Below are positions 1 to 64,000 of a stretch of DNA of 64,000 nt, piece after piece (within the stretch, counting starts at the first letter, position 1; the number at the start of each line of letters is the position of its first letter). Location: the sequence record PQ850617.1; one strand, written 5' to 3'. The notes beneath the pieces were generated by a model, which made no database searches, was not told where the DNA came from, and saw only the letters and a program-made list of their open reading frames with translations. The stretch is from Escherichia phage ManiMatter_Bas94. The position numbers and the translations under genes are program-made.

Positions 1-456
1 GCTTCTAACCCGACCACTAACGTTGGTTTTGATGAAGCTGATATCTTTGATATGACTCTGCAACTGTACACCGCTGGTTCTGAAGCAGACATCATCATGA
101 TTAACCCGGCTCATGCTAAGATCTTCGCTGGTCTGCAAGAAAACACTCAGGGTTCACGTAAGCGTATCTTTGAGAACACCAAGCAGTTCATCTACGAAGT
201 TAACAGCATCACTGACCCGCTGGGCCAGAACTACAAAATCATCGTTAACCGTTGGATGCCTACCGATGCAGTTTACTTCTTCCGTAGCGCTGACTGGACT
301 CAGATGGTCCTGCGTGCTCCGAAACGTACTGAACTGGCAAAAGATGGTTCTTATGAGAAGTGGATGATTGAAATGGAAGTTGGTCTGCGTCACCGCAACC
401 CTTATGCTTCCGGAGTTCTGTTCACTGCTGCGGGAAAGTTGGATCCGCAACAGTAG
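1..456 (+). CDS. Major capsid protein, C-terminal part (5'-partial at window edge)
   Basis: Frame open from nt 1; ends ...RNPYASGVLFTAAGKLDPQQ; followed by frameshift-accessed Ig-like extension and a rho-independent terminator, the arrangement known for T7 gene 10. Confidence 0.6.
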   Translation, partial: ASNPTTNVGFDEADIFDMTLQLYTAGSEADIIMINPAHAKIFAGLQENTQGSRKRIFENTKQFIYEVNSITDPLGQNYKIIVNRWMPTDAVYFFRSADWTQMVLRAPKRTELAKDGSYEKWMIEMEVGLRHRNPYASGVLFTAAGKLDPQQ

Positions 457-974
457 ACAGTGTGACTGTTAGCCCTGCGTCTGTAGAAAGTCTAGAGACA
501 GGGGCTACTCAGCAGTTTACTGCAAGCGCTGAGAAGAGTGACGGCTCTACCGAAACAACTGGCTTTACTTGGTCAGTAACAGGAGGCGGTTCTATCACTC
601 AGTCTGGTTTGTATACTGCTCCGAGTGCGGCTCAATCCACTGATGTATCCATTACTGCGACTTTAGAGGGTGTTTCTGGTACAGCAACCATTTCTGAAAT
701 TGTTGATCCTGCCCCTACTATTGTAGCTAAGGGTCCAATTACAGGTAAAACTGGTGGTTCTTCCACTAACTTCACTACCATGTTTACTGTAACTAATTCT
801 ACTGCTGCGGATTACACGTTTGTTGTAACCCCTACAGAAGCTGGTACAGTAAGCGCCGCTGGTGCGTTAACCTTAGATGATGCTGCAAGTGGCGAAGTTA
901 CTGTTCAAGCAAGTTTGACAGCTGACCCGTCCATCAATGCAACATGCACTTTTACTGGTGTAACACCTGCTTAA
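432..974 (+). CDS. Capsid C-terminal extension reached by programmed -1 frameshift (Big_2-type Ig-like domain)
   Basis: Slippery heptamer G_GGA_AAG at 432-438, zero-frame stop 454-456, -1 frame open to 974; product VTVSPASVESLETGATQQFTASAEKSDGSTETTGFTWSV... has typical bacterial Ig-like pattern. Confidence 0.6.
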   Translation, partial: GKVGSATVDSVTVSPASVESLETGATQQFTASAEKSDGSTETTGFTWSVTGGGSITQSGLYTAPSAAQSTDVSITATLEGVSGTATISEIVDPAPTIVAKGPITGKTGGSSTNFTTMFTVTNSTAADYTFVVTPTEAGTVSAAGALTLDDAASGEVTVQASLTADPSINATCTFTGVTPA

Positions 975-982
975 AATTAGAC

Positions 983-1008
983 CCTGCCTTCGGGCGGGGT
1001 TTTTTCGT
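983..1008 (+). terminator. Rho-independent terminator after capsid gene
   Basis: Hairpin CCCTGCC-TTCG-GGCGGGG followed by TTTTTT. Confidence 0.7.
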
Positions 1009-1033
1009 TTTAAGACCTATACAAGCCAGCGTG

Positions 1034-1042
1034 TAATGTATA
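1034..1042 (+). promoter_or_regulatory. TAATGTATA promoter-like element
   Basis: Exact TAATGTATA 34 nt upstream of ATG 1076; same 9-mer recurs upstream of genes on both strands. Confidence 0.4.
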
Positions 1043-1075
1043 TTCTTTGTCTACATATAACAAGGAGGACAACCT

Positions 1076-1828
1076 ATGGCAATGCCAGATGTTCAATACC
1101 CCATCAATACCTATGGGTGGCTAAAGAAGGCCGTGGCCCTCTGGGCAGATAGGGACGATGATGAATTTGTTAATCAAATTCCAAACTTTATTAACTTTGC
1201 AGAGAAAGAGATTTATCGTAACTTACGTATCCCTCCTCTGGAAAAAGAAGTGTATTTAGATATTAAAGATGGAGTAGCTTACATTCCTCCTGATTACTTA
1301 GAAGCTCAATGGATGATGAGAGCCAAAGATGGTACAATCTTCCAAGTAACATCTCCTGAAGAGATTAGCTATCGTAGACAGCACGGAACAATTAATCCAT
1401 CTCATTGGAATAACCAACCTGTTAACTTTGCTCGTTTCGGTAGTCGTTTCATTTTCTACCCTAGCATCGAAGCAGATACTCCGTACTACCCTGATGATGG
1501 AAGCCCTTTGATTCCAGCAGAAAACTCAGTGATTCTTAGTTATTATGCAGACCCACCGGAGTTCCATGAAGATACAGACACTAGTGCTATTCTTACTATC
1601 GCACCAGAGCTTCTTCTGTATTTCACCCTACGTCATGCTTGTCTGTTTGTTCAAGATGATAACGGTGTTCAGAAATGGTCAGCATTAGGAAAAGCTATCC
1701 TTGATGAAATGGTAGAACAGAATAAGAAACAAGAGTACTCAGGTTCACCTATCGCAATTCCGAATAACATGACCCGACTTCAGAGCAGCTTGCCTGATAT
1801 TTATGGTATTCGTACTTCTCGTGTATAA
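1076..1828 (+). CDS. Hypothetical virion protein (250 aa)
   Basis: ORF with SD AAGGAGG; position between capsid and tail-fibre genes. Confidence 0.5.
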   Translation: MAMPDVQYPINTYGWLKKAVALWADRDDDEFVNQIPNFINFAEKEIYRNLRIPPLEKEVYLDIKDGVAYIPPDYLEAQWMMRAKDGTIFQVTSPEEISYRRQHGTINPSHWNNQPVNFARFGSRFIFYPSIEADTPYYPDDGSPLIPAENSVILSYYADPPEFHEDTDTSAILTIAPELLLYFTLRHACLFVQDDNGVQKWSALGKAILDEMVEQNKKQEYSGSPIAIPNNMTRLQSSLPDIYGIRTSRV

Positions 1829-1837
1829 GGAGATAAT

Positions 1838-4486
1838 ATGATCGTTTATAATAACCAAGCACCTGATGCAGTGAATAACGTTGGGCAGTTTGGTGCTACT
1901 GAAGGCTCTATCGGAGCTTACAAGCAAGCGGCAGAATATGCAGCTGATTCTAAGTATTGGTCACTGTTGGCAGAGGCTAAGTTTGGTACAGTTGATGACT
2001 TGATTGCTCAGGTTGAGATTCTATACAAACAAGGTGTTCTATTAAGAGAAGATATTGAAGACTTAAAACAAGACTTCATTGCACAAGATGCTCGTTTGAT
2101 GAACCTCATTGCTCAAACTAACGCAGCTGTAGCTGATGCAAATAATGCAGTTGCTCTGATTAATCAGAAACTTGTAGAAGTTCAGAATCAACTCGACGTT
2201 CTGTTGGGAATGTCTGTTGACGTAACTACACTTCCTCCGGGAACTCCGGCTACTGGCTCTTTTAATCCGAACACTGGTGTAATCTCTCTGGGTATCCCAG
2301 AAGGTGATCCCGGAAAGGATGGTTCTGTTACTGACCTATCTGCTGCTCCTACCGGTACACCGGAGCTGGGGGACATCGGTTTCTATGTTGACAAAGATGA
2401 TAACATTGTTCACAAAACAACTCTCGAAGATATTGCAAACCTGATCCCATCTGTTCGTTCTGTTTCAGTTAACGATGGCCCTGCGCTTGACGGAGAAGTT
2501 GCTCTAACGCTTAACAAAGAGACGGTAGGTTTAGGGAATGTTCTGAACGTGGCTCAGTACAGCCGCCAAGAGATTAATGATAAGTTTGACAAAACAACTA
2601 AAACCTACCAATCGAAAGCCGAAGCTGATGCGGATGCTCAATACCGACAGGTAGGAGAAAAGGTTTTGGTGTGGGACTCAACGAAGTATGAATTCTATAC
2701 TGTTGCAGCGAATAAAACCCTTACTCCGGTTAAAACAGAAGGTCGTATCCTAACTGTTAACTCCCGTTCTCCTGATTCAACTGGTAACATCGATATCGTA
2801 ATCCCAACAGGAAACCCATCTTTGTATTTAGGGGAGATGGTAATGTTCCCTTATGACCCAGCTAAAGCTGTCTCCTATCCGGGCATTCTTCCTGCGGACG
2901 GTCGTTTGGTGTCAAAAGAATCTGCTTTGGATTTAGGCCCATCCCTTATCAGTGGACAACTCCCTGTTGTTTCTGAAACAGAGTGGCAAGCTGGTGCTAA
3001 GCAATATTTCTCTTGGGGTAAATTAGCCGATGGCATCACTGATGCAGATTCTACTAACTATATCAATATCCGTCTTCCTGATTGGACAGGCGGTGAGGCT
3101 ATTCGATCCCCTGATTCTGTAAAAGATAGTGCATATAAAGGTAATGTTCAAAGTCAGGTCCCTTATGTAGTCACTGTAAATAACCAAGCTCCTGATGAGA
3201 TTACAGGTAACGTCAATATCTCCAGATCTATCTTAGGTGCTGCTGCTGCTGGTGCAAACTCTGATATAACATCTCTCGCAGGGCTTACAACAGCGCTTTC
3301 TGTCACTCAGGGTGGAACAGGTGCAAAGAATTCCAATGATGCTAAGGTAAATTTAGATTTAGACAGAATAGAGCAAGGTTCTGGAGAGACTAAGATCCTA
3401 TCTCCAAATAAAGAAACCTACATGTTTGTTGATAATGACGGGTGGGGTTGTTACCGTACCACGGCTGGGTTGGTCGGTACTGTAGCTTTGTCAGTTGAGA
3501 GAGGGGGCACTGGAGCAACAGATGTTGCTAGTGCAAGAGATAATCTAGGACTTAAATCTCTTTCTACATTAGATACTGTTCCAGTAACAAAAGGTGGGAC
3601 AGGTGCTATCACTGCTGCGGAGGCTAGGTCTAATTTAGGTCTTGGTTCTGTTGCTACTCTTAGTAACGTACCAATCGCTAGTGGTGGTACAGGTGCTAGT
3701 GATGCTGCCGGTGCAAGGTTTAATTTGGGGTTGGGAAATGTTTCTACTCTGGACAACGTACCAGTTGCTAGTGGTGGTACAGGTGCTAGTGATGCTGCCG
3801 GTGCCCGAAGCAACCTCGGAGCGCTGAGTAACACTCCAGCAAACACAGGTGCAGGTAATACTGGTGCGCGAGTCCAACATGCCACCGGAAGAGGTCTGTT
3901 TACTTTAGACATGTTTAACTGCTACTGGTATATGCAGCCAGAGGATACTAACTTCTGGGTTGCCCACGGTGTGTCATATGCAGGGCCTAATGGCGAAGCC
4001 TCAGAGTATGGTCGTATATCTTACGCAATAAAGATTGCAGATGGAACAACAAAATATGTCCATTGTCTTACAAACAAAAACACCATCATTGATACAGGCG
4101 GATTTATCAAAGCGGCATCTCCGGTAGTTAACATTTATGCCAACGGTCGGTATGAAACGAACGATGAGTCTGAGGGGGTTAGTGTCATCCGGCAGGGTAT
4201 TGGTGAATATCTGATTACCGGTTGCCTCGGTCTTAACTCTGATGCAAGATGGGGTGGGGTGGATGGGGGGTTTGAAATCCCAACAGATCGCAACAAGCAA
4301 CCTAGGATTTGGCTGGACTATGAGGTTAAAGAAGATGGTTCTATTTTAGTTAAAACCTATCACAGAACTCACCCAACCTCTCCAGTTTTTGCTAGAAACG
4401 AGATAGAAGGTTTTTCTGATGGGGACCCTATTGATATTCCAAGTGATGCTTTTATCTCAGTTCGTGTAGAGATGCCAGCTGAGTAA
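1838..4486 (+). CDS. Tail fibre protein with GGTGA/ARxNLGL repeats
   Basis: Repeated motif ...GGTGA(S/T)DAAGAR(S/F)NLGLG... about 5 times (aa ~480-640), N-terminal coiled coil. Confidence 0.7.
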   Translation: MIVYNNQAPDAVNNVGQFGATEGSIGAYKQAAEYAADSKYWSLLAEAKFGTVDDLIAQVEILYKQGVLLREDIEDLKQDFIAQDARLMNLIAQTNAAVADANNAVALINQKLVEVQNQLDVLLGMSVDVTTLPPGTPATGSFNPNTGVISLGIPEGDPGKDGSVTDLSAAPTGTPELGDIGFYVDKDDNIVHKTTLEDIANLIPSVRSVSVNDGPALDGEVALTLNKETVGLGNVLNVAQYSRQEINDKFDKTTKTYQSKAEADADAQYRQVGEKVLVWDSTKYEFYTVAANKTLTPVKTEGRILTVNSRSPDSTGNIDIVIPTGNPSLYLGEMVMFPYDPAKAVSYPGILPADGRLVSKESALDLGPSLISGQLPVVSETEWQAGAKQYFSWGKLADGITDADSTNYINIRLPDWTGGEAIRSPDSVKDSAYKGNVQSQVPYVVTVNNQAPDEITGNVNISRSILGAAAAGANSDITSLAGLTTALSVTQGGTGAKNSNDAKVNLDLDRIEQGSGETKILSPNKETYMFVDNDGWGCYRTTAGLVGTVALSVERGGTGATDVASARDNLGLKSLSTLDTVPVTKGGTGAITAAEARSNLGLGSVATLSNVPIASGGTGASDAAGARFNLGLGNVSTLDNVPVASGGTGASDAAGARSNLGALSNTPANTGAGNTGARVQHATGRGLFTLDMFNCYWYMQPEDTNFWVAHGVSYAGPNGEASEYGRISYAIKIADGTTKYVHCLTNKNTIIDTGGFIKAASPVVNIYANGRYETNDESEGVSVIRQGIGEYLITGCLGLNSDARWGGVDGGFEIPTDRNKQPRIWLDYEVKEDGSILVKTYHRTHPTSPVFARNEIEGFSDGDPIDIPSDAFISVRVEMPAE

Positions 4487-4495
4487 ATAAAACAT

Positions 4496-4514
4496 GCTCC
4501 CTTCGGGGAGCTTT
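4496..4514 (+). other. Intergenic stem-loop (GCTCCC-TTCG-GGGAGC), weak U-tract
   Basis: Perfect 6-bp hairpin between genes; possible attenuator or RNA processing site. Confidence 0.3.
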
Positions 4515-4528
4515 ATGGAGGATTATAA

Positions 4529-6673
4529 ATGTCTAGAGAATTAATGCCCAAATCTGGGATAATGATGCCTCATGTGGTAGTTACTAGAGATGCCGCAGTT
4601 GTGGGTGTGTCTACAGTTGATGGCGTGGCAGGTGCTGTTAATTTAACAGATAAATATCTACAAAAGTCTGATGCTGAAGCAACATATCAAACGAAAGCAG
4701 AAGGGGCTACTAAGCAATATGTAACCGATGCTATTAACCCTATTATGACAAATGCTCTGTTTAAAGATGACCCTTTTGTCAATAATGATACACCTATCCG
4801 CTCTGGTGGTGGTAATGGTGTTGAATCAGTGGATATGATTAAAGTTACCCCCGAGAACTCTATCAAACTAGGGAGTTATGCTTCTTCTGTTCAGGGGGTT
4901 GAGATTCACTCTGCTGGTCGTGTTCAGGTTGTTGATCAGAATGATGGTGGGGTAGAAACTAAATACCCTATCTATTCTAAGCGTTTCCGTCCTGAGATTG
5001 AAGATTTACCTTTTGCTGCAATCGGTTCTTATGTTAAGGATTCTCAAGGTCGTACTGTTGGTGTAACCCGTACTGGTATTAACTCTGATATCAAACAACT
5101 CACACAGAAGGTGACTTTCACTCAACCAGTTACTGTTCCTGATGCGGTTGGTGACTATGATGCAGTTACTTTGAGACAGCTTCGTAACAGTGGTGGCTCT
5201 GGCGGTCCTACCATGAGTGGTATCTCTAACTTTGGTATTGGTGATTTCCACTTACGTGATAGTCGAGCTTTCATCCCAGCTTTTGAAGTTCCCTCAGATG
5301 GTCAGCTTTTAAATCGTGCTGATTATCCTGACCTGTGGGCTTATGCTCAACTATTAACCCCTATTAGTGATTCTCTTTGGGTAGGAGATATTACCCAAAG
5401 AGGTAGATACTCCACAGGCGATGGCACCACCACTTTCCGTGTCCCTGACCGAAATGGTATTCAGCTTAACTCCCTTGCAGCTCTTTATGGACGAGGTGAT
5501 GGGGGTGCTTCCGCAGCTAATGGTATGGTTTTTGACTCTGCCGCTCCTAACATCTACGGTGACATTGGTGGTGTTGTAGCCTATGGTCAGACTGGTGCTA
5601 TTATGCGAGGTCAGGAAGAAACTGCACTAGCTCCACAACCAGTTACAGGAAACGGTGTATTAAGGGTAAGCTTGGATGCTTCCAAATCAAGTCCGATATA
5701 CGGTCGCAGTAACTCAGAAATCATGGGTCGTAACTTTGTAGGTGTTTGGACTATTCGTGCTCATGGTGGTTTTACTGCTGCTAACACATCTTGGTCAGTT
5801 ATTAATAGTGATGCAAACCGTCCTGCTGGTGGAACTCGAGCAACTAGTGGTTCTGTTGTTGCTGAATATAAAATAGGTTCAGAAGTAGAAGCCTCTACTA
5901 CGCTCCAAACTGATGCTTATATCGACGGAGCTTATTATGGGATTATCAATGTTTATAATAAAACCAAAGGAGTTACCAAGCAATTAGCTTTTGATGATTC
6001 TGGAACCCTGAACTCTGATAGGTATGCTGCTCGGTTTGGGACAATGATGGCTTGGAGCCAAACAGGAAGTCGCAGAGGGACGTTTTCTACAGACAACCAA
6101 GGGATCGGTGCTAACTACTCTTTTAACTCTATACTGAGTGCTTCCCAAGCATCCCAAGGTGGATACAAAACTACTACCCATGTAGGGATGATTCACAACG
6201 ATGCTGGAACTTTTGCTGATTCTTGTTGGCACGTAGCTGGGGATGAAGACAACAAATATGGTTGTCGTTTAACTCTTCGACCAAACAGAAATGAGCTTTT
6301 CTATTACACTTGGCAGCCTGGCGCATCAGGAGTTTACACTCTTGCTATGAATCCTGTGTCAGATGAAAGGTTGAAACACAACATTCAAGATCTCTCGCCT
6401 GATGAAGCAATTCGTGCGATTAAAGGTTTGGATTTCAAATCGTTTGTATATAACAACGACGAACAAGGAAGAACTCGTCGTGGTGTTATCGCACAGCAAG
6501 CAGAAAAGGTAGAACCTCTTTATGTTAAGACTCGTAGGTTCCATGACAACGACGGCGTAGAGCAAGAACAGAAAGAGCTGGACTCAGCTCCTATGCTCCT
6601 CGATACTATGCAAGTTGTTCAAGACCTGTTGAAACGTATTGAAGTTCTAGAAGCGAAGTTAGCAGAGAAGTGA
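4529..6673 (+). CDS. Tail fibre/spike with collar-like domain and C-terminal intramolecular chaperone (peptidase S74-like) domain
   Basis: GDGTTTFRVPDRNG collar-type motif; C-terminus SDERLKHNI...GVIAQQAEKVEPLYV matches the self-cleaving chaperone domain signature. Confidence 0.75.
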   Translation: MSRELMPKSGIMMPHVVVTRDAAVVGVSTVDGVAGAVNLTDKYLQKSDAEATYQTKAEGATKQYVTDAINPIMTNALFKDDPFVNNDTPIRSGGGNGVESVDMIKVTPENSIKLGSYASSVQGVEIHSAGRVQVVDQNDGGVETKYPIYSKRFRPEIEDLPFAAIGSYVKDSQGRTVGVTRTGINSDIKQLTQKVTFTQPVTVPDAVGDYDAVTLRQLRNSGGSGGPTMSGISNFGIGDFHLRDSRAFIPAFEVPSDGQLLNRADYPDLWAYAQLLTPISDSLWVGDITQRGRYSTGDGTTTFRVPDRNGIQLNSLAALYGRGDGGASAANGMVFDSAAPNIYGDIGGVVAYGQTGAIMRGQEETALAPQPVTGNGVLRVSLDASKSSPIYGRSNSEIMGRNFVGVWTIRAHGGFTAANTSWSVINSDANRPAGGTRATSGSVVAEYKIGSEVEASTTLQTDAYIDGAYYGIINVYNKTKGVTKQLAFDDSGTLNSDRYAARFGTMMAWSQTGSRRGTFSTDNQGIGANYSFNSILSASQASQGGYKTTTHVGMIHNDAGTFADSCWHVAGDEDNKYGCRLTLRPNRNELFYYTWQPGASGVYTLAMNPVSDERLKHNIQDLSPDEAIRAIKGLDFKSFVYNNDEQGRTRRGVIAQQAEKVEPLYVKTRRFHDNDGVEQEQKELDSAPMLLDTMQVVQDLLKRIEVLEAKLAEK

Positions 6674-6677
6674 GATA

Positions 6678-6695
6678 AGCCCCTTCGGGGGCTTT
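6678..6695 (+). other. Intergenic stem-loop (AGCCCC-TTCG-GGGGCT)
   Basis: Perfect hairpin after tail fibre gene, weak U-tract. Confidence 0.3.
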
Positions 6696-6744
6696 AGTAG
6701 TAAGTACCCTTAGTAAGTAATGAAACTAATATATCCCAAGAGGT

Positions 6745-6753
6745 TAATATATA
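6745..6753 (+). promoter_or_regulatory. TAATATATA variant of the TAATGTATA element
   Basis: One-mismatch copy 13 nt upstream of ATG 6766. Confidence 0.3.
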
Positions 6754-6765
6754 GGAGACACTCAA

Positions 6766-6984
6766 ATGAAAATGATGAAACAAGCTGCATATGGTTTAGT
6801 TTGTTTAGGTGCAGGTGTTGTGGTGTCAACCGCAGTTCCTGTAGGCGCAGTTCTTCCATTAGTAACTGTCCCTGCTCCAGTAGAGAAACTTAGTTCTCAA
6901 TGTAAGCAGCGAACCATTCAAAATAATCTAGTTGTTATTTGTCCTGATGCTGAATCTAACGCTCTGAGAAAGATACTACCTTAA
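6766..6984 (+). CDS. Small membrane protein, holin candidate
   Basis: 72 aa, long N-terminal hydrophobic stretch, immediately upstream of lysozyme gene. Confidence 0.4.
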   Translation: MKMMKQAAYGLVCLGAGVVVSTAVPVGAVLPLVTVPAPVEKLSSQCKQRTIQNNLVVICPDAESNALRKILP

Positions 6985-7013
6985 TTTAAAGGGACCACAA
7001 AAGGAGGTTAGAA

Positions 7014-7505
7014 ATGGATAACGCCGCATTGCCACCTGTACAACTAAACTTAAGTCCAGCTGGAATGGAATTCATCATGAAGCATGAGGGTATGAGAACC
7101 AAGGCTTATAAAGATTCCGCAGGTATCTGGACGATATGTGTAGGGGCTACGCGCGATATGAATGGTTATCCGGTTAGACAAGGATTAACGTATTCTATAG
7201 AGGATTGTCTAGCTCTGCTAGATAGAGACACACAAGACTCTGTTCGTGCTACTCAGAAGAACATAAAGGTTCCTTTACTAGTTCATGAGTTTGATGCACT
7301 CACTTCTTTCAGCTTCAATGTTGGCAGTGGTGCTTTGAGCACATCTAAGTTAAGGAAGGTTATCAATGGAGAGGTCAAAGGTGATGTATACTCAGAGTTT
7401 CTTCGTTGGGATAAAATTACGGTGAATGGAGAGAAGCAGAGGAGTCAGGGTCTTCATAACAGAAGGGTTGCAGAAGCTGATCTTTACACCGAAGGTAAAT
7501 ATTAA
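7014..7505 (+). CDS. Endolysin, T4-type lysozyme (GH24)
   Basis: FIMKHEGMRTKAYKDSAGIWTICVGAT places the Glu/Asp/Thr catalytic triad as in T4 lysozyme. Confidence 0.8.
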   Translation: MDNAALPPVQLNLSPAGMEFIMKHEGMRTKAYKDSAGIWTICVGATRDMNGYPVRQGLTYSIEDCLALLDRDTQDSVRATQKNIKVPLLVHEFDALTSFSFNVGSGALSTSKLRKVINGEVKGDVYSEFLRWDKITVNGEKQRSQGLHNRRVAEADLYTEGKY

Positions 7506-7517
7506 TGGAGGTGCCTT

Positions 7518-8321
7518 TTGGCTATCGAAACTAATGCGGTAGTTGTTACCGATTTAAACCCGCTCTATCCTAGAGACAGGGATTACATCTACGAAGGGGC
7601 GGCTCAAATCCGCCTCATTAAACAAACATTACAGAACACATTCCCAAATGTTACAGAGCCAGTTCAGTTGGACTCAGATTCTCTCAATATTCTGGCTAGC
7701 AAAGTTACCTTTACTGGTGACTCTATGGATGTTGGTGGGTTGATGATCAAGAATGCCACTCCGGGTACAGGTGATAGCGATGTTGTCACTAAAGGCCAGA
7801 TGGAAGCTTTCATGCAGAACTGGATGGCTAATAAACTTTACAGGATTGGCTCTTACTATATCACTGAAGAAGATATTAACCCCGGTGATAGTTCTTCTCT
7901 TGGTTTTGGCTCTTGGGCTAAAGTGACTGGTGTTATCATGGGTACTGGTGTAGTAAACCCTGATGGCTCTGTTCCTAATGCTCAGAGGGTTGAATTCCAA
8001 GCAGGTGGTACTGGTGGTCGTGTATTCAATACCATTCGTACAGAGAACATACCTTTGATGACAGTTAATGGCTCCAGCTTCTCTTTATCCAGCAACACCC
8101 ACAGTCACAACATGGTATTTGGTCGTGGAGATGCTAGCGGTCATAACAGCTCACCTAATTGGTATAGTCCGGGTGGTGGTTACAGTCAGAGAACGGAGAA
8201 TGATACACACTCTCATACAATCTCTGGTAGTGTGAGTCTTGGTCGTGACGATATCTCTCGTCAACCTATCAACACTTTGCCACCATTCAGAGCGGCTCAC
8301 ATTTGGAGACGTATTAGCTAA
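7518..8321 (+). CDS. Tail fibre-like protein with HxH motifs
   Basis: THSHN...SGHN...THSHT His-x-His motifs of the kind seen in fibre tips; N-terminal fibre-like region. Confidence 0.45.
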   Translation: MAIETNAVVVTDLNPLYPRDRDYIYEGAAQIRLIKQTLQNTFPNVTEPVQLDSDSLNILASKVTFTGDSMDVGGLMIKNATPGTGDSDVVTKGQMEAFMQNWMANKLYRIGSYYITEEDINPGDSSSLGFGSWAKVTGVIMGTGVVNPDGSVPNAQRVEFQAGGTGGRVFNTIRTENIPLMTVNGSSFSLSSNTHSHNMVFGRGDASGHNSSPNWYSPGGGYSQRTENDTHSHTISGSVSLGRDDISRQPINTLPPFRAAHIWRRIS

Positions 8322-8330
8322 GGAGGAATT

Positions 8331-11300
8331 ATGGCGCTGTATCCAATAAAGTCACTAGGTGCTGTAGGCGTTATCGCTGATCAGGCTCCGACAGACTTAG
8401 CTCCTAATGCTTTCACTAATGCTATAAATGCTCGATTTGTTGAGCAGAGAGTGTTTAAGACGGGGGGCAATGCCCCTCTTTCTTATGTAGATGAAGATAA
8501 GGATTTAACCCCTCTGTCTTTCGTGTCTATGCCTTTCGATTATTATAGCGCAGGTAATAGCTTTCTTGTTGTAGGTACGAATAAGAAGTTATATAAACTG
8601 ACAGATGAAAGCTTGACTGACATTAGCCGTAAGGTTGCTACAGTCACTAAGAAGGCTTCTGCCTCAATTAAGATCTATCCAGTTGTTTCTCAAATCGTTC
8701 CTAAAGAATCAACTATTTCAATGAACTTCAATCAGACTAAGAATCTAGAAGTTTCTCTTCTTCCTGCTGATGCTAACAATACCGACCTTGTTTGGGAGGT
8801 TAGTAATTCAACCTATGGAAGTATTGCAGTAGACCCTAATGATTCTAAACTTGCTACTCTAACATCTTTTGAGAGAGAGGGGAATCTTGTAGTAACCATC
8901 TCTACTGCTGATGATTCTGTAGTGGCTCAGATTGCTGTGAACATTATAGATGGTGATTCGGGAATCTTCTTGAGTCAGGACACTGTTACTATCCGTAAAG
9001 GAGGGACTACCACTCTTACGGCTGTTACTGGTAAAACCCCTGTTACTTGGTCTAGCAGTAATGCTTCTATTGTATCCGTAACCCCTAACGCTAATTCTCT
9101 AACTGCTGTTATTACTGCTAATGGTGAGGGCAACGTAACAATCACTGCCGATAATGGAACGAAGACTGCTTCTTGTGAGGTTGTTTCTATACCTCAGATT
9201 GATAGCATCTCTTTAAGCCAGTCGGATGTTATTGTAAGCAGAGGTTCTCAGTACATCTTAACTGCTACCCTTTCTCCTGCTGATGCCCCTAATCAAAACA
9301 TTACTTGGACCTCTTCTAATCCAAATATTGCAACAGTATCAGGGACTAGTACACAAGGGACGATCAATGCCTTACTTGCTGGATTTACTGAGATTACGGC
9401 TACCACTGAAGAAGGTAACAGAGTTGCTGTCTGTACTGTACGAGTAGATTTAGCTGGAAGGGCGATGAGAACAAGTGCTATGGCATTTGCTGCACCTGCA
9501 TCAGAACCAATTGAATCACAAGAGGAAGAAGTAGTAACTTCTCCTGAAAGTGAAGAGACGGTTTATTTTGCTGATCCTGTGTCTGGTATCGATACGTCAG
9601 GGATGTATGAAGGTAATAACTTCTACGACTACTCTAACGTGAACGACATTGAAGGTTTTGCAAGAGCTTCTTTACTAGAAACCCCTTTGTCATCCGTAAC
9701 CTTGGATGTTGTCAGTGCTTCTCTTGATGTTGGTGAGGAAATAGTTATTACAGCTACAGCTTCTCCAGAAGGTGAGTATTCCTATCAGTGGTCTGTCGAT
9801 AAGACTGGTTATGTTTCTACAACTTCAGTTACTGGTAAATCTATCAAACTGGTTGCTCTTCGTAAAGGAGAGATTAACGTAACATGTACTGTCAGTCAGA
9901 TGACTCAGAAAGATTACGATGCTTTTGATGATTACCCTTGGTATCACGCTGTTATCTCTAACTGTGCAGTTGCTACAACTCACTATGAAACTCCTCAGGT
10001 AAAAGAGTTCGAATCAGAATACTTTGTAGACCTTCCGGGGTGGGGTGAGCAAACAGTTGTTGATAGTGATGGAAACCCTTCAGTCAAAAAGTTTAACTGG
10101 AAATGTGAGAGAGTAAGATCTTTTAACAACCGTCTTTTTGCTCTGAATATGAGAGAGGCTAATGCTTCTGGTGTTACCACTAACTACCCTCTTCGTCTTC
10201 GTTGGTCTAATTTTGCCAACGAGAACAAAGCTCCTACTTTATGGGATGACTTTGCCTATGATCGAGTTGTGTCTTCGGACTTGGCTTCTAACATCGTAGG
10301 ACAGACTCAGGCTTTAGAAAATGGATATGCTGGTTACATCGACTTAGCTGACTCTAACGGCAGCTTGATTGATATCCTACCTCTTAAAGATTACTTGTTC
10401 GTTTATACAGAGTTTGAAACGTACATTGGTTCTCCAACTAATAACACGTACCAACCTCTGATGTTCAAGAAACTCTTTAACGATTCCGGTATCCTTGCTC
10501 CTGAGTGTGTAGTAGAAGTTGAAGGTAGTCATTTCGTAGTTACTCAGAACGATGTAATCTTACACAATGGTGCAACTAAGAAGTCAATCGCTTCTAACCG
10601 TGTTAAGAATATGCTAATTAATGAAATATGTCTGGTTAACCCTTTAGCTACTCGAGTACATTTGCATCAGGATAAGAAAGAAGTTTGGATTCTGTACGTA
10701 GGTCCGGGAGAACCAAAAGAAAGCTTCGCTTGTACTAAAGCTGCTGTATGGAACTACGAGTTTGATACTTGGTCCTTCCGTACTATTCCTTATGCTCAGT
10801 GTATCGGTCTAGTTGACCCTCCTGTTTTAGAGAGAGGTCCAATCTGGTCTGACTTCCAAGAGATCACTTGGGATGACCAATCTATCAAAGAACTCGTTTG
10901 GAGAAAGGATGCAACAAACTTTAGACAGAGGGTTACGATAGTAGGTTCGTTCTTGAGGGGGTTCTATCAAGTGGATGTAGGTGCTCTTGATTATTTCTAT
11001 GATAGGCTTAATGATAAGATTATAGAAAAACCACTGGAGATGAGGTTAGAGAGAACTGGCATTGATTTTGATAACATCACTAATGAGTGGAATCAAAAGC
11101 ATATCAATAGGTTCAGACCTCAGACGACAGGTTCTGGTACGTATACTTTTGAGGCGGGTGGTAGTCAATTCTCTAACGAGTATGGTCATCCACATACATC
11201 CAAGACGTATACGATTGGTGTTGATAGGCATGTCTCGGTGAGACTGAACCATCCATACCTTTTCTATAATGTTATAGATAATGATGTTAACAGCAATGCT

Positions 11301-11348
11301 GCTATCAATGGATTAACGATAGAGTTTGCTGTTGGCGGGCGGAGATAA
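8331..11348 (+). CDS. Large structural protein with several Ig-like (Big_2-type) domains
   Basis: Repeated ~80-aa segments such as TVTIRKGGTTTLTAVTGKTPVTWSSSNASIVSV... Confidence 0.55.
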   Translation: MALYPIKSLGAVGVIADQAPTDLAPNAFTNAINARFVEQRVFKTGGNAPLSYVDEDKDLTPLSFVSMPFDYYSAGNSFLVVGTNKKLYKLTDESLTDISRKVATVTKKASASIKIYPVVSQIVPKESTISMNFNQTKNLEVSLLPADANNTDLVWEVSNSTYGSIAVDPNDSKLATLTSFEREGNLVVTISTADDSVVAQIAVNIIDGDSGIFLSQDTVTIRKGGTTTLTAVTGKTPVTWSSSNASIVSVTPNANSLTAVITANGEGNVTITADNGTKTASCEVVSIPQIDSISLSQSDVIVSRGSQYILTATLSPADAPNQNITWTSSNPNIATVSGTSTQGTINALLAGFTEITATTEEGNRVAVCTVRVDLAGRAMRTSAMAFAAPASEPIESQEEEVVTSPESEETVYFADPVSGIDTSGMYEGNNFYDYSNVNDIEGFARASLLETPLSSVTLDVVSASLDVGEEIVITATASPEGEYSYQWSVDKTGYVSTTSVTGKSIKLVALRKGEINVTCTVSQMTQKDYDAFDDYPWYHAVISNCAVATTHYETPQVKEFESEYFVDLPGWGEQTVVDSDGNPSVKKFNWKCERVRSFNNRLFALNMREANASGVTTNYPLRLRWSNFANENKAPTLWDDFAYDRVVSSDLASNIVGQTQALENGYAGYIDLADSNGSLIDILPLKDYLFVYTEFETYIGSPTNNTYQPLMFKKLFNDSGILAPECVVEVEGSHFVVTQNDVILHNGATKKSIASNRVKNMLINEICLVNPLATRVHLHQDKKEVWILYVGPGEPKESFACTKAAVWNYEFDTWSFRTIPYAQCIGLVDPPVLERGPIWSDFQEITWDDQSIKELVWRKDATNFRQRVTIVGSFLRGFYQVDVGALDYFYDRLNDKIIEKPLEMRLERTGIDFDNITNEWNQKHINRFRPQTTGSGTYTFEAGGSQFSNEYGHPHTSKTYTIGVDRHVSVRLNHPYLFYNVIDNDVNSNAAINGLTIEFAVGGRR

Positions 11349-11353
11349 CAACA

Positions 11354-11382
11354 AGGGGCTTCGTGCCCCTTTTATTGTTTTT
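11354..11382 (+). terminator. Rho-independent terminator
   Basis: Hairpin AGGGGC-TTCGT-GCCCCT followed by TTTATTGTTTTT. Confidence 0.6.
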
Positions 11383-11392
11383 GGAGGAACTT

Positions 11393-12361
11393 ATGGGTGC
11401 AGGTGGTTTTCGTAAGAACACTGGTCGCAATAACACCACACTCCCGTACAACGTTGGGTTTCTCAATAATGTACAGGACACAGAAACTTATAACGTAGCT
11501 GTTTATGATGAACTACAGAAAGTCAGCACAGCTACTAACCAAATGTTCCAAGCTATAGATGAAATTCACGAAGAGATTGACGTTCGTATCAAAGCTCTTC
11601 ATGCGATGAATCTACAATTTGATGAGCTTGAGAATAGAATTACTACAGAGATAGAGACAGCTATTGCCGATATCCAAACACAGATGGGGAATCTCTCCAC
11701 TGAAGATATTTGGGATAATTCTGTTCAACCTCCTGTAAAATTAGAAAGCACTGTATCTGGCTTTAAGACGAGTATTGAAGGTAACACGACTAAGATTCAA
11801 ACGGTAGAAGGTATTGTCAACGACCAAGGTCAAGAGATTGCTTTAGTTCAGACAGAGATTCAAAACATTAATGGAAGCCTATCTCAGTATATGAAGCTCT
11901 CTGAGTATGAAGCTACGTGGGGTGTTAACTCTTCTGTTAATGGTCAGTACGCTGGAGTTAAGCTAACTAACAATGGAACAAACAGTCAATTCCAAGTAAC
12001 CGCTAACAAGTTTGTTGTCGGTGATGGTACGACAGGGAATACACCATTTGTGTTTGAGAATGGAAGAGCTAGGATGGAGTTCGCTGATATAAAGAACGTC
12101 AACATCACAACAGCTCAGGTTGCCAACGCTAGGATTCAGTGGGCACAGATTGATAACGTATCCATCTCCAACGCCCAAATTCAGAACTTGTCAGCGGATA
12201 AAATCACTGCTGGTTCTATGTGGGGTTCTAACTGGAGACTTACTGTTGGGGGTGACTTTGTTATGGGCGGCACAGGTGGGGCACAATTGTGGATGAATGG
12301 GAACAGGATAGACTTCTATGATGGAAGTGGTGCTCTGAGAATTAGGATAGGGAGTTGGTGA
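11393..12361 (+). CDS. Hypothetical structural protein (coiled-coil rich)
   Basis: ATG 11393 preceded by GGAGGA; product has extended heptad-like region. Confidence 0.45.
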   Translation: MGAGGFRKNTGRNNTTLPYNVGFLNNVQDTETYNVAVYDELQKVSTATNQMFQAIDEIHEEIDVRIKALHAMNLQFDELENRITTEIETAIADIQTQMGNLSTEDIWDNSVQPPVKLESTVSGFKTSIEGNTTKIQTVEGIVNDQGQEIALVQTEIQNINGSLSQYMKLSEYEATWGVNSSVNGQYAGVKLTNNGTNSQFQVTANKFVVGDGTTGNTPFVFENGRARMEFADIKNVNITTAQVANARIQWAQIDNVSISNAQIQNLSADKITAGSMWGSNWRLTVGGDFVMGGTGGAQLWMNGNRIDFYDGSGALRIRIGSW

Positions 12362-12362
12362 T

Positions 12363-13382
12363 ATGGCATATGGAATATGGTGTCAACCGGTAGGTCCGGG
12401 GCCAGCCGCCCCTGCCTCTCTTTTTATAGATAGTAATTTAACATTTCCACAATATCTAGGAGCATACAATATATCTCCTTCGTGGAGTGCTAGAAATGCT
12501 TCTTTTAACGTAGGCTCTTTTGATGGTCAAGGTGAGTTATTAATTGTCCCGACTAGTAGACTTATTCAAGATTATTATGTAGGGACAGATTTAATGCCTA
12601 GTTTTAGTTATGTAACAGGTATAGGGACTTCTGGACAAACAGTAAATATTAACATAGAGCCTGCTGGAGCTAGTGGTAACAATAACAGAAACTTCCCAAT
12701 GTCTTTCCAAGCATATAAACTCTGGCCTAGAGGTAATAGAAGCTACGGAATAACTTTCTCAAACTCAGCAGATTTCTTTTCTATCTCTGATAGTGGGGTT
12801 GTTGGTCAGTGTGTTTGGGCGTACAGAGGGGCTGTAGGAGACGGTTTTACTGTCCCTAATGCTGGCCCCAACGCTCTAGTATTTGCCAACTGGAATCAGG
12901 GTGGGGTGTGTGCTTCTTACAACGCAAGCAACGGTCAAATGATCATAACCCACGATAGATCAAACCAGTCTGGCAGTAACAGAGGTGCAGTAATATATGA
13001 TATGAGAATTGCTGTTTTTGCTAGTGGTGTGGGTGTACCAGAACATAATGGAGGTCTGAATATATACTCTCCCGGAACTACAACTTGTGTATTCTCTACT
13101 TACAGGACTCCGTTTGCTATCAGCAGGTTCTTCCCATCTAGTGGGGGTTATACAGGTCTAGGCATTCCTATGATGTGTATGAATGTCACTAATGGAGCCA
13201 TAACAGCGCAAGGTGGTGGATGGATGTGGGTTCATGAAAGATCTCATACAATGAGTGGTACGTCAGTAGGAACAGGCTTTGGCCCACTCGTGGCTAACTG
13301 GACTGACCGATACCCAATCAACGTTAACATAAACCTAGGATTCAATTACCCAATGTTGGAAGGTTCTTTAATTTATGCATAA
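12363..13382 (+). CDS. Hypothetical structural protein
   Basis: 339-aa ORF tightly coupled to upstream gene. Confidence 0.45.
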   Translation: MAYGIWCQPVGPGPAAPASLFIDSNLTFPQYLGAYNISPSWSARNASFNVGSFDGQGELLIVPTSRLIQDYYVGTDLMPSFSYVTGIGTSGQTVNINIEPAGASGNNNRNFPMSFQAYKLWPRGNRSYGITFSNSADFFSISDSGVVGQCVWAYRGAVGDGFTVPNAGPNALVFANWNQGGVCASYNASNGQMIITHDRSNQSGSNRGAVIYDMRIAVFASGVGVPEHNGGLNIYSPGTTTCVFSTYRTPFAISRFFPSSGGYTGLGIPMMCMNVTNGAITAQGGGWMWVHERSHTMSGTSVGTGFGPLVANWTDRYPINVNINLGFNYPMLEGSLIYA

Positions 13383-13391
13383 GGAGATATT

Positions 13392-14174
13392 ATGGCAATT
13401 AGAATGGGTATCGAAGAACTAGACCCAATGGTGCAACAGGCTTCAAAGAAGTATGGAATACCAGCTGCTTTGATTCATGCTGTAATCCAAAGGGAGTCTA
13501 GCGGTCGTCCTACGGTGGCCTCCGGAACTGGTCCTGTAGGTTTAATGCAGATCAGTAAAGGAGTAGCCAAAGATTATGGTTACAAACTAGAAGATAGACT
13601 TGACCCGGCAAAGAACATTGATATGGGTGCTCGTTACATCAGAGACAATCTGAAAGCTTTTAATGGTGATGTTAAGAAAGCGATGGTTGGTTATTCAGAA
13701 GGTATTAGTGGTGCTAAGCAGATGTTCGCTGGTAAAAGAGGTTTTACTTCTCAGGCTCTTGACTCAATGAATAACAAACACTTTCTCCCTTTCTATGGTG
13801 ACGCATCTTCTCAGATTGCTAACCCTATTGGAGCTTTACAAGCTGTTCAGCCCGTCAACCAGTTCAGTTCGGACTATTTAGACAGAGAGAAGGCTGCACA
13901 AGCTCCAACTCAGGCAGAGATTGCTGTTTCTAAGACAGGTGCTTTAGGTGGTAATCCTGTAGAGTTTTACTCTGATGAAGTGCAGGAAGGTGAAGACCAG
14001 AAGCCCCAACAGAACTTTGGTAATGCAGTATTAGGGGTGGCTGCTATGCTTGCTGGTAAACCTCCTACCTCTCAAACAGTTCAGAGGGCAAGTGCACCTC
14101 ATGCAGCAGGTTCTCAGTACAGCCCACAAACACAAGCAGTGCTTAGACGTCTGGCTAGCATTGGTGTTAAGTAA
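13392..14174 (+). CDS. Lytic transglycosylase domain protein (probable virion-associated)
   Basis: AVIQRESSGRPTVASGTGPVGLMQIS soluble lytic transglycosylase-type motif with catalytic Glu. Confidence 0.7.
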   Translation: MAIRMGIEELDPMVQQASKKYGIPAALIHAVIQRESSGRPTVASGTGPVGLMQISKGVAKDYGYKLEDRLDPAKNIDMGARYIRDNLKAFNGDVKKAMVGYSEGISGAKQMFAGKRGFTSQALDSMNNKHFLPFYGDASSQIANPIGALQAVQPVNQFSSDYLDREKAAQAPTQAEIAVSKTGALGGNPVEFYSDEVQEGEDQKPQQNFGNAVLGVAAMLAGKPPTSQTVQRASAPHAAGSQYSPQTQAVLRRLASIGVK

Positions 14175-14193
14175 TAATCGTTAAGGAGGACTT

Positions 14194-15246
14194 ATGTCTT
14201 TATTTGGAAAATCAGCTTCTAGCAAAACCACAGTGGCTCCTTCCTCTCAGGTTGATGCCCTGCTGAAGCAGATTGTTGCTAATGCTCAGAATATGCAGAA
14301 CAACGATCAGGGATTCATTTCCCAACAGCTGGCTGGGTTTAATGGCAACCAACAAGGTGCTCTGAACAACTTAGCAGCTTCTACTACTCAAAAGCAATTG
14401 GCTGATATGTACACACCTCGTACACAGCAAGGGCTAGACCAACTGAATTCTCTTGCCCAGCAGTATCAGAATATTGTTAATGGTGGTGGCCTGACTGCTG
14501 ACGGTGTTAATAACTTTAGTAGAGGTTTAAACAACTCAGCTCTTGCTCAAGCTACCAGTAAAGCAGCTTCCAATGTATCTCTTGGAAATGGTTCTGACTC
14601 AGGCTCTCTTCGTAGAGCTGCTGCTCAGGGTGCTGCTCTTAATGGTGCTAATACAAACCTCTCTCGTACCATCAATGGTAAGAACATGGGAATTAGTGCT
14701 CTTCAACAAGATCAAAACTTCCAGAGGGGTTTGCTTGGTGCTCAGTCTGGTTTAGCTGGACAGAACCTCAATCTCGGTGCACAAGGTGTTCAGGCAACTC
14801 AGCAAGCTATCCAGAATCAACTCATGGCTGGTAATTTACAACAGCAACAAGCTCAAGCTCAAGCAGATATCAATTGGCAGAATGCTATTGGTTCTCGGCA
14901 GTATGGGTGGAATCAGCTTAACAATCAGCTTAATGTACTAAACAGTGTAAGCCCGATGGCTGGATATACGATTAAGAATGCTGCTCCGGGTATTAGTACA
15001 GGACAACAGCTCCTAGGTGCTGGTATTACTGGTTTAGGTATTGCAGGTCGTTTGGGTGCTTTCTCTCCTGACCAACAGACTCAGAATGCTTGGAGTTCCT
15101 ATAACAATTCAGGCGGGCAATCTGGAATGGCTGGTCCTATGATTGGGGGTTCTAATCTTTCTCAACAGAAAGGTCAGTCTAACTGGTTATCCACAATGGG
15201 TAATAATATCTTAGGTGGTGTCTTAGGGGCATTCGGAGCAAACTAA
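14194..15246 (+). CDS. Gln/Asn/Gly-rich protein, putative internal virion protein
   Basis: Low-complexity Q/N-rich; N-terminus MSLFGKSASSKTT paralogous to next ORF. Confidence 0.45.
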   Translation: MSLFGKSASSKTTVAPSSQVDALLKQIVANAQNMQNNDQGFISQQLAGFNGNQQGALNNLAASTTQKQLADMYTPRTQQGLDQLNSLAQQYQNIVNGGGLTADGVNNFSRGLNNSALAQATSKAASNVSLGNGSDSGSLRRAAAQGAALNGANTNLSRTINGKNMGISALQQDQNFQRGLLGAQSGLAGQNLNLGAQGVQATQQAIQNQLMAGNLQQQQAQAQADINWQNAIGSRQYGWNQLNNQLNVLNSVSPMAGYTIKNAAPGISTGQQLLGAGITGLGIAGRLGAFSPDQQTQNAWSSYNNSGGQSGMAGPMIGGSNLSQQKGQSNWLSTMGNNILGGVLGAFGAN

Positions 15247-15258
15247 AGGAGATTTGAT

Positions 15259-16227
15259 ATGGCTTTATTTGGAGGAGGGAATAGTAAAACTACTTCCCAA
15301 ATGATTCGCCCTGAATACATTCAACAGTATATTGACCAGCTTAGCCAACAGATTGGTAATACTAGTTCAGGGGATTATGTTTATCGTGACAACGTAGGGT
15401 TTAATAATAACCAGATAGAAGCTCTTAACAACTTAGCACAATCTGGTGCTCTAGGGACTCTCTCGCAGCAATATATGGATGCAGCAGGTCAAGGGTTAGG
15501 TTATCTAGATAATGCCTATAAAGGTTATCAGAGCCTTTCTGGACAGGGTGGGATTACTGGGGAGCAGATTGGTGCTCTTGCTGGTCAACTATATGATAAC
15601 GATGCTGTGCAAGCAGCTATTACAGCTAATAATGAACAAGTTCAACAAAACCTAGCACGTAATGCTCTTCCTCAGCTAGCTCAACAGTATGCTGGTCAGC
15701 AGGGTTCAGGTGCTCGTATGGCTAAATCTTTTGCTCAAGGCGATGCTCTGAATCAGATGCAAGGACAAGCAACAGATATTACCAACAGTGCCTATAATTC
15801 GGCTATCAGTCAAGCTGAAAGCATTCTCTCTGGTAATAGACAGAATCAGGCAGCTGCTCTCTCAGGTCTTTCCAATATTGGTTCTAACCTTTCTAACTTA
15901 GGTCAGCAAGGTGCTAATTTGTCTCAACAGCAAATGTTGAATCAATGGAATGCAGGGTTGCAGCAACAACAGCAACAACAGAATGAATATGATAATGCCT
16001 ACCAGAATGCCCAGAATGCAGCTAACTGGGGATGGCAGGATATCAATAACCAACTCGGTGCAGCAGGTGTACTTAACGGTGCTCTTGGACAAACTACAAC
16101 TACCAAAACATCTGGTGGTGGCGGTGGCTTCTTAGGTGGAGCTATGAGTGGTGCAGCGGCAGGTTCTTCCTTTGGACCTTGGGGTGCATTGGCAGGGGGC
16201 GTAATCGGTGGGTTGGCTAGTAATTAA
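15259..16227 (+). CDS. Gln/Asn/Gly-rich protein, paralog of 14194-15246
   Basis: N-terminus MALFGGGNSKTT; QQQQQQQ tract; Gly-rich C-terminus. Confidence 0.45.
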   Translation: MALFGGGNSKTTSQMIRPEYIQQYIDQLSQQIGNTSSGDYVYRDNVGFNNNQIEALNNLAQSGALGTLSQQYMDAAGQGLGYLDNAYKGYQSLSGQGGITGEQIGALAGQLYDNDAVQAAITANNEQVQQNLARNALPQLAQQYAGQQGSGARMAKSFAQGDALNQMQGQATDITNSAYNSAISQAESILSGNRQNQAAALSGLSNIGSNLSNLGQQGANLSQQQMLNQWNAGLQQQQQQQNEYDNAYQNAQNAANWGWQDINNQLGAAGVLNGALGQTTTTKTSGGGGGFLGGAMSGAAAGSSFGPWGALAGGVIGGLASN

Positions 16228-16240
16228 TTAGGAGACAAAT

Positions 16241-17896
16241 ATGCAACAGACAACTTACGCTCAGGTCAGAAGTCGTGACCCGAGAAATACTTTCTATGGT
16301 GTTAATCCGGGAGCGGCTTCGGCCTCTCCTTATATGGCTAGACCTATTCAGACAGCAGATGTTTCTATGTACCGACGTCCTTCTGTACCTCCATCTCTCG
16401 CAGGTCTTATCTCTCAGGCAGAAGAAGATCAGAATGCTATGGTGAATCCGGGATTTCAGCAACGTCTTATGGAACAACAGAATCGAGGAACCCCAACAAG
16501 TCTTCAGGGTATTGATATTGGAGCACCAGCCCCTGTAGCAGCTAATCCTGATTTATCCACTGATCAGGGTTTACAAGATGCTGGACTTATGCCTAGCGAC
16601 CCTCTTCCGGTAACGCCTCCTACTAAACCGCTAGAAGATGGCCCTATGGAGTTTACTCCTTCTCAAGTGGAACAGGCACAAGGTGTTGTTACTACTCTTG
16701 CTCAAGGTCAGGACACTGGAGACGGAATGGCTGGGGCTACTCGTATTAAAGATCAGGAACGTGTTAATAATGATATCATGCAAATTGCTAAAGCTAAAGA
16801 CCCTTCCGAAGCTTGGAATAAACTACAGAAAGAACCTTTCTATCAGAATTCCAGTTTCTATACAGGTTTGATGGGTGTAGGTCTTTCTATCATGTCAGGT
16901 AAATCTCCTATCGAAGCATTCCAAATTGGTCAGGGAATGGCTAATCAAGATGAGACTAAGAAGCAACTAGAAGCTAACCGTGATGCTCTGATTGAACAAG
17001 GTTTCTCTCAAGACTCAATTGCAGCTGCTATTGCTAACGGAGATCCATCTCTTCTGAAGATGAAAACTATAGACCCTGCTCAAAAAGAAGCATGGTATGA
17101 GGAGCGTGAAAGACGTCAGAATGCGGAGTGGGATAGACGTCAACAGATTCAAGAGAAATCTATGCGTGAGCGTGCTGAGGAAACTCGTCGTGCTGCTGAA
17201 GAGAGGACTAACATGAACCTTGAACGTCAGAAAAAGTTGATTGACTATCGTGATAAGGTTAAGGCTGAACGTGCCGAACAAGCTGCTCAGAGTTTTAACT
17301 TCTCCCCTAAAGAGACTCGTAACGCTCAGAATACAGCTGAAGGTAAAGTTGCCACTCAGTGGGCAGAGAAAGGTGGCCTGTTTAACCAATCCAATAAAGA
17401 CTTGGACTTGGCTGATAAAGCTATTAAGGACAAGGATTACCAGACGGCCCGTTCTGCTTACATGCAGGCTATCATGAACTCCGCAAGGGCTGAAATCGGT
17501 TCTACTCGTTCTCTTACTGAAGAAGACTTGGGACATTTTGCAGAAGATCCATCAATCTTCATCCGTGTAGGTAACAAGTTCGCTCTGAAGTCGGGATGGC
17601 GTCCTACTGATTCTGCTCTTGCTTATGCTCGTAAACAAGCGAACGTCGGTTACACCTCTGCTATGAAGGGTGTTGCTGATGCTAAGAAAGCTGTTATCGA
17701 AGCGTACATCGGCTCTAAGATGGATAAGAAGAGAGCTACTGCATTGGTTAACCGTGCAATCCCTTCTGGCGGTTTCTATGATCCTCTCGGTGTTTTCTCT
17801 GAGGAAGCAGAAGAGTCAGTTGGTGGTGCAGCAACCAATCCTAAACTGAATGGTGCTTTATCTGGTTCTTCAGATACTAGCTGGTTCACTGAGTAA
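16241..17896 (+). CDS. Hypothetical virion protein (551 aa)
   Basis: ORF in structural block; charged coiled-coil middle region. Confidence 0.45.
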   Translation: MQQTTYAQVRSRDPRNTFYGVNPGAASASPYMARPIQTADVSMYRRPSVPPSLAGLISQAEEDQNAMVNPGFQQRLMEQQNRGTPTSLQGIDIGAPAPVAANPDLSTDQGLQDAGLMPSDPLPVTPPTKPLEDGPMEFTPSQVEQAQGVVTTLAQGQDTGDGMAGATRIKDQERVNNDIMQIAKAKDPSEAWNKLQKEPFYQNSSFYTGLMGVGLSIMSGKSPIEAFQIGQGMANQDETKKQLEANRDALIEQGFSQDSIAAAIANGDPSLLKMKTIDPAQKEAWYEERERRQNAEWDRRQQIQEKSMRERAEETRRAAEERTNMNLERQKKLIDYRDKVKAERAEQAAQSFNFSPKETRNAQNTAEGKVATQWAEKGGLFNQSNKDLDLADKAIKDKDYQTARSAYMQAIMNSARAEIGSTRSLTEEDLGHFAEDPSIFIRVGNKFALKSGWRPTDSALAYARKQANVGYTSAMKGVADAKKAVIEAYIGSKMDKKRATALVNRAIPSGGFYDPLGVFSEEAEESVGGAATNPKLNGALSGSSDTSWFTE

Positions 17897-17916
17897 GACC
17901 TAAGTCCTGCCTTCCA

Positions 17917-17925
17917 TAATGTATA
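17917..17925 (+). promoter_or_regulatory. TAATGTATA promoter-like element
   Basis: Exact 9-mer 38 nt upstream of ATG 17963. Confidence 0.4.
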
Positions 17926-17962
17926 TAGGAGGTAGGACATTTTATTTATAAAAGGAGACGTT

Positions 17963-20900
17963 ATGGCTAACATTAAACCGTGGGAAGAAGCTTCCAAAGC
18001 TCCTGCGTATCTGAATGCCTCTCCGGAGCAACAGGCTCAAATGAGAGAACAATATAAGGCAGCAGGTGGCTTTATTCCTGAGGAACAACCAGTAGCACAA
18101 CCACAACAAGAAGAACGTGGTGTTATAGGTGAGGTTGCTCAAGGTGTGTCAAATGCTCTTCAATCTGGTGGTGCAAACATTGCAGCTAGTGCTGCTAAAG
18201 GTATTGGTGGTTTAGTTGAGATTGGTGAAGATCTAATTGGAGCACAAACTAGTTATGGTAAGCGTATCCAAGAGAACTCTCAGAACCTTCTGAAAGAACG
18301 TATGGATAAGATTGAGGATGGGATTGGTAAAACTGCTGGTCAGTATGCTGGCGTTGTTGGTGATATTGGTTTGACAGTTACTAACCCGTTAGCTGCCGCT
18401 GCTATCATCGCAGGTCGTGAGACAGGTCGTGCATATGCAGACCAAACCCCTAAAGAGGGAGAAGACAAGTCTGTTCTGGATGCAGCCTTAGTTGGTGGTG
18501 CTAACTATGCAGCTCAGAGAATTCTTCCGGGTGCTGTTGGTACAGCTGAATCTACACTTGGTCGTATCGGTCAGAACGTTGTTACTAACGCAGTGGCTGG
18601 TGCTAAAGGCGGTGCTCTTGTAGGTGCTGCTGAAGCTCAGAACAAATATGGTGATGACACAACCTTTGCTAATGTCTTAGAAGGCGCTATTGAAGAAGGT
18701 GCTATTGGTGCTGCATTCGGTGGTGCAGTTGGTGGTGTTCATGGCTTAATTAGCCGTCCAGATTCTGCTGTCTTCAAGAATACTCCAGAATATGCAAAGA
18801 CTGACATTGCTGCTGACGATGAGCTGATTCGTAGTGCTAAGACTGTTGATGAACTGAAAGAAGCCTACTCTAAAGCTGAAACTGCTAACGCCGCTTCCGC
18901 TCTTAATCTTCTGGATGAGAATGGATTCCGTATTACTGATGCTGTTGCTTTAGATTCTCCTGCTGCTCAGCGTATTCTTAATACAGACCAAGCCAGTGCT
19001 GAGAAAGCTGCTTCTGCTCAGAAAGAGCATTCTAACATTCCGGGCCTCAATCCTTTGGCTCCTCCTGCTAAGACTCGTGGTAAAGCATTCGCTGATAACG
19101 AGCACAACCAGAAGAAAGCTGTCGCTATGAAAGATGCAATGGCTGACTACACCAAGGATAACACGAAAGTTCTTACAGATGTTCTAGATAACCTAGACCG
19201 TGAATTAACTGCTTACCGAGCTGCTGATGATTTTACTGGCAATCCACTTGATGTCAAGAATCGCACACAAGCTGACCGTGACTTCGTTGATGCTTATAAG
19301 ACTTTCTATAATGAAGCAAATCGATTCAAAGCTCGTGATGGTGAAGACTTTAACAACTTTGTAGAGAAAGCTACTGAGCTACGGAAGATGGCTGATAACG
19401 TTTCTCCAGAGATGAAGAAAGCTATTAGTGGGTTGAAGAAACTGAAAGGTATGCCTGAAGGTTTTAACCCTATTCAAGATGCTTATACTCTGAACAATGC
19501 AGCTAAGTTCATGAGCAACCAAGACCGTGGTTGGACTTCCCTGACCGATGATGGATTCCGTGAGGCTTCTTCTCCTAGTCTGGTTATGAACACACTCGGT
19601 GCTGCTAAGTATGCTCTGAATCGCTTCTCTTCTCAGCGTGCTCGCTCTCAACGTGTTAAGCAACAAGAAGCTAACAGCGAAGCTATCCGCTCTCTGGCTC
19701 GTGGTGATTTGGAAGTTGCTCGTGCTAAATCTACTGCTGATGAAGCTCGTGCTAAAATGGAAGAAGAACCAGTTGTTGATGACATTAAATTTAAGACGCA
19801 AAATGACGTGGAAACCGAACCGGTTCGGGAGCCTTCTTCTAGTACTGTGACGGAAGAAAATCTTCCTTCTTCCACTCCTCAAGAAGCCCCTCTTACAGCT
19901 CGCGATTTAGTTGCTCAAAGACGTGCAGTTAAACAGGCAGAACAGCGTCGCGCTCAAGAAGAGGCCGCACAGGCTCCAGAACCCACTGTAGAGGAACCAA
20001 CGGTTAAAGCTGAGCCATTACCTGCCCGTGCTCCTAAAGCTCCTAAGGAGTCTATACAGGACGTTAAACCGGCAAGTGGTGTAGAACGTTTAGCTGCCAT
20101 GTCTAGTGCTGCTCGTCAGGCTACTATAGATCGTGCAGAACGTTTTGCTCGTTCTCTGTACTCTCAGACTGCTAAGGCTAAGGCCACTGCTGAAAACTTC
20201 TTGGCTTACAAGGGAAGTTATAGGGAGTTGATGCGTCGGATTCGTCAGGAAGATAATGCTATCAACACTGAGCGTCATGAAGAGATGGCTCGTAATCAGC
20301 TAGCTTCTCAGCAAGGTATTGCTACTGCTAAGAACAACACTGTACGAACTAACTTTGCTGAATGGGTTAAGGAACGTGGTCTGCCAGAAGACATTGCTAC
20401 TAAGGCATTACGTGCTGAAGAGAAGGGTTTAGGTGGGAACGTGACTAACTTAGATAGTCTGAAACGTCGTGCTGAAAGGTTGTATCAGAAGCAGCGTGAG
20501 GACGAGTTTGATAGACTGTATCAACAGGCTCTGGAAGAGAATAAAGCTTTTGATAAGAAGAATGCTCCTAAACTGGCTGACCAGAAGAAAGAACTTCAAT
20601 CTGAGATTGATACTTTGATTGATTCAGAACCTTTACGTCCTGCTCAGAAAGATGCTATGCGTAAACTGATGAATGACTTTGTAGATGAGAAGTTTAAATC
20701 TTCAGAGAAGGCTGGTAGGGAAGAAGCTTTGGAAGTAGGTCAGATGAAGGATATTTGGGATGGGTTTATTAACACCTATAACAGAGAAGTGAATGCCTTC
20801 AACAAAGCTAACAAGAACTCTCAGTACGAAGCTTTTGCTAAACACATACAGGCTCGTGAAGAACGTCTTGCTACTCTGAAAAATAAAGCTCAGGCTCGTG

Positions 20901-22270
20901 CTCAAGCGAAAGCTACAGCAGAAGCTGAACGTCAGTTACTCGAAGCTATTGCAGCTCAGAAGAGTGAGATTGAGAAGATGTTTGATGAGTTACCTAAACC
21001 TGTCCGCGAGGCTCAGGAAAGCCGTACTCTGAAACAGCTTGCAGCTCACCATGATAAGAACTCCCCTGTTCCTCCAGAACGTTTCCGTAGTATTATCGAA
21101 CGTATCCACAACGCCGAGTCAGATTACCTTGATCGTCAGCGTCGTTTAACTGATGCAGAAGAAGATGCTCGTCAGGCTAAGTGGAACAAAATGTATGAGC
21201 AAGCGGAAGAGATGGACCGTAAGTTTGAGATAGACAAAAGGGTTAAGCGCAGTGAAGAGCTTAAAGCGGCTCAGAAGCGTGAGAATGACCTTATGGCGGT
21301 ACAACGTCAACGTGACGACATCCATCGTCGCCTGATGCATACTTTGGAGGATAGGGGCATATCTAAAGAGGATGCTGAAGCATTTGCTGGTTCCTACATG
21401 GATAACCGTTATGCACTTCTTGATAAGCCTATGACTCCTACTGAACATCAGAATGCTCGTTCTCGTATTGAGGCTGATGTTGAGAAGTTTGCTAAGAAGT
21501 ACGAATCAATGACTCCTATTGAGAAAGAGATTGTTAAGGTTACTGGAGATACTGAAGGTAAGCTTGATAACTTGGATTCGGATACTAGGAAGGCTATTGA
21601 AGAGGCTCGGAAGGTAGACTCTGATATTAAGAAACTGCAAGAGGAAGAGATGGAGATGGAGAAGATTCGTTCTGCTCTGCCTGATGATGAAAGATCTCAA
21701 GCAAATTCTGATATCTTGGAAAGCATTAAACAGCAGGAAGAAGCCTTTGCTGATAAAGCAGAGAAAGCTTTCTTGAATGGGAAGAGCTTGGATGAGTTGG
21801 CTAGTGTGGCTGAAGTTTTAGACAGGGTTCATGGTGCAGACAAGGCTGGTAACAACCGTCGCTTTGTACGTGCATTGCAGACTGCTGCTGAAAACAAGAA
21901 GAAGTATGGTGATAATCCGGTAGCTTGGTTTAGTGCTGATGATTATTCTGCTATTGCTAAACTTGGTGCTTCTTCCGCAGGTGGTAACAAATCTAGAGCA
22001 CTGGAGAAAATCTTTGGTTCTACAGCTGAACAAGCTAAGAGTAAGTTGCTTGGCAGGGATGATGTAGCGAAGATGAGACGTGTAATTGAAGAGAACCCTG
22101 ATATTAAGATTCCTTCTTACAAGACAACGAATCGTACTGAGTACTTGCAGTTCTTGGAGAAGTTTAATGACGAAGGGAAGCCGAAGATTAAACGTGGCTC
22201 ATTGTCAGAGAAGCTTGAACGCAGTAAGCGTCAATCGAGACTCCGTGTAAGAGTTCGATCTAAGGAGTGA
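17963..22270 (+). CDS. Large internal virion/ejection-type protein (1,435 aa)
   Basis: Gly/Ala-rich amphipathic N-terminus, long charged coiled-coil body; last gene of plus block. Confidence 0.5.
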   Translation: MANIKPWEEASKAPAYLNASPEQQAQMREQYKAAGGFIPEEQPVAQPQQEERGVIGEVAQGVSNALQSGGANIAASAAKGIGGLVEIGEDLIGAQTSYGKRIQENSQNLLKERMDKIEDGIGKTAGQYAGVVGDIGLTVTNPLAAAAIIAGRETGRAYADQTPKEGEDKSVLDAALVGGANYAAQRILPGAVGTAESTLGRIGQNVVTNAVAGAKGGALVGAAEAQNKYGDDTTFANVLEGAIEEGAIGAAFGGAVGGVHGLISRPDSAVFKNTPEYAKTDIAADDELIRSAKTVDELKEAYSKAETANAASALNLLDENGFRITDAVALDSPAAQRILNTDQASAEKAASAQKEHSNIPGLNPLAPPAKTRGKAFADNEHNQKKAVAMKDAMADYTKDNTKVLTDVLDNLDRELTAYRAADDFTGNPLDVKNRTQADRDFVDAYKTFYNEANRFKARDGEDFNNFVEKATELRKMADNVSPEMKKAISGLKKLKGMPEGFNPIQDAYTLNNAAKFMSNQDRGWTSLTDDGFREASSPSLVMNTLGAAKYALNRFSSQRARSQRVKQQEANSEAIRSLARGDLEVARAKSTADEARAKMEEEPVVDDIKFKTQNDVETEPVREPSSSTVTEENLPSSTPQEAPLTARDLVAQRRAVKQAEQRRAQEEAAQAPEPTVEEPTVKAEPLPARAPKAPKESIQDVKPASGVERLAAMSSAARQATIDRAERFARSLYSQTAKAKATAENFLAYKGSYRELMRRIRQEDNAINTERHEEMARNQLASQQGIATAKNNTVRTNFAEWVKERGLPEDIATKALRAEEKGLGGNVTNLDSLKRRAERLYQKQREDEFDRLYQQALEENKAFDKKNAPKLADQKKELQSEIDTLIDSEPLRPAQKDAMRKLMNDFVDEKFKSSEKAGREEALEVGQMKDIWDGFINTYNREVNAFNKANKNSQYEAFAKHIQAREERLATLKNKAQARAQAKATAEAERQLLEAIAAQKSEIEKMFDELPKPVREAQESRTLKQLAAHHDKNSPVPPERFRSIIERIHNAESDYLDRQRRLTDAEEDARQAKWNKMYEQAEEMDRKFEIDKRVKRSEELKAAQKRENDLMAVQRQRDDIHRRLMHTLEDRGISKEDAEAFAGSYMDNRYALLDKPMTPTEHQNARSRIEADVEKFAKKYESMTPIEKEIVKVTGDTEGKLDNLDSDTRKAIEEARKVDSDIKKLQEEEMEMEKIRSALPDDERSQANSDILESIKQQEEAFADKAEKAFLNGKSLDELASVAEVLDRVHGADKAGNNRRFVRALQTAAENKKKYGDNPVAWFSADDYSAIAKLGASSAGGNKSRALEKIFGSTAEQAKSKLLGRDDVAKMRRVIEENPDIKIPSYKTTNRTEYLQFLEKFNDEGKPKIKRGSLSEKLERSKRQSRLRVRVRSKE

Positions 22271-22279
22271 TAAAAGAAA

Positions 22280-22322
22280 AGCCCTCAAGGAGAAAACCTC
22301 TTTGAGGGCTTTATTTGTTTTT
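22280..22322. terminator. Bidirectional rho-independent terminator at convergence point
   Basis: 9-bp stem AGCCCTCAA/TTGAGGGCT flanked by A-tract upstream and T-tract downstream. Confidence 0.65.
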
Positions 22323-22482
22323 AGAGGTTATTGATGAAATTAATCAGACGTTCTTCACTATCATCAAAAGCTTTTCCAGCTGCTTCCATGTCCCAAGTAT
22401 TGGCATTGTCAATAAAGCTCTGAGCTTCTAATAGATCGTGGATTAAGTCGAAGAGTTTATTTTTATCTGATTGTGTGATCAT
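22321..22482 (-). CDS. Small acidic hypothetical protein (53 aa)
   Basis: ORF below track threshold: MITQSDKNKLFDLIHDLLEAQSF...; last minus-strand gene. Confidence 0.3.
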   Translation of the reverse strand: MITQSDKNKLFDLIHDLLEAQSFIDNANTWDMEAAGKAFDDSEERLINFINNL

Positions 22483-22490
22483 GTAAGTTC

Positions 22491-22718
22491 CTAGATTAAA
22501 TCGTAATATTGAATAATGTCAGAGAGTTTGAACTCTCGAATCTCGTCTTTCTCTACATCTATCGCTGTCATAATCCAACAAGGTTTGCCACAGTTATGAA
22601 AACGGGAGCTAGCAACGGAGGTTCGGAGTGGAATAACGGACCGGTCAGCAACCTCGCCTCTCCAATTGCGATAGCGAAAGCGAAGCACTTGTTGCGTAGA
22701 TTTTTGATCATCACTCAT
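22491..22718 (-). CDS. Hypothetical protein
   Basis: Track ORF 22491-22859 probably starts at internal Met (MSDDQK...) to avoid overlap with HNH gene. Confidence 0.3.
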   Translation of the reverse strand: MSDDQKSTQQVLRFRYRNWRGEVADRSVIPLRTSVASSRFHNCGKPCWIMTAIDVEKDEIREFKLSDIIQYYDLI

Positions 22719-23112
22719 TTCCTTTTTTGAATTGTTTTCTTGCATCATTCTCTTCTTTTGTTTTAATCTTATGACAAGGATCTTTACACAGAACCTGAAA
22801 ACCTTCTTTCTCACACAGAGCACGAGAGATGATTTCATCCCAAGTAGCTTCATGGTCAAGAGGTACTATAGGCTCTATGTGGTCAATAGCCATATCTTTT
22901 ACAGGGTGGTCAGAACCACACATGGCACACTTAAAGTGCATTGCCAGTCTACCTGTCTTTGGATTAATCTTCTGTTCTGTCTTGGCTTCTGCTAGTGCAT
23001 CGAACATGGGCTTCCACTTTCTAGTCAGAGAACGAATCCCTGACTTGATGAAAGAGTTGTAACGAGCTTCAGTCCAAGTTCCACTACATCGTGTCTTCTC
23101 AGACTTCGCCAT
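22711..23112 (-). CDS. HNH endonuclease
   Basis: CAMCGSDHPVKDMAIDHIEPIVPLDHEATWDEIISRALCEKEGFQVLCKDPCH HNH/zinc motif. Confidence 0.65.
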   Translation of the reverse strand: MAKSEKTRCSGTWTEARYNSFIKSGIRSLTRKWKPMFDALAEAKTEQKINPKTGRLAMHFKCAMCGSDHPVKDMAIDHIEPIVPLDHEATWDEIISRALCEKEGFQVLCKDPCHKIKTKEENDARKQFKKGNE

Positions 23113-23278
23113 AATCAGCTTCTTCCCAAACTCGTTTGTTTACACGATGACTCACTTTGCCCTCACGAGGAATACGACCTGTCCGCTGATCAAACAGTTG
23201 ATGTTTAATCTTTTGATCTTTACGAGATTCACGATTGGAAGAGTTTTCATCATATGAACGATAATCAAATTTACCCAT
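23099..23278 (-). CDS. Hypothetical protein (59 aa from MGKFDY...)
   Basis: SD AAGGA 9 nt upstream of internal ATG. Confidence 0.3.
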   Translation of the reverse strand: MGKFDYRSYDENSSNRESRKDQKIKHQLFDQRTGRIPREGKVSHRVNKRVWEEADYGEV

Positions 23279-23291
23279 TATAATATCCTTA

Positions 23292-24110
23292 TCACCAAAT
23301 TTTTTCGAGCCACGACCAATCAAATAGGTCTTCCGGAGCCTGACCAACAAAGAGCAGCCGAGCATTCTCAAGCATTTTCTCTTCATCTTCAGTATCGAAC
23401 TTCTTATAATATTCCATTCGTACTATATGATACATGGTCCACTTATCTGTAACCCCAGCCAACAACTTAGCTGCTGCTTTCTTCCCTATTCCTTGACGTC
23501 GAAGCTGGAGCTTACCGCCCCACATCACTTCTTTACGTTCACCACATCCGGGAATATTATCTGTTCCATCTCCAATCAGCATCTGATAGAAGAAATTTTG
23601 CCATGAAACTAAATCAGATACGTAGTGAGGAGGAACCTCTTTTTGTCTTTCTCCACAAGCCCAACGGTAATGCCATCCGGGAGTTATTAACAAATCTTTG
23701 TCTCTAGTACAGATGATAGTGTTCTTATCTCTACGTTGCCTTTCAGCTAGTGCATCATCAGCCTCTCTCCCAAATACATCTATGTATTCATACTTACCTT
23801 TAATATAATCACCGACATTTTGCCAGTGAAAAGGTCTTTCTCCGGGAGGTCTGTTTGCTTTGTAGTCTTGCTGCTTAGCAACATCGAAACGGAAGTTACC
23901 GCCTTCGCTGAAGTAGAACACAACCTTGCTGCAACCTGAGCGAGCAATGATAGTATCTATCTTGTACTGAAGTCGTTCAATCATGAAATTATAATCAACT
24001 GGAACACGTCCTGTGTCAAGAAAGGGATGCTCCTGAGTAAGAGCACCCACTTCATATCGAAGAACGTCAGCATCCACTATAGCTACTTCAGGGAGCTTAA
24101 CGTCTTCCAT
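23292..24110 (-). CDS. 5'-3' exonuclease (T7 gene 6-like / FEN family)
   Basis: DYKANR and GDGTDNIPG motifs typical of 5' nucleases. Confidence 0.65.
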   Translation of the reverse strand: MEDVKLPEVAIVDADVLRYEVGALTQEHPFLDTGRVPVDYNFMIERLQYKIDTIIARSGCSKVVFYFSEGGNFRFDVAKQQDYKANRPPGERPFHWQNVGDYIKGKYEYIDVFGREADDALAERQRRDKNTIICTRDKDLLITPGWHYRWACGERQKEVPPHYVSDLVSWQNFFYQMLIGDGTDNIPGCGERKEVMWGGKLQLRRQGIGKKAAAKLLAGVTDKWTMYHIVRMEYYKKFDTEDEEKMLENARLLFVGQAPEDLFDWSWLEKIW

Positions 24111-24111
24111 A

Positions 24112-25282
<1,171 letters not shown>

Positions 25283-25528
25283 AATGCATCTCTTTATAAA
25301 TAGTTTCCGTGTTCTTCTTCCAGTTAGATAAACCGGTAAGAACTCTCTGAGCAACTTCATCAGCTGCCTTGCTTCTTTCAATCTCTAACTCTTGTTGATG
25401 CTTTTCTTTATCCAGATTGTTACTATCTGTTCTGTACTCATTAAACTTCATTCCGCCAAAGAACACCAGAGCAGAGAAGATAACAAATCCTAGATTATCA
25501 CTTAAAGTGCTTTGCATATTGACCCCAA

Positions 25529-25553
25529 CGAAAAAAGCCACCCGAAGGTGGCT
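25529..25553 (-). terminator. Rho-independent terminator (minus strand)
   Basis: Perfect hairpin AGCCACC-CGAA-GGTGGCT followed on minus strand by TTTTTT. Confidence 0.6.
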
Positions 25554-25574
25554 AAGCTATAACAAGGAGAGTTA

Positions 25575-26321
25575 TTAGAATGGGCTGTCGTTGTCGTCTT
25601 CGTAGGTAGAAGCAGGCTCTTTATCAATCGTAGGGATTGAAGGAGTAGCTTCTTTCTGTTCTGTTTCAGAAGCACGAGTAATTTCACGACCAGCCAGAGG
25701 TATGTTCTTAGCGTCATTAGCTTGAGTAAGCAGGTTGCGCTGGAACGGGAACATCAGTTGATAAGATGCTACGTTCTCATCGGTTTCAGCATACGGTTCG
25801 AAGAATACCAGAGGACTACGAGCTTCACCAACTGCTGCACGATATTTGGTTGGGATTGGAGAAATGGTTTTGATGGAGTTTTTAACTTCACCAGCTTTGT
25901 TAGTGTAGGAGTTAACCAGAATGTTAACAGGCTGACCTAACAGCACATCCTTAAACCAAGACAGATCACCTTTCAGTGCTTGAATGCTTGGGTCAATCAT
26001 CTTGCAAAGATCAAGGATACCAGAGTTCTTAGCTCGTGGGTTTACATCATAACTCTTGAACTGGCAAGCAGGACGTGGTTCTAATGCCTTACCATCGGAA
26101 TCTTTACCCGTAGCATCAACACCAATCAGCTCGAAAGCCAAATCCATACGGAAAGCTGGATTCTTAGGAGTTACTGCTTTGGTCTTCGGGTCAATCCAAG
26201 GGTCACGATTGTGAACACCCAAACCTACTACACGAACAATACGTGCTTCGTATTCACCATCAGGGATTACATCGTAGTTGGATTTACGAGAAGAAGTTGC
26301 GATAGTTGGAATCATAGACAT
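25575..26321 (-). CDS. ssb: Single-stranded DNA-binding protein
   Basis: Acidic C-terminal tail ...YEDDNDSPF ending in Phe as in SSB proteins; sits in replication block. Confidence 0.55.
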   Translation of the reverse strand: MSMIPTIATSSRKSNYDVIPDGEYEARIVRVVGLGVHNRDPWIDPKTKAVTPKNPAFRMDLAFELIGVDATGKDSDGKALEPRPACQFKSYDVNPRAKNSGILDLCKMIDPSIQALKGDLSWFKDVLLGQPVNILVNSYTNKAGEVKNSIKTISPIPTKYRAAVGEARSPLVFFEPYAETDENVASYQLMFPFQRNLLTQANDAKNIPLAGREITRASETEQKEATPSIPTIDKEPASTYEDDNDSPF

Positions 26322-26380
26322 ATTTTAATTTCCTTATTTAATTTGAAAGATTGTTGCTCTCTTTGAGCGGTTATGTATAA

Positions 26381-26389
26381 TATACATTA
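26381..26389 (-). promoter_or_regulatory. TAATGTATA promoter-like element (part of a near-palindrome)
   Basis: Minus-orientation TAATGTATA ~60 nt upstream of SSB start; plus-strand TTATGTATA abuts at 26371-26379. Confidence 0.4.
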
Positions 26390-26452
26390 CGCTTATACCG
26401 ATAAGAGTACTATATAATATAAGTGTCTTTGGTAGTAGATATAACACACTAG

Positions 26453-26461
26453 TAATGTATA
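26453..26461 (+). promoter_or_regulatory. TAATGTATA element, plus orientation, in 400-bp intergenic region
   Basis: Exact 9-mer; no obvious plus-strand gene downstream. Confidence 0.3.
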
Positions 26462-26742
26462 TATTGTATAGCTGATAAAGTTATTGCAGGCTTGTATATT
26501 GGGCAATTCATAGAATCCCTTGCAAGTACCGAAGGGCAGGAGCCACCTGCGAGATAAAAATAGAGAATTAAGGAATCCTTGATTTAGGTTGTAGGGACTC
26601 CTAGGGACTTTGATTCTCTATTTAAAAGAATAAATAATTACTATATCTAATACTAAACAGACTGAAACAAAGATAAGAAACTTCTTATAAATACTCATTA
26701 CTTATCATCTAAATAGTTAACTAATCTCTGATATAAAGAAGT

Positions 26743-26931
26743 TTAAATCAAGCATCCATCACAAACATAGTCTCCACTAAGAGACTCTTGTAACAAACGA
26801 TTTTGTTCCTCTGAATATAGAGAATTTACTAATTCTTTTAACTCTGAAAGAGTGATGAAATCAATAGTATTTCCATTATCTAAAATAGAAGAGTTAAGTA
26901 AATATTCATTGTCTTTAATTTTATTAATCAT
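26743..26931 (-). CDS. Hypothetical protein
   Basis: 62-aa ORF. Confidence 0.35.
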   Translation of the reverse strand: MINKIKDNEYLLNSSILDNGNTIDFITLSELKELVNSLYSEEQNRLLQESLSGDYVCDGCLI

Positions 26932-27228
26932 TCTTCATTTCCTTTTACTTCAGCGTAGACTTTGATAATGCCCTTAAGAACTTCCTTAGAAGCAATAGCA
27001 CTTTCTTCAGAGGTGTGAATAGTAGAAAACTCTTTCTTTCCAATCTTGTAAGTGTGAACCCAAATCATACTTATTCCTCGTATTCCCAATTTCTTTCATA
27101 ATATCCAGAGTTATAATTTAGAGCGCATCTCTCAGCCTCTTCTATGTCATCAGTGTTTAGGATATTTACCCACCCACCAACTTCATCAAAACCTTCTTCC
27201 TCTTCGTTAAACCATACACTATACTTTT

Positions 27229-27621
27229 TCATCGAATCACCAAAGGCTCTTCAGAGTACACAGGAGCGGCTATTTCTACAGGAGGTGCTGCCCTAAGGTC
27301 ATTAAGTCTTACACCCTTCAGCATCCCATCTAGGTGGTCCTTTTTGGGTATTCCAACAGGGAAGTCGTCAATCCAGATATCTACAAAGAAACCTAACTGG
27401 CGACATACGTCATCTTTCTGAACACCATTGCAAAAGATGATAGGAATCTGCAAACGCTCTGCATCAATCTTAATGTCGTGATTATCATACCCATTAGGCT
27501 CTGCAAAGCGGTAAGTTACAAAACGTACATCATAACCTTTGGCTTGCATTAATGCCACCACAGATCGCCACAGCTCTTTATCTGAGGTGTAAGTATCATC
27601 GTAATCTAAACCAATATTCAT
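27229..27621 (-). CDS. HAD-like phosphatase candidate
   Basis: N-terminal MNIGLDYDDT contains DxDxT motif. Confidence 0.4.
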   Translation of the reverse strand: MNIGLDYDDTYTSDKELWRSVVALMQAKGYDVRFVTYRFAEPNGYDNHDIKIDAERLQIPIIFCNGVQKDDVCRQLGFFVDIWIDDFPVGIPKKDHLDGMLKGVRLNDLRAAPPVEIAAPVYSEEPLVIR

Positions 27622-27668
27622 GTTGAATCCTTTTAGACAAGAAAAGCCGCCCTAAGGCAGCTTCTTAT

Positions 27669-27845
27669 TTAACTATTCACTTTAGCTTCAAGTGTTTCAT
27701 TTTCAATACTCAAGTCAATCACTACGCCAGTAAGCTCAACGACTGCTTGGCGAAGGGCGTCTTTACCCATAGAATGTACTTGAGATAAGAAGAAAGCTTT
27801 ACCTTCTTCCGTGGATAGGGTTTCTTTTAATTCAGAAGCAGTCAT
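27669..27845 (-). CDS. Small hypothetical protein (58 aa)
   Basis: ORF below track threshold, MTASELKETLSTEEGK... Confidence 0.3.
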   Translation of the reverse strand: MTASELKETLSTEEGKAFFLSQVHSMGKDALRQAVVELTGVVIDLSIENETLEAKVNS

Positions 27846-27859
27846 TGATATTCCTTATT

Positions 27860-28051
27860 TTACATTGTATAAATTCGCATGATTGTACCACCATCAGCTT
27901 CAATAGCAGAAACAACTTCATCTCGTTCTTCATCCGTGTACACTAGTACGCTTTTAAACGAGCCAGTCACATCTGTGTACAAAATGTTGTACTTGGGAGG
28001 TGGTTTACGGTAAATACCTTCCATCATTCTTTCTCCTCTCGTTCTTTCCAC
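27860..28051 (-). CDS. Hypothetical protein
   Basis: 63-aa ORF. Confidence 0.35.
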   Translation of the reverse strand: MERTRGERMMEGIYRKPPPKYNILYTDVTGSFKSVLVYTDEERDEVVSAIEADGGTIMRIYTM

Positions 28052-28221
28052 AGTTCAGCAAGCTCTAGGTAGAACTCAGCTTCATCAGGACGTCCTTGTT
28101 CATTACAGATGGCGCTTTGACGATAACACCAATCTGATGGCATCTCTTCCACTTCAATCTCCTTATTATGAACTAATCAATAAGACTAGTTCATTTGTAT
28201 TTCAATCTTTCAGTTCTGAAT

Positions 28222-28715
28222 TTAGTGTGTATGCATCCAGTTTAACCCAATCTGACAATCAGAAGCCAGAGGACACTCCATGTTCAAGTACTCACCAGCC
28301 TTCTTAACACAAAGCTCGGTGTACTCTTTGAGTTTCTGTACATCATTACGGTTCACTGAGAACTGGCCCTCATCGTGCATATCAATTACCTTAGCACAAC
28401 GAACTCCATCTTTCTCAATCCACTTGTTAAGGAACATCATAGCATATTTCATAACAACAGCACCAGCACATTGCAGGAGTGTGTTAAGGGCTTTATGAAC
28501 CATAACCTTACCAGTGGCATCCCGTCTCATTGTAATCTTACGACCATCAACGCCAATCAAATACCCTTGAGCAGCTTTCTCTGTCATACGATCAATGAGG
28601 ATTGCAATACATGGGTTCTCTGCCAAGAAGCGTGCTCGCATCACTGAACCTTCGTCAGCTCCACCACCTACGATTGAACCAAGCTTAGCATCACCAGCAC
28701 CATAGTTAAACGCAT
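28222..28715 (-). CDS. DNA polymerase (family A, T7 gp5-like), exon 2
   Basis: Frame open upstream of track ORF to 28716; encodes ...FNYGAGDAKLGSIVGGG...VHKALNTLLQ...VIDMHDEGQF (motif C HDE) ...GLNWMHTH. Confidence 0.75.
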
Positions 28716-29421
28716 CTCATATATTCGACAAGAGCCGCAACACTCTCGCCCGTTCTCTTATGAACTGCTACATGTCGCCATGTAGGATAGACTATATCAT
28801 CACCCTCTGTCGAGGGGTTGGGCGCTTCCACCGGCATTAGCTTCCGGTGTACTCCTTTCGGATAGTCGTTGCACCTTCAAGTATTCTATAGCTGTTTCTA
28901 ATCGGCTAACATCATCTTTCAATAGCCCTAAAGCTCTGTTGCAGTTGTGACACAACAGACCGCGTATTACTCCGGATTCATGGCAATGATCAACCACAAG
29001 TTTAATTCTGTGATGTGTTGCCATTGCAAACCCTTCGCCCTTACAGATAGCACACTTCCCATCCTGATCAGCGTACATCTTTTCGTAATCGCTGGCTGTG
29101 ATTCCATAAATTCGTTTGAAGTAGGAATTTCTCCAGCCCCTATCTTTGCATTCATCAGAGCAATAATGTTCAGATGGTGCATTTGGTTGAAAATCTTTTG
29201 AGCAATTACGACAAGGTTTTGGATTGAACCGACCTTGAGGGTATTTACTTGCCTCAGCAGTCTGTTCTTCTTTAGTTTTAGTTACAGTTGTATATTCCAT
29301 AAGCACCTCCATGTTGAGTTGCTATAGAATACTTGCTTGGCTCAGGATTGTCTACTAGAGAGTTTCCCTGAGTTCACCCAATTTAATCGACGAGATTACT
29401 CTCGAAGTATCCATTTACGTC
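28716..29421 (-). mobile_element. Group-I-like intron in DNA polymerase motif B, carrying a homing endonuclease ORF
   Basis: 706-nt interruption; upstream exon ends in U, intron ends in G; joining restores TFI-Y-AFNYGAGD in frame. Confidence 0.6.
28800..29312 (-). CDS. HNH homing endonuclease, endonuclease VII-like
   Basis: KCAICKGEGF...VVDHCHESGVIRGLLCHNCNRALG signature. Confidence 0.75.
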   Translation of the reverse strand: MEVLMEYTTVTKTKEEQTAEASKYPQGRFNPKPCRNCSKDFQPNAPSEHYCSDECKDRGWRNSYFKRIYGITASDYEKMYADQDGKCAICKGEGFAMATHHRIKLVVDHCHESGVIRGLLCHNCNRALGLLKDDVSRLETAIEYLKVQRLSERSTPEANAGGSAQPLDRG

Positions 29422-30772
29422 AGATAAACGTTTTAGCGTTGTCACGAGTAGGAAGACCAGCAAGTTTCTGGTTGTGGGAGTGGATATCACCTTCAAGAAG
29501 GATATCACGATACATAATAGCAGAAGCTAAACCACGTTCTGCCAGAGCTTTCTTAGCTGGATTATTCTCTTCGATTGCTTCAGCAAGCATATCCCTACAT
29601 TCTTTAATGAGGTAGTGAGCGAGCATACGAAGTTCAAGTCCAGAACCATCATACCCTAAGAATACTTCTTTACCAGCGGGTATGTAATATTTGTAAGCAC
29701 CTACAGGCTTATCTTTCTTCCCCGGCTTACCTTTCTCGTAAATTACGTTAGTACCTTTTCGTATATAACAACCATCAGGAACAACGTTAGTAATAACGAA
29801 AGGACGAGAGTGATCACTGTCTGAATTATAGTCAGACTCAAACAAACTGCGACACTCATGACCAAACAAACCACGGGAGGGAATATTAACCACGATACGA
29901 TGTTTGAATCGAAAAGTTGGCGTAGCGCAGCTGTTAGCTTCTGCCGAAAGTTTACCATCTTCGCGTTCCTTTGCTATGAGTCCACTGATAAGACCTAGCC
30001 TGTGAGCCGCTACAACGCGCCTCTTAAGCAAACTTCCAACACTCCCTAGCTCGCCCCCTAACCCTTCTTCAAGAGTCTCCTCGAGGTTTGTAGGAGCTGT
30101 AGGCCACTTGTTTGAGGTAGCTAGTGCTATCTTAATCTCATCAAACGTGATAGGTCTACGTCGGTTAGGGTTTAAACCTAAACCAAACACATAAGCCTTC
30201 ATATAGTTCTTAGTCTTAAACCTAAAATGCTTCTCTAAGAACCTCCTAATATCTGCGTCAACCATCTCGGCTGTCTGCTTCTGTTTAGCATTACCTCGAA
30301 TCCAAGCTGAATACCACGCTTGGTATGTTCCATACTTTCGTATATCTTTCTTGATTTCAAAAGTATTCCAAGGTTTCTTTGATACGTTAAACTCTGGAGG
30401 AAGAAAACCCTCATCCATAAGGGCTTCTTTAACTCGTGCATCTTTCGATGGGTCAAAGTCCACGTATTCAACACAGGTGAATGCTCCACCAATGTCTTCT
30501 CTCTTAAGGCCAACTCTATCACAATAGGCTTGAGGCCACTTCTGTAAAGCTCCAGACTTCTTAAATGGCTTCATATAAGTAGAGCCATCTAATCTCATCT
30601 TAGGTAAGAGAGGGATCAGTTCTTTGTCGATATTAACAATAATCTCTTTAAGGAGGTGAACATACCACCGAGCATTTCTTCGGTTGAAACTCACTCCGTG
30701 CTTCGCTTGCTTAGAGATTATATCAGCGACAGTCATCTCTGTCAAAAATGGGAGAGCGTCCGGGTTGCTCAC
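29422..30772 (-). CDS. DNA polymerase (family A, T7 gp5-like), exon 1
   Basis: LGYDGSGLELRMLAH (motif A) and PTRDNAKTFI (start of motif B); no 3'-5' exo domain in this ORF. Confidence 0.8.
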
Positions 30773-30788
30773 TTTATACTCCTTTAAA

Positions 30789-31211
30789 TTATTGGTAAAG
30801 TAAATCTGTAAATGCTTGGTTGTCTTCTACTACATCTAGCAAGGTTGCTTCGTTACTATAAGACCTAACCGTCCCGTTGACAACTGTCCGAGTAGGAGAG
30901 GGAGGTGGTGTATGGTTAGCTCTAGCTTCGCGAGGTTGCTCTCGTACTAAATGAGCCATAGCCATTTGGTTAGCGACTTCTTCTCTTTCTCGAATAGCTC
31001 TCTGAATATAAGCTAGCTTCATGCCCCAAGCTTCTTCAAATTCTTGAGGATGTTTGTCACTGATAACCACATATTGACGTTCAGGGATACCAGAGCGAAT
31101 CTCTGATAAGAGTTCACAGAACAAATCCAGTTCGTGTTCAGTGAGATTCATTTCGATATCATCCCACTTGAGAACTAGGAAACGGTTTTGATATCTAGTC
31201 GGTAATGGCAT
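30789..31211 (-). CDS. Hypothetical protein
   Basis: 140-aa ORF. Confidence 0.4.
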   Translation of the reverse strand: MPLPTRYQNRFLVLKWDDIEMNLTEHELDLFCELLSEIRSGIPERQYVVISDKHPQEFEEAWGMKLAYIQRAIREREEVANQMAMAHLVREQPREARANHTPPPSPTRTVVNGTVRSYSNEATLLDVVEDNQAFTDLLYQ

Positions 31212-31214
31212 AGC

Positions 31215-31469
31215 TTAACCTTTAGGGAATGGGATGAGGTTTTCTACTGCAACACGGAATTCTTTCTCTACATCTTTATTCTTATAAGAAATGAATTTCC
31301 CATCAGCACCACGGAGGATTACGTTAGTGCGAGCTGTTTTTGGGTTATGACTGATTTGGTTTGCAATGAGACTAATGTTGAGTTTAGTGTTGTGGTTATT
31401 GGTGAATTTCCACTTAGCCAGACGATTAGTCATTACATCAATGATAGTTACAGTTTTTACAATAGACAT
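31215..31469 (-). CDS. Hypothetical protein
   Basis: 84-aa ORF. Confidence 0.4.
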   Translation of the reverse strand: MSIVKTVTIIDVMTNRLAKWKFTNNHNTKLNISLIANQISHNPKTARTNVILRGADGKFISYKNKDVEKEFRVAVENLIPFPKG

Positions 31470-31500
31470 AGTTATTACCTAAGAAGTTTAGTTTGGTTTA

Positions 31501-31532
31501 TATAAAAGAAAAGGCCACCCATTTGGGTAGCC
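31501..31532 (-). terminator. Rho-independent terminator (minus strand)
   Basis: RNA hairpin GGCUACCC-AAAU-GGGUGGCC followed by UUUUCUUUUAUA. Confidence 0.6.
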
Positions 31533-31537
31533 TCATA

Positions 31538-31855
31538 TTACGATGAGCTTAAAGCTCCTTTGCGTGCTCCAGCTGCCTTCCCAGTTCGATCTCCACTTTT
31601 GCCGCCAGCTGAACGATTTCCGCTGACTGTTTCAACACGTAAGTTGCTTGACGCATTAGAGCCTCCTGACTTGATAGCTCGTTTGTGTCCAACGTCTTTA
31701 CCTCTGACAGCAGCTTTTCCATCGCGCTTTTCAACGATGCGACGTGCACGGTGGCGCTGAGCATCTCCGCTCTTGCTACCAATTCCCGTTTCACCCCTTG
31801 CGATGGCGGTACGTCTTTCTTGTGCATAATCTCTCTTTCCTACATGGTCTGCCAT
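31538..31855 (-). CDS. Basic Gly-rich protein (105 aa)
   Basis: Perfect SD AAGGAG 8 nt upstream; preferred over overlapping 31549-31827 frame. Confidence 0.45.
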   Translation of the reverse strand: MADHVGKRDYAQERRTAIARGETGIGSKSGDAQRHRARRIVEKRDGKAAVRGKDVGHKRAIKSGGSNASSNLRVETVSGNRSAGGKSGDRTGKAAGARKGALSSS

Positions 31856-31891
31856 TTAGAACTCCTTAATATATCAGTGTACACTAAGGAG

Positions 31892-31900
31892 TATACATTA
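31892..31900 (-). promoter_or_regulatory. TAATGTATA promoter-like element
   Basis: Minus-orientation exact 9-mer ~37 nt upstream of ATG 31855. Confidence 0.4.
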
Positions 31901-32090
31901 TGAATGATGTTAAAACTCTGCTAAGTATTTAATATCAGAGGCATATACCTCATCAAAGGAAATAATTTCTCCATTGTAAAGAAGTTCTATCTTCAATATA
32001 CCAGAGCATTTGGTGTCTTTAGAATCAACCCTGATAGAGAGCTTATCAACTATCTAAGCTTTAATCTCTTCTATCATTAACTCTTGAGTG

Positions 32091-32276
32091 TTATTCACTC
32101 CACCCTCCCGGTGGTACAAAATCATCAGGAACGTCAATGATAGTAGGTTCTCCATTATTCATGCAGGTGTCTTCATTGAACTCTTCACACTCAAAGCATG
32201 CTCGTTCGATATTTTTGTAGAAGTCGATGGTTGCTGAACCATCACCACAATCTCGGATAACTAGAGCTACTTTCAT
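32091..32276 (-). CDS. Hypothetical Cys-rich protein
   Basis: 61-aa ORF. Confidence 0.35.
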   Translation of the reverse strand: MKVALVIRDCGDGSATIDFYKNIERACFECEEFNEDTCMNNGEPTIIDVPDDFVPPGGWSE

Positions 32277-33016
32277 TTCTCTTGTCCTTTTTCCATTGCT
32301 TTAACAATAGCTTTACAGAAACCAGAACGAACAATGTCATCTGATTCACCATCTACAATCTCAGCGAACTCATACAGATCATGTTCATCAATAAAGTTAG
32401 TAGCCCAAGTAAGACCACTCTCACGACCACGCATGTCATGCTGGTTAGTATCACCCATGCAGAACAGTTGAGAGGTTTCTCCCAATCGAGTCATGATTGA
32501 GAAGGCTTCATCTTTAGTGGTGTTCTGGAATTCATCAACAATAACAACAGCATCATTGAAAGAACGACCACGGAGATATTCCAGAGGTACAAATTCAATG
32601 TTCCCATTACCAAGCTGGCATTCATAAAAACCCTTACCGTATCGCTGAGTGATTACGTCAACAATAGGCATCAGATATGGTTCGAACTTATCACGAAGCC
32701 CACCCGGAAGTAATCCGAGAGAATTACCCATGCCAACAGAAGGTCGGCTAATGATAATCTTTTGAATCTTACCACTCTTCAGTGCATCAATGACAGTAGA
32801 GGTGATGACGAACGTCTTACCACAGCCCGCAGGAGCGTCTGTGAACACCACTTGTTTAGTCTTGATAGCATTGAGTAGCTCAGATTGAAACTGATTCTGA
32901 GGGACCACTGGCTTCGCTAAAACAACCTCTTCATACTCACGCTTACCTTTCTTAGTGACCAAGGCTTCACGACGTAAATCTTTACGAGATTCTCTACGGG
33001 ACTGTCTACGGCTCAT
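32273..33016 (-). CDS. phoH: PhoH-like ATPase
   Basis: Walker A DAPAGCGKT; ISRP...LGLLPG...GDTNQHD pattern of PhoH family. Confidence 0.75.
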   Translation of the reverse strand: MSRRQSRRESRKDLRREALVTKKGKREYEEVVLAKPVVPQNQFQSELLNAIKTKQVVFTDAPAGCGKTFVITSTVIDALKSGKIQKIIISRPSVGMGNSLGLLPGGLRDKFEPYLMPIVDVITQRYGKGFYECQLGNGNIEFVPLEYLRGRSFNDAVVIVDEFQNTTKDEAFSIMTRLGETSQLFCMGDTNQHDMRGRESGLTWATNFIDEHDLYEFAEIVDGESDDIVRSGFCKAIVKAMEKGQEK

Positions 33017-33198
33017 TTGCGCTCTCCTAGCTCTTCGTAATTAAATACAGAGGTTCGACAATCTTTACATGTTGTTGTATAGACTCGAACATTAATGTAC
33101 TTCTTGTTCTTCCCTTTGGTGGGTGAGCCTTTAGCAAGCTCACTGATAACTTTAGAACTTAAGTTTAGGTTTGTGCCTTCGCATTTAGAGCACTTCAC
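33013..33198 (-). CDS. Zinc-ribbon protein
   Basis: CSKCEG...CKDC pairs. Confidence 0.4.
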   Translation of the reverse strand: MKCSKCEGTNLNLSSKVISELAKGSPTKGKNKKYINVRVYTTTCKDCRTSVFNYEELGERK

Positions 33199-33419
33199 TC
33201 AGGCTCACCAACAGTAACTTCCCATACAACTTGAGAGATGATATTGTTGATCTGTTTGATTTGCTCGTAAGTCAGTTGCATACCTTTCATCTTCCGAGAG
33301 GCATTGCTTCGTGCTCTTCGCTGACGATAGAAGTTATTCTTTTTAGTAGAGTGTAATCTACTCATTTCACAAGCTCCACTTCTTCAATACTGTACCCTTC
33401 AAAATACTCACCATCTTGA

Positions 33420-33776
33420 TCATACTGGTTGATTGCTCTTGTTAGTACCCACACTTTCATTATTCTTCTCTTTATGAAGTCTATAAACAGCTGTCGCCAT
33501 GCAAGCAACAGCTTCATTGTGTGGGAGATGCATCCCTGTAGAACCATCCCAATCTTTGAACTCATTGTCAAAGACTCCGGTAGGCTCTGGATACAGAGCT
33601 TGCAGCTCAACCAAATCATTAGCAACTTGTTGCCATTTATCATCAGACCAGATAGGGTCATCCAACCAGTAATACAAATAGGAATGGATGATTAATTGCC
33701 TTCTGTGCCGATTAATTACTTCAGCGGGACTTATCTCACTTCCATTTGAAGTCCTAAATGTATTACTGTCAATCAT
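33420..33776 (-). CDS. Hypothetical protein
   Basis: 118-aa ORF. Confidence 0.4.
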   Translation of the reverse strand: MIDSNTFRTSNGSEISPAEVINRHRRQLIIHSYLYYWLDDPIWSDDKWQQVANDLVELQALYPEPTGVFDNEFKDWDGSTGMHLPHNEAVACMATAVYRLHKEKNNESVGTNKSNQPV

Positions 33777-33778
33777 GA

Positions 33779-34435
33779 TTAATTATTCCAAGTAGTTGAT
33801 AAGGCTTTCCAAGAGATAGGATAAAGTTTCTTCATTTCTTCATCAATAGTTTGTGCAAACAGTCGGACCTCATACTGAGCGTGCTCTGACAGACGTTGAC
33901 GGCACACATCTGACCAGCCATATAGAGAGCCAGTCCACACCCACTCAGTGATCATCCCCTGAGGAAGAACAAATCGAGCTTGCTCTGGTGCAACAAATTC
34001 AATCAACTTATCATATGCTGCTAGAGAGGATTCATATGCATCGTTAATCAGCATTAATGCTTCAGCTCGTTCTCCATCGATGAGTTGAACCCCTGAACCT
34101 GCATGGAGGTCCGAAGGTCTCGCAAAAATCTCTTTAGGGATGAAGACTTCAACTGCTCCATCTTTATACCGACGGGACATTTCGTTCCACGAGAATCCAA
34201 CCTGATGCTTGCCCAGCTGTCTCGCAATTGCGATAGGTGCTTTGCATCGGAAACTGACTTGTGGGTGTCGGAATGGAGTAACATGCTTTTCTCTTGCGAG
34301 GAAGTTGATGAGACGTTCATCACGTTCATTTAAATCACCTTCACGGGTTACGCCAAAGGAAACTCGAGCTGCGTTTACTACGCTACGATCGCTTCCCATA
34401 GCTTCGATTAATGTTGCTTGTAGTTGTTCATTCAT
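33779..34435 (-). CDS. thyX: ThyX-like protein (flavin-dependent thymidylate synthase family), variant signature
   Basis: AARVSF...HVTPFRH...KHQVGFSWNEMSRRY resembles the ThyX RHR-x7-S...RY motif but with KHQ in place of RHR. Confidence 0.6.
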   Translation of the reverse strand: MNEQLQATLIEAMGSDRSVVNAARVSFGVTREGDLNERDERLINFLAREKHVTPFRHPQVSFRCKAPIAIARQLGKHQVGFSWNEMSRRYKDGAVEVFIPKEIFARPSDLHAGSGVQLIDGERAEALMLINDAYESSLAAYDKLIEFVAPEQARFVLPQGMITEWVWTGSLYGWSDVCRQRLSEHAQYEVRLFAQTIDEEMKKLYPISWKALSTTWNN

Positions 34436-34450
34436 CCGTGAATATCCTTA

Positions 34451-34726
34451 TTATTTATTGCTCAGTGCTGTGTCCAAAAATGCTTTCAGGTTTGCTTCAG
34501 TCTGCATACCAGAGAGGCTGTAATGTGCGCCACTATTCCGGTCAGGCACAACGAAAGCAGGAATGCTTCGTACACCATACTTAACAGCTTGTTCACGACC
34601 GTCACCCTCAAGGATATTAATCTCTTCCACTTCTACATCGAACTCCTTAACAACCTTCTCAAAGATAGGAGCCATTGCTTTACATGGAGCACACTGATCA
34701 CTATAAAACTTAATTACTTTAGACAT
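34451..34726 (-). CDS. Thioredoxin
   Basis: FYSDQCAPCKAMAP active site (CxxC, here CAPC), ~90 aa thioredoxin-size. Confidence 0.8.
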   Translation of the reverse strand: MSKVIKFYSDQCAPCKAMAPIFEKVVKEFDVEVEEINILEGDGREQAVKYGVRSIPAFVVPDRNSGAHYSLSGMQTEANLKAFLDTALSNK

Positions 34727-34735
34727 GTAAATCCT

Positions 34736-34914
34736 TATGCAGTCAGGAGGTGAAGCAGGAATGGGATAACAACAGCTACGACAACCATGATAGTTGATGC
34801 TGTTTGAATCTCACCTTTCTTGTCAGGGGTTTCTTCGATAAGCTTACCAGAAGCCCAATAGATACCACCACCAATAAAGATAGCCCAAATACCCCATACG
34901 ATAGCTGATAACAT
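34736..34914 (-). CDS. Small two-TM membrane protein (59 aa)
   Basis: ORF below track threshold: MLSAIVWGIWAIFIGGGIYWASGKL... Confidence 0.35.
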
Positions 34915-34972
34915 ATATCTATATCCTTATAAAGAGAAAACCCCGTCTATTCCTAGACAGGGCTTGAGTTTT

Positions 34973-35536
34973 TTAGTAAGACACATCACCACTTGAGTGG
35001 GACATGTTGCTCTTGACAAAGTAGCAATACTTGCCAAGACCTTCATTAATTTCTTGAAGCATACTTTGATCGACTGGATAAGTGGCTAAATCGCCATCAA
35101 ACTCATCCATCTTCTCAATAATACACAACAAGGTCATGCACATATCAGAGAGCATACCGTCCATGTCTAGATCAGCGTTACCCTCTGAGAACCAAGCATG
35201 AGAGAGGTAGTTAGCTGCTGTAGCATCCACTTTAACACAGTGGTAACGCATACGTTCAGCAATACGATCTCCTACTTGTCGTGCGTAATCTTCCAGCTCG
35301 TCAAACATACCATGAACACCCTGAAATCCTGCACCAGAGACGTTCCAGTGGTAGTTTTTAGCTTTGATGTGCAAGAGTTCCATATTAGCTTGTAAGCAGC
35401 TCAGGATGTGTTCTAGGCTGTTTCCACTAATCATACCCTGCATCGTTTCAAGGCGAGAGATTGATAGGTCGGACCGGTCTAACATGCTATAACTGTCACG
35501 ACCAATATCAGGTAAATCAAAGACATTCTTATGCAT
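34973..35536 (-). CDS. Dps/ferritin-like protein
   Basis: KNYHWNVSGAGFQGVHGMFDELEDYARQVGDRIAERM matches the Dps signature. Confidence 0.55.
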   Translation of the reverse strand: MHKNVFDLPDIGRDSYSMLDRSDLSISRLETMQGMISGNSLEHILSCLQANMELLHIKAKNYHWNVSGAGFQGVHGMFDELEDYARQVGDRIAERMRYHCVKVDATAANYLSHAWFSEGNADLDMDGMLSDMCMTLLCIIEKMDEFDGDLATYPVDQSMLQEINEGLGKYCYFVKSNMSHSSGDVSY

Positions 35537-36023
35537 TATATTCCCTCCAAGTTTGATTAAGTAGAACTTTTGATATCACTTGCTGAGAGACACCAAAACG
35601 TCTTGCAAGGGCAGAGCCTCCAAACTCTTTATCTCGAGGAATATAAACTCTCCTACAGTACTCTACATCTTTTAGAGTAAGTTTAGACTGCGGATTGTCT
35701 TCTCCAAACCTCTGTACCATCAAACCTAGTGATGATGCATGTTGAGAGTTTTCTCGGTGGGTACACCATTCAAGATTATCTTTATGATTATTAAGTTTAT
35801 TGCCATCCTTATGGTTGACACACGGAAGATTATCAGGGTTCGGTATGTATTTACTAGCAACCAACCTGTGGACATAGAAATTTTTTAATCCGTCAGGAAA
35901 GTAAATAGTAACTCTATAATAGGCACCATTAGTGCGGAGGGTTAAAAACCTCCCACTCTTTACAGTAAATACTCTACCATCTTCTGTTACATCAATCTTC
36001 CCTTCCAATTCCTTTGGAATCAC
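35529..36023 (-). CDS. Free-standing HNH homing endonuclease
   Basis: CVNHKDGNKLNNHKDNLEWCTHRENSQH motif plus C-terminal HTH-like region. Confidence 0.7.
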   Translation of the reverse strand: MIPKELEGKIDVTEDGRVFTVKSGRFLTLRTNGAYYRVTIYFPDGLKNFYVHRLVASKYIPNPDNLPCVNHKDGNKLNNHKDNLEWCTHRENSQHASSLGLMVQRFGEDNPQSKLTLKDVEYCRRVYIPRDKEFGGSALARRFGVSQQVISKVLLNQTWREYNA

Positions 36024-36346
36024 TTAGGGTCTTCTCCTTCTAACTCAGTAGAGTTTGCTACATTTCTTTCTAGATTACTTAGGATCTGCTGGGTAATTAC
36101 GATGCAGTTCTGTGGGTCTACTGACTTAGAACGCCCCATTTCTGGGTCATACACCTTAACACGCTTAGCAGTTGAACCTGTAACCTGAAGAACCTTCAAC
36201 AGATATCCCTGATTACCGATAGACCAAGCAACAACATCACGATTCTTGATAAAGCGACCAAGCATATCACGATGATAAAACTGTTGCATCACCTTGGATT
36301 TTGTAATCTCTTCAGTGGGCGGGGCCACTTTACTCAAATCTAACAT
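36020..36346 (-). CDS. Hypothetical protein
   Basis: 108-aa ORF. Confidence 0.4.
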   Translation of the reverse strand: MLDLSKVAPPTEEITKSKVMQQFYHRDMLGRFIKNRDVVAWSIGNQGYLLKVLQVTGSTAKRVKVYDPEMGRSKSVDPQNCIVITQQILSNLERNVANSTELEGEDPK

Positions 36347-36385
36347 AACTCTCTCCTGTAAAATACAAACTCTTATTGTACTCTA

Positions 36386-36393
36386 TATACATT
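36386..36393 (-). promoter_or_regulatory. AATGTATA promoter-like element
   Basis: Minus-orientation AAATGTATATAG ~40 nt upstream of ATG 36346. Confidence 0.4.
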
Positions 36394-36418
36394 TGAGAGT
36401 TACCATATCTACTACCAA

Positions 36419-36628
36419 TCAGTAGTGAACTTTTCCGCTAATATAAACACGACCAGAGGAATACTCTTTGGCCTTATGGATACTGATACTCTTAGTTAAA
36501 TCTGTATTGAACATAGACTTTTTAAAATCTCGAGCCTGTTGACGAGTAGGAAGTGCAGTCATGGTCATACCACCTGATGCCCACTTAATCTTTGCTAACC
36601 AAAACTGTCTCATAGCGATTGGTCTCAT
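36419..36628 (-). CDS. Hypothetical protein
   Basis: 69-aa ORF. Confidence 0.35.
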   Translation of the reverse strand: MRPIAMRQFWLAKIKWASGGMTMTALPTRQQARDFKKSMFNTDLTKSISIHKAKEYSSGRVYISGKVHY

Positions 36629-36825
36629 TAATAGTAAACCTTGCTGTTGGCAAAAAGAGCACCTTCGTTATTCACAATAGCTTTCCCTATTGTAACCTTA
36701 TTGAGTCTAAAAGTAGACTTGTATTGGTTTTTGACCCTACGAGCGTGCTCTCGAGTGTCAATAAAATCTACAGCTACCAAGTCTCCAGTCGTGTTATCGT
36801 GTACACGAACAATCCATTTTTTCAT
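36628..36825 (-). CDS. Hypothetical protein
   Basis: 65-aa ORF. Confidence 0.35.
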   Translation of the reverse strand: MKKWIVRVHDNTTGDLVAVDFIDTREHARRVKNQYKSTFRLNKVTIGKAIVNNEGALFANSKVYY

Positions 36826-36839
36826 TGTTCCAAACTCCG

Positions 36840-37040
36840 CTATCTGTCAACCGATTCAGGGACAAACTGCATTACACAGACCTGATTACGAGGAAGGTTT
36901 ATTTCACAAGCAGCTTTTCTATCAGCAACCTTAGATGACGAGTTAGGGCCAATTTGAGCCATCATTAATCCCATAGCGAACATGCCGAGGCTTACACCAA
37001 TTACTAAAGATGCTATAATTTCTTGTTTCATTTTGATCAT
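36840..37040 (-). CDS. Small membrane protein
   Basis: 66 aa, central hydrophobic segment. Confidence 0.35.
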   Translation of the reverse strand: MIKMKQEIIASLVIGVSLGMFAMGLMMAQIGPNSSSKVADRKAACEINLPRNQVCVMQFVPESVDR

Positions 37041-37570
37041 ACCCCTTTAGATGCAACTACACCATTACTGCCGTTATAACGACCCTTCACCGCATAGGAA
37101 TCATCACCAGCGTGAGAGTGCTCAAACATAACCATCTGACCAACACGCATACCAGCACGAACTCGTAAGCTATGATGCTTGGTTACGTTATGGAACTCAA
37201 ATGTCAGCTTACTACTGTTAAACCCTGCGTCTGCCCATCCGGCGTGGAGGTGGTTCAAACCACAACGAGCCATAGATGAACGCAGGACAAACAGGCTTGA
37301 AATGTTATCTGGAAGGTTAAACTCCTCCATAGAGTGAGCCAAGAAGAACTGACCCGGAGTGATAACCAAACCCTCTTCAGGAATTTTTACTTCCTTCCAC
37401 TGAAGATTCTCTTTCGCATCAATATCAACGATGCCATCAGCCTGTTCTTCAACAAGGATAGTATCACCAATACGGATATCCACACTAGCAGCGTTAACAT
37501 ACTTATGCTCCGCATCCAGATAGCCATTGTCAATTACATCATGCAGTTCAATACTTCCTAGTAAACTCAT
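37037..37570 (-). CDS. dcd: dCTP deaminase
   Basis: VDIRIGD, LRSSMARCGL, AGWADAGF and C-terminal GVVASKGV match the Dcd family. Confidence 0.8.
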   Translation of the reverse strand: MSLLGSIELHDVIDNGYLDAEHKYVNAASVDIRIGDTILVEEQADGIVDIDAKENLQWKEVKIPEEGLVITPGQFFLAHSMEEFNLPDNISSLFVLRSSMARCGLNHLHAGWADAGFNSSKLTFEFHNVTKHHSLRVRAGMRVGQMVMFEHSHAGDDSYAVKGRYNGSNGVVASKGV

Positions 37571-37579
37571 TCTTATTCC

Positions 37580-38878
37580 TTAGTTATTTGTTTCTATGTC
37601 AAAAGAGAATCCACGACCCGCTTCATCGGCAAACCGAACTGTATGGGTTTGAGGCTCTAATACTTCAGGGTTGTTAGCAATAAAGCGATCAGCGAGACTA
37701 CGACTGACAGTCTCAGCTAACTCTCCATGAGAAGGGATATCAAGATCACCAGCAGCAAAACCCTGACCAGAGAACTGACGTGCGCTAACAGTTAAACCAT
37801 TTGGTCGACCATTAGAACGTCTAGACAACCACTGCTCAAATGAATCACTAGTAACACCAAGAGCCTCTTCAAAAGATGTTCTACGAGTAGGGCTTACTCT
37901 TCGTGACTCTTGTGCTCGACGCATTGCAGGGGCTACAAACACCCCTTCAATTGCATTGTGTCGGTTAGGTTCGTCTTCTCGACCAAGCAGATCACCGCCT
38001 GTGTTAGTCGTTAAGTTTGTTAACCCTTCAGACCAATACGCACGAATCTGGCTAGAGCCATAAATGCTTGACATTAACTGAATCTCTTCATAAGGTATAT
38101 CAAAGAATCGACTCATATCTCGGTTAACACAATACTGAGCACTTGTTGTATCCTCAATAAGAGCAACCTGACCCCGTTCGTTGACCAGATGACTAACCGG
38201 CTGAGGTGTGGGAAGGTGTCGAGTTTGGGCCATGTATTGATATGCAGCTGCTGGAGAGGAAAATCTCAACACTTGCGAGTTAGGCCACTTCTTGTGAACA
38301 TACCTGATTTCACGACTAGAAACAACCACTGGACAAGGGGCGGTCATAGCCAAGTATCCATGAGGGGTCATGAATAAGTTATCAAGAGTCATCGCACCAC
38401 GGCACATCATAGGAAAATTATCCAATACCTCTTCAATAGAAGTAGGATAATTAAACATGAATTGGATACGAACACCATTCCACTGAAACTCAATAATATC
38501 AGTGAATGTTAATTGAGAACCCCCAGCATATGGCTCATCTGTAGCTTCAACAAGAAGAGATGAATACTCAATATCTTGTGATTCAAGCCATTCCTTCACA
38601 TTGCTTTCAATCTCCCGTCCAAGCATTTGCCACTGCTCGGCTGGGATAAAGGTATTTCGAGTTCTTGGTGTTTGTCCTCTGACAATAAAGATATCAATGT
38701 CATGTGGAGCTATGTTATTAAGAACAGCATCACGAATAGCTCCACCAGTAATGATAGGGCAAATACCATCTGGAATCAAGTTGTTGTTAATCAACTGTTC
38801 AATGAAGTGACGACCAACAGTGATATCAGGTTGTTGAGCAACCTTATCTTCAATTCGGTTAATCGGGATAACAATCAT
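37580..38878 (-). CDS. Nucleotidyltransferase with CCA-adding/poly(A) polymerase-type head, Ser/Arg-rich C-terminus
   Basis: PIITGGAIRDAVLNNIAPHDIDIFIV (GGxxRD...DxD); likely start at Met 38878 just after exo stop. Confidence 0.5.
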   Translation of the reverse strand: MIVIPINRIEDKVAQQPDITVGRHFIEQLINNNLIPDGICPIITGGAIRDAVLNNIAPHDIDIFIVRGQTPRTRNTFIPAEQWQMLGREIESNVKEWLESQDIEYSSLLVEATDEPYAGGSQLTFTDIIEFQWNGVRIQFMFNYPTSIEEVLDNFPMMCRGAMTLDNLFMTPHGYLAMTAPCPVVVSSREIRYVHKKWPNSQVLRFSSPAAAYQYMAQTRHLPTPQPVSHLVNERGQVALIEDTTSAQYCVNRDMSRFFDIPYEEIQLMSSIYGSSQIRAYWSEGLTNLTTNTGGDLLGREDEPNRHNAIEGVFVAPAMRRAQESRRVSPTRRTSFEEALGVTSDSFEQWLSRRSNGRPNGLTVSARQFSGQGFAAGDLDIPSHGELAETVSRSLADRFIANNPEVLEPQTHTVRFADEAGRGFSFDIETNN

Positions 38879-38879
38879 T

Positions 38880-48841: not shown

Positions 48842-49805
48842 TGTAATACTCCACTAGTTCAGAAAAGAGAGATGAGATTGTGTTACCGATTTCTTCAGGA
48901 TTAAGACCAGAATCTATTCCAGTACGCTGAATTATTCGTGCTGTAAAGTTTTGTACTGTAATGTTTTCCAACTTATTGTCTATTGCTTCACGTTTGTGAC
49001 CATAACAGTTGGACCAGAGTTTTAACCACTCTGACATTGTTTCATACTCATCCGGATCTTGATCTTTAGCACGAGCAAATCTTCGTAAGACATCTGTGTT
49101 GTGGTTACGAACATAACCATTCTCGTTGTCACCAACACCGAAGGGGTTTTGAACCCATACTTGCTTCGTGTATTCATCAGAGTCAACAACCAAAGGAAGG
49201 AATGCTGCTGCTGACATATTGTTGTCAATAACAACAGACGTGCTTTCACTACTCCCATTGGAAGCTCCTCGTTGAGACCACCTACCAAAGAAGTCACGAC
49301 CCAACCCAGCTAACAATAGAGCGATGCCAATGCGTTTACGCTTCAGCCACTCTTCCCTGTCTTCAATTCCTTCTGCTAGGAAATCCATTCCACGATACTG
49401 CCCTTCCAAAATGCTACGGAAGAGCATAAGTCCTGTGAAGATTTGATCTGCTGGATGCTCACGGAGGTTGACAGCTACGCTATTCGCTGAAGTGATTGTG
49501 AATACATCGCGATAGCAAGACATGGAGTTCATAATATCTGCTGTTTCAACCAAGTTCTTTTCAATATAAGATGCATCATGACCGTGAAAAGAGTGAGTCC
49601 AGTAATTCAGCATCTCCAGTTGCAAGTTGATATCACGGTTGAAGCGTCTATAACGCCCCTCTTCCATGATAACTTCGCCATTAATATCGCTTACGCATTG
49701 GCCTTGCATGTAGTTGTGAATACCGAAGCACCCACGACCTAAGAACTTCTGTTCCCCTAAATCTTGTTGAAGATTCAGAGGTACGATCGTTGTGGAGATT
49801 GACAT
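48834..49805 (-). CDS. Hypothetical protein
   Basis: 323-aa ORF. Confidence 0.4.
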   Translation of the reverse strand: MSISTTIVPLNLQQDLGEQKFLGRGCFGIHNYMQGQCVSDINGEVIMEEGRYRRFNRDINLQLEMLNYWTHSFHGHDASYIEKNLVETADIMNSMSCYRDVFTITSANSVAVNLREHPADQIFTGLMLFRSILEGQYRGMDFLAEGIEDREEWLKRKRIGIALLLAGLGRDFFGRWSQRGASNGSSESTSVVIDNNMSAAAFLPLVVDSDEYTKQVWVQNPFGVGDNENGYVRNHNTDVLRRFARAKDQDPDEYETMSEWLKLWSNCYGHKREAIDNKLENITVQNFTARIIQRTGIDSGLNPEEIGNTISSLFSELVEYYND

Positions 49806-49815
49806 AACTAACCTT

Positions 49816-51012
49816 TTATTTTCCTAAAAATAATCCGCTCATAATACCATCCCACTCAGAGGATGGGATCACTGAATACTCCGAACTTTGGTCCAGAGTT
49901 CCACTACTAAATCGCTGAACAATGTTATAGATGTTGAACAGGTCTTTAGCCTCAGTACGGATACCGTAGACTAATTTATCAGATGTTCTTTCATCTTTAG
50001 ATACCCGACGAGCAAAATTAACCAGAAGGTTGTCACATTTAAGCGTTTCTGACCCACTCTCTACCAAATCAGGGTGCATCACAGGCAAGAACATCGAGTT
50101 ATTGACTCGCAACTCTGCTGTTTCGTCATTCTCATAATGAATCCACTTAAAGTCTTCATCACGGAAGTGACCACAACCATCTCTGTACGACTGCTGACGC
50201 CAAGGCACTTGAAATGCTTCAGCGTATTTATCAGCCATGCCGACTGTAAACAGCGACGCTGGGAAGATACAAGCATCCCAATCATTACCAACCAGAGTTG
50301 CTTTAGTTTCCCCCAAGAGGTTAGTGTAAGTGCTAACCATTCGGGAGTAAATGTAAGCCTGAAGAATTGTCCAGCCTTCAATCAACCATTTATGAAGGAA
50401 GGTTTCAACTTGACTCTCTTCGTCTTCGCAATAGAAGGTTCGGTCTAGCATTAAATAGAACAGACAACGATCAGCAGGGATGTTCTCAGTTGCTACACCC
50501 ATAAAACCTTTCTCGTGCCAGCGTAAACAGGAGGGACGATCTTTGTCCACAAATGCTTCCATAGCTTCCAGTACAGCACGAGGTGAGGTTTGGTATTCAG
50601 GGTTTTTACTATTCCAACGATCAATGTTGTTCTTAGGAGGTGTGTCTTCATCTTCATACGAACACCAACTTAAAGCTTCGGATACATGCTCTGCGTCATG
50701 CCAACGTCTAAAACCTAACATCTTCATGTGAGTTCCGGAGTTCCAGATATGCTTGATTTTACACATATCCATCTCTCGGCTTAACAGGAACTCTTCCCCA
50801 TCAGCACTACGAACGTTAGCTTCTTCATGCCACACTCGAACGTGCATATTCCACCCATGAGTTGCCTCATACATATTAGGGTCGAAGTATTCATATTCGT
50901 CGTCATCTTCATCAACGCCACCATTATAGTTGCGAAGCTGAAGGAATCCATAACAAGGAGGGTTAACCGTTAAAACATTACCTTCAGTATCTTCTAATGT
51001 TACTGGAAACAT
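49816..51012 (-). CDS. Hypothetical protein
   Basis: 398-aa ORF. Confidence 0.4.
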   Translation of the reverse strand: MFPVTLEDTEGNVLTVNPPCYGFLQLRNYNGGVDEDDDEYEYFDPNMYEATHGWNMHVRVWHEEANVRSADGEEFLLSREMDMCKIKHIWNSGTHMKMLGFRRWHDAEHVSEALSWCSYEDEDTPPKNNIDRWNSKNPEYQTSPRAVLEAMEAFVDKDRPSCLRWHEKGFMGVATENIPADRCLFYLMLDRTFYCEDEESQVETFLHKWLIEGWTILQAYIYSRMVSTYTNLLGETKATLVGNDWDACIFPASLFTVGMADKYAEAFQVPWRQQSYRDGCGHFRDEDFKWIHYENDETAELRVNNSMFLPVMHPDLVESGSETLKCDNLLVNFARRVSKDERTSDKLVYGIRTEAKDLFNIYNIVQRFSSGTLDQSSEYSVIPSSEWDGIMSGLFLGK

Positions 51013-51023
51013 TATACCAACCT

Positions 51024-51386
51024 CTATTGGTTTTTAATCAACTCAATAGACTTACGGATATAAAGAATATCTCGGAAGTTTCTGTAGTTGTTCATAAATT
51101 GATGCTTCTGGAACTCAGCTTCTTCCAGAGCTTTCTTTGCGTCTGCGTAGTTTTTACGGGCAAGACATACAACCCGCTCTGGTAACATGTTTGCACGATG
51201 GATTAGATACTTGTGAGCTTTCATATTGCTTTGCTCACGAGCAATCTTACCTTTAGCAACTTTGATACCATTTGCAATCCAAGCAAGTTCTTGCTCAAGC
51301 TCATCGTTGGACATTCCACCGAGGTTTGATGCAACCTTGTTCAGAGTTTCAATATTAACGTTGCCCTTAATGGGACGTGTATTCAT
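51024..51386 (-). CDS. Hypothetical protein
   Basis: 120-aa ORF. Confidence 0.4.
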   Translation of the reverse strand: MNTRPIKGNVNIETLNKVASNLGGMSNDELEQELAWIANGIKVAKGKIAREQSNMKAHKYLIHRANMLPERVVCLARKNYADAKKALEEAEFQKHQFMNNYRNFRDILYIRKSIELIKNQ

Positions 51387-51772
51387 ACTTACTCCTGTTG
51401 TTTACACTCGTCAATAACCCACTGATAAGTGGATTGCCCAGAAAAGAAACACTGAATAAATCCAGATGTTCTCTGCGTTACCAGTGCTAGTGCACATATC
51501 ACTACCGCTGCTGCTAGCAGTTTCATATCTAATTTAGACATATTTCCTCTCTTTGAATTTAAAAAAGGACTCTCCGAAAAGAGCCAAACTTTAAATCCAA
51601 AAAAAGATATTACCCAATATCTGTGGATAACCTGCTCTTAAAATATCTATCCGACGGATGTTTGAGGAACACTCCTCGCCCTAGCATCGGCCCCATACGG
51701 GAAATAAATTAAGATTAGGTTAGTTGAGTCAGAATAACTCACATAGCCTTCTCCGGAAGAAGGCTATAGATG

Positions 51773-52006
51773 TTACTCGCCTTTCTTAGCACGATCTTTG
51801 GCAGTTTTGCCAGTGCGGATGCGGTGTGAAACGTTAACCAGAGTGCCACCATCAACTACGGTAACGCTCTTGTTTTTAGCCAGATCAAACACAGCCTTCT
51901 CTGTGCCACCCAAGCGAATTTGCTTAGGTTCACTGAAGGTTTGGGTTGATTTAGATTGGAACTGGAACGGTTGACGGATTGCATCAATTGCACTTACTTT
52001 AGACAT
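51773..52006 (-). CDS. Hypothetical protein
   Basis: 77-aa ORF. Confidence 0.35.
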   Translation of the reverse strand: MSKVSAIDAIRQPFQFQSKSTQTFSEPKQIRLGGTEKAVFDLAKNKSVTVVDGGTLVNVSHRIRTGKTAKDRAKKGE

Positions 52007-52232
52007 AGGGGAAATTCCTTAAAAAATCATGGCTGCGTAGAGGGAATTCCCTACGCAAATTAGGCCGCCTAAAAAGAGGCGTCATAGTACTAAAAGGAGG
52101 AGAGAAGAGGGCTTATTTAGCTACCTTTTTCTGTCCGTTTACGAACCAGATAATTGTTCCATCAGGTTGTCGTTGACCAAAGCCTTTCTGGTTAATCATA
52201 TCGTCATAAGAATATGCTTTACGTCTCATCTG

Positions 52233-52478
52233 TCACTCCTGAACAACTGACATACGAATCATTTCTACCGGAGTGTCACCTTTCATAACACCCAGCACAC
52301 CAGTCAGAAGATTAACTGTAGTAATCCAGTCTTTTTCTACAGAGATTTTGCTGGATACATTGGCAACACGCATATGATACTGAGGTGATGCTGTTCCTCT
52401 CTGAACTACGAAAGGGTTTCCGGGAATAATTGTAGCCAGCGAAACTGTGTTATCTTTAATCTTTGGGATGATTTTCAT
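52233..52478 (-). CDS. Hypothetical protein
   Basis: 81-aa ORF. Confidence 0.35.
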   Translation of the reverse strand: MKIIPKIKDNTVSLATIIPGNPFVVQRGTASPQYHMRVANVSSKISVEKDWITTVNLLTGVLGVMKGDTPVEMIRMSVVQE

Positions 52479-52486
52479 CTTGATTC

Positions 52487-52798
52487 CTATTTAAGTTTAA
52501 GGCTAACATTAAGGTGCATACACGCCCTGTTCTGTACAGCGGCATAACTTCTACCGAGCATGTCTGCCATTCTCTGAATAGGCATGAACCCAGCATTACG
52601 AATAACAAACTGATCTTCTTCTTCCGTCCACTTGACACGTAGAGAAGCCCTTGATATACCAAACTTGGTACAGGCTGTGTTAACAGCATTCTCTGTAACA
52701 TTCATAATCTGAGCAACTTCTTGAACCGAATACTCTTTGATTAGTCTCCGAAGATTTTCAATCTGCATCGGAGTCCATATAGTTCTTCGTGCTTTCAT
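52487..52798 (-). CDS. Hypothetical protein, possible HTH
   Basis: 103-aa ORF. Confidence 0.35.
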   Translation of the reverse strand: MKARRTIWTPMQIENLRRLIKEYSVQEVAQIMNVTENAVNTACTKFGISRASLRVKWTEEEDQFVIRNAGFMPIQRMADMLGRSYAAVQNRACMHLNVSLKLK

Positions 52799-53093
52799 AT
52801 ACCCTCCAATTAAACATTTATATAAGACTTGCTTAGATAAAGATTCAATAAAATAGGGGGAGGGGACGAATCCTCCCTTATCCTATTAATTAGTATTGCA
52901 TGTAAGATCTAACAATCGGTTTCCTTTGTAGGAATAAGCGTTATGCTCATCCAGCACTAAACTCCCGCCCCCTTAGTGGGCTGGGTTATTAAAGGGTAAC
53001 GCCCTTATGGGCTAGTTACGTGAATGTTAGTTTGATAGGAGATCTGAAGTCCTATCTCAAAGGACTCTCGTAAGAATCCTTCACGATAAGCTC

Positions 53094-53381
53094 TTAATAT
53101 ACTAATCCGTGTAAGAGAAACACTCTATTAGTTAACTCTGCTTTAGCTCTGTAATAAGCCTTAGAACCTAACAGGCGGCTCTTAACAAAGAACTTGATGT
53201 CATTGCTTACGTCTTGTATTAAACGCTCCTGTACAGCTTCTGAGGAGCTATTAATTGAATCAATTAACACCTTTGTAGATGTGTAATTCACATCACCACT
53301 CCTTACCGGTTGTAGTTGTAGAGCCACCACACCACTGTGCATCAGATAAGGTTTTAGTCTCCTCATCCATTGCTGCACCAT
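53094..53381 (-). CDS. Hypothetical protein
   Basis: 95-aa ORF. Confidence 0.35.
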   Translation of the reverse strand: MVQQWMRRLKPYLMHSGVVALQLQPVRSGDVNYTSTKVLIDSINSSSEAVQERLIQDVSNDIKFFVKSRLLGSKAYYRAKAELTNRVFLLHGLVY

Positions 53382-53574
53382 TCATGCATGAGATACCATT
53401 GTAACGCATATCAATTTCGCCAGAAGGAACCTTCTCACCTTTATGCCAGCGAGATACACAAATACCTTCCACTGCTACTGCACACCATCCATCAGGACGG
53501 CTCTGTACGCAGCCTGTAAGGGCCACACAGACAATGAAGATACAGATTAAGGATATTACACCACTCCAACTCAT
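53293..53574 (-). CDS. Cys-rich lipoprotein candidate
   Basis: From internal Met: MSWSGVISLICIFIVCVALTGC with lipobox-like LTGC. Confidence 0.35.
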   Translation of the reverse strand: MSWSGVISLICIFIVCVALTGCVQSRPDGWCAVAVEGICVSRWHKGEKVPSGEIDMRYNGISCMNGAAMDEETKTLSDAQWCGGSTTTTGKEW

Positions 53575-53597
53575 AACACACCTCCAAGAGCTTCTAG

Positions 53598-53676
53598 TGA
53601 GGATGACAGGATTTGAACCTGCATACTCCAATTACTTCTTTAACGACCGCTTAGAAGGCGGGGAAGATACATCCTC
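53598..53676 (-). other. tRNA-like element (perfect acceptor stem and T-arm, non-canonical body)
   Basis: Minus strand GAGGATG...GCAGG-TTCAAAT-CCTGT-CATCCTC-A; no 5-bp anticodon stem found by hand. Confidence 0.25.
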
Positions 53677-53717
53677 ATTAAGAATTCTCGTTAAAGCTGG
53701 TTTAAATCACATCAACC

Positions 53718-53969
53718 TCAAGCACAAGCAGGGAGAGTGATGATTTTATACTTGCCATCAAATTCTCCAAACAAACCTAAGAATGTAGGACTATAAGTAC
53801 CAGTACAAACAAACTCATCAAACAGTTCGTTATAGCTAGGCTTAATCTTCCAAGCCCATACATAACCCATCTTGTCAATTGCAATGTAACGAGTGTTTAG
53901 AGGAACAGTCATCATCACACCATCAACTTCGACCACTTTAGTGATTGGTGCAGCTTGGAAGTTTTTCAT
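53718..53969 (-). CDS. Hypothetical protein
   Basis: 83-aa ORF. Confidence 0.35.
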   Translation of the reverse strand: MKNFQAAPITKVVEVDGVMMTVPLNTRYIAIDKMGYVWAWKIKPSYNELFDEFVCTGTYSPTFLGLFGEFDGKYKIITLPACA

Positions 53970-53993
53970 ACTTTACCTTTAATTAAAACAACA

Positions 53994-54018
53994 AAGGCCA
54001 CCCAATCGGGCAGCCTTT
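53994..54018 (-). terminator. Rho-independent terminator (minus strand)
   Basis: RNA hairpin AGGCUGCCC-GAUU-GGGUGGCCU then U-rich; near-identical to hairpin at 31501-31532. Confidence 0.5.
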
Positions 54019-54021
54019 CTT

Positions 54022-54273
54022 TTATTGACTCACACCACGAATCAAATGATTCTGTAGCATTTCATCTTCTGCATTATAAAGGAATGCGAACATCAATTCC
54101 TTAGCCACATCTCTTGAGCAGTTAAGACACTTAGAGATTTGAGCTAGTTGCATATTACGTTCGGTGTGCTCCACTAAGGCAATGCGAATGATCTCTCGCA
54201 TACCTATTACATGGGCTGTTTTAACCGGCATAGGTCCAATTACCTTGCTTGTCACGGATAGTGGACATTGCAT
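54022..54273 (-). CDS. Hypothetical protein
   Basis: 83-aa ORF. Confidence 0.35.
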   Translation of the reverse strand: MQCPLSVTSKVIGPMPVKTAHVIGMREIIRIALVEHTERNMQLAQISKCLNCSRDVAKELMFAFLYNAEDEMLQNHLIRGVSQ

Positions 54274-54661
54274 GAACCCAGAAGCCTTCCAGTTTCAGAG
54301 CACCATTAGTTACTGCATCCATACGTTCAGGGCGGTTCATACGTTTGGTTGATACTTTCATACCTATCTCTCTTTGTTAGTGAAGGCATTATTGCCAGTT
54401 GATATAGCAGATAGCCCTATTAAAAAGGACTACCGACTATCTAAACTGGTGAAGACTCCCTACCCCTAGGAAGTCTCCTGAATCCCAAACCAATATGTAC
54501 CCCTACATATCGGAAAGTCTACCGAAAATTAACAGGTTTTAGTCTAACACCGGATGTTCGAGCAAGCTCTCCCTAGCGGTGTGGCATATGCCTGATTTAA
54601 TAAGTTAATGAGGAACACCCTCACATAGCCCTCTGATAAGCACAAGGGCTATAAGTCGGTG

Positions 54662-54958
54662 TTACTTGTCGGCTTCAATCTCTTGATGCTTAGCTATAGC
54701 TACTCGCAAGTCCTCATTAGCACGAGTAAGGCGTAATACTTCATGGTTGAGATTCTGAAGACGCTTGTTTCTATCTTCAACTTGCGTAATAAGATCATTA
54801 AGAGTTGCTTTAACTTTCTCATTATACATCTCATCCACTCGGACTAGAGATTTGTACATTCTCTCCCAGCTTGCTGCTTTGTTCCTAAGGATAATAAATC
54901 CTATAACGCTGATAGTTAAACAGCTTACAAAAAGGAATTTATATATCTCTAAAGTCAT
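54662..54958 (-). CDS. Membrane-anchored coiled-coil protein
   Basis: N-terminal TM FLFVSCLTISVIGFIIL then heptad-rich region. Confidence 0.4.
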   Translation of the reverse strand: MTLEIYKFLFVSCLTISVIGFIILRNKAASWERMYKSLVRVDEMYNEKVKATLNDLITQVEDRNKRLQNLNHEVLRLTRANEDLRVAIAKHQEIEADK

Positions 54959-55157
54959 ATTATTTACCCTTTATCAGAGATTAAAAGTAATATTATTTAA
55001 GTAAGTTATATTTAGTAAACTTATTTTCTAAGAAATTTTCAAAGGGTCTATATACAGAGCATTACCCATAGTCCCAGAACACTACCATCTTTTTCAATAA
55101 ATTTACTAAGTGGTTGGTTTATAAAGGAATTTAGTTTGTCAAATCTGGCACTAGTGA

Positions 55158-55547
55158 TTATTCCCTAGAGCTATTATCGAACACTAAATCACCACAATAC
55201 ATAGGATTGGCATACCATTTTGGCACCCCTTCGCTCTTACTCTGAAAGTAAGTCCCACTGTACAGCGGAACATAATTCTTCTTAAGGGCACGTTTAGCAA
55301 GTCTCTCGCTTTCTCCAATGGCTTGCTTAGTCATCGGATTTTTATCACGAATCAGCTTTACATAACGTTTATAAGGTTTCTCCTGTTTTAATAGTACCGG
55401 AATCCACTCAAACTGGTTCTTTTGTCTTATCACCTGTTCAGCGGTCAGTTTTCGTTGGGCCATTCTATTTATCACGGTATCCGCAACCATAGCCTTACAT
55501 GCGGTTGGCTGATTCCCTGCCTCATAATAAATAGTCAATGTCAACAT
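55158..55547 (-). CDS. Cell-wall hydrolase-like protein (SleB/CwlJ-type)
   Basis: TIYYEAGNQPTACKAMVADTVINRMAQ resembles the family's N-terminal signature. Confidence 0.45.
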   Translation of the reverse strand: MLTLTIYYEAGNQPTACKAMVADTVINRMAQRKLTAEQVIRQKNQFEWIPVLLKQEKPYKRYVKLIRDKNPMTKQAIGESERLAKRALKKNYVPLYSGTYFQSKSEGVPKWYANPMYCGDLVFDNSSRE

Positions 55548-55801
55548 TAGCTGGGCCGTTGTTATCAGAACTTGCTACCTCCTCTCAGGATAAAACACCT
55601 TTCATGTATGCCTTACTCGAAGCCCTCCTTGTGGCTTTTAGTATGGATTGCTTAGCCTTATTCTTAGCTTCTTCTGTCATTCCATCAAAAACACCGAGCT
55701 TAGTTAGCTCCTTACTAGGAGGCTTATAGGAAGGGTTTAAAGCATTAGATAAATTATGACCATAGGCATGACCACGGCACAATAAAGAAGAAAGATTAAG
55801 C

Positions 55802-56167
55802 CTATGGATTTACACATTGACCGTTACCGGATGCGATTTCATTCATTGACTCATCAAACAAGGTTAGGGATGAGCGCATCAAGTGATCGACCGTGATTTG
55901 TTTACCGGTAGTTTCATTTACCAGTTGAATAGTTTTATCATATGATTGCACATGATCGAAATCATTTACATGCAAAATAATAACTTTAGGTGACTTTTTA
56001 CCAGTCGAATAGTTTTCTATCAAATAGGTGCACTGTAAACCTTCCACCGTATCAGGGGAAAATGTTGCAGCCTTTACACTACCCATAGCCGATAGGAGAA
56101 CGCCCAGCAGTAGAACGACCAGAAAAAAACCTACAACCATTTTAATGATGAATTTAATAAACCACAT
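55802..56167 (-). CDS. Membrane-anchored protein
   Basis: N-terminal TM VVGFFLVVLLLGVLL. Confidence 0.4.
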   Translation of the reverse strand: MWFIKFIIKMVVGFFLVVLLLGVLLSAMGSVKAATFSPDTVEGLQCTYLIENYSTGKKSPKVIILHVNDFDHVQSYDKTIQLVNETTGKQITVDHLMRSSLTLFDESMNEIASGNGQCVNP

Positions 56168-56269
56168 AACTATAAACCTTTTAATCAGAGGATGTAAGAA
56201 TAAAGCATATCAGCGACGAATAACGCCACTGTAACGACGAATAAGCAACGCCAGAAAAATCATTAAGCA

Positions 56270-56515
56270 TCATTTTAATCCGTGATTCAGTAGGTTCGCC
56301 AGTGATAGCCCACCGTCAAAATAAATTGAACGGAAGTCATCGCGGGTAATTTCAATCCCTACAGCAGATAACCAATCTTTGGCCTTTTTAAAATCCATGA
56401 CGCAGAAAGTAACGGTCGGGATTATTACATCACCAGCTTGCAAGCTAAACGCAATAAAAGTATCACACACAAAACAAGAAAAGCCGCTAGACAATTTAAC
56501 TTCTTTGATAGCCAT
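56270..56515 (-). CDS. Small Cys-containing protein, paralog A
   Basis: MAIKEVKLSSGFSCFVCDTFIAF...RDDFRSIYFDG; paralog at 61304-61555. Confidence 0.45.
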   Translation of the reverse strand: MAIKEVKLSSGFSCFVCDTFIAFSLQAGDVIIPTVTFCVMDFKKAKDWLSAVGIEITRDDFRSIYFDGGLSLANLLNHGLK

Positions 56516-56529
56516 AATTCTAACCCTTA

Positions 56530-57018
56530 TTATTTAGCACTGATGCAATTAGCTAGGTTGATGTGTACGGTATAAACCGCATTATTCTCACTATTGTAAA
56601 CCGTGGTGGCAAGCATTGATTCGTTTATCGGGCCATAACTGACTAGATTTGTAACAGCTTTCGCATGTTTGTAACGTTGTACAGTGCCAAATGTAACTAG
56701 TTCGGGATCGTTATCAGTGCGCTTTAATAGCAAATCATCATTGCCCTGATTATCTAGTGTTTTGGTACTAACGACCAGACCATCACGGGAAACGTTACTA
56801 AATTTAACCTTTAAGACGATTTGATTGGTGTCACTATCCGCACCGTTACAGATTAACCATTTGTTAGGTGCATCCTTCACGAACAAACTAGCGGCATTAT
56901 TAGCAGAAGCAGAACTAGCGATAGCGTTGTCAGAAAAAGAAGTTACCAGTGCACTGACACCGATGGCTGTAACCAGTGCATAACTTGCCAGATTAATAGT
57001 CTGCATTACTTTCGCCAT
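56530..57018 (-). CDS. Secreted protein candidate
   Basis: Signal-peptide-like INLASYALVTAIGVSALVTSFS. Confidence 0.4.
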   Translation of the reverse strand: MAKVMQTINLASYALVTAIGVSALVTSFSDNAIASSASANNAASLFVKDAPNKWLICNGADSDTNQIVLKVKFSNVSRDGLVVSTKTLDNQGNDDLLLKRTDNDPELVTFGTVQRYKHAKAVTNLVSYGPINESMLATTVYNSENNAVYTVHINLANCISAK

Positions 57019-57120
57019 TTTTGCTACCCCTTAGATAGAATCAATTAACTATTGCCACTTCTATAATACAAAGACGGTATTCAAGGTTACTACTCATACT
57101 TATACCTCCTGTTTTACGGG

Positions 57121-57148
57121 CATAAAAAAGCCCCAGCCGTAGCCGGGG
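57121..57148 (-). terminator. Rho-independent terminator (minus), distal of a tandem pair
   Basis: RNA hairpin GCCCCGGC-UACG-GCUGGGGC followed by UUUUUUAU. Confidence 0.65.
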
Positions 57149-57210
57149 CAAACCTGAAAGCAACGCATGACCGTTGCTATAAATACACTCGCAAATGCAC
57201 TTACAGCAAC

Positions 57211-57234
57211 GCAAAAAGCCGCTCAAAGGCGGCT
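57211..57234 (-). terminator. Rho-independent terminator (minus), proximal of a tandem pair
   Basis: Hairpin AGCCGCC/GGCGGCT followed by UUUUUG. Confidence 0.5.
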
Positions 57235-57314
57235 ATGTGGAAGCTTCAAATGGGGAGAGGGCACGACGCGGCAGAAAGAGCGTCATAGTACTAAAAGAGG
57301 GGGCTGCATTCCTA

Positions 57315-57758
57315 CTACTTAACCCTTGCTTCTTTGATGGGGTCAATATATTTTTCAACTCCCCACTTATGTTTGCTGTCTGCGTAGAATACATCAGGTG
57401 CGCATTGGCTTGTTTTAGGGAAGGCTTGCGGATCTTTGGTGCTCCCTTTAAACTTCTGTTTACCACGGGTGCGACCATTACAGAAGATTTCTAGTTTCTT
57501 CTCCTCTTCTGTTTTAGCTCCCCCGCTCTTTAATAGTGAACGTTTATGATCAGCTAACAGCAACGCATCAGCACGATGGGTACGATGGCCTACACGCTTG
57601 GGCACACTAGAAGGAATATGAGATTCAGCCTCAGCCCTTGCAGCACGACGCTTTAAACTACGCTTGCTAACATGATTAGTTGCCTTTGGTTTCTCTTTCT
57701 CCAATTCAGAAATAGAAAAACAACGCCCGCCCTTCATGCTGATTTTAGATTTAGCCAC
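57315..57758 (-). CDS. Basic hypothetical protein (early region)
   Basis: 147-aa Lys/Arg-rich ORF; preferred over overlapping 57233-57478. Confidence 0.4.
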   Translation of the reverse strand: MAKSKISMKGGRCFSISELEKEKPKATNHVSKRSLKRRAARAEAESHIPSSVPKRVGHRTHRADALLLADHKRSLLKSGGAKTEEEKKLEIFCNGRTRGKQKFKGSTKDPQAFPKTSQCAPDVFYADSKHKWGVEKYIDPIKEARVK

Positions 57759-57827
57759 TATCTTATTCCTTTCAGTGATAAGTTATATCGGGCAAGCCCA
57801 TCAAGGCGATAGGCTTGAACAAATAAC

Positions 57828-58037
57828 TCAACCAAGTAAACCAAATGATTTCCAACTACGCAGTAAGATCGTACCATCATCCATAGTTACGCATAATTTT
57901 AGTAGTCGCTTACTGGTACTGCTCACCGTTGTGATTCGTCCGGTTGTACATTTACCTTTATTGCTATAAAGATATATAACACGATGGCCTAACAAACGAG
58001 ATGGCGCTTTCTTAAATTCTGAAATGTTAGTGATCAT
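57828..58037 (-). CDS. Hypothetical protein
   Basis: 69-aa ORF. Confidence 0.35.
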   Translation of the reverse strand: MITNISEFKKAPSRLLGHRVIYLYSNKGKCTTGRITTVSSTSKRLLKLCVTMDDGTILLRSWKSFGLLG

Positions 58038-58255
58038 TATCCATATACCTTAACATGATTGATTCGACGTGAATGATGATAAGAAGACTCAACAGCCATT
58101 GCCTTTAATTCTTCTTTTCGTTGGTTAGTGTGTACAATATCCCAATGATTATGATCGTGTTGGCGCTGTAATATCTTACTACATTTGCGATGGTTTCCCG
58201 TGCTGCGACGTTTCTCACAAATAGGACACTTACCAAAATCATTACTGAATATCAT
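58037..58255 (-). CDS. Zinc-finger-like small protein
   Basis: CPICEKRRSTGNHRKC plus His cluster. Confidence 0.35.
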   Translation of the reverse strand: MIFSNDFGKCPICEKRRSTGNHRKCSKILQRQHDHNHWDIVHTNQRKEELKAMAVESSYHHSRRINHVKVYG

Positions 58256-58479
58256 TTTCTCAATCCTAACTTTCTTAAGACACGGCCTAACGTTGTTTCT
58301 TGGGTGATAATATACCTGACCGCTTCACGTTCCAACGTTTCAATCTTCATTGGCGACGGATACCATTCACCGGTAAGCATACACCTATACTCAACGCCAT
58401 ACTTTTTAGATAGGCGGTAATGTTGACCGTTGACAAGGTTCCTATAAATCGTGGTATGCGTCGTTAACATAATCGTCAC
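58252..58479 (-). CDS. Hypothetical protein
   Basis: 75-aa ORF. Confidence 0.35.
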   Translation of the reverse strand: MTIMLTTHTTIYRNLVNGQHYRLSKKYGVEYRCMLTGEWYPSPMKIETLEREAVRYIITQETTLGRVLRKLGLRK

Positions 58480-58582
58480 CTTTGATTAGATTCTTTGATT
58501 AGTACACTGAATCAATGCACTGATAAAAGAAAAGGCGCTACCCGTTAAAGATAGCGCCTCATGTTTATTTAGATTGTCTTAC

Positions 58583-59491
58583 TTATGCCGCCTGACGTGC
58601 CGCCATAATTTCAGCCGCTTTGCGCAATACTTCTTCCTCTTCTGCTTTCGCCGCTTGTTCGGTACGGGTAGCAACCGTTGAAGAGATACGACCGCGCAGA
58701 CTTTCTAACTTCTCTTGCATAGCTGCGATGGTCTTTTCCATTTCATCAGCGTATGAGTCCAGTGATTCTAGTTCCTTGCTCGATGCGTTCATCAGATAAT
58801 CATCAGAGATCGCTACCGTTGAGGCCGTCACTTTCTTGATGAGTGAGTCGAATGACTTCTTAACCTTGCCGACTTCTTCACTTAAGGCAATAGTGTTATC
58901 ACTGGTAGCGCCGTTGCGCTCATCGGCCAACAATTTTGCTTCAATACGGATTGCATTCAAGCGTTCAACTAAAGCGTAAATATCCTGATTAAAATCTTCC
59001 TTGTTTTTCGCCGGTATTTGAAGGTGTGCCGCCACGTTGTCATTGCAACCTTTGTAGAAGTTAGGATTATCCACTTCAATTGCACGACCTAAAGCAAAAT
59101 TCTCGAAAGCATTCGACCAGCGAGCGCGGTTTTGTTCCATTTTGGCCTTAATTTGCGCTTCTTTCGCATCTTCTTTCGCTTTCGCTTCACCTTCCAGATT
59201 AATCCATTTTTTACGACCGTTCGCCGCCTCGGTATTAAACTTGATTGGAGTAAGGAAAGTAATTGCAGTGGCAATAACATCCATATCGCGGAAACGTTCA
59301 GTTAACAGAAAATCGACCGCCGACTGCAATACATCTAATTTCTTGCCGTTGCTGCGGAAGTGCTGCAAATGACCTAACAGAAAGTTAGAAACATCTTGCT
59401 TAATCGCCGCGTTATTGCTACGGATGTTGTTTGCCAGTGCATTGAAACCGGATTCTTTTACCAGATTAAAAACTTTAGCCATGATATTCAC
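58583..59491 (-). CDS. Hypothetical early protein (302 aa, helical)
   Basis: First long ORF downstream of the consensus promoter cluster. Confidence 0.45.
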   Translation of the reverse strand: MNIMAKVFNLVKESGFNALANNIRSNNAAIKQDVSNFLLGHLQHFRSNGKKLDVLQSAVDFLLTERFRDMDVIATAITFLTPIKFNTEAANGRKKWINLEGEAKAKEDAKEAQIKAKMEQNRARWSNAFENFALGRAIEVDNPNFYKGCNDNVAAHLQIPAKNKEDFNQDIYALVERLNAIRIEAKLLADERNGATSDNTIALSEEVGKVKKSFDSLIKKVTASTVAISDDYLMNASSKELESLDSYADEMEKTIAAMQEKLESLRGRISSTVATRTEQAAKAEEEEVLRKAAEIMAARQAA

Positions 59492-60303
59492 CTTTCAATT
59501 ATAAGGGCACTATTGCCCCGCTCGCTATGAGCTTTCAAGCCATTATTGACTTAACTATAAACGCTCACTATAAACGCTTATAGGTAAGCGGAGCGGTCTT
59601 ATCAGGAGTTAACCTTGCCGCTCCCTTATCCGTGATGTTTCATCTGGTATCTTTAATTAGTCGCTATAAATAAAGCCGACTTGATAGCGATGATCAATCA
59701 TCACAATAAGGCCAGTGTGTCCGACTCAATTTAATTACATTACTGTAACCGTCGGCAATATCGTTTACTCTGCTTTCGCTCCCGCCTATCCTTTTGTATC
59801 AGCTCTTTATCGCTAGTCATCGCCCACTACGGGATACTATTGCGAAAAAGTCACTAACCGCCTAATATTCCGGCGTTTTATATCTTTCGGCAAGTTTACT
59901 ACACAACACGACTATGTACTTTCATCCTAAGACGAATATCAAGCCGCTCACGTCGTAAACGTTCACACTAAAACCTTATTGTTAAATAGCAATTTGCCAC
60001 TTTTTAACCGTTCGCCGCCGCCCTCAATTGGGCGTTAATTCGTCGGGATTGTCTACCCTGATCAGTTTCTTTCATTGTAGCGCCTTTTTAGCTAGGCCGC
60101 CGCTACCCATTAACCGTGGGCGATTAGTTTTAGCCTTGCGTGCACTCAATGATTCCGCTTACCAGTGGTGACGTTTCCAGTTAAGGGATTGTAAAGCTGT
60201 TTACCCTGATAATTTAGGGAGCTTTACGCCGTTTTATCTGGTATGTTTTCCGATGGTCATTATCATCCAACATATGCAACCGATATAGGGGAACGTTTAA
60301 ATT

Positions 60304-60315
60304 ATTAAAGAGCGG
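60304..60315. repeat. TTTAAAGAGCGG motif, copy 1 of 5
   Basis: Others at 60542-60555, 60677-60690, 60789-60801, 61009-61022. Confidence 0.6.
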
Positions 60316-60573
60316 TAAATCTGTCAGTGTGCTTTCTCACACTACGCAACTGTTAGCCGTTGTGTCGCTTTTTCACTGAAGCGGTGATTTGCTTAGTGAC
60401 TTGTGCTTATTATGAATCATTTTGCTTCCGCCGTCAATCACTTTTTTAATCTTTTTTCATCGTTCCCGCTGTTGGGAAGATATATCAATCAGCTATATTT
60501 GATTGAAGATTAAGCGATCAGGCTTGAACTTATGATTCATATTTTTAAAGAGCGGTTTTTCTGACTTGTGATC

Positions 60574-60602
60574 AGTATAAACTTACTTTCTCACGTTGTC
60601 AA
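60574..60602 (-). promoter_or_regulatory. Sigma70-type promoter P1
   Basis: Minus strand TTGACA-N17-TATACT. Confidence 0.55.
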
Positions 60603-60721
60603 TCTCTTTTTTATCGTCTTCTTTGATTCTCTTCCCTTATCTCGCGTGAATCTATGCGAAAGGGCAAGACGATAAATTTTTAAAGAGCGGGATTTTTTAA
60701 GTCATCGCTGACCTTGTACAC

Positions 60722-60801
60722 TCATTATAGGTTAGGCTTTTTCCGGTGTCAATATTCTTTTTCAGAATATTTTCACTTTCTAGCCTGATTTTTAAAGAGC
60801 G
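60722..60801. repeat. ~80-bp direct repeat, copy 1
   Basis: CATTATAGGTTAGGCTTTT...TTTTCACTTTCTAGCCT..TTTTTAAAGAGCG, ~90% identical to 60942-61022. Confidence 0.7.
60724..60752 (-). promoter_or_regulatory. Sigma70-type consensus promoter P2
   Basis: Minus strand TTGACA-N17-TATAAT, AT-rich upstream; inside 80-bp repeat. Confidence 0.65.
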
Positions 60802-60941
60802 TTTAAAGCTGTATGGCTCCCATAACACCACTTGATGATCAGTTAACCTACGATCATTCAGGACTATAGTACCCGCTTAGTTGCGTCTGACTTGCTTCAC
60901 TCACTAGGGAGTTACTTGAGCGGTCATCTTGTCTTTCTAAG

Positions 60942-61022
60942 CTCATTATAGGTTAGGCTTTTCAGTTGTCAAATACTTTTTCAAGTATTTTTTCACTTTC
61001 TAGCCTACTTTTTAAAGAGCGG
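60942..61022. repeat. ~80-bp direct repeat, copy 2
   Basis: See copy 1. Confidence 0.7.
60945..60972 (-). promoter_or_regulatory. Sigma70-type consensus promoter P3
   Basis: Minus strand TTGACA-N16-TATAAT; second copy of 80-bp repeat. Confidence 0.65.
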
Positions 61023-61303
61023 GGCAATTTCTTGCCTTGTATGTTTTACATCGTACCCGATGGAAATGAGTATACGCGAGCCTTTAGAAAGTGCAATAGG
61101 GGAAAGCAAATTATTTTAAACTTTTTCACTGTAGGGAAGATAGAAGAGCGGGCTGACGTGGTACACCATAGGAAACGGCTTGTAAAGCGATAATAGGCGG
61201 CCTAAAACGCACCACAATGAGCTAAAAGGGGATAAGGTATATAATCACCTTAGAAAAGAAAAAAGCGCCTTTATTGGCGCTTATAGGGATGATTTAAAGT
61301 TTT

Positions 61304-61555
61304 TCACCATTTAGGCAAATCTGCATCAAGTAGGCCAGCAAGTGACAATTCACCGTCAACATATATCGATCTGAAATCGTCCCGATTGATATCAATGCGT
61401 ACCATTTGCAGCCATTTTTTGGCCTCGTTAAAGCTCATTGAGCAAAAAGAAACCGTGGGCAATATTACGTCACCATTTTGCAAGCCGAACGCGATAAAAG
61501 TATCGCACACGCAGCAAGAAAGACCGTTCGACAATTTAATCTCTTTGATACTCAT
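61304..61555 (-). CDS. Small Cys-containing protein, paralog B
   Basis: MSIKEIKLSNGLSCCVCDTFIAF...RDDFRSIYVDG; ~55-60% identical to 56270-56515. Confidence 0.45.
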   Translation of the reverse strand: MSIKEIKLSNGLSCCVCDTFIAFGLQNGDVILPTVSFCSMSFNEAKKWLQMVRIDINRDDFRSIYVDGELSLAGLLDADLPKW

Positions 61556-61582
61556 GTTTTTACACTCCCAAAGATAGGTTAT

Positions 61583-61729
61583 TTATTTGCTGAATTTAGC
61601 GCCATAAAACTTACTAATCTTGTTTTTCGGGCTTAACTTGCTATCAGTGAGCGCTTCAATCACTTCACAAACGATCAGGGCAAGTAAAGGAAAAACTACA
61701 GCCATAAACATCATTACCAGAATAATCAT
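61583..61729 (-). CDS. Small hydrophobic protein (48 aa), tentative
   Basis: MIILVMMFMAVVFPLLALIV...; below track threshold. Confidence 0.25.
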   Translation of the reverse strand: MIILVMMFMAVVFPLLALIVCEVIEALTDSKLSPKNKISKFYGAKFSK

Positions 61730-62172
61730 TTCTATCACTCCAATCACTCAATCCGTAGGCTTCAATTTACTACTACTTAATAAGGAAAGCAATCACCACG
61801 GGCAAAATACTACCCGCAGAACAGACCACGGGGGAACGTGCCAGATAATGCGGTAATAATATTCCACTTAAATAATTAGTTAACTATTAATAACATTACT
61901 CAAACATCAAACGTTAAAAGAAAAGAATAACAGAACGCTGAAAAAGAAAAGAATAAAAAGAAATATAATAAACATCAAACATAATCTTTCCACTTAATTA
62001 ATGCATATATCATTATTGCACTCATAATTATCACCATTGAAACTATTTACATTCAAACTATGGGGGATGGCGATAGTTGCTATCCGGTATTAATAGCCTC
62101 AATATAATCAAGCATTAACAATGGCTAGCCTTTCCCATACTCTTTTAAGGGGCACTAAATAAACGGGTATTA

Positions 62173-62180
62173 AATGTATA
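62173..62180 (+). promoter_or_regulatory. AATGTATA element, plus orientation
   Basis: TAAATGTATAGG in divergent intergenic region. Confidence 0.3.
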
Positions 62181-62411
62181 GGATGTTATACACGGGGCAA
62201 TAACTGCACGGGATAGGGCACGGGAAAAGTGGAACGTTGAAAAAGAAGGTAAAGGCATTGCCAATACCCATTTTTTAAATGAGGACTCCCCCTTTTTAAC
62301 AATTCGTCGCGGAGCGCCTAGCCCCACTCGGTCAAATCAGAATTTTAAACCCTTATATATAAGCATATGCCCCAACTTTATGTTGTGGATTTAAGCTTGA
62401 GGAACTATTTA

Positions 62412-62576
62412 ATGAATCTAATTAAAGTGTTTAGACGAATGAAATGTAAGCACAATTACTATCCTCTTCGTAAAGCTTACGGGGATGAAAGAATACACGG
62501 GCTATACTTATCAACATGGAGGTGTAGGGAATGTGGTAAGTTAAAGTTTAGTGAATGGGTAGACAGACCGGGATGA
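62412..62576 (+). CDS. Zinc-ribbon small protein
   Basis: ATG 62412 with SD GAGGAA; CKHNY...CRECGK. Confidence 0.4.
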   Translation: MNLIKVFRRMKCKHNYYPLRKAYGDERIHGLYLSTWRCRECGKLKFSEWVDRPG

Positions 62577-62747
62577 TAGTGCCTTAACGTGACATAGCCT
62601 TTATGAAGTCCCCTTTATGACATGCCCTTTACTTCAGCGTACACGGGTTGTCAATGATGACATGGCCTTTACGGGTAGGTCTTATGATGTGCCCTTTATA
62701 CTTCAGAGACAGCTACTACGTAGCGTCGTATTCAGAGGAGAAGAATT

Positions 62748-62969
62748 ATGAATTTAGTATTAGACTTTTTATCAGAGGTTGTGCCTCGCTTTCGTACGGA
62801 GACTTGTGCCTTCGTTAAAATATCCCCTGAAGAATTAGAATGCATTGGTCGTCTGGTTGACTTGGATGACGATGAAGAATTTGATGCAACGATGGAAGTT
62901 AGTAGCCTAGGATGGTTATTCTTCCGAGCGTTCACCACTATCAAACCACACACTTATAAGGAATACTAA
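62748..62969 (+). CDS. Small acidic hypothetical protein
   Basis: SD AGGAG; 73 aa. Confidence 0.4.
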   Translation: MNLVLDFLSEVVPRFRTETCAFVKISPEELECIGRLVDLDDDEEFDATMEVSSLGWLFFRAFTTIKPHTYKEY

Positions 62970-62972
62970 TTT

Positions 62973-63404
62973 ATGTTAGATTGTAAATATCAAGGAGATG
63001 ATATGTTAGATTTAATCCACACTACTCGCCCTAATTCTAAAACTAAAACACAACCATCTACTCTGGAAGTAATTGAATACGAATCTACTAAACATGATCA
63101 CCTCCCTGACTATGCTCGTGCAATGATTGAGATGATTGAAGAAGCTGAATATGAAATGCTCCATGATTACATCACCTCCAAAGATGAATGGCATCGTGAT
63201 GTTCGAATCGAAGAAGATGGTACAGAAACAATTACGTGGATTCACAAGAGTGAGTTAGTAGACGACGCACTGCGAGACTACGAAAAATTTTTGGTCGACG
63301 GCTCTATTCTTTTAGAGGAAGAGAAGGGTGTAGAACTTCCGTGGGAGGGTGAGACAGTTGCTTTAGGTAAGATGTTTAACCTGTCCGTTGGTGATTGTAA
63401 GTAA
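62973..63404 (+). CDS. Acidic hypothetical protein (start probably ATG 63003)
   Basis: Strong SD AAGGAG before second ATG; Glu/Asp-rich. Confidence 0.4.
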   Translation: MLDCKYQGDDMLDLIHTTRPNSKTKTQPSTLEVIEYESTKHDHLPDYARAMIEMIEEAEYEMLHDYITSKDEWHRDVRIEEDGTETITWIHKSELVDDALRDYEKFLVDGSILLEEEKGVELPWEGETVALGKMFNLSVGDCK

Positions 63405-63440
63405 TGTTTGCCTCCTTTGGGAGGCTTTTTGTGTTGTTGA

Positions 63441-63449
63441 TAATGTAGA
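63441..63449 (+). promoter_or_regulatory. TAATGTAGA variant of TAATGTATA element
   Basis: Directly upstream of SD/ATG 63461. Confidence 0.3.
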
Positions 63450-63460
63450 AGGAGTATAAA

Positions 63461-63931
63461 ATGTTTGGAGAAAACGGAGGACTCACACCTGCACAGGTAG
63501 CTGAGATTACAGGAAGATTACCCGGAGTAACGGAAGAACTTGAATCCAAGGGTATGAACCCAAGCAATGGGAAGTTTCAAAAGGGAAATAAATTCGGACG
63601 ACCCAAAGGTAGTAGAGGTAAACTGACACAATTAATGTTGGACCGTGTTGCTGCAAGTCATTTGTCTCCTGATGAAGTGTTAATTCAAATTTACGAAGAT
63701 CCTAATATTCCACCTGATCTTAGATTCAAGGCTGCATCAAAAGTTGCAGATCTGGTATATCCTAAGGCGGCCTCTGTTGAAGTTAAGATTGAGGAAGAGA
63801 ATGTAGTCAACGAAGAATCACTGAATGCACAAATCAAGGACTTCTTGACTGGAGCACTTGGTATCGACGTTATGCCTCCAGAAGACAACTCCGAGGACGC
63901 TGAAAAGGGGGAGGAAGCGGACGAGAGTTAA
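63461..63931 (+). CDS. DNA-binding protein, possible terminase small subunit
   Basis: Basic N-terminal KGNKFGRPKGSRGK, acidic C-terminus; sits where packaging genes would begin. Confidence 0.3.
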   Translation: MFGENGGLTPAQVAEITGRLPGVTEELESKGMNPSNGKFQKGNKFGRPKGSRGKLTQLMLDRVAASHLSPDEVLIQIYEDPNIPPDLRFKAASKVADLVYPKAASVEVKIEEENVVNEESLNAQIKDFLTGALGIDVMPPEDNSEDAEKGEEADES

Positions 63932-64000
63932 TTAAAGGAAAGAAGGGGAGGTTCTTTGACGAAGGGACTTTCCCTTTTCTATTTTTAAACTGGAGGAAGT

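Follow-up and report, generated by a model that had tools for sequence, protein, structure and literature searches.

The genome of the phiEco32-like Escherichia phage ManiMatter_Bas94 (PQ850617.1) carries two related small genes, one on each side of its early promoters, and this locus raises the question of how one genome came to hold both and what they may do. Here we analyse the pair within a 64,000-nucleotide stretch of that genome (hereafter the window; positions are counted from its first letter).

The gene pair and the gp127 family

Copy A (56270–56515, minus strand, 81 amino acids) and copy B (61304–61555, minus strand, 83 amino acids) lie exactly where a preliminary description, made from the sequence alone, had placed two open reading frames (ORFs), and both contain the two motifs reported there, SCxVCDTFIAF and RDDFRSIY(F/V)DG. 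The accompanying estimate of 55–60% identity was too low: BLASTP aligns the two proteins without gaps at 69% identity (55/80 residues; positives 79%, E = 5e-40). Their DNA is 70% identical over 240 nt; the similarity ends at the borders of the coding sequences, beyond which the two flanks are unrelated in sequence. When all ORFs in the six frames of the window were searched with a family HMM, only these two were recovered (E = 2e-46 for one and 4e-45 for the other); E was 3 for the hit that followed, which leaves no third member there.

Both copies belong to the phiEco32 gp127 family (phi32_127, PHROG 14176). The 87-position PHROG profile matches residues 1–80 of copy A (hmmscan E = 2.2e-43) and residues 1–83 of copy B (E = 4e-42), both lengths fall within the family range of 79–89 amino acids, and alignments show that both proteins keep the roughly 20 invariant residues of the family (G11, S13, I21, F23, G28, P33, F37, C38, I56, R58, D60, F61, Y65, G68, L70, S71, L72, L75 and L80), including its C-terminal motif RDDF-SIY-DG-LSL--LL. 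Each also sits in the expected neighbourhood, in the leftward early region beside either a homologue of the gp128 C-terminal domain or a small hydrophobic ORF. With phiEco32 gp127 itself (SU10 CDS124), the copies share full-length homology (57–74% amino acid identity), size, invariant residues, the leftward early region and the gp128 C-domain neighbour. They differ in number, the related phages having one member and the window genome two, at two sites, and in copy A lacking the last 7 residues.

The family is present in 76 related phage records, with one copy in 76/76; the only apparent two-place case, SGF2, is a single gene split by the start of the record. Two copies break this one-copy habit, which is not a defining criterion of the family, and the two-copy state is the sole unusual point about the pair. 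The supplement to PMC8948821 lists phi32_127 among the 69 genes common to the phiEco32 subgroup, and the gene is kept in every Kuravirus record examined, at variable positions.

AF2 models of copy A (pLDDT 85.6) and copy B (pLDDT 84.4) are confident and identical in topology, each predicting a small α/β domain built from four strands and four helices. Each protein is predicted to be soluble and is mildly acidic (pI and net charge 5.60 and −1.4 for copy A, 4.62 and −3.5 for copy B). No structural match was obtained for either model, the sole significant Foldseek match in BFVD being a family member, and we found no sequence or fold link of either copy to any characterised protein. Weak BFVD fold hits (E 0.01–0.2, TM 0.5–0.65) to Kuravirus proteins of 73–90 amino acids had hinted at kinship with gp126; as a distant paralogue, gp126 was rejected on a non-significant hhalign comparison (probability 0.8%). 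When 1.84 billion representatives were searched exhaustively with the profile, one true family cluster emerged and no distant relatives. Four giant Ig-repeat proteins (InlK_D3/HYR) that matched profile positions 13–50 were judged to reflect a short β-strand motif, not homology. A scan of IMG/VR returned only four already known isolates, and exact-sequence look-ups of both window proteins returned no record. A diverged, syntenic counterpart of 70 amino acids is present in 17 records of Suseptimavirus and its relatives (hhalign E = 5e-4). The example in EK010 (ORF02) likewise directly follows a gp128 homologue and precedes a gp126 homologue, and it has in common with gp127 the core hairpin and the helices, GLSLxxLL included (28% identity over 54 columns); it lacks the first two strands, with the CxxC region, and its homology is marginal (probability 31%).

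Two sites and two cassettes

Comparison of gp127 and gp124 coordinates in each phage distinguished two sites. Site B, upstream of the early sigma-70 promoter cluster, is used by most phages (41), site A, between gp120 and gp117, by three (Bas92, EcoN5 and IMEP8), and none of these has both filled. In the window phage both are filled, which matches the geometry first described, with copy A inside the block of leftward early genes and copy B upstream of the clustered early promoters. The two had been called diverged paralogs. We find instead that each is most closely related to the gene of another phage that has only one: copy A is 100% identical to that of Bas92 (P0001, 89%; EcoN5, 83%), and copy B is 96% identical to that of Bas93 and 95% to that of LAMP (O18-011 and MN05, 84%).

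Copy A is part of a 1519-bp cassette (cassette A, 55584–57102), delimited by blastn maps and synteny, that lies between gp120-like and gp117-like genes and comprises a 17-codon ORF, ORF162, copy A, a 29-amino-acid ORF, a gp125 homologue and part of o65. The cassette is found in Bas92 (99–100% identical), EcoN5 and IMEP8, and not in Bas93 or LAMP. Its junctions are marked by an 8-bp repeat, TACCTCCT, at 55576–55583 on the left, where AGGAGGTA is a Shine–Dalgarno sequence on the minus strand, and at 57103–57110 on the right; the same 8 bp are present once at the empty site A of Bas93 and LAMP. ORF162 (56530–57018, minus strand), a homologue of the C-terminal 160 amino acids of phiEco32 gp128 (tblastn 70%; PHROG 21410/36409) with a signal-peptide-like N terminus by hydropathy, is the customary upstream neighbour of gp127. 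The gp125 homologue (55802–56167, minus strand, 121 amino acids) is 92% identical to phi32_125 (PHROG 13168) and has an N-terminal transmembrane segment (KD19 2.93). Relative to EcoN5, a 306-bp deletion has shortened the C-terminal tail of copy A and removed the gp126 homologue.

Cassette B is smaller (about 514 bp, 61300–61813, from genome comparison) and consists of copy B and a small hydrophobic, transmembrane-like ORF upstream of it (o54; 61583–61747, minus strand, likely start ATG at 61729; PHROG 7482, KD19 3.09). The cassette is 92–96% identical to its counterparts in Bas93 and LAMP (o54, 91–93%) and is missing in Bas92, EcoN5 and IMEP8. Its place is taken by 17 bp in Bas92, by about 58 bp in EcoN5 and by gp128 to gp125 in phiEco32. 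The possibility that o54 is a remnant of the gp128 N terminus was rejected, similarity being absent. Between the two sites, segments that differ in their identity to Bas92, Bas93 and LAMP make up a fine patchwork; the flanking genes are 95–100% identical to those of relatives.

As traced through these genome comparisons, the pair shows a mosaic origin, of the ordinary phage kind and not a new system. A small cassette would carry gp127 into one or the other of two positions in the leftward early region; the window phage would owe its filled site A to a Bas92-like lineage and the mini-cassette that fills site B to a LAMP/Bas93-like one, probably through homologous recombination within the 3.5 kb common stretch between the sites. 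The window phage would hold two alleles because both filled sites were inherited. We consider it probable that the pair represents two functional, anciently diverged alleles of the phiEco32 gp127 family, joined by cassette exchange. The pattern resembles modular or 'moron' mosaicism in lambdoid and T7-group early regions, in which a small unit is likewise present, absent or relocated among close relatives and the boundaries coincide with short conserved sequences, in this case the 8-bp Shine–Dalgarno repeat. Unlike moron cargo, gp127 is no accessory extra: across the phiEco32 subgroup its presence is fixed, as in all the Kuravirus records, and only its position is free.

The fine patchwork between the sites also bears on whether the two-copy state is a chimeric assembly of A-type and B-type phages from one sample, as it is typical of natural recombinants and not of a two-parent join. 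A-type and B-type phages do co-occur, the Birsig river (Switzerland) being the source of both Bas92 and Bas93. An assembler might be misled by the 3.5 kb of nearly identical DNA that separates the sites, and both copies together are seen in 0 of the 76 records. Yet cassette B is just 92–96% identical to the Bas93 and LAMP versions, mosaicism is pervasive in the gp127 gene and its region, and in a genome of 67–69 kb an additional 0.5 kb would not hinder packaging; we regard an assembly chimera as unlikely.

Expression and age of the two copies

To judge from their context, both copies are probably expressed. A plausible Shine–Dalgarno sequence precedes each, and each is arranged as in relatives in which it is the sole copy (Bas92 for copy A; LAMP and Bas93 for copy B). 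For SU10, as for phiEco32, PMC4281155 describes a gp128–125 unit with a sigma-70 promoter and a terminator and classes it as early; for timing, we draw on summaries in that paper and in PMC8948821. The intrinsic-terminator-like hairpin and T-run directly after copy B (61263–61282, minus strand) match the SU10 terminator reported after the gp128–125 unit in the S2 table of PMC4281155. In the window, the first early promoter is about 330 nt downstream of copy B, and about 3.9 kb separate the last one from copy A further downstream. Two terminator-like hairpins (57234–57217 and 57149–57130, minus strand) between the gp120-like gene and cassette A are upstream of copy A, so that transcripts must read through them to reach it; in all, copy A sits behind two or three such hairpins. 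The SU10/phiEco32-type cassette promoter is degenerate at site B (7/12 match at best) and damaged relative to EcoN5 at site A, and the gp36-type middle/late promoter motif AATGTATA is absent from the minus strand near either copy.

These promoter defects, together with the loss of 7 C-terminal codons from copy A in the 306-bp deletion and the sufficiency of a single copy in relatives, are what might be expected if one copy were redundant, silent or decaying, a pseudogene in effect. We think this quite unlikely. Both ORFs are intact with every invariant residue present, the tail missing from copy A is variable in the family and of low pLDDT in the models, and the shortened copy A is the sole copy of Bas92, just as the copy B arrangement is the sole one of LAMP and Bas93.

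Codon comparison of copy A with copy B gives, beside the identities above (69% amino acid, 70% nucleotide), a dS of about 1.5 and a dN/dS of 0.15. With both genes intact, 70% nucleotide identity and synonymous sites saturated, neither copy is decayed and the pair is not an assembly duplicate. The dN/dS estimate shows, at the level of codon substitutions, purifying selection on the gp127 copies, and the two values together point to old alleles joined by recombination, not to recent duplication. Gene conversion between the copies was rejected, at least for recent times, on the basis of third-codon-position identity, which is just 40–66% in every block. Across 82 family sequences, three block types (N-terminal, middle and C-terminal) are shuffled into 9 combinations. 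Copy A is of type M2/C2 and copy B of type M1/C1, both with the rarer N-terminal CxxC/DTFIAF type, and the main differences between them lie in helix 2 and the C-terminal tail.

That shared N-terminal type, and the presence of two 69% identical copies in one genome, would suit a duplication inside the window genome followed by divergence to new functions. Such a history is very unlikely: the copies do not behave as in-paralogs, copy A being 100% identical to Bas92 and copy B 96% to Bas93 as against 69% to each other; dS is saturated, yet the flanking genes are 95–100% identical to those of relatives; and both sites are known, each separately filled, in other phages.

Candidate roles of gp127 and the early promoter stretch

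Zinc ribbons and treble clefs have four conserved metal ligands in two knuckles. The gp127 copies have one CxxC (in the SCxVC motif of both) and a single invariant cysteine, Cys38, so that 'Cys-containing', used in the preliminary description, does not hold as a family trait: among 82 members, the first cysteine of CxxC is found in 75 (Val in 7) and the second in only 26 (Gly in 54). We conclude that gp127 is very unlikely to be a zinc or thiol protein because CxxC is not conserved. The names 'polymerase' and 'DNA polymerase B region', given to the family in GenBank and PHROG, are without support: there is no match to a Pfam polymerase domain at E ≤ 1 for either copy (the best Pfam hits, both below cut-off, are DUF1947, E = 0.099, and EF-hand_10, E = 0.014) and no polymerase fold among the significant matches. 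Equally implausible labels are attached to tiny neighbours ('terminase' to the 121-amino-acid gp125 homologue, 'DNA helicase' to a protein of 98 amino acids). Hence, despite the SCxVC motif and the database names, it is hardly credible that proteins of 81–83 amino acids, whose Suseptimavirus counterpart lacks the CxxC region altogether, use a CxxC to bind zinc or for redox chemistry, or are fragments related to DNA polymerase B. In itself the gene pair is of modest value. It sets right the misleading annotation 'polymerase', which has been passed on to dozens of records.

Our best guess is that gp127 is a small early factor that would bind a protein partner of the host or the phage; it appears to be neither an enzyme nor a metal-binding protein. 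A role in host takeover or anti-defence is plausible. T7 Ocr (gp0.3) and phiEco32 gp79 are likewise small, non-enzymatic-looking products of early regions in a sigma-70 context, and copy B is close to the inferred end of the genome (about 0.6 kb away), much as T7 0.3 lies at the leading end. In contrast to these proteins, gp127 is not strongly acidic, and it shares no sequence or fold similarity with them. The DNA mimics Ocr and ArdA are elongated and helical, with a strongly acidic surface of large negative charge (pI near 4 or lower); the gp127 copies, with pI 5.60 and 4.62, a predicted four-stranded α/β fold and no fold match, do not resemble them. Neither copy matches a PADLOC anti-phage defence family. 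According to a published summary (PMC12276001), when RNA polymerase was purified from cells infected with phiEco32, gp36 and gp79 alone were identified with it.

A more specific idea, which we hold to be rather unlikely, is that gp127 is a hypervariable early factor acting on a polymorphic host target, with the shuffled middle and C-terminal blocks setting specificity and two alleles widening the host range. The mosaic alleles, the retention of the gene in the Kuravirus records and its early position would fit; if true, the two alleles would cover two target variants, and the genome would be a natural two-specificity experiment. Whatever its role, the two-allele phage forms a natural genetic series for gp127 with Bas92 (A), Bas93 (B) and LAMP (B), of which Bas92 and Bas93 belong to the BASEL collection.

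The larger pay-off may lie in the promoter, boxA and leader stretch between the copies rather than in the gene pair. The early promoter cluster proposed there is real: four near-consensus sigma-70 promoters (10–12/12 positions matched), arranged as repeat units, lie on the minus strand within 60409–60972 (60972–60945, 60752–60724, 60602–60574 and 60437–60409). Each has an rrn-type boxA motif close by. Comparison with rrn boxA identified five boxA-like motifs, CGCTCTTTAA(A/T)AA, on the minus strand within 60305–61021 (61021–61012, 60801–60792, 60689–60680, 60554–60545 and 60314–60305); the whole window has 6, against 0.14 expected. From the last early promoter to the gp124-like gene runs an ORF-free, structured leader RNA of 0.9 kb (59492–60400, minus strand) with strong covariation. 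A search of Rfam with positions 55000–62500 gave no match at E ≤ 1, and the leader is possibly a new large structured phage RNA. The arrangement of boxA motifs and leader points to Nus-factor antitermination, as read from these motifs; we found no mention of boxA antitermination or a structured leader in this group in the papers searched. Several very strong early promoters, rrn-type boxA and an untranslated structured RNA of about 0.9 kb recur in all phages of the group that were compared.

The gene pair and its family

Two small open reading frames (ORFs) of the gp127 family (gp numbers are those of phiEco32 genes) lie on the minus strand where the preliminary description had placed them: copy A, of 81 aa (56270-56515), and copy B, of 83 aa (61304-61555). 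They are 69% identical (55/80), with 79% positives and no gaps (BLASTP, E 5e-40); the similarity reported earlier is confirmed, and its figure of 55-60% was too low. At the DNA level, similarity is ~70% and stops at the borders of the coding sequences. No further copy was found in the window when all six-frame ORFs were searched with the family HMM. Chance and assembly duplication, including the recent duplication contemplated earlier, are excluded as the origin of the pair.

The region is of the phiEco32-like E. coli podophage type (Gordonclarkvirinae, Kuravirus), the 67-69-kb clade being nearest. Identity to an 8-kb query is 95% across 91% of its length in Bas92, 95% across 81% in Bas93 and 93.5% across 69% in LAMP. 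Both copies match PHROG 14176 (E about 1e-43), the family of phiEco32 gp127 (phi32_127), which is among the 69 genes common to the phiEco32 subgroup and is without a homologue in 7-11 or GAP52 (PMC8948821 supplement). With either copy as tblastn query, the family was found in 76 records, at one place each; the sole record with two places, SGF2, contains a single gene cut by the record start. The window is thus the only gp127-family case with two copies. The neighbouring gene gp124 is present in 97 records. In a collection of 5.8 billion proteins, the family comprises 81 clusters, all close relatives and, save one fragment, 79-89 aa long; an exhaustive profile search added no credible distant relatives.

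Seventeen records without gp127 have a 70-aa protein at its position (seen in EK010, 1604-1816; Suseptimavirus and related phages). This protein has the C-terminal core in common with gp127 and lacks the first two strands. Its alignment to that core is marginal (hhalign E 5e-4; 54 columns, GLSLxxLL among them, with 28% identity); by sequence the protein is probably a diverged gp127 counterpart. In Foldseek, the gp126 family, which adjoins gp127 in many phages, weakly resembles the gp127 model (E 0.02-0.16, TM about 0.55; members compared: EcoN5, 5720-5962; record L003, 2085-2366; EK010, 1819-2091), and profile-profile comparison of the two was not significant; gp126 is a possible, very distant tandem paralogue. 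Positions 13-50 of the gp127 profile also match Ig-like repeats of the InlK_D3/HYR type in giant surface proteins of bacteria (P0082-P0085, 2400-4300 aa; whole-protein E 2e-9 to 7e-4), a resemblance that we judged to reflect a short beta-strand motif rather than homology.

Two sites and the origin of the copies

Setting gp127 coordinates against those of gp124 distinguishes two sites. Site B, on the upstream side of both gp124 and the ORF-free gap, is used in 41 phages, including phiEco32 (where it contains gp128-gp127-gp126-gp125), SU10, LAMP and Bas93. Site A, downstream and between gp120 and gp117, is used only in Bas92, EcoN5 and IMEP8. In the window, both are filled. Cassette A, the gene unit at site A (55584-57102, 1519 bp), is 99-100% identical to Bas92. 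Alongside copy A it contains ORF162, which matches the C-terminal 160 aa of gp128 at 70% identity, and a homologue of gp125 (92% identity). The 8-bp sequence TACCTCCT (AGGAGGTA on the coding strand) is found at both junctions of cassette A and occurs once at the empty site A of Bas93 and LAMP. Relative to EcoN5, a 306-bp deletion (window 56168-56275; EcoN5 5700-6005), the same in Bas92, took out the gp126 homologue and cost copy A its final 7 codons, which explains the short tail of this copy; a 29-aa ORF overlaps its new stop codon. Mini-cassette B at site B (~0.5 kb) holds a small hydrophobic ORF (o54) and copy B, with 92-96% identity to the Bas93 and LAMP sequences; at the site that it fills, Bas92 has 17 bp and EcoN5 about 58 bp. 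Metagenomic contigs contain another site B variant, consisting of a promoter, a small ORF, ORF163 and gp127.

Each copy is closer to the gene of another phage than to its partner: copy A is 100% identical to the Bas92 gene and 83% to that of EcoN5, and copy B is 96% identical to the Bas93 gene and 95% to that of LAMP. Comparison of copy A with copy B gave a dS of about 1.5 (saturated), a dN of 0.24 and a dN/dS of 0.15 (Nei-Gojobori). The two are thus best read, from sequence comparison, as old alleles brought together by recombination and not as the diverged paralogs of the preliminary description. In the simplest history, an A-type genome would have crossed with a B-type genome somewhere in the ~3.5 kb that they share between the sites. 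A chimeric assembly, which would look similar to a recombinant in sequence, is improbable in our estimation, as the patchwork of identity to Bas92, Bas93 and LAMP resembles natural mosaicism. Recent gene conversion between the copies is ruled out by their third-position identities of 66%, 40% and 41% across three codon blocks. The N-terminal, middle and C-terminal block types occur in 9 combinations among 82 family sequences, and the gp127 gene itself is an intragenic mosaic. The gene pair is real and now explained evolutionarily, as ordinary phage cassette mosaicism of an orphan early gene; its practical value lies in a corrected annotation and in a natural A-only, B-only and A+B series for genetics.

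Protein features and annotation

AlphaFold models of copies A and B are confident (pLDDT 85.6 and 84.4, pTM 0.76 and 0.73) and have the same topology: four strands (residues 4-33), then four helices and a low-confidence tail. Invariant residues (R58, D60, F61, Y65, G68, L70, S71, L72 and L75) cluster in the C-terminal helices, and variation falls in strands 3-4 and helix 2. Neither protein has a transmembrane segment; their pI values are 5.6 (copy A) and 4.6 (copy B). The cysteines that the preliminary description took as a trait form a CxxC motif limited to a subgroup, the second Cys being Gly in 54/82 family sequences, so we rejected a zinc or redox function of the family. The usual neighbours of gp127 are predicted envelope proteins (gp128C with a signal-peptide-like N terminus, gp125 and o54 with transmembrane-like segments). 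An obligate gp127-gp128C partnership is unlikely because LAMP and Bas93 have gp127 without gp128C. Our best guess, by exclusion and context, is that gp127 is a small factor that binds another protein early in infection.

The labels 'polymerase' and 'DNA polymerase B region' found no support in Pfam or fold searches. Other labels on tiny early proteins (54662-56167; Bas92 and Bas93 annotation), which derive from PHROG names, look spurious: 'terminase' is a 121-aa membrane protein, 'DNA helicase' has 98 aa and 'tail protein' 41-44 aa. An early gp117-like protein of 129 aa (55158-55547, minus strand) has a Pfam match above cut-off (E 6.9e-8) to Hydrolase_2, a cell-wall hydrolase domain; a wall hydrolase is unexpected in an early region.

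Expression signals and the early leader

SU10, described as 'like phiEco32', has one promoter upstream of its gp128 homologue, a terminator after its gp125 homologue and three spacer promoters (PMC4281155). In the window, four near-consensus sigma-70 promoters (60972-60409, minus strand) are diverged direct repeats of promoter units (for example, 63 nt, 60739-60801 and 60959-61021; 52 nt, 60397-60448 and 60562-60613). Copy B lies upstream of this cluster, with a terminator hairpin (61282-61263) directly after it and only a degenerate form of the SU10-type promoter at its site. Copy A lies within the main early operon, behind terminator-like hairpins (57234-57217 and 57149-57130); the promoter carried along with its cassette has a weakened -35 element in EcoN5 and IMEP8 and more damage in the window and Bas92. 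We infer that both copies are expressed, the best argument being that each arrangement elsewhere holds the sole copy of a widely retained gene (that of copy A in Bas92, that of copy B in LAMP and Bas93).

The 1.8-kb ORF-free stretch separating the copies holds more than promoters. Five copies of CGCTCTTTAA(A/T)AA lie on the transcribed minus strand at the promoter cluster (61021-61012, 60801-60792, 60689-60680, 60554-60545 and 60314-60305), one downstream of every promoter and one extra upstream of the first; the window total is six matches against 0.14 expected. All relatives examined have four or five sense copies at the same place, with CGCTCTTTAACAAT in some. The motif matches the core of E. 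coli rrn boxA (TGCTCTTTAACAA). The element CACTGCTCTTTAACAATTT..., which we take to be boxA, occurs in 5426/5426 E. coli genomes (median, 7 places) and lies ~100 nt upstream of 16S rRNA. In rRNA operons and CRISPR arrays, boxA/Nus antitermination protects from Rho (PMC7665894). The motifs suggest Nus-factor antitermination of early transcription which, if true, would shield a long early leader, itself untranslated, from Rho.

This leader, 909 nt long, extends from the last promoter as far as the start codon of the gp124-like gene (59492-60400, minus strand), contains no minus-strand ORF of at least 45 aa and is kept at 83-95% identity in 11 relatives, one Suseptimavirus included. Its RNA fold has a z-score of -4.95, and the consensus structure comprises 256 pairs in 43 helices, with 98.5% of cells paired. 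Compensatory double changes were counted at 52 pairs, against 21.3 +/- 3.0 in shuffles (0/500 reach 52) and 3-10 in slid controls, a count somewhat favourable to the structure, which was derived from the same alignment. Folding is far more favourable for the sense strand than for its reverse complement (-253.6 versus -197.2 kcal/mol), and the sense strand forms 29 G-U pairs. The leader has no Rfam match, and no ncRNA is linked to phiEco32-like phages in the searchable literature; it may be a new large structured phage RNA.

Further along, a promoter motif of gp36, the phage sigma factor (AATGTATA; 62173-62180, plus strand), precedes the first rightward gene (62367) by ~190 nt. Homology to the 193-bp terminal repeat of phiEco32 places the physical genome end probably near 62127-62319, in which case no gene would lie closer to the right end than copy B.

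Follow-up and report, generated by a model that had tools for sequence, protein, structure and literature searches.

What function can be served by the longest gene-free stretch in a phage sequence, when this stretch lies directly in front of the early genes? The question arises from the window analyzed here, that is, the whole stretch of 64,000 nucleotides from Escherichia phage ManiMatter_Bas94 (PQ850617.1), and more precisely from the region between positions 59492 and 61300. The window comes from a Kuravirus (phiEco32-like) phage, and the region is 88–95% identical to such phages. Kuraviruses are common and are in therapeutic use. Their molecular biology has been described as only poorly studied in the BASEL paper (PMC11990801). 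As the initial annotation had pointed out, ORFs of at least 60 aa are absent from both strands between 59492 and 60965; this gap of 1474 nt is the longest in the window, and the next one measures 421 nt. The plus-strand ORF at 60966–61193, which had been considered probably spurious, is without a family match and overlaps the promoter/boxA modules described below. Annotators now leave the stretch blank or place spurious small ORFs in it: the records of pEC-N1203-2Af.1 and 101114UKE3 show 4–9 small hypothetical proteins in the spacer, while the careful annotations of phiEco32, LAMP, Bas93 and Paul leave the leader empty.

The composition of the region was also said to differ from that of the surrounding DNA. 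The region is indeed richer in CpG than the window (observed/expected ratios of 1.21 for the region, 1.35 for the leader and 0.71 for the window), but the CpG-rich zone, at approximately 57.5–60.7 kb, also takes in coding genes to the left, and therefore this richness is not a property of the non-coding part alone. At its upstream edge, the unit is delimited by a terminator that closes the preceding operon of small genes (61304–61747):

61263–61282, minus strand: intrinsic terminator, a 7-bp GC-rich stem followed by TTTTTTCTTTTC

Downstream of this edge, the three near-consensus sigma70 promoters that had been reported on the minus strand are all present, with scores of 12/12, 12/12 and 11/12, together with a fourth one (D) that the earlier reader overlooked. 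The direct duplication is also real, and it extends over approximately 93 nt instead of the 80 bp first assigned to it:

60945–60972, minus strand: sigma70 promoter A, TTGACA-16-TATAAT (12/12), with a homologous promoter in many relatives
60724–60752, minus strand: sigma70 promoter B, TTGACA-17-TATAAT (12/12)
60574–60602, minus strand: sigma70 promoter C, TTGACA-17-TATACT (11/12)
60409–60437, minus strand: sigma70 promoter D, TTGACG-17-CATAAT (10/12)
60709–60801: direct repeat copy 1 of the promoter/boxA module, from the repeat search
60930–61021: direct repeat copy 2 of the module, 79–85% identical to copy 1 at a spacing of 220–221 nt

Other sequence takes the place of promoter C in ECBP2, KBNP1711, TH34 and MG35. 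Promoter D is the sole promoter found in all 24 relatives (10–11/12), always at about −950 from the ATG; in most of them it reads TTGACA-17-CATAAT, its −10 box (CATAAT) is wholly invariant and its −35 box mostly so, and near-invariant A-tracts lie just 5′ of it. Sites scoring at least 11/12 number six in the whole window, against 2.2 expected; the minus strand carries all six, of which three cluster in one 400-bp part of the region. Near-consensus −35 and −10 boxes with a spacing of 16–18 bp, a conserved position and an orientation towards the early genes identify these sites as sigma70 early promoters. In the primary study of phiEco32, early, sigma70-dependent initiation is said to have been shown experimentally. 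Three sigma70 promoters have been described in the matching spacer of SU10, as in phiEco32 (PMC4281155), so that tandem promoters at this location are already published for both phages. This literature, together with the identity of the region to such phages, upholds the proposal that host sigma70 promoters are aimed at the early gene block, and in the present phage transcription would start at the predicted sites.

The repeated motif associated with these promoters deserves separate consideration. The five copies of TTTAAAGAGCGG that had been noted are there (three exact and two with one mismatch, at 60304–61022), and with an extra one-mismatch copy at 57523 the window total is six, against 0.27 expected. 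In the sense of the transcript, the motif reads CGCTCTTTAAnAAT and agrees at every position with the boxA consensus of gamma-proteobacteria, GYTCTTTAANA (Baniulyte, 2017; PMC5725501), for which the rrn boxA reference is UGCUCUUUAACAA. Perfect matches to this consensus occur six times in the 64 kb (0.71 expected), and five of them lie at 60303–61020, all on the minus strand:

61010–61020, minus strand: boxA copy 1 (GCTCTTTAAAA in RNA sense), perfect match to GYTCTTTAANA
60790–60800, minus strand: boxA copy 2, perfect match, approximately 137 nt after the inferred start of promoter A
60678–60688, minus strand: boxA copy 3, perfect match, approximately 28 nt after the inferred start of promoter B
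60543–60553, minus strand: boxA copy 4, perfect match, approximately 13 nt after the inferred start of promoter C
60303–60313, minus strand: boxA copy 5 (GCTCTTTAATA), perfect match and the best-conserved copy

Copy 1 lies upstream of promoter A and would thus be present only in transcripts that begin, or read through from, further upstream; no good promoter was found upstream of it in the window. Copy 4 is kept in 24 of 24 relatives, and the site of copy 5 is an invariant 18-mer, AGATTTACCGCTCTTTAA (60322–60305), in both the 19-sequence and the 24-sequence (A2) alignments. Compared with the rrnB leader (ACTGCTCTTTAACAATTTA), 17 of 19 positions of the copy 5 site are identical, and 18 of 19 in ECBP2-type phages. 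Each of the 24 relatives carries four to six sense copies that alternate with the promoters, and in all of them the copies occupy the same situation: on the transcribed strand, after predicted start sites and in untranslated RNA. No exact antisense match exists in the 24 phages. The information profile of 67 distinct copies gives a conserved c-G-C-TCTTTAA-n-A-A-t, and the N of the consensus and the flanking positions carry little information, so that the constraint is confined to the boxA positions. These observations suggest that the motif is an rRNA-type boxA antitermination signal, which appears not to have been noted here before.

Secondary structure accompanies several of these copies:

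60613–60673, minus strand: structured spacer between boxA 3 and promoter C, outer stem AUCGUCUU/AAGACGAU, with covariation among relatives
60325–60362, minus strand: two hairpins just 5′ of boxA 5 (helices 7 and 8)

In different phages the outer stem of the spacer takes the forms ATCGTCTT/AAGACGAT, ATCATCTT/AAGATGAT and ATCGTCCT/AGGACGAT. The hairpin at 60344–60325 ends 11 nt 5′ of boxA 5, the position of boxB in rrn leaders, and has three covarying pairs (for instance, pair 353–366 is UA in 13 sequences, CG in 9 and GC in 2) and a GNRA-type loop (AGAAAG or AGUAAA). Hairpins with GAAAA loops are found approximately 25 nt 3′ of boxA 1 and 2 in the window, and their loops vary among relatives.

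Considered as a whole, this arrangement recalls the leader of E. coli rrn operons, in which tandem P1/P2 promoters precede a boxB-boxA-boxC array and an antitermination complex of Nus factors, SuhB and S4. In both, strong sigma70 promoters with A-rich tracts upstream are arranged in tandem, a hairpin precedes a boxA with the core UCUUUAA (the 17–18 of 19 positions shared with rrnB include the flank AAUUUA), and a long, untranslated, highly structured RNA comes directly downstream. The differences are that the phage has five boxA copies instead of one per leader, that no GU-rich boxC-like element (UGUGUGGG-like) was seen by eye after any of the five, and that the phage RNA is without sequence or Rfam similarity to rRNA and is followed by protein-coding early genes. 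A blastn search of the leader against 5,426 complete E. coli genomes found no similarity to any of them, and therefore the leader is not a recent capture from the host; a host-derived or prophage-borne leader is ruled out at the sensitivity of that search.

The nutL and nutR sites of lambda, which combine boxA, boxB and the N protein, offer a second comparison. There too boxA lies in early transcripts, right after early promoters for host RNA polymerase; nutL (GACGCUCUUAAAAAUU) is close to the phage CCGCUCUUUAAAAAU, and the two duplicated modules of the window carry the GAAAA-loop hairpins 3′ of boxA already mentioned. Unlike in lambda, the phage boxA core has three U's, as in the rrn type, the hairpin stands about 25 nt from boxA instead of 8 and has a loop that varies from relative to relative, where lambda boxB has a GAAAA/GAAGA pentaloop, and the present phage is virulent and not lambdoid. 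The three strong, clustered promoters for host RNA polymerase, approximately 1–2 kb from the genome end and reading inward to the early genes, resemble A1–A3 of T7. However, T7 is without a boxA array and its short leader carries an RNase III site, whereas approximately 0.9 kb of conserved structured RNA separates the phage promoters from the early genes. The boxA of the rrn type binds NusB-NusE about ten times more tightly than that of nut sites (PMC2800207), and the five phage sites are of this high-affinity type. In CRISPR arrays, boxA protects a long untranslated transcript from Rho (Stringer et al., 2020; PMC7665894); the phage shares with them a boxA that heads an untranslated transcript of unusual length, but its RNA is of phage origin, folded and G-rich, and not a repeat array.

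The predicted architecture of the untranslated RNA itself is as follows:

59495–60402, minus strand: conserved structured leader RNA (approximately 908 nt), which would begin at the predicted start of promoter D and stop just short of the Shine-Dalgarno sequence
60003–60301, minus strand: RNA domain 1, with a long-range closing helix (helices 10–23)
59984–60002, minus strand: connecting hairpin with the invariant loop region AAUUGCUAUUUAA (helix 24)
59703–59982, minus strand: RNA domain 2, with a long-range closing helix of 10+5 bp, ACAAUAAGGU.../...GCCUUAUUGU (helices 25–39)
59504–59702, minus strand: 3′ hairpin series (helices 40–48)

Domain 1 contains a long irregular hairpin of approximately 26 bp (60047–60176); with the covariance model R1, the window copy, itself among the sequences from which the model was built, obtains 137.7 bits. 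Compensatory pairs are many in domain 2, for example 888–920 (GC in 11, AU in 10, CG in 2) and 889–919 (UA in 13, CG in 11), and they continue in the 3′ series with 1116–1148 (GC in 14, AU in 10), 1157–1185 (UA in 12, AU in 11) and 1162–1180 (four pair types). A 13-nt tandem repeat (59554–59578) forms one hairpin of this series. The body of the leader is G-rich and heavily paired; no CsrA-type GGA enrichment was seen by eye.

The leader of approximately 1.1 kb (1077–1113 nt) is 68–96% identical among relatives, a level similar to that of the adjacent gene. Its substitutions are distributed without three-base periodicity (162/159/173 by codon position), in contrast to the strong third-position periodicity of the gene (77/51/247). 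The RNAalifold consensus has 263 pairs, and compensatory changes are present in 84 of these, as compared with 36.5 ± 3.1 in shuffled alignments (none of 500 as high) and 9–14 when the partners are slid. A single alignment of 24 sequences, phylogenetically non-independent and from one subfamily, served both to predict the consensus and to count the pairs, and invariant helices, such as the predicted pairing of the boxA 5 flank with the Shine-Dalgarno sequence, are unsupported by covariation. Within the helices, 99.0% of the cells are paired, with 10.8% of G-U against 0.3% of A-C, a 32-fold difference. When leader and neighboring gene were passed through the same pipeline, the structure conservation index was 0.85 vs. 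0.36 and the compensatory pairs 79 vs. 4. The single-sequence minimum free energy of the leader is −274.6 kcal/mol (z = −6.25; −0.10 for the gene), and the antisense strand folds more weakly than the sense strand (−154 vs. −233 kcal/mol).

The leader therefore combines what is generally expected of a non-coding RNA, since it is non-coding and conserved, has an unusual folding energy, exceeds the controls in compensatory changes and is strand-specific. The suggestion that the untranslated stretch could hold an ncRNA thus receives strong support. The covariation points to a multidomain folded RNA of approximately 900 nt that is kept by compensatory mutations in every relative examined, and this RNA appears to be new: the searchable literature contains no description of it, although the primary phiEco32 papers may comment on the leader. 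A scan with the Rfam 15 covariance models over 58000–64000 on both strands, with E-values up to 1, gave zero matches, and no tRNA or tmRNA was detected in the whole window. The leader RNA resembles GOLLD, ROOL and OLE (PMC12286853) in its length (several hundred to approximately 900 nt), its multidomain covarying structure and its association with phages, a comparison made at the level of predicted secondary structure. It differs from them in that it does not match their Rfam models, is found in a coliphage subfamily and, accompanied by boxA, is embedded in an early operon as its 5′ leader.

This RNA leads into the first early gene, which is in turn followed by a terminator:

58583–59494, minus strand: Shine-Dalgarno AAGGUG, ATG at 59482 and the first early gene, a phi32_124 homologue of 299 aa (PHROG 13018)
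58532–58560, minus strand: intrinsic terminator after the first early gene, a 12-bp stem followed by a T-rich tail

Because strong intrinsic terminators flank the first gene, transcription may or may not pass into the remaining early block. For the protein, searches gave only sub-threshold matches in Pfam, a PHROG family of unassigned role and no relative in the PDB, and a single-sequence AlphaFold model (pLDDT of 50) was uninformative. The leader is present in 97 database records and the gp124 homologues in 97 phage records, the two sets having been counted separately; those of the latter that are named are all Escherichia or Shigella phages. A search of IMG/VR for distant carriers, with the gp124 protein and three invariant RNA motifs, returned only five known kuraviruses and chance matches, and a metagenome scan added eight close relatives. 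In phage 7-11, from the nearest other family, approximately 1.05 kb of non-coding DNA also precedes the first early gene; it contains no boxA, the gene is not homologous to gp124, and the covariance model of the domain 1 hairpin found nothing there (best score, 7.6 bits). The antitermination strategy was said in the phage 7-11 paper to be one that “remains to be defined” (PMC8948821), and boxA provides a concrete candidate for the phiEco32 group.

Several other explanations of these features have to be weighed. One of them starts from the initial annotation, which saw TTTAAAGAGCGG in the position of an UP element or activator site: the motif would act as DNA on the promoter approximately 37 bp downstream, in one of these two capacities or as a repressor operator, and the leader would be a mere spacer. 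The distance is indeed 37–38 bp from the −35 box in both duplicated modules, and the intervening DNA is A-rich and has a short palindrome beside the −35 box, like UP elements and operators. Nevertheless, the constant spacing is explained by the duplication of the whole promoter/boxA module; copies 3 and 4 start 86 and 116 nt from the next −35 box, and downstream of copy 5, the sole invariant one, there is no promoter. Both the core that is conserved and its limits coincide with the boxA consensus and not with the 12-mer first described, whose CGG end is variable, and the exact copies share one orientation relative to transcription in 24 phages. The palindrome arms vary among copies yet stay complementary, some with U-G wobble, which fits an RNA hairpin better than a protein operator; we therefore regard a DNA site as improbable. 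Even less probable is that the conserved kilobase acts at the DNA level, as a replication origin, a packaging signal or the terminus. It lies within approximately 2.6 kb of the physical right end, has short direct repeats and, like some phage origins (T7, T4), is read from strong promoters. Against this, the physical ends and the terminal repeat in the phiEco32 and LAMP records map to window positions 62127–62298, outside the region, which disposes of the earlier idea that the terminus or packaging signals are located in it, and no iteron array or AT-rich unwinding element stands out. The compensatory changes in 84 pairs include helices that close domains of 280–300 nt, and the tolerance of G-U over A-C is a strand-specific signature that fits RNA and not duplex DNA. 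The leader RNA may also prime replication, in the manner of RNA II of ColE1.

That the region encodes several unannotated small proteins is highly improbable. ORFs of 30–50 aa are annotated here in some database records, and an open frame of approximately 36 codons (60217–60327) is kept in at least 17 of 19 sequences; but the opposite strand is open there as well, the stretch falls inside covarying helices, no other conserved open frame of at least 35 codons exists in the RNA sense, every 150-nt bin is devoid of the third-position bias so evident in the adjacent gene, and the careful annotations cited above place nothing in the leader. More serious, even if still rather unlikely, is the proposal that the structure is real and is merely a cis-acting 5′ UTR that controls the stability or translation of the first early gene, boxA being an incidental rrn-like sequence. 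The RNA continues directly into the Shine-Dalgarno sequence of the phi32_124 homologue, which is abutted by a hairpin (59519–59504) and covered by the long-range pairing predicted without covariation; terminators bound the unit of leader and gene, and the two separately counted sets of records are equal in number. However, approximately 900 nt with two closed domains and eight hairpins far exceed the needs of known bacterial or phage translational leaders, and boxA recurs too often, and with too exact a profile, for an incidental sequence. This proposal overlaps our preferred one, from which it differs only in the purpose of the RNA.

The explanation that we prefer, and consider probable, is that the region is a phiEco32-like early transcription unit built like an rRNA operon. 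Host sigma70 RNA polymerase would initiate at a tandem series of three to four near-consensus promoters, which have A-rich tracts upstream (60972–60409, minus strand), and between one and four boxA elements of the rrn type (CGCUCUUUAAnAAU) would be present in each transcript. If rrn leaders, the nut sites of lambda and the leaders of CRISPR arrays are a guide, boxA is expected to recruit NusB-NusE (S10) and other Nus factors, so that the elongating polymerase would become resistant to Rho. The modified polymerase would then copy the untranslated, highly structured multidomain RNA of about 900 nt (from approximately 60402 to 59495), arrive at the Shine-Dalgarno sequence of the phi32_124 homologue and go on into the early block. 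Since it is G-rich and heavily paired, the leader may be a poor Rho substrate anyway, and boxA may instead serve the downstream operon or the folding of the RNA.

With respect to the function of the RNA, our working guess is that it is an abundant and stable early RNA, either a protective and organizing 5′ domain of the early mRNA or a processed RNA that acts in trans. It is conceivable, if doubtful, that it represents a novel class of large ornate phage ncRNA, made in bulk in the first minutes from a mimic of an rRNA operon and acting by itself. As one possibility, it might be a decoy or sponge that takes up Nus factors, free S10 or ribosome assembly and processing factors, by which host rRNA synthesis would be turned off; an RNA scaffold or an anti-defense decoy is possible as well, and such a role would fit the reported resistance of Gordonclarkvirinae to the defense systems tested (PMC11990801). 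If the proposal is correct, a phage that is virulent and has no known N protein makes use of the antitermination of host rRNA for its early transcripts, and boxA biology reaches past its settings in rrn operons, lambdoid phages, suhB and CRISPR arrays. The first product of infection would then be an elaborately folded RNA of approximately 0.9 kb whose shape is kept throughout the subfamily, and it would be a new large RNA that is tractable in E. coli, given the ease of genetics, probing and cryo-EM in this species.

The 2-kb region is matched at 80-95% identity by 95 phage records, all of them Gordonclarkvirinae/Kuravirus-like podoviruses, with Escherichia phages AidaStucki_Bas93 (94.7%) and LAMP (91%) at the top, followed by NJ01, 172-1, phiEco32 and others. 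Its phiEco32 counterpart is a 1.9-kb gap between genes 124 and 125, and in Bas93 and LAMP it is a spacer without an annotated gene. The initial annotation, which described a largely ORF-free region with three near-consensus minus-strand sigma70 promoters, is confirmed overall: 59492-60965 lacks any ORF of at least 60 aa and, with 1474 nt, exceeds every other such gap in the window (the next longest is 421), and the scan recovered all three promoters, as well as a fourth (D). The 64 kb contains six sigma70 sites scoring at least 11/12 where 2.2 would be expected; every one lies on the minus strand, and three fall in this region. These promoters are nothing unusual and have been described before; the SU10 spacer has three sigma70-holoenzyme promoters, as in phiEco32 (PMC4281155). 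The other three sites, at 42243, 30745 (12/12) and 19257, could act as internal promoters for early or middle transcription, like the one reported ahead of the gene for the phage sigma factor.

Features of the proposed early unit (RNA elements as in the predicted fold)
61282-61263: intrinsic terminator bounding the unit upstream
60972-60945, minus strand: promoter A, 12/12
60752-60724, minus strand: promoter B, 12/12
60602-60574, minus strand: promoter C, 11/12
60437-60409, minus strand: promoter D, 10/12
60362-60325, minus strand: two hairpins
60313-60303, minus strand: boxA 5
60301-60003, minus strand: RNA domain 1, with a covarying long-range closing helix and an irregular ~26-bp hairpin inside
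60002-59984, minus strand: connecting hairpin
59982-59703, minus strand: RNA domain 2, with a 15-bp long-range closing helix
down to 59504, minus strand: eight hairpins
ATG at 59482, minus strand: start of the first early gene, with Shine-Dalgarno AAGGUG
58560-58532: intrinsic terminator bounding the unit downstream
L001 (a relative's DNA) 4278-4462, at window 60676: extra module, also in phiEco32, E20-1 and Paul

These promoters point leftward, and their transcripts therefore contain the repeated motif as its reverse complement, CCGCUCUUUAAA. The five reported copies are present (three exact, two with one mismatch), and the whole window has six against 0.27 expected, the sixth, with one mismatch, at 57523. 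Judged by its sequence, the motif is boxA, whose gamma-proteobacterial consensus is GYTCTTTAANA (PMC5725501). Across the window this consensus is matched perfectly six times against 0.71 expected; five of these matches lie in 60303-61020, all in the RNA sense. The sixth (57525-57535, plus strand, antisense within a phi32_120-like gene) is probably due to chance, because only 3 of 15 checked sequences have it (the window and 2 of 14 relatives). The innermost copy, boxA 5 (ACCGCTCTTTAATAATTTA), is identical to the E. coli rrnB leader (ACTGCTCTTTAACAATTTA) at 17/19 positions, and that of ECBP2-type relatives (ACCGCTCTTTAACAATTTA) at 18/19, identities that beat nearly all shuffles; lambda nutL, for comparison, reads GACGCTCTTAAAAATT. 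Each of 24 non-redundant relatives has 4-6 perfect copies in the RNA sense, in alternation with sigma70 promoters, and lacks antisense ones.

The motif had been read as an upstream element or activator site of the promoters. This reading does not fit boxA 5, which has no downstream promoter and yet lies inside an 18-mer without variation in any of the sequences; relative to the inferred starts of promoters A-D, the boxA offsets are about +137, +28, +13 and +88. The boundaries of the motif also differ from those first given: a frequency matrix of 67 distinct copies, seeded with TCTTTAA alone, is informative at c-G-C 5' of the core and A-A-t 3' of it but carries no information precisely at the consensus N or across the flanks, so that the CGG end of the original motif falls outside the conserved element. 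A hairpin with a GNRA-type loop stands 5' of boxA 5, and its stem covaries (AGUGUG/CACACU, AACGUG/CACGUU, AGCGUG/CACGCU, GAGGUG/CACCUC). The E. coli rrn leader has the same order of hairpin and boxA, although no boxC-like sequence follows the phage boxA.

Downstream of promoter D, the seemingly empty kilobase (the leader; structured RNA at 59495-60402) encodes a conserved structured RNA. Each of the 97 records that match the leader does so over 98% or more of its length, at 72-96% identity. In the alignment of relatives the ~1.1-kb leader keeps a length of 1077-1113 nt and is conserved to much the same degree as the adjacent gene, which encodes a 299-aa protein. Substitutions per codon position show no periodicity in the leader (162/159/173), as against 77/51/247 in the gene, and its only conserved sense-strand open frame, of ~36 codons, is open on both strands.

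The suggestion that the untranslated stretch could hold a non-coding RNA is supported by structure scans and compensatory changes. In sliding-window RNAalifold (60395-59487, minus-strand sense), the structure conservation index is 0.6-0.93 with column-shuffle z of -3 to -13, against 0.1-0.4 and about 0 in the adjacent gene, and the sense strand does better than the antisense. The consensus fold of 24 sequences, all from one subfamily, has 263 pairs, and 99.0% of its 6312 cells pair. In 84 of these pairs both sides have changed with pairing kept. The 500 shuffles gave 36.5 +/- 3.1 such pairs and never reached 84, and sliding the 3' partners by 1-3 columns left 9-14; counted as cells, compensatory changes amount to 357 against 11-44. 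As prediction and counting used one and the same alignment, the identical pipeline was also run on the adjacent gene of the same phages; the gene gave an index of 0.36 with 4 compensatory pairs (13 cells), the leader 0.85 with 79 (343 cells). The excess of G-U cells (10.8%) over A-C cells (0.3%) fixes the RNA strand, and the antisense folds at -154 kcal/mol versus -233 for the sense. The window's own leader folds at -274.6 kcal/mol (z = -6.25; gene, -0.10). Helices that do not vary are unsupported, among them one predicted to pair the flank of boxA 5 with the Shine-Dalgarno region. UACCAGAUrAAAC (60231-60244, 59637-59651) and AUCAGGGUAnACA (60198-60215, 60050-67) each occur twice in the RNA and could be protein-binding or tertiary-contact motifs.

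The region has no Rfam match and no tRNA or tmRNA was found in it; none of 5,426 E. coli genomes shows similarity to the leader, and its conserved loop motifs occur in IMG/VR in kuraviruses only. Salmonella phage 7-11 has ~1.05 kb of non-coding sequence before its first early gene, gp151 (L043, its DNA, 6865-7917 = 88864-89916), which folds with z = -3.7, has no boxA and does not match a covariance model of the kuravirus domain-1 hairpin; neither the RNA nor the first early gene has detectable homology to the kuravirus ones.

Upstream of promoter C, promoter/boxA modules differ in number and type among relatives (window 60676): Bas93 and phiEco32-type phages have an extra ~186-bp module starting CGCTCTTTAAAAATATGATTTGTC, and in ECBP2, KBNP1711, TH34 and MG35 promoter C is swapped for unrelated sequence. 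The reported ~80-bp duplication is a real direct repeat, albeit of ~93 nt (60709-60801, 60930-61021; 79-85% identical). A covarying stem is likewise present in the RNA that joins boxA 3 to promoter C, and transcripts of the outer promoters are thus structured too. Promoters A and B each have, directly 5' of the -35 box (60973-60996, 60753-60777, minus strand), a hairpin or palindrome with a GAAAA loop in the RNA sense (AUACUU-GAAAA-AGUAU, AUAUUCU-GAAAA-AGAAUAU). The arms of the two differ yet are complementary; the hairpins resemble lambda boxB, but the phage loops vary in relatives.

A genome terminus or packaging signal had also been proposed for the region. The first bases of the records for phiEco32 and LAMP align at 62127-62298, as does the 172-bp terminal repeat annotated in LAMP, and their right ends align just before this stretch; the window is thus circularly permuted relative to the physical genome, with the junction in the AT-rich gap 61750-62360. 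The ends fall outside the region, so the proposal fails, and the promoters lie ~1.1-1.7 kb from the right end. The CpG richness is real (observed/expected 1.21, window 0.71) but does not set the spacer apart: the ratio is 1.3-1.46 throughout 57500-60700, a compositional island that takes in the leader and the coding DNA of the first four or five early genes. At 61140-61300, just downstream of the upstream terminator and before boxA 1, the minus-strand RNA is C-rich and G-poor (26 C versus 13 G in 80 nt); it is rut-like and could make read-through from the upstream operon Rho-sensitive. The ORF at 61304-61555 (minus strand) matches PHROG 14176, labeled "polymerase" and so annotated in several records, an implausible name for 83 aa.

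In rrn operons, lambda and CRISPR leaders, Nus recruitment by boxA stops Rho from terminating untranslated RNA (PMC7665894), and NusB-NusE binds rrn-type boxA about tenfold more tightly than nut boxA (PMC2800207). By analogy, host sigma70 polymerase would begin transcription at the tandem promoters, boxA elements in the nascent RNA would recruit NusB-S10 and other Nus factors, and the modified, presumably Rho-resistant complex would read the 0.9-kb structured RNA and then the first early gene. Because the body of the leader is G-rich and paired, antitermination may chiefly benefit the operon downstream, or else co-transcriptional folding, with which the rrn complex is also known to help.

No text combining boxA with phiEco32, or Kuravirus with non-coding, turned up in the full-text literature covered, which does not include the primary phiEco32 papers, and none of the papers found there on phiEco32 intergenic RNA, virulent-phage boxA, large structured phage RNAs or Kuravirus transcriptomics describes the element. 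Neither the array of boxA copies nor the large, covarying leader RNA appears to have been described before, and both are directly testable, for instance in public RNA-seq of kuravirus-infected E. coli (PRJNA1225266; PMC12803456).

Follow-up and report, generated by a model that had tools for sequence, protein, structure and literature searches.

The window, a 64,000-nucleotide stretch of the genome of Escherichia phage ManiMatter_Bas94 (PQ850617.1), contains an AT-rich segment at 61860-62060 that sits between two gene blocks, since the start of the last leftward ORF (61729 or 61747) and that of the first rightward ORF (62367) flank it. This position had already been recognized in an earlier, sequence-only reading of the window. 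The last leftward gene has its ATG at 61729, preceded by a GGAG ribosome-binding site, and the mechanically defined ORF extends to a GTG at 61747. The genes and signals on the leftward side of the segment are as follows:

61583-61729, minus strand: last leftward gene in the ORF list, encoding a 48-aa hydrophobic protein (PHROG 7482, unknown function, E 2e-11; annotated in Bas93)
61764-61792, minus strand: weak sigma70-like promoter candidate, TTGCTT-17-TAAATT (7.5 bits in a PWM scan), of inferred function
61263-61282, minus strand: intrinsic-terminator-like hairpin from a terminator scan, closing a two-gene terminal mini-operon
60409-60972, minus strand: four strong sigma70 early promoters found by consensus scan (PWM 12.0-16.0 bits, among the ten best of the window)

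The hairpin at 61263-61282 matches the layout described for SU10 and phiEco32 (PMC4281155). The four early promoters (TTGACA-16-TATAAT at 60972, TTGACA-17-TATAAT at 60752, TTGACA-17-TATACT at 60602, and TTGACG-17-CATAAT at 60437) form a cluster equivalent to promoters listed in the S2 table of the SU10 study (PMC4281155). This cluster occupies a 570-nt non-coding stretch, with the hairpin (61282 to 61263) upstream of it. Two proteins near the segment carry functional PHROG labels, namely "polymerase" for an 83-aa protein (61304-61555) and "ABC transporter" for a 143-aa protein (62973-63404), and these labels have been carried into Bas93 and other annotations. Because neither protein has a Pfam domain, both labels look like propagated misnomers.

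By its sequence, the window is that of a Kuravirus (phiEco32-like) podophage. A homology search returned Bas93 at 93.8% identity to the window, with LAMP, NJ01, and phiEco32 also related. The 96 phage records that match the region, these three included, all belong to E. coli or Shigella phages, and every opened record that carries a lineage gives Gordonclarkvirinae/Kuravirus. Members of this group are prolate podophages that encode a phage sigma factor and transcribe their early and middle genes leftward and their late genes rightward (PMC8948821). Genomes of 67-69 kb typify the clade to which the window belongs, and Kuraviruses are common candidates for phage therapy against E. coli, with a molecular biology that has been little studied (PMC11990801).

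The position of the physical genome ends can be read from these relatives. The records of phiEco32, SU10, and LAMP all start at AGCCTTTC, which corresponds to position 62127 of the window. In phiEco32 and SU10, the terminal repeat beginning at this sequence is 192-193 bp long, and the ends of SU10, with a repeat of 193 bp, were defined experimentally by a sharp drop-off in read coverage (PMC4281155). The linear LAMP record has a 172-bp repeat annotated at its start; its first base aligns to 62127 of the window and its last base to about 62125. In addition, a metagenomic contig of 68,018 bp from the same clade terminates 7 nt past the phiEco32-type right border. Because the ends of relatives align there, the phage is predicted to carry its direct terminal repeat (DTR) at the following position:

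62127-62318, plus strand: direct terminal repeat, predicted by homology (62127-62298 if 172 bp long as in LAMP, extending to about 62318 if 192-193 bp long as in phiEco32 and SU10)

The sequence-only reading had proposed checking whether the physical genome ends map to the segment, and the ends of phiEco32, SU10, and LAMP do fall beside it, at 62127, 67 bp to the right. Since the DTR of relatives maps to 62127-62298 or 62318, the segment itself is not part of the repeat; it lies entirely outside it, 67-267 bp interior to the right-hand DTR copy. The segment belongs to the non-coding DNA on the inner side of the right-hand DTR of a linear genome. Where genome ends are joined, as in concatemers during replication and in the circularly joined assembly studied here, it makes up the left flank of the junction. 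What had appeared as a point of divergence between gene blocks represents the joined ends of a linear genome with terminal repeats, because the ends of relatives map to 62127. More generally, what looks like an intergenic region between divergent genes in a phage assembly can be the place where physical termini have been joined.

Across the 27 aligned phages, the DTR (62127-62298) has a conservation of 0.905. Its two borders (62124-62130 and 62316-62322) share a motif, GCT/AGCC on the left and CCT/AGCC on the right, where the slash marks the border (GGCT/AGCC in phiEco32). This resemblance suggests a common nicking or cut-site sequence at both borders.

The segment is clearly AT-rich, although the earlier estimate of more than about 80% AT proved slightly too high: the measured value is 77.6% (A 98, T 58, C 32, G 13), with 40-nt sub-windows reaching 80-85%, compared to 57.8% for the window. 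The most AT-rich 200-bp stretch of the 64-kb window peaks here, with 78.1% at 61853, followed by stretches at 54937 (75.6%) and 26555 (74.6%). The reiterated units noted in the earlier reading are present as two exact copies each, AAAAGAAAAGAATAA at 61916 and 61942 and AAACATCAAAC at 61902 and 61970, and a third exact pair that it did not list, TTCCACTTAAWTAAT, is found at 61862 and 61988. The resulting spacings are 26, 68, and 126 nt, with two copies of each repeat. None of 2000 dinucleotide-preserving shuffles yielded an exact repeat of 15 nt (longest repeat: mean 8.4, maximum 14). The A-tracts described in the same reading are there as well, with six runs of at least four A in 61916-61959, and these runs are not helically phased. 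Phased A-tract bending or curved DNA was rejected, with an AA/TT periodicity power at 10-11 nt below the 95th percentile of the window.

In a nearest-neighbour calculation, the duplex stability of the segment is -220 kcal/mol per 200 bp, 4.6 sd above the window mean of -263 (sd 9.4), and two other sites, at 26552 and 54937, tie with it as the least stable 200 bp of the window. At shorter scales the latter site (54937-55040) ranks first, being the least stable over 50-100 bp and, with 83% at 54940, the richest in AT over 100 bp; it falls where ORF 54662-54958 starts, in the gap that precedes ORF 55158-55547. A structured RNA or DNA element was considered for the flagged region and rejected: there is no Rfam match at E ≤ 1 within 60300-63000, single-strand folding of 61860-62126 is insignificant (z -0.22), and folding of a block a transcript (see below) gives a z of -1.67. 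No tRNA is found anywhere in the window.

The 377-nt interval that separates the last ORF from the DTR has homologues in 79 phage records, nearly all of them unannotated. Alignments were built from 7, then 16, then 27-29 sequences, drawn from GenBank phages and four metagenomic contigs; a pattern scan of IMG/VR returned two loci only, and a metagenome scan returned 45 loci, 4 of which are real homologues. At the sequence level, the alignments show that the region is a mosaic in which two conserved blocks, a and c, bracket a poorly conserved, indel-prone, A-rich spacer b, followed by a second spacer, d, that leads to the DTR border:

61812-61878, plus strand: block a, CCGCAgaACAGACCACGGGgAAAcaT.GCcAGATAaTGCGGTaaTAATATaCCACTTAAATAATT (conservation 0.946, 42 of 67 columns invariant in 27 phages)
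61879-61988, plus strand: spacer b, A-rich and indel-prone, housing the AAAAGAAAAGAATAA and AAACATCAAAC repeats (conservation 0.658 in 27 phages)
61935-61945, plus strand: invariant island ACGCTGAAAAA within spacer b (11 of 11 columns invariant in 27 phages)
61989-62062, plus strand: block c, TCCACTTAATTAATGCATATATCATTATTGCACTCATAAT..ATTGAAACTATT..AACTATGGGG (conservation 0.941, 52 of 74 columns invariant in 27 phages)
62063-62126, plus strand: spacer d, hypervariable, from block c to the DTR border (conservation 0.668 in 27 phages)

Features of block a are an inverted repeat (CCGCA/TGCGG), the motif CCACGGGG, and the first copy of a 13-nt repeat, CCACTTAAWTAAT, whose second copy sits in block c; the repeat occurs nowhere else in the window. 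Block c is free of indels through its core to AACTATGGGG in all 29 sequences, and its variants read TTTACATTCAAAC or TTATCAACGTAAC. Spacer b, by comparison, varies continuously in length between 81 and 120 nt among 28 relatives, with no periodicity (Rayleigh R 0.19 at 10.5 nt). Because these length differences are not multiples of three, the segment is taken to be non-coding, and coding potential was rejected by this inference. The invariant island in spacer b is part of an extended motif, GAACGYTGAAAAAGAA, which has two sites in the window, at 61933 and, within the DTR, at 62232. The repeats housed in spacer b are poorly kept: among 16 aligned phages, the first copy of AAAAGAAAAGAATAA is found in three (the window, Bas93, and EcoN5) and the second copy of AAACATCAAAC in four (the window, Bas93, one IMG/VR contig, and PGN6866). 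A unit of about 26 nt, also A-rich, is present in one to three copies, with one in phiEco32 and SU10, two in the window, and three in Bas92.

Spacer d is hypervariable in sequence, falling into 17 clusters at 85% similarity, yet its length is restricted to a few classes. In the 29 sequences it measures 59-61 nt (12 sequences), 69-72 nt (15 sequences), 79 nt, or 82 nt, with no lengths between, giving a Rayleigh R of 0.87 at 10.5-11 nt. This spacing of about 10 nt, or one helical turn, suggests that block c is constrained in helical phase relative to the DTR border. The 10-12 nt by which the longer forms exceed the others look like a duplicated TTATC/ACAGTGCT motif beside the cut site. A few ancestral duplications of 10-12 nt, spread by recombination, could also yield part of the length pattern; the sequences are not independent of one another, and this phylogenetic non-independence weakens the statistics given above.

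The right-end intergenic regions of phiEco32 (EU330206, 77057-77361) and SU10 (KM044272, 76821-77134) are homologous to that of the window, with 72-81% identity and nearly identical blocks a and c, and are likewise bounded by the last leftward gene on one side and by the right-hand 193-bp terminal repeat on the other. They differ from the window in having one of the A-rich units of about 26 nt where the window has two, and in the presence, on the left, of a further gene of 873 nt (gp128/CDS125) under a consensus TTGACA promoter, which the window lacks. No annotation of this region is given in either record, and no discussion of it was found in the literature searched. Two arrangements thus exist to the left of block a among the aligned phages: in phiEco32, SU10, SR02, and EC.W2-6 the position is taken by a gp128-type gene served by its own TTGACA promoter, and in the window, LAMP, NJ01, and others by a small ORF. 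Blocks a-c are retained regardless of which gene is present, and hence are not simply the promoter of the last gene.

A further feature of the wider region is the distribution of CACGGG. Of its 15 sites in the window, 7 fall in 61797-62647, all on the plus strand, with three spaced in tandem within the DTR (62191, 62207, and 62219) and two in or near block a; the sites are kept as ACGGGG in relatives.

Taken with its location, this anatomy could represent a cis-acting concatemer-junction element akin to pacB of T7 and T3, containing a meltable spacer, a reading to which we assign a probability of roughly 40%. Two properties of a pac signal are found here. The element adjoins the cut site, with block c ending 64 nt and the segment 67 nt from the border at 62127, and it combines gene-independent conservation (0.94-0.95 for blocks a and c) with a constrained distance to the border (about 60, 70, or 80 nt). 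Spacer d, which links block c to the cut site, is free in sequence yet quantised in length, and block c is a candidate pacB-like protein recognition site. In such an arrangement, blocks a and c would act in cis as recognition sites while terminase finds and processes the concatemer junction, and block c would be kept in a fixed helical phase relative to the cut GCT/AGCC (62126/62127). The A-rich repeats would then provide a length-tolerant, easily melted or flexible spacer, as opposed to specific binding sites, and would have been generated by local duplication and slippage. Overall, the segment is more likely to be part of a cut/package signal than an iteron-type origin, although a conserved block beside a genome end fits equally an origin, a DNA-entry signal, or a regulator binding site. 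The small terminase subunit was not found by sequence, a 156-aa protein (63461-63931) encoded upstream of the terminase gene having no Pfam or PDB match. No defined cis-acting replication or packaging signal for Kuraviruses was found in the literature searched, which covered the mapped phiEco32 promoters through secondary sources.

In T7, the right terminal repeat is directly flanked on its left by pacB and by the phiOR promoter with its secondary origin. Chung and Hinkle (1990) reportedly placed pacB of T7 and T3 immediately left of the terminal repeat at the concatemer junction. The likeness to the window lies in the linear podophage genomes, the short exact DTRs, and the non-coding cis region directly left of the repeat; there is, however, no sequence similarity between the elements, and T7 has its own RNA polymerase and a phage promoter within the element, whereas the window lacks a conserved gp36 promoter there. 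Chung and Hinkle (1990) is the work cited for the T7/T3 concatemer junction in two later papers (PMC4281155, PMC13236587), and a T7-type mode of replication and processing has been proposed for this phage group (PMC4281155). On general grounds, the element can also be likened to cosB of lambda and pacL of SPP1, with repeated short elements split by AT-rich DNA at a fixed distance from the terminase cut. In those systems, sites for the small terminase subunit are separated by bent or AT-rich DNA near the cut. Unlike in cosB and pacL, no IHF site or phased A-tract bend was found in the segment, and lambda and SPP1 differ further in having cohesive ends or headful packaging instead of exact terminal repeats.

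An alternative reading takes the low stability of the segment as its central property, so that an easily melted AT-rich zone near the genome end would serve as a T7-type origin at which transcription or priming starts DNA synthesis. This would fit the most AT-rich 200 bp of the window and its tied least stable duplex (-220 against a mean of -263 kcal/mol, sd 9.4); an initiator could bind the conserved flanking blocks, and the secondary origin of T7, just left of the right terminal repeat, occupies the equivalent position. The earlier reading had compared the segment to a DNA-unwinding element or an iteron region, an idea of which the T7-type origin is the most defensible form. The first comparison holds as far as low duplex stability is concerned, and is physically plausible, but does not extend to the features of an origin, that is, a DnaA box, an initiator, or iterons. 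The second is not supported. Like lambda ori, plasmid oriV, and the unwinding element of oriC, the segment is an AT-rich, low-stability stretch with direct repeats, and the AT-rich unwinding element expected beside iterons is indeed found (77.6% AT, -220 kcal/mol per 200 bp). Iteron origins, however, have at least three direct repeats of about 17-22 bp that are regularly spaced and conserved; those of the window are two-copy, irregular, and not conserved in relatives, where the unit of about 26 nt varies from one to three copies. DnaA boxes (TTATCCACA) with at most one mismatch number 26 in the window, with none between 59076 and 62507 and so none in 61750-62130, and there is no GATC cluster at the segment. 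No initiator-like gene was found by PHROG and Pfam searches among the six nearest ORFs, whose only matches are PHROG families (of unknown function in four cases, doubtfully labelled in the other two), with no Pfam domain in any. The cumulative GC skew does reach its minimum here, at about 61-62 kb, but this is uninformative because it coincides with the switch in gene orientation. Finally, consensus and PWM scans found weak sigma70-like matches but no conserved promoter pointing into the AT-rich zone, and of the two other sites that are equally unstable, the region at 26300-26900 has phage-sigma promoter motifs on both strands. We consider a T7-type origin, which nothing here specifically favours, an unlikely explanation for the segment.

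Transcription offers another possible function, with the segment acting as a host sigma70 early promoter for the two small terminal genes, its A/T tracts being UP-like, at what is presumed to be the first-entering end of the genome. In phiEco32-like phages, sigma70 promoters at the right end drive leftward transcription of the early genes (PMC4281155, PMC8948821), and the two-gene unit at 61304-61729 ends at the terminator-like hairpin, which closes the unit such that it needs its own promoter at the right. The segment has three weak minus-strand matches (62056, 61992, and 61883) and a 9.6-bit match at 61978. Their scores of 6.5-9.6 bits are low, though, beside the 12-16 bits of the cluster at 60409-60972, and the 2-kb region yields no more of them than shuffles do (4 found, 6.2 expected). 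The best hexamers lie in non-conserved DNA or are not retained in phiEco32, and consensus and PWM scans found no convincing promoter in block c on either strand. The TTGCTT-17-TAAATT candidate (61792 to 61764), the sequence of which is kept in relatives with the same small ORF, is directly upstream of the 48-aa ORF and outside the segment. The last gene of phiEco32 and SU10 has its promoter, ttgacagccttttcctttaatatatag, left of block a, yet blocks a-c are kept in both, and at 67-74 nt the conserved blocks are much longer than two hexamers. A weak early promoter within the segment is conceivable though unlikely, and would leave the long near-invariant blocks unexplained. Phage 7-11, which has validated early promoters at its right end, was considered as an analogy and proved uninformative, because its right end is not AT-rich and lacks similarity. 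It is equally doubtful that the repeats are functionless and that spacer b is neutral, its AT-richness and repeats arising from slippage or duplication and mutational bias. The low conservation of spacer b (0.658), its continuous length (81-120 nt), the one to three repeat copies among close relatives, and the lack of significant single-strand structure (z -0.22), phased A-tracts, or an Rfam match are all consistent with neutrality. Against this, the 11-mer ACGCTGAAAAA within the spacer is invariant in 27 phages, and the DNA between the two repeat copies stays at 69-79% AT in all measured relatives despite turnover of its sequence. Because AT content is held while the sequence turns over, the comparison suggests selection on the composition of the spacer. 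A packaging element, a T7-like origin, a weak early promoter, and a neutral spacer b are not mutually exclusive, as a packaging element and a secondary origin coincide in T7.

A promoter for the phage sigma factor (gp36) in the segment was also considered and rejected. Its core, AATGTATA, is found seven times in the window, where about 4.6 occurrences are expected (an estimate from base composition), with none in the segment; the occurrence at 62173 falls inside the DTR and lacks conservation. Nor does block c contain a conserved gp36-type promoter (tAATGTAtA); it reads TAATGCATA here and TAATACATA in phiEco32. A gp36-like sequence, GAATGTAAA, is found on the minus strand at about 62046-62054, and this stretch of block c differs in phiEco32, SU10, and several others. 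The perfect core within the DTR, AAATGTATA at 62173-62180, is oriented rightward and is matched in part in relatives (TAATGAATA in phiEco32). It could be due to chance, because about 4.6 perfect cores are expected per window.

Returning to the proposed pacB-like packaging element, it is ordinary in its class and uncharacterised in the Kuravirus group. A more specific and more tentative proposal, which we regard as possible but less probable than the general one, is that blocks a and c and the phase-locked spacer constitute an undescribed packaging-initiation signal of Gordonclarkvirinae, a counterpart of pacB from a host-RNA-polymerase era, possibly coupled to a melt-prone zone that primes end replication. 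If so, plasmids carrying a fragment of about 500 bp (61800-62320) would need no further signal to be packaged by Gordonclarkvirinae phages. In practical terms, genome ends at 62127 and about 62318, together with the conserved bipartite element, would help to set correct genome start coordinates, and their positions would aid the design of packaging-competent vectors or engineered genomes. The choice of insertion sites would likewise be guided by this anatomy: insertions would be expected to be tolerated in spacer b, but not where they interrupt block a or c or shift the phase of spacer d.

Two other regions of the window share some of the properties discussed above. The 420-nt AT-rich intergenic region at 26322-26740 is as unstable as the flagged segment and has the phage-sigma core AATGTATA on both strands (26381, minus; 26454, plus), as well as a long inverted repeat at about 26560-26625; it is an alternative candidate for an origin composed of a promoter and an AT-rich zone. 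The other region, at 62589-62699, about 290-400 nt right of the DTR and between ORFs 62367-62576 and 62748-62969, holds an iteron-like array in which a 16-nt unit, ATGAYRTSSCCTTTAY, recurs five times on the same strand, spaced by 14, 14, 40, and 27. Three to five copies are found in relatives (LAMP 3, Bas92 4, Bas93 5, and MAUZ01 5), and by its sequence this array resembles a set of protein-binding sites more closely than does the flagged segment.
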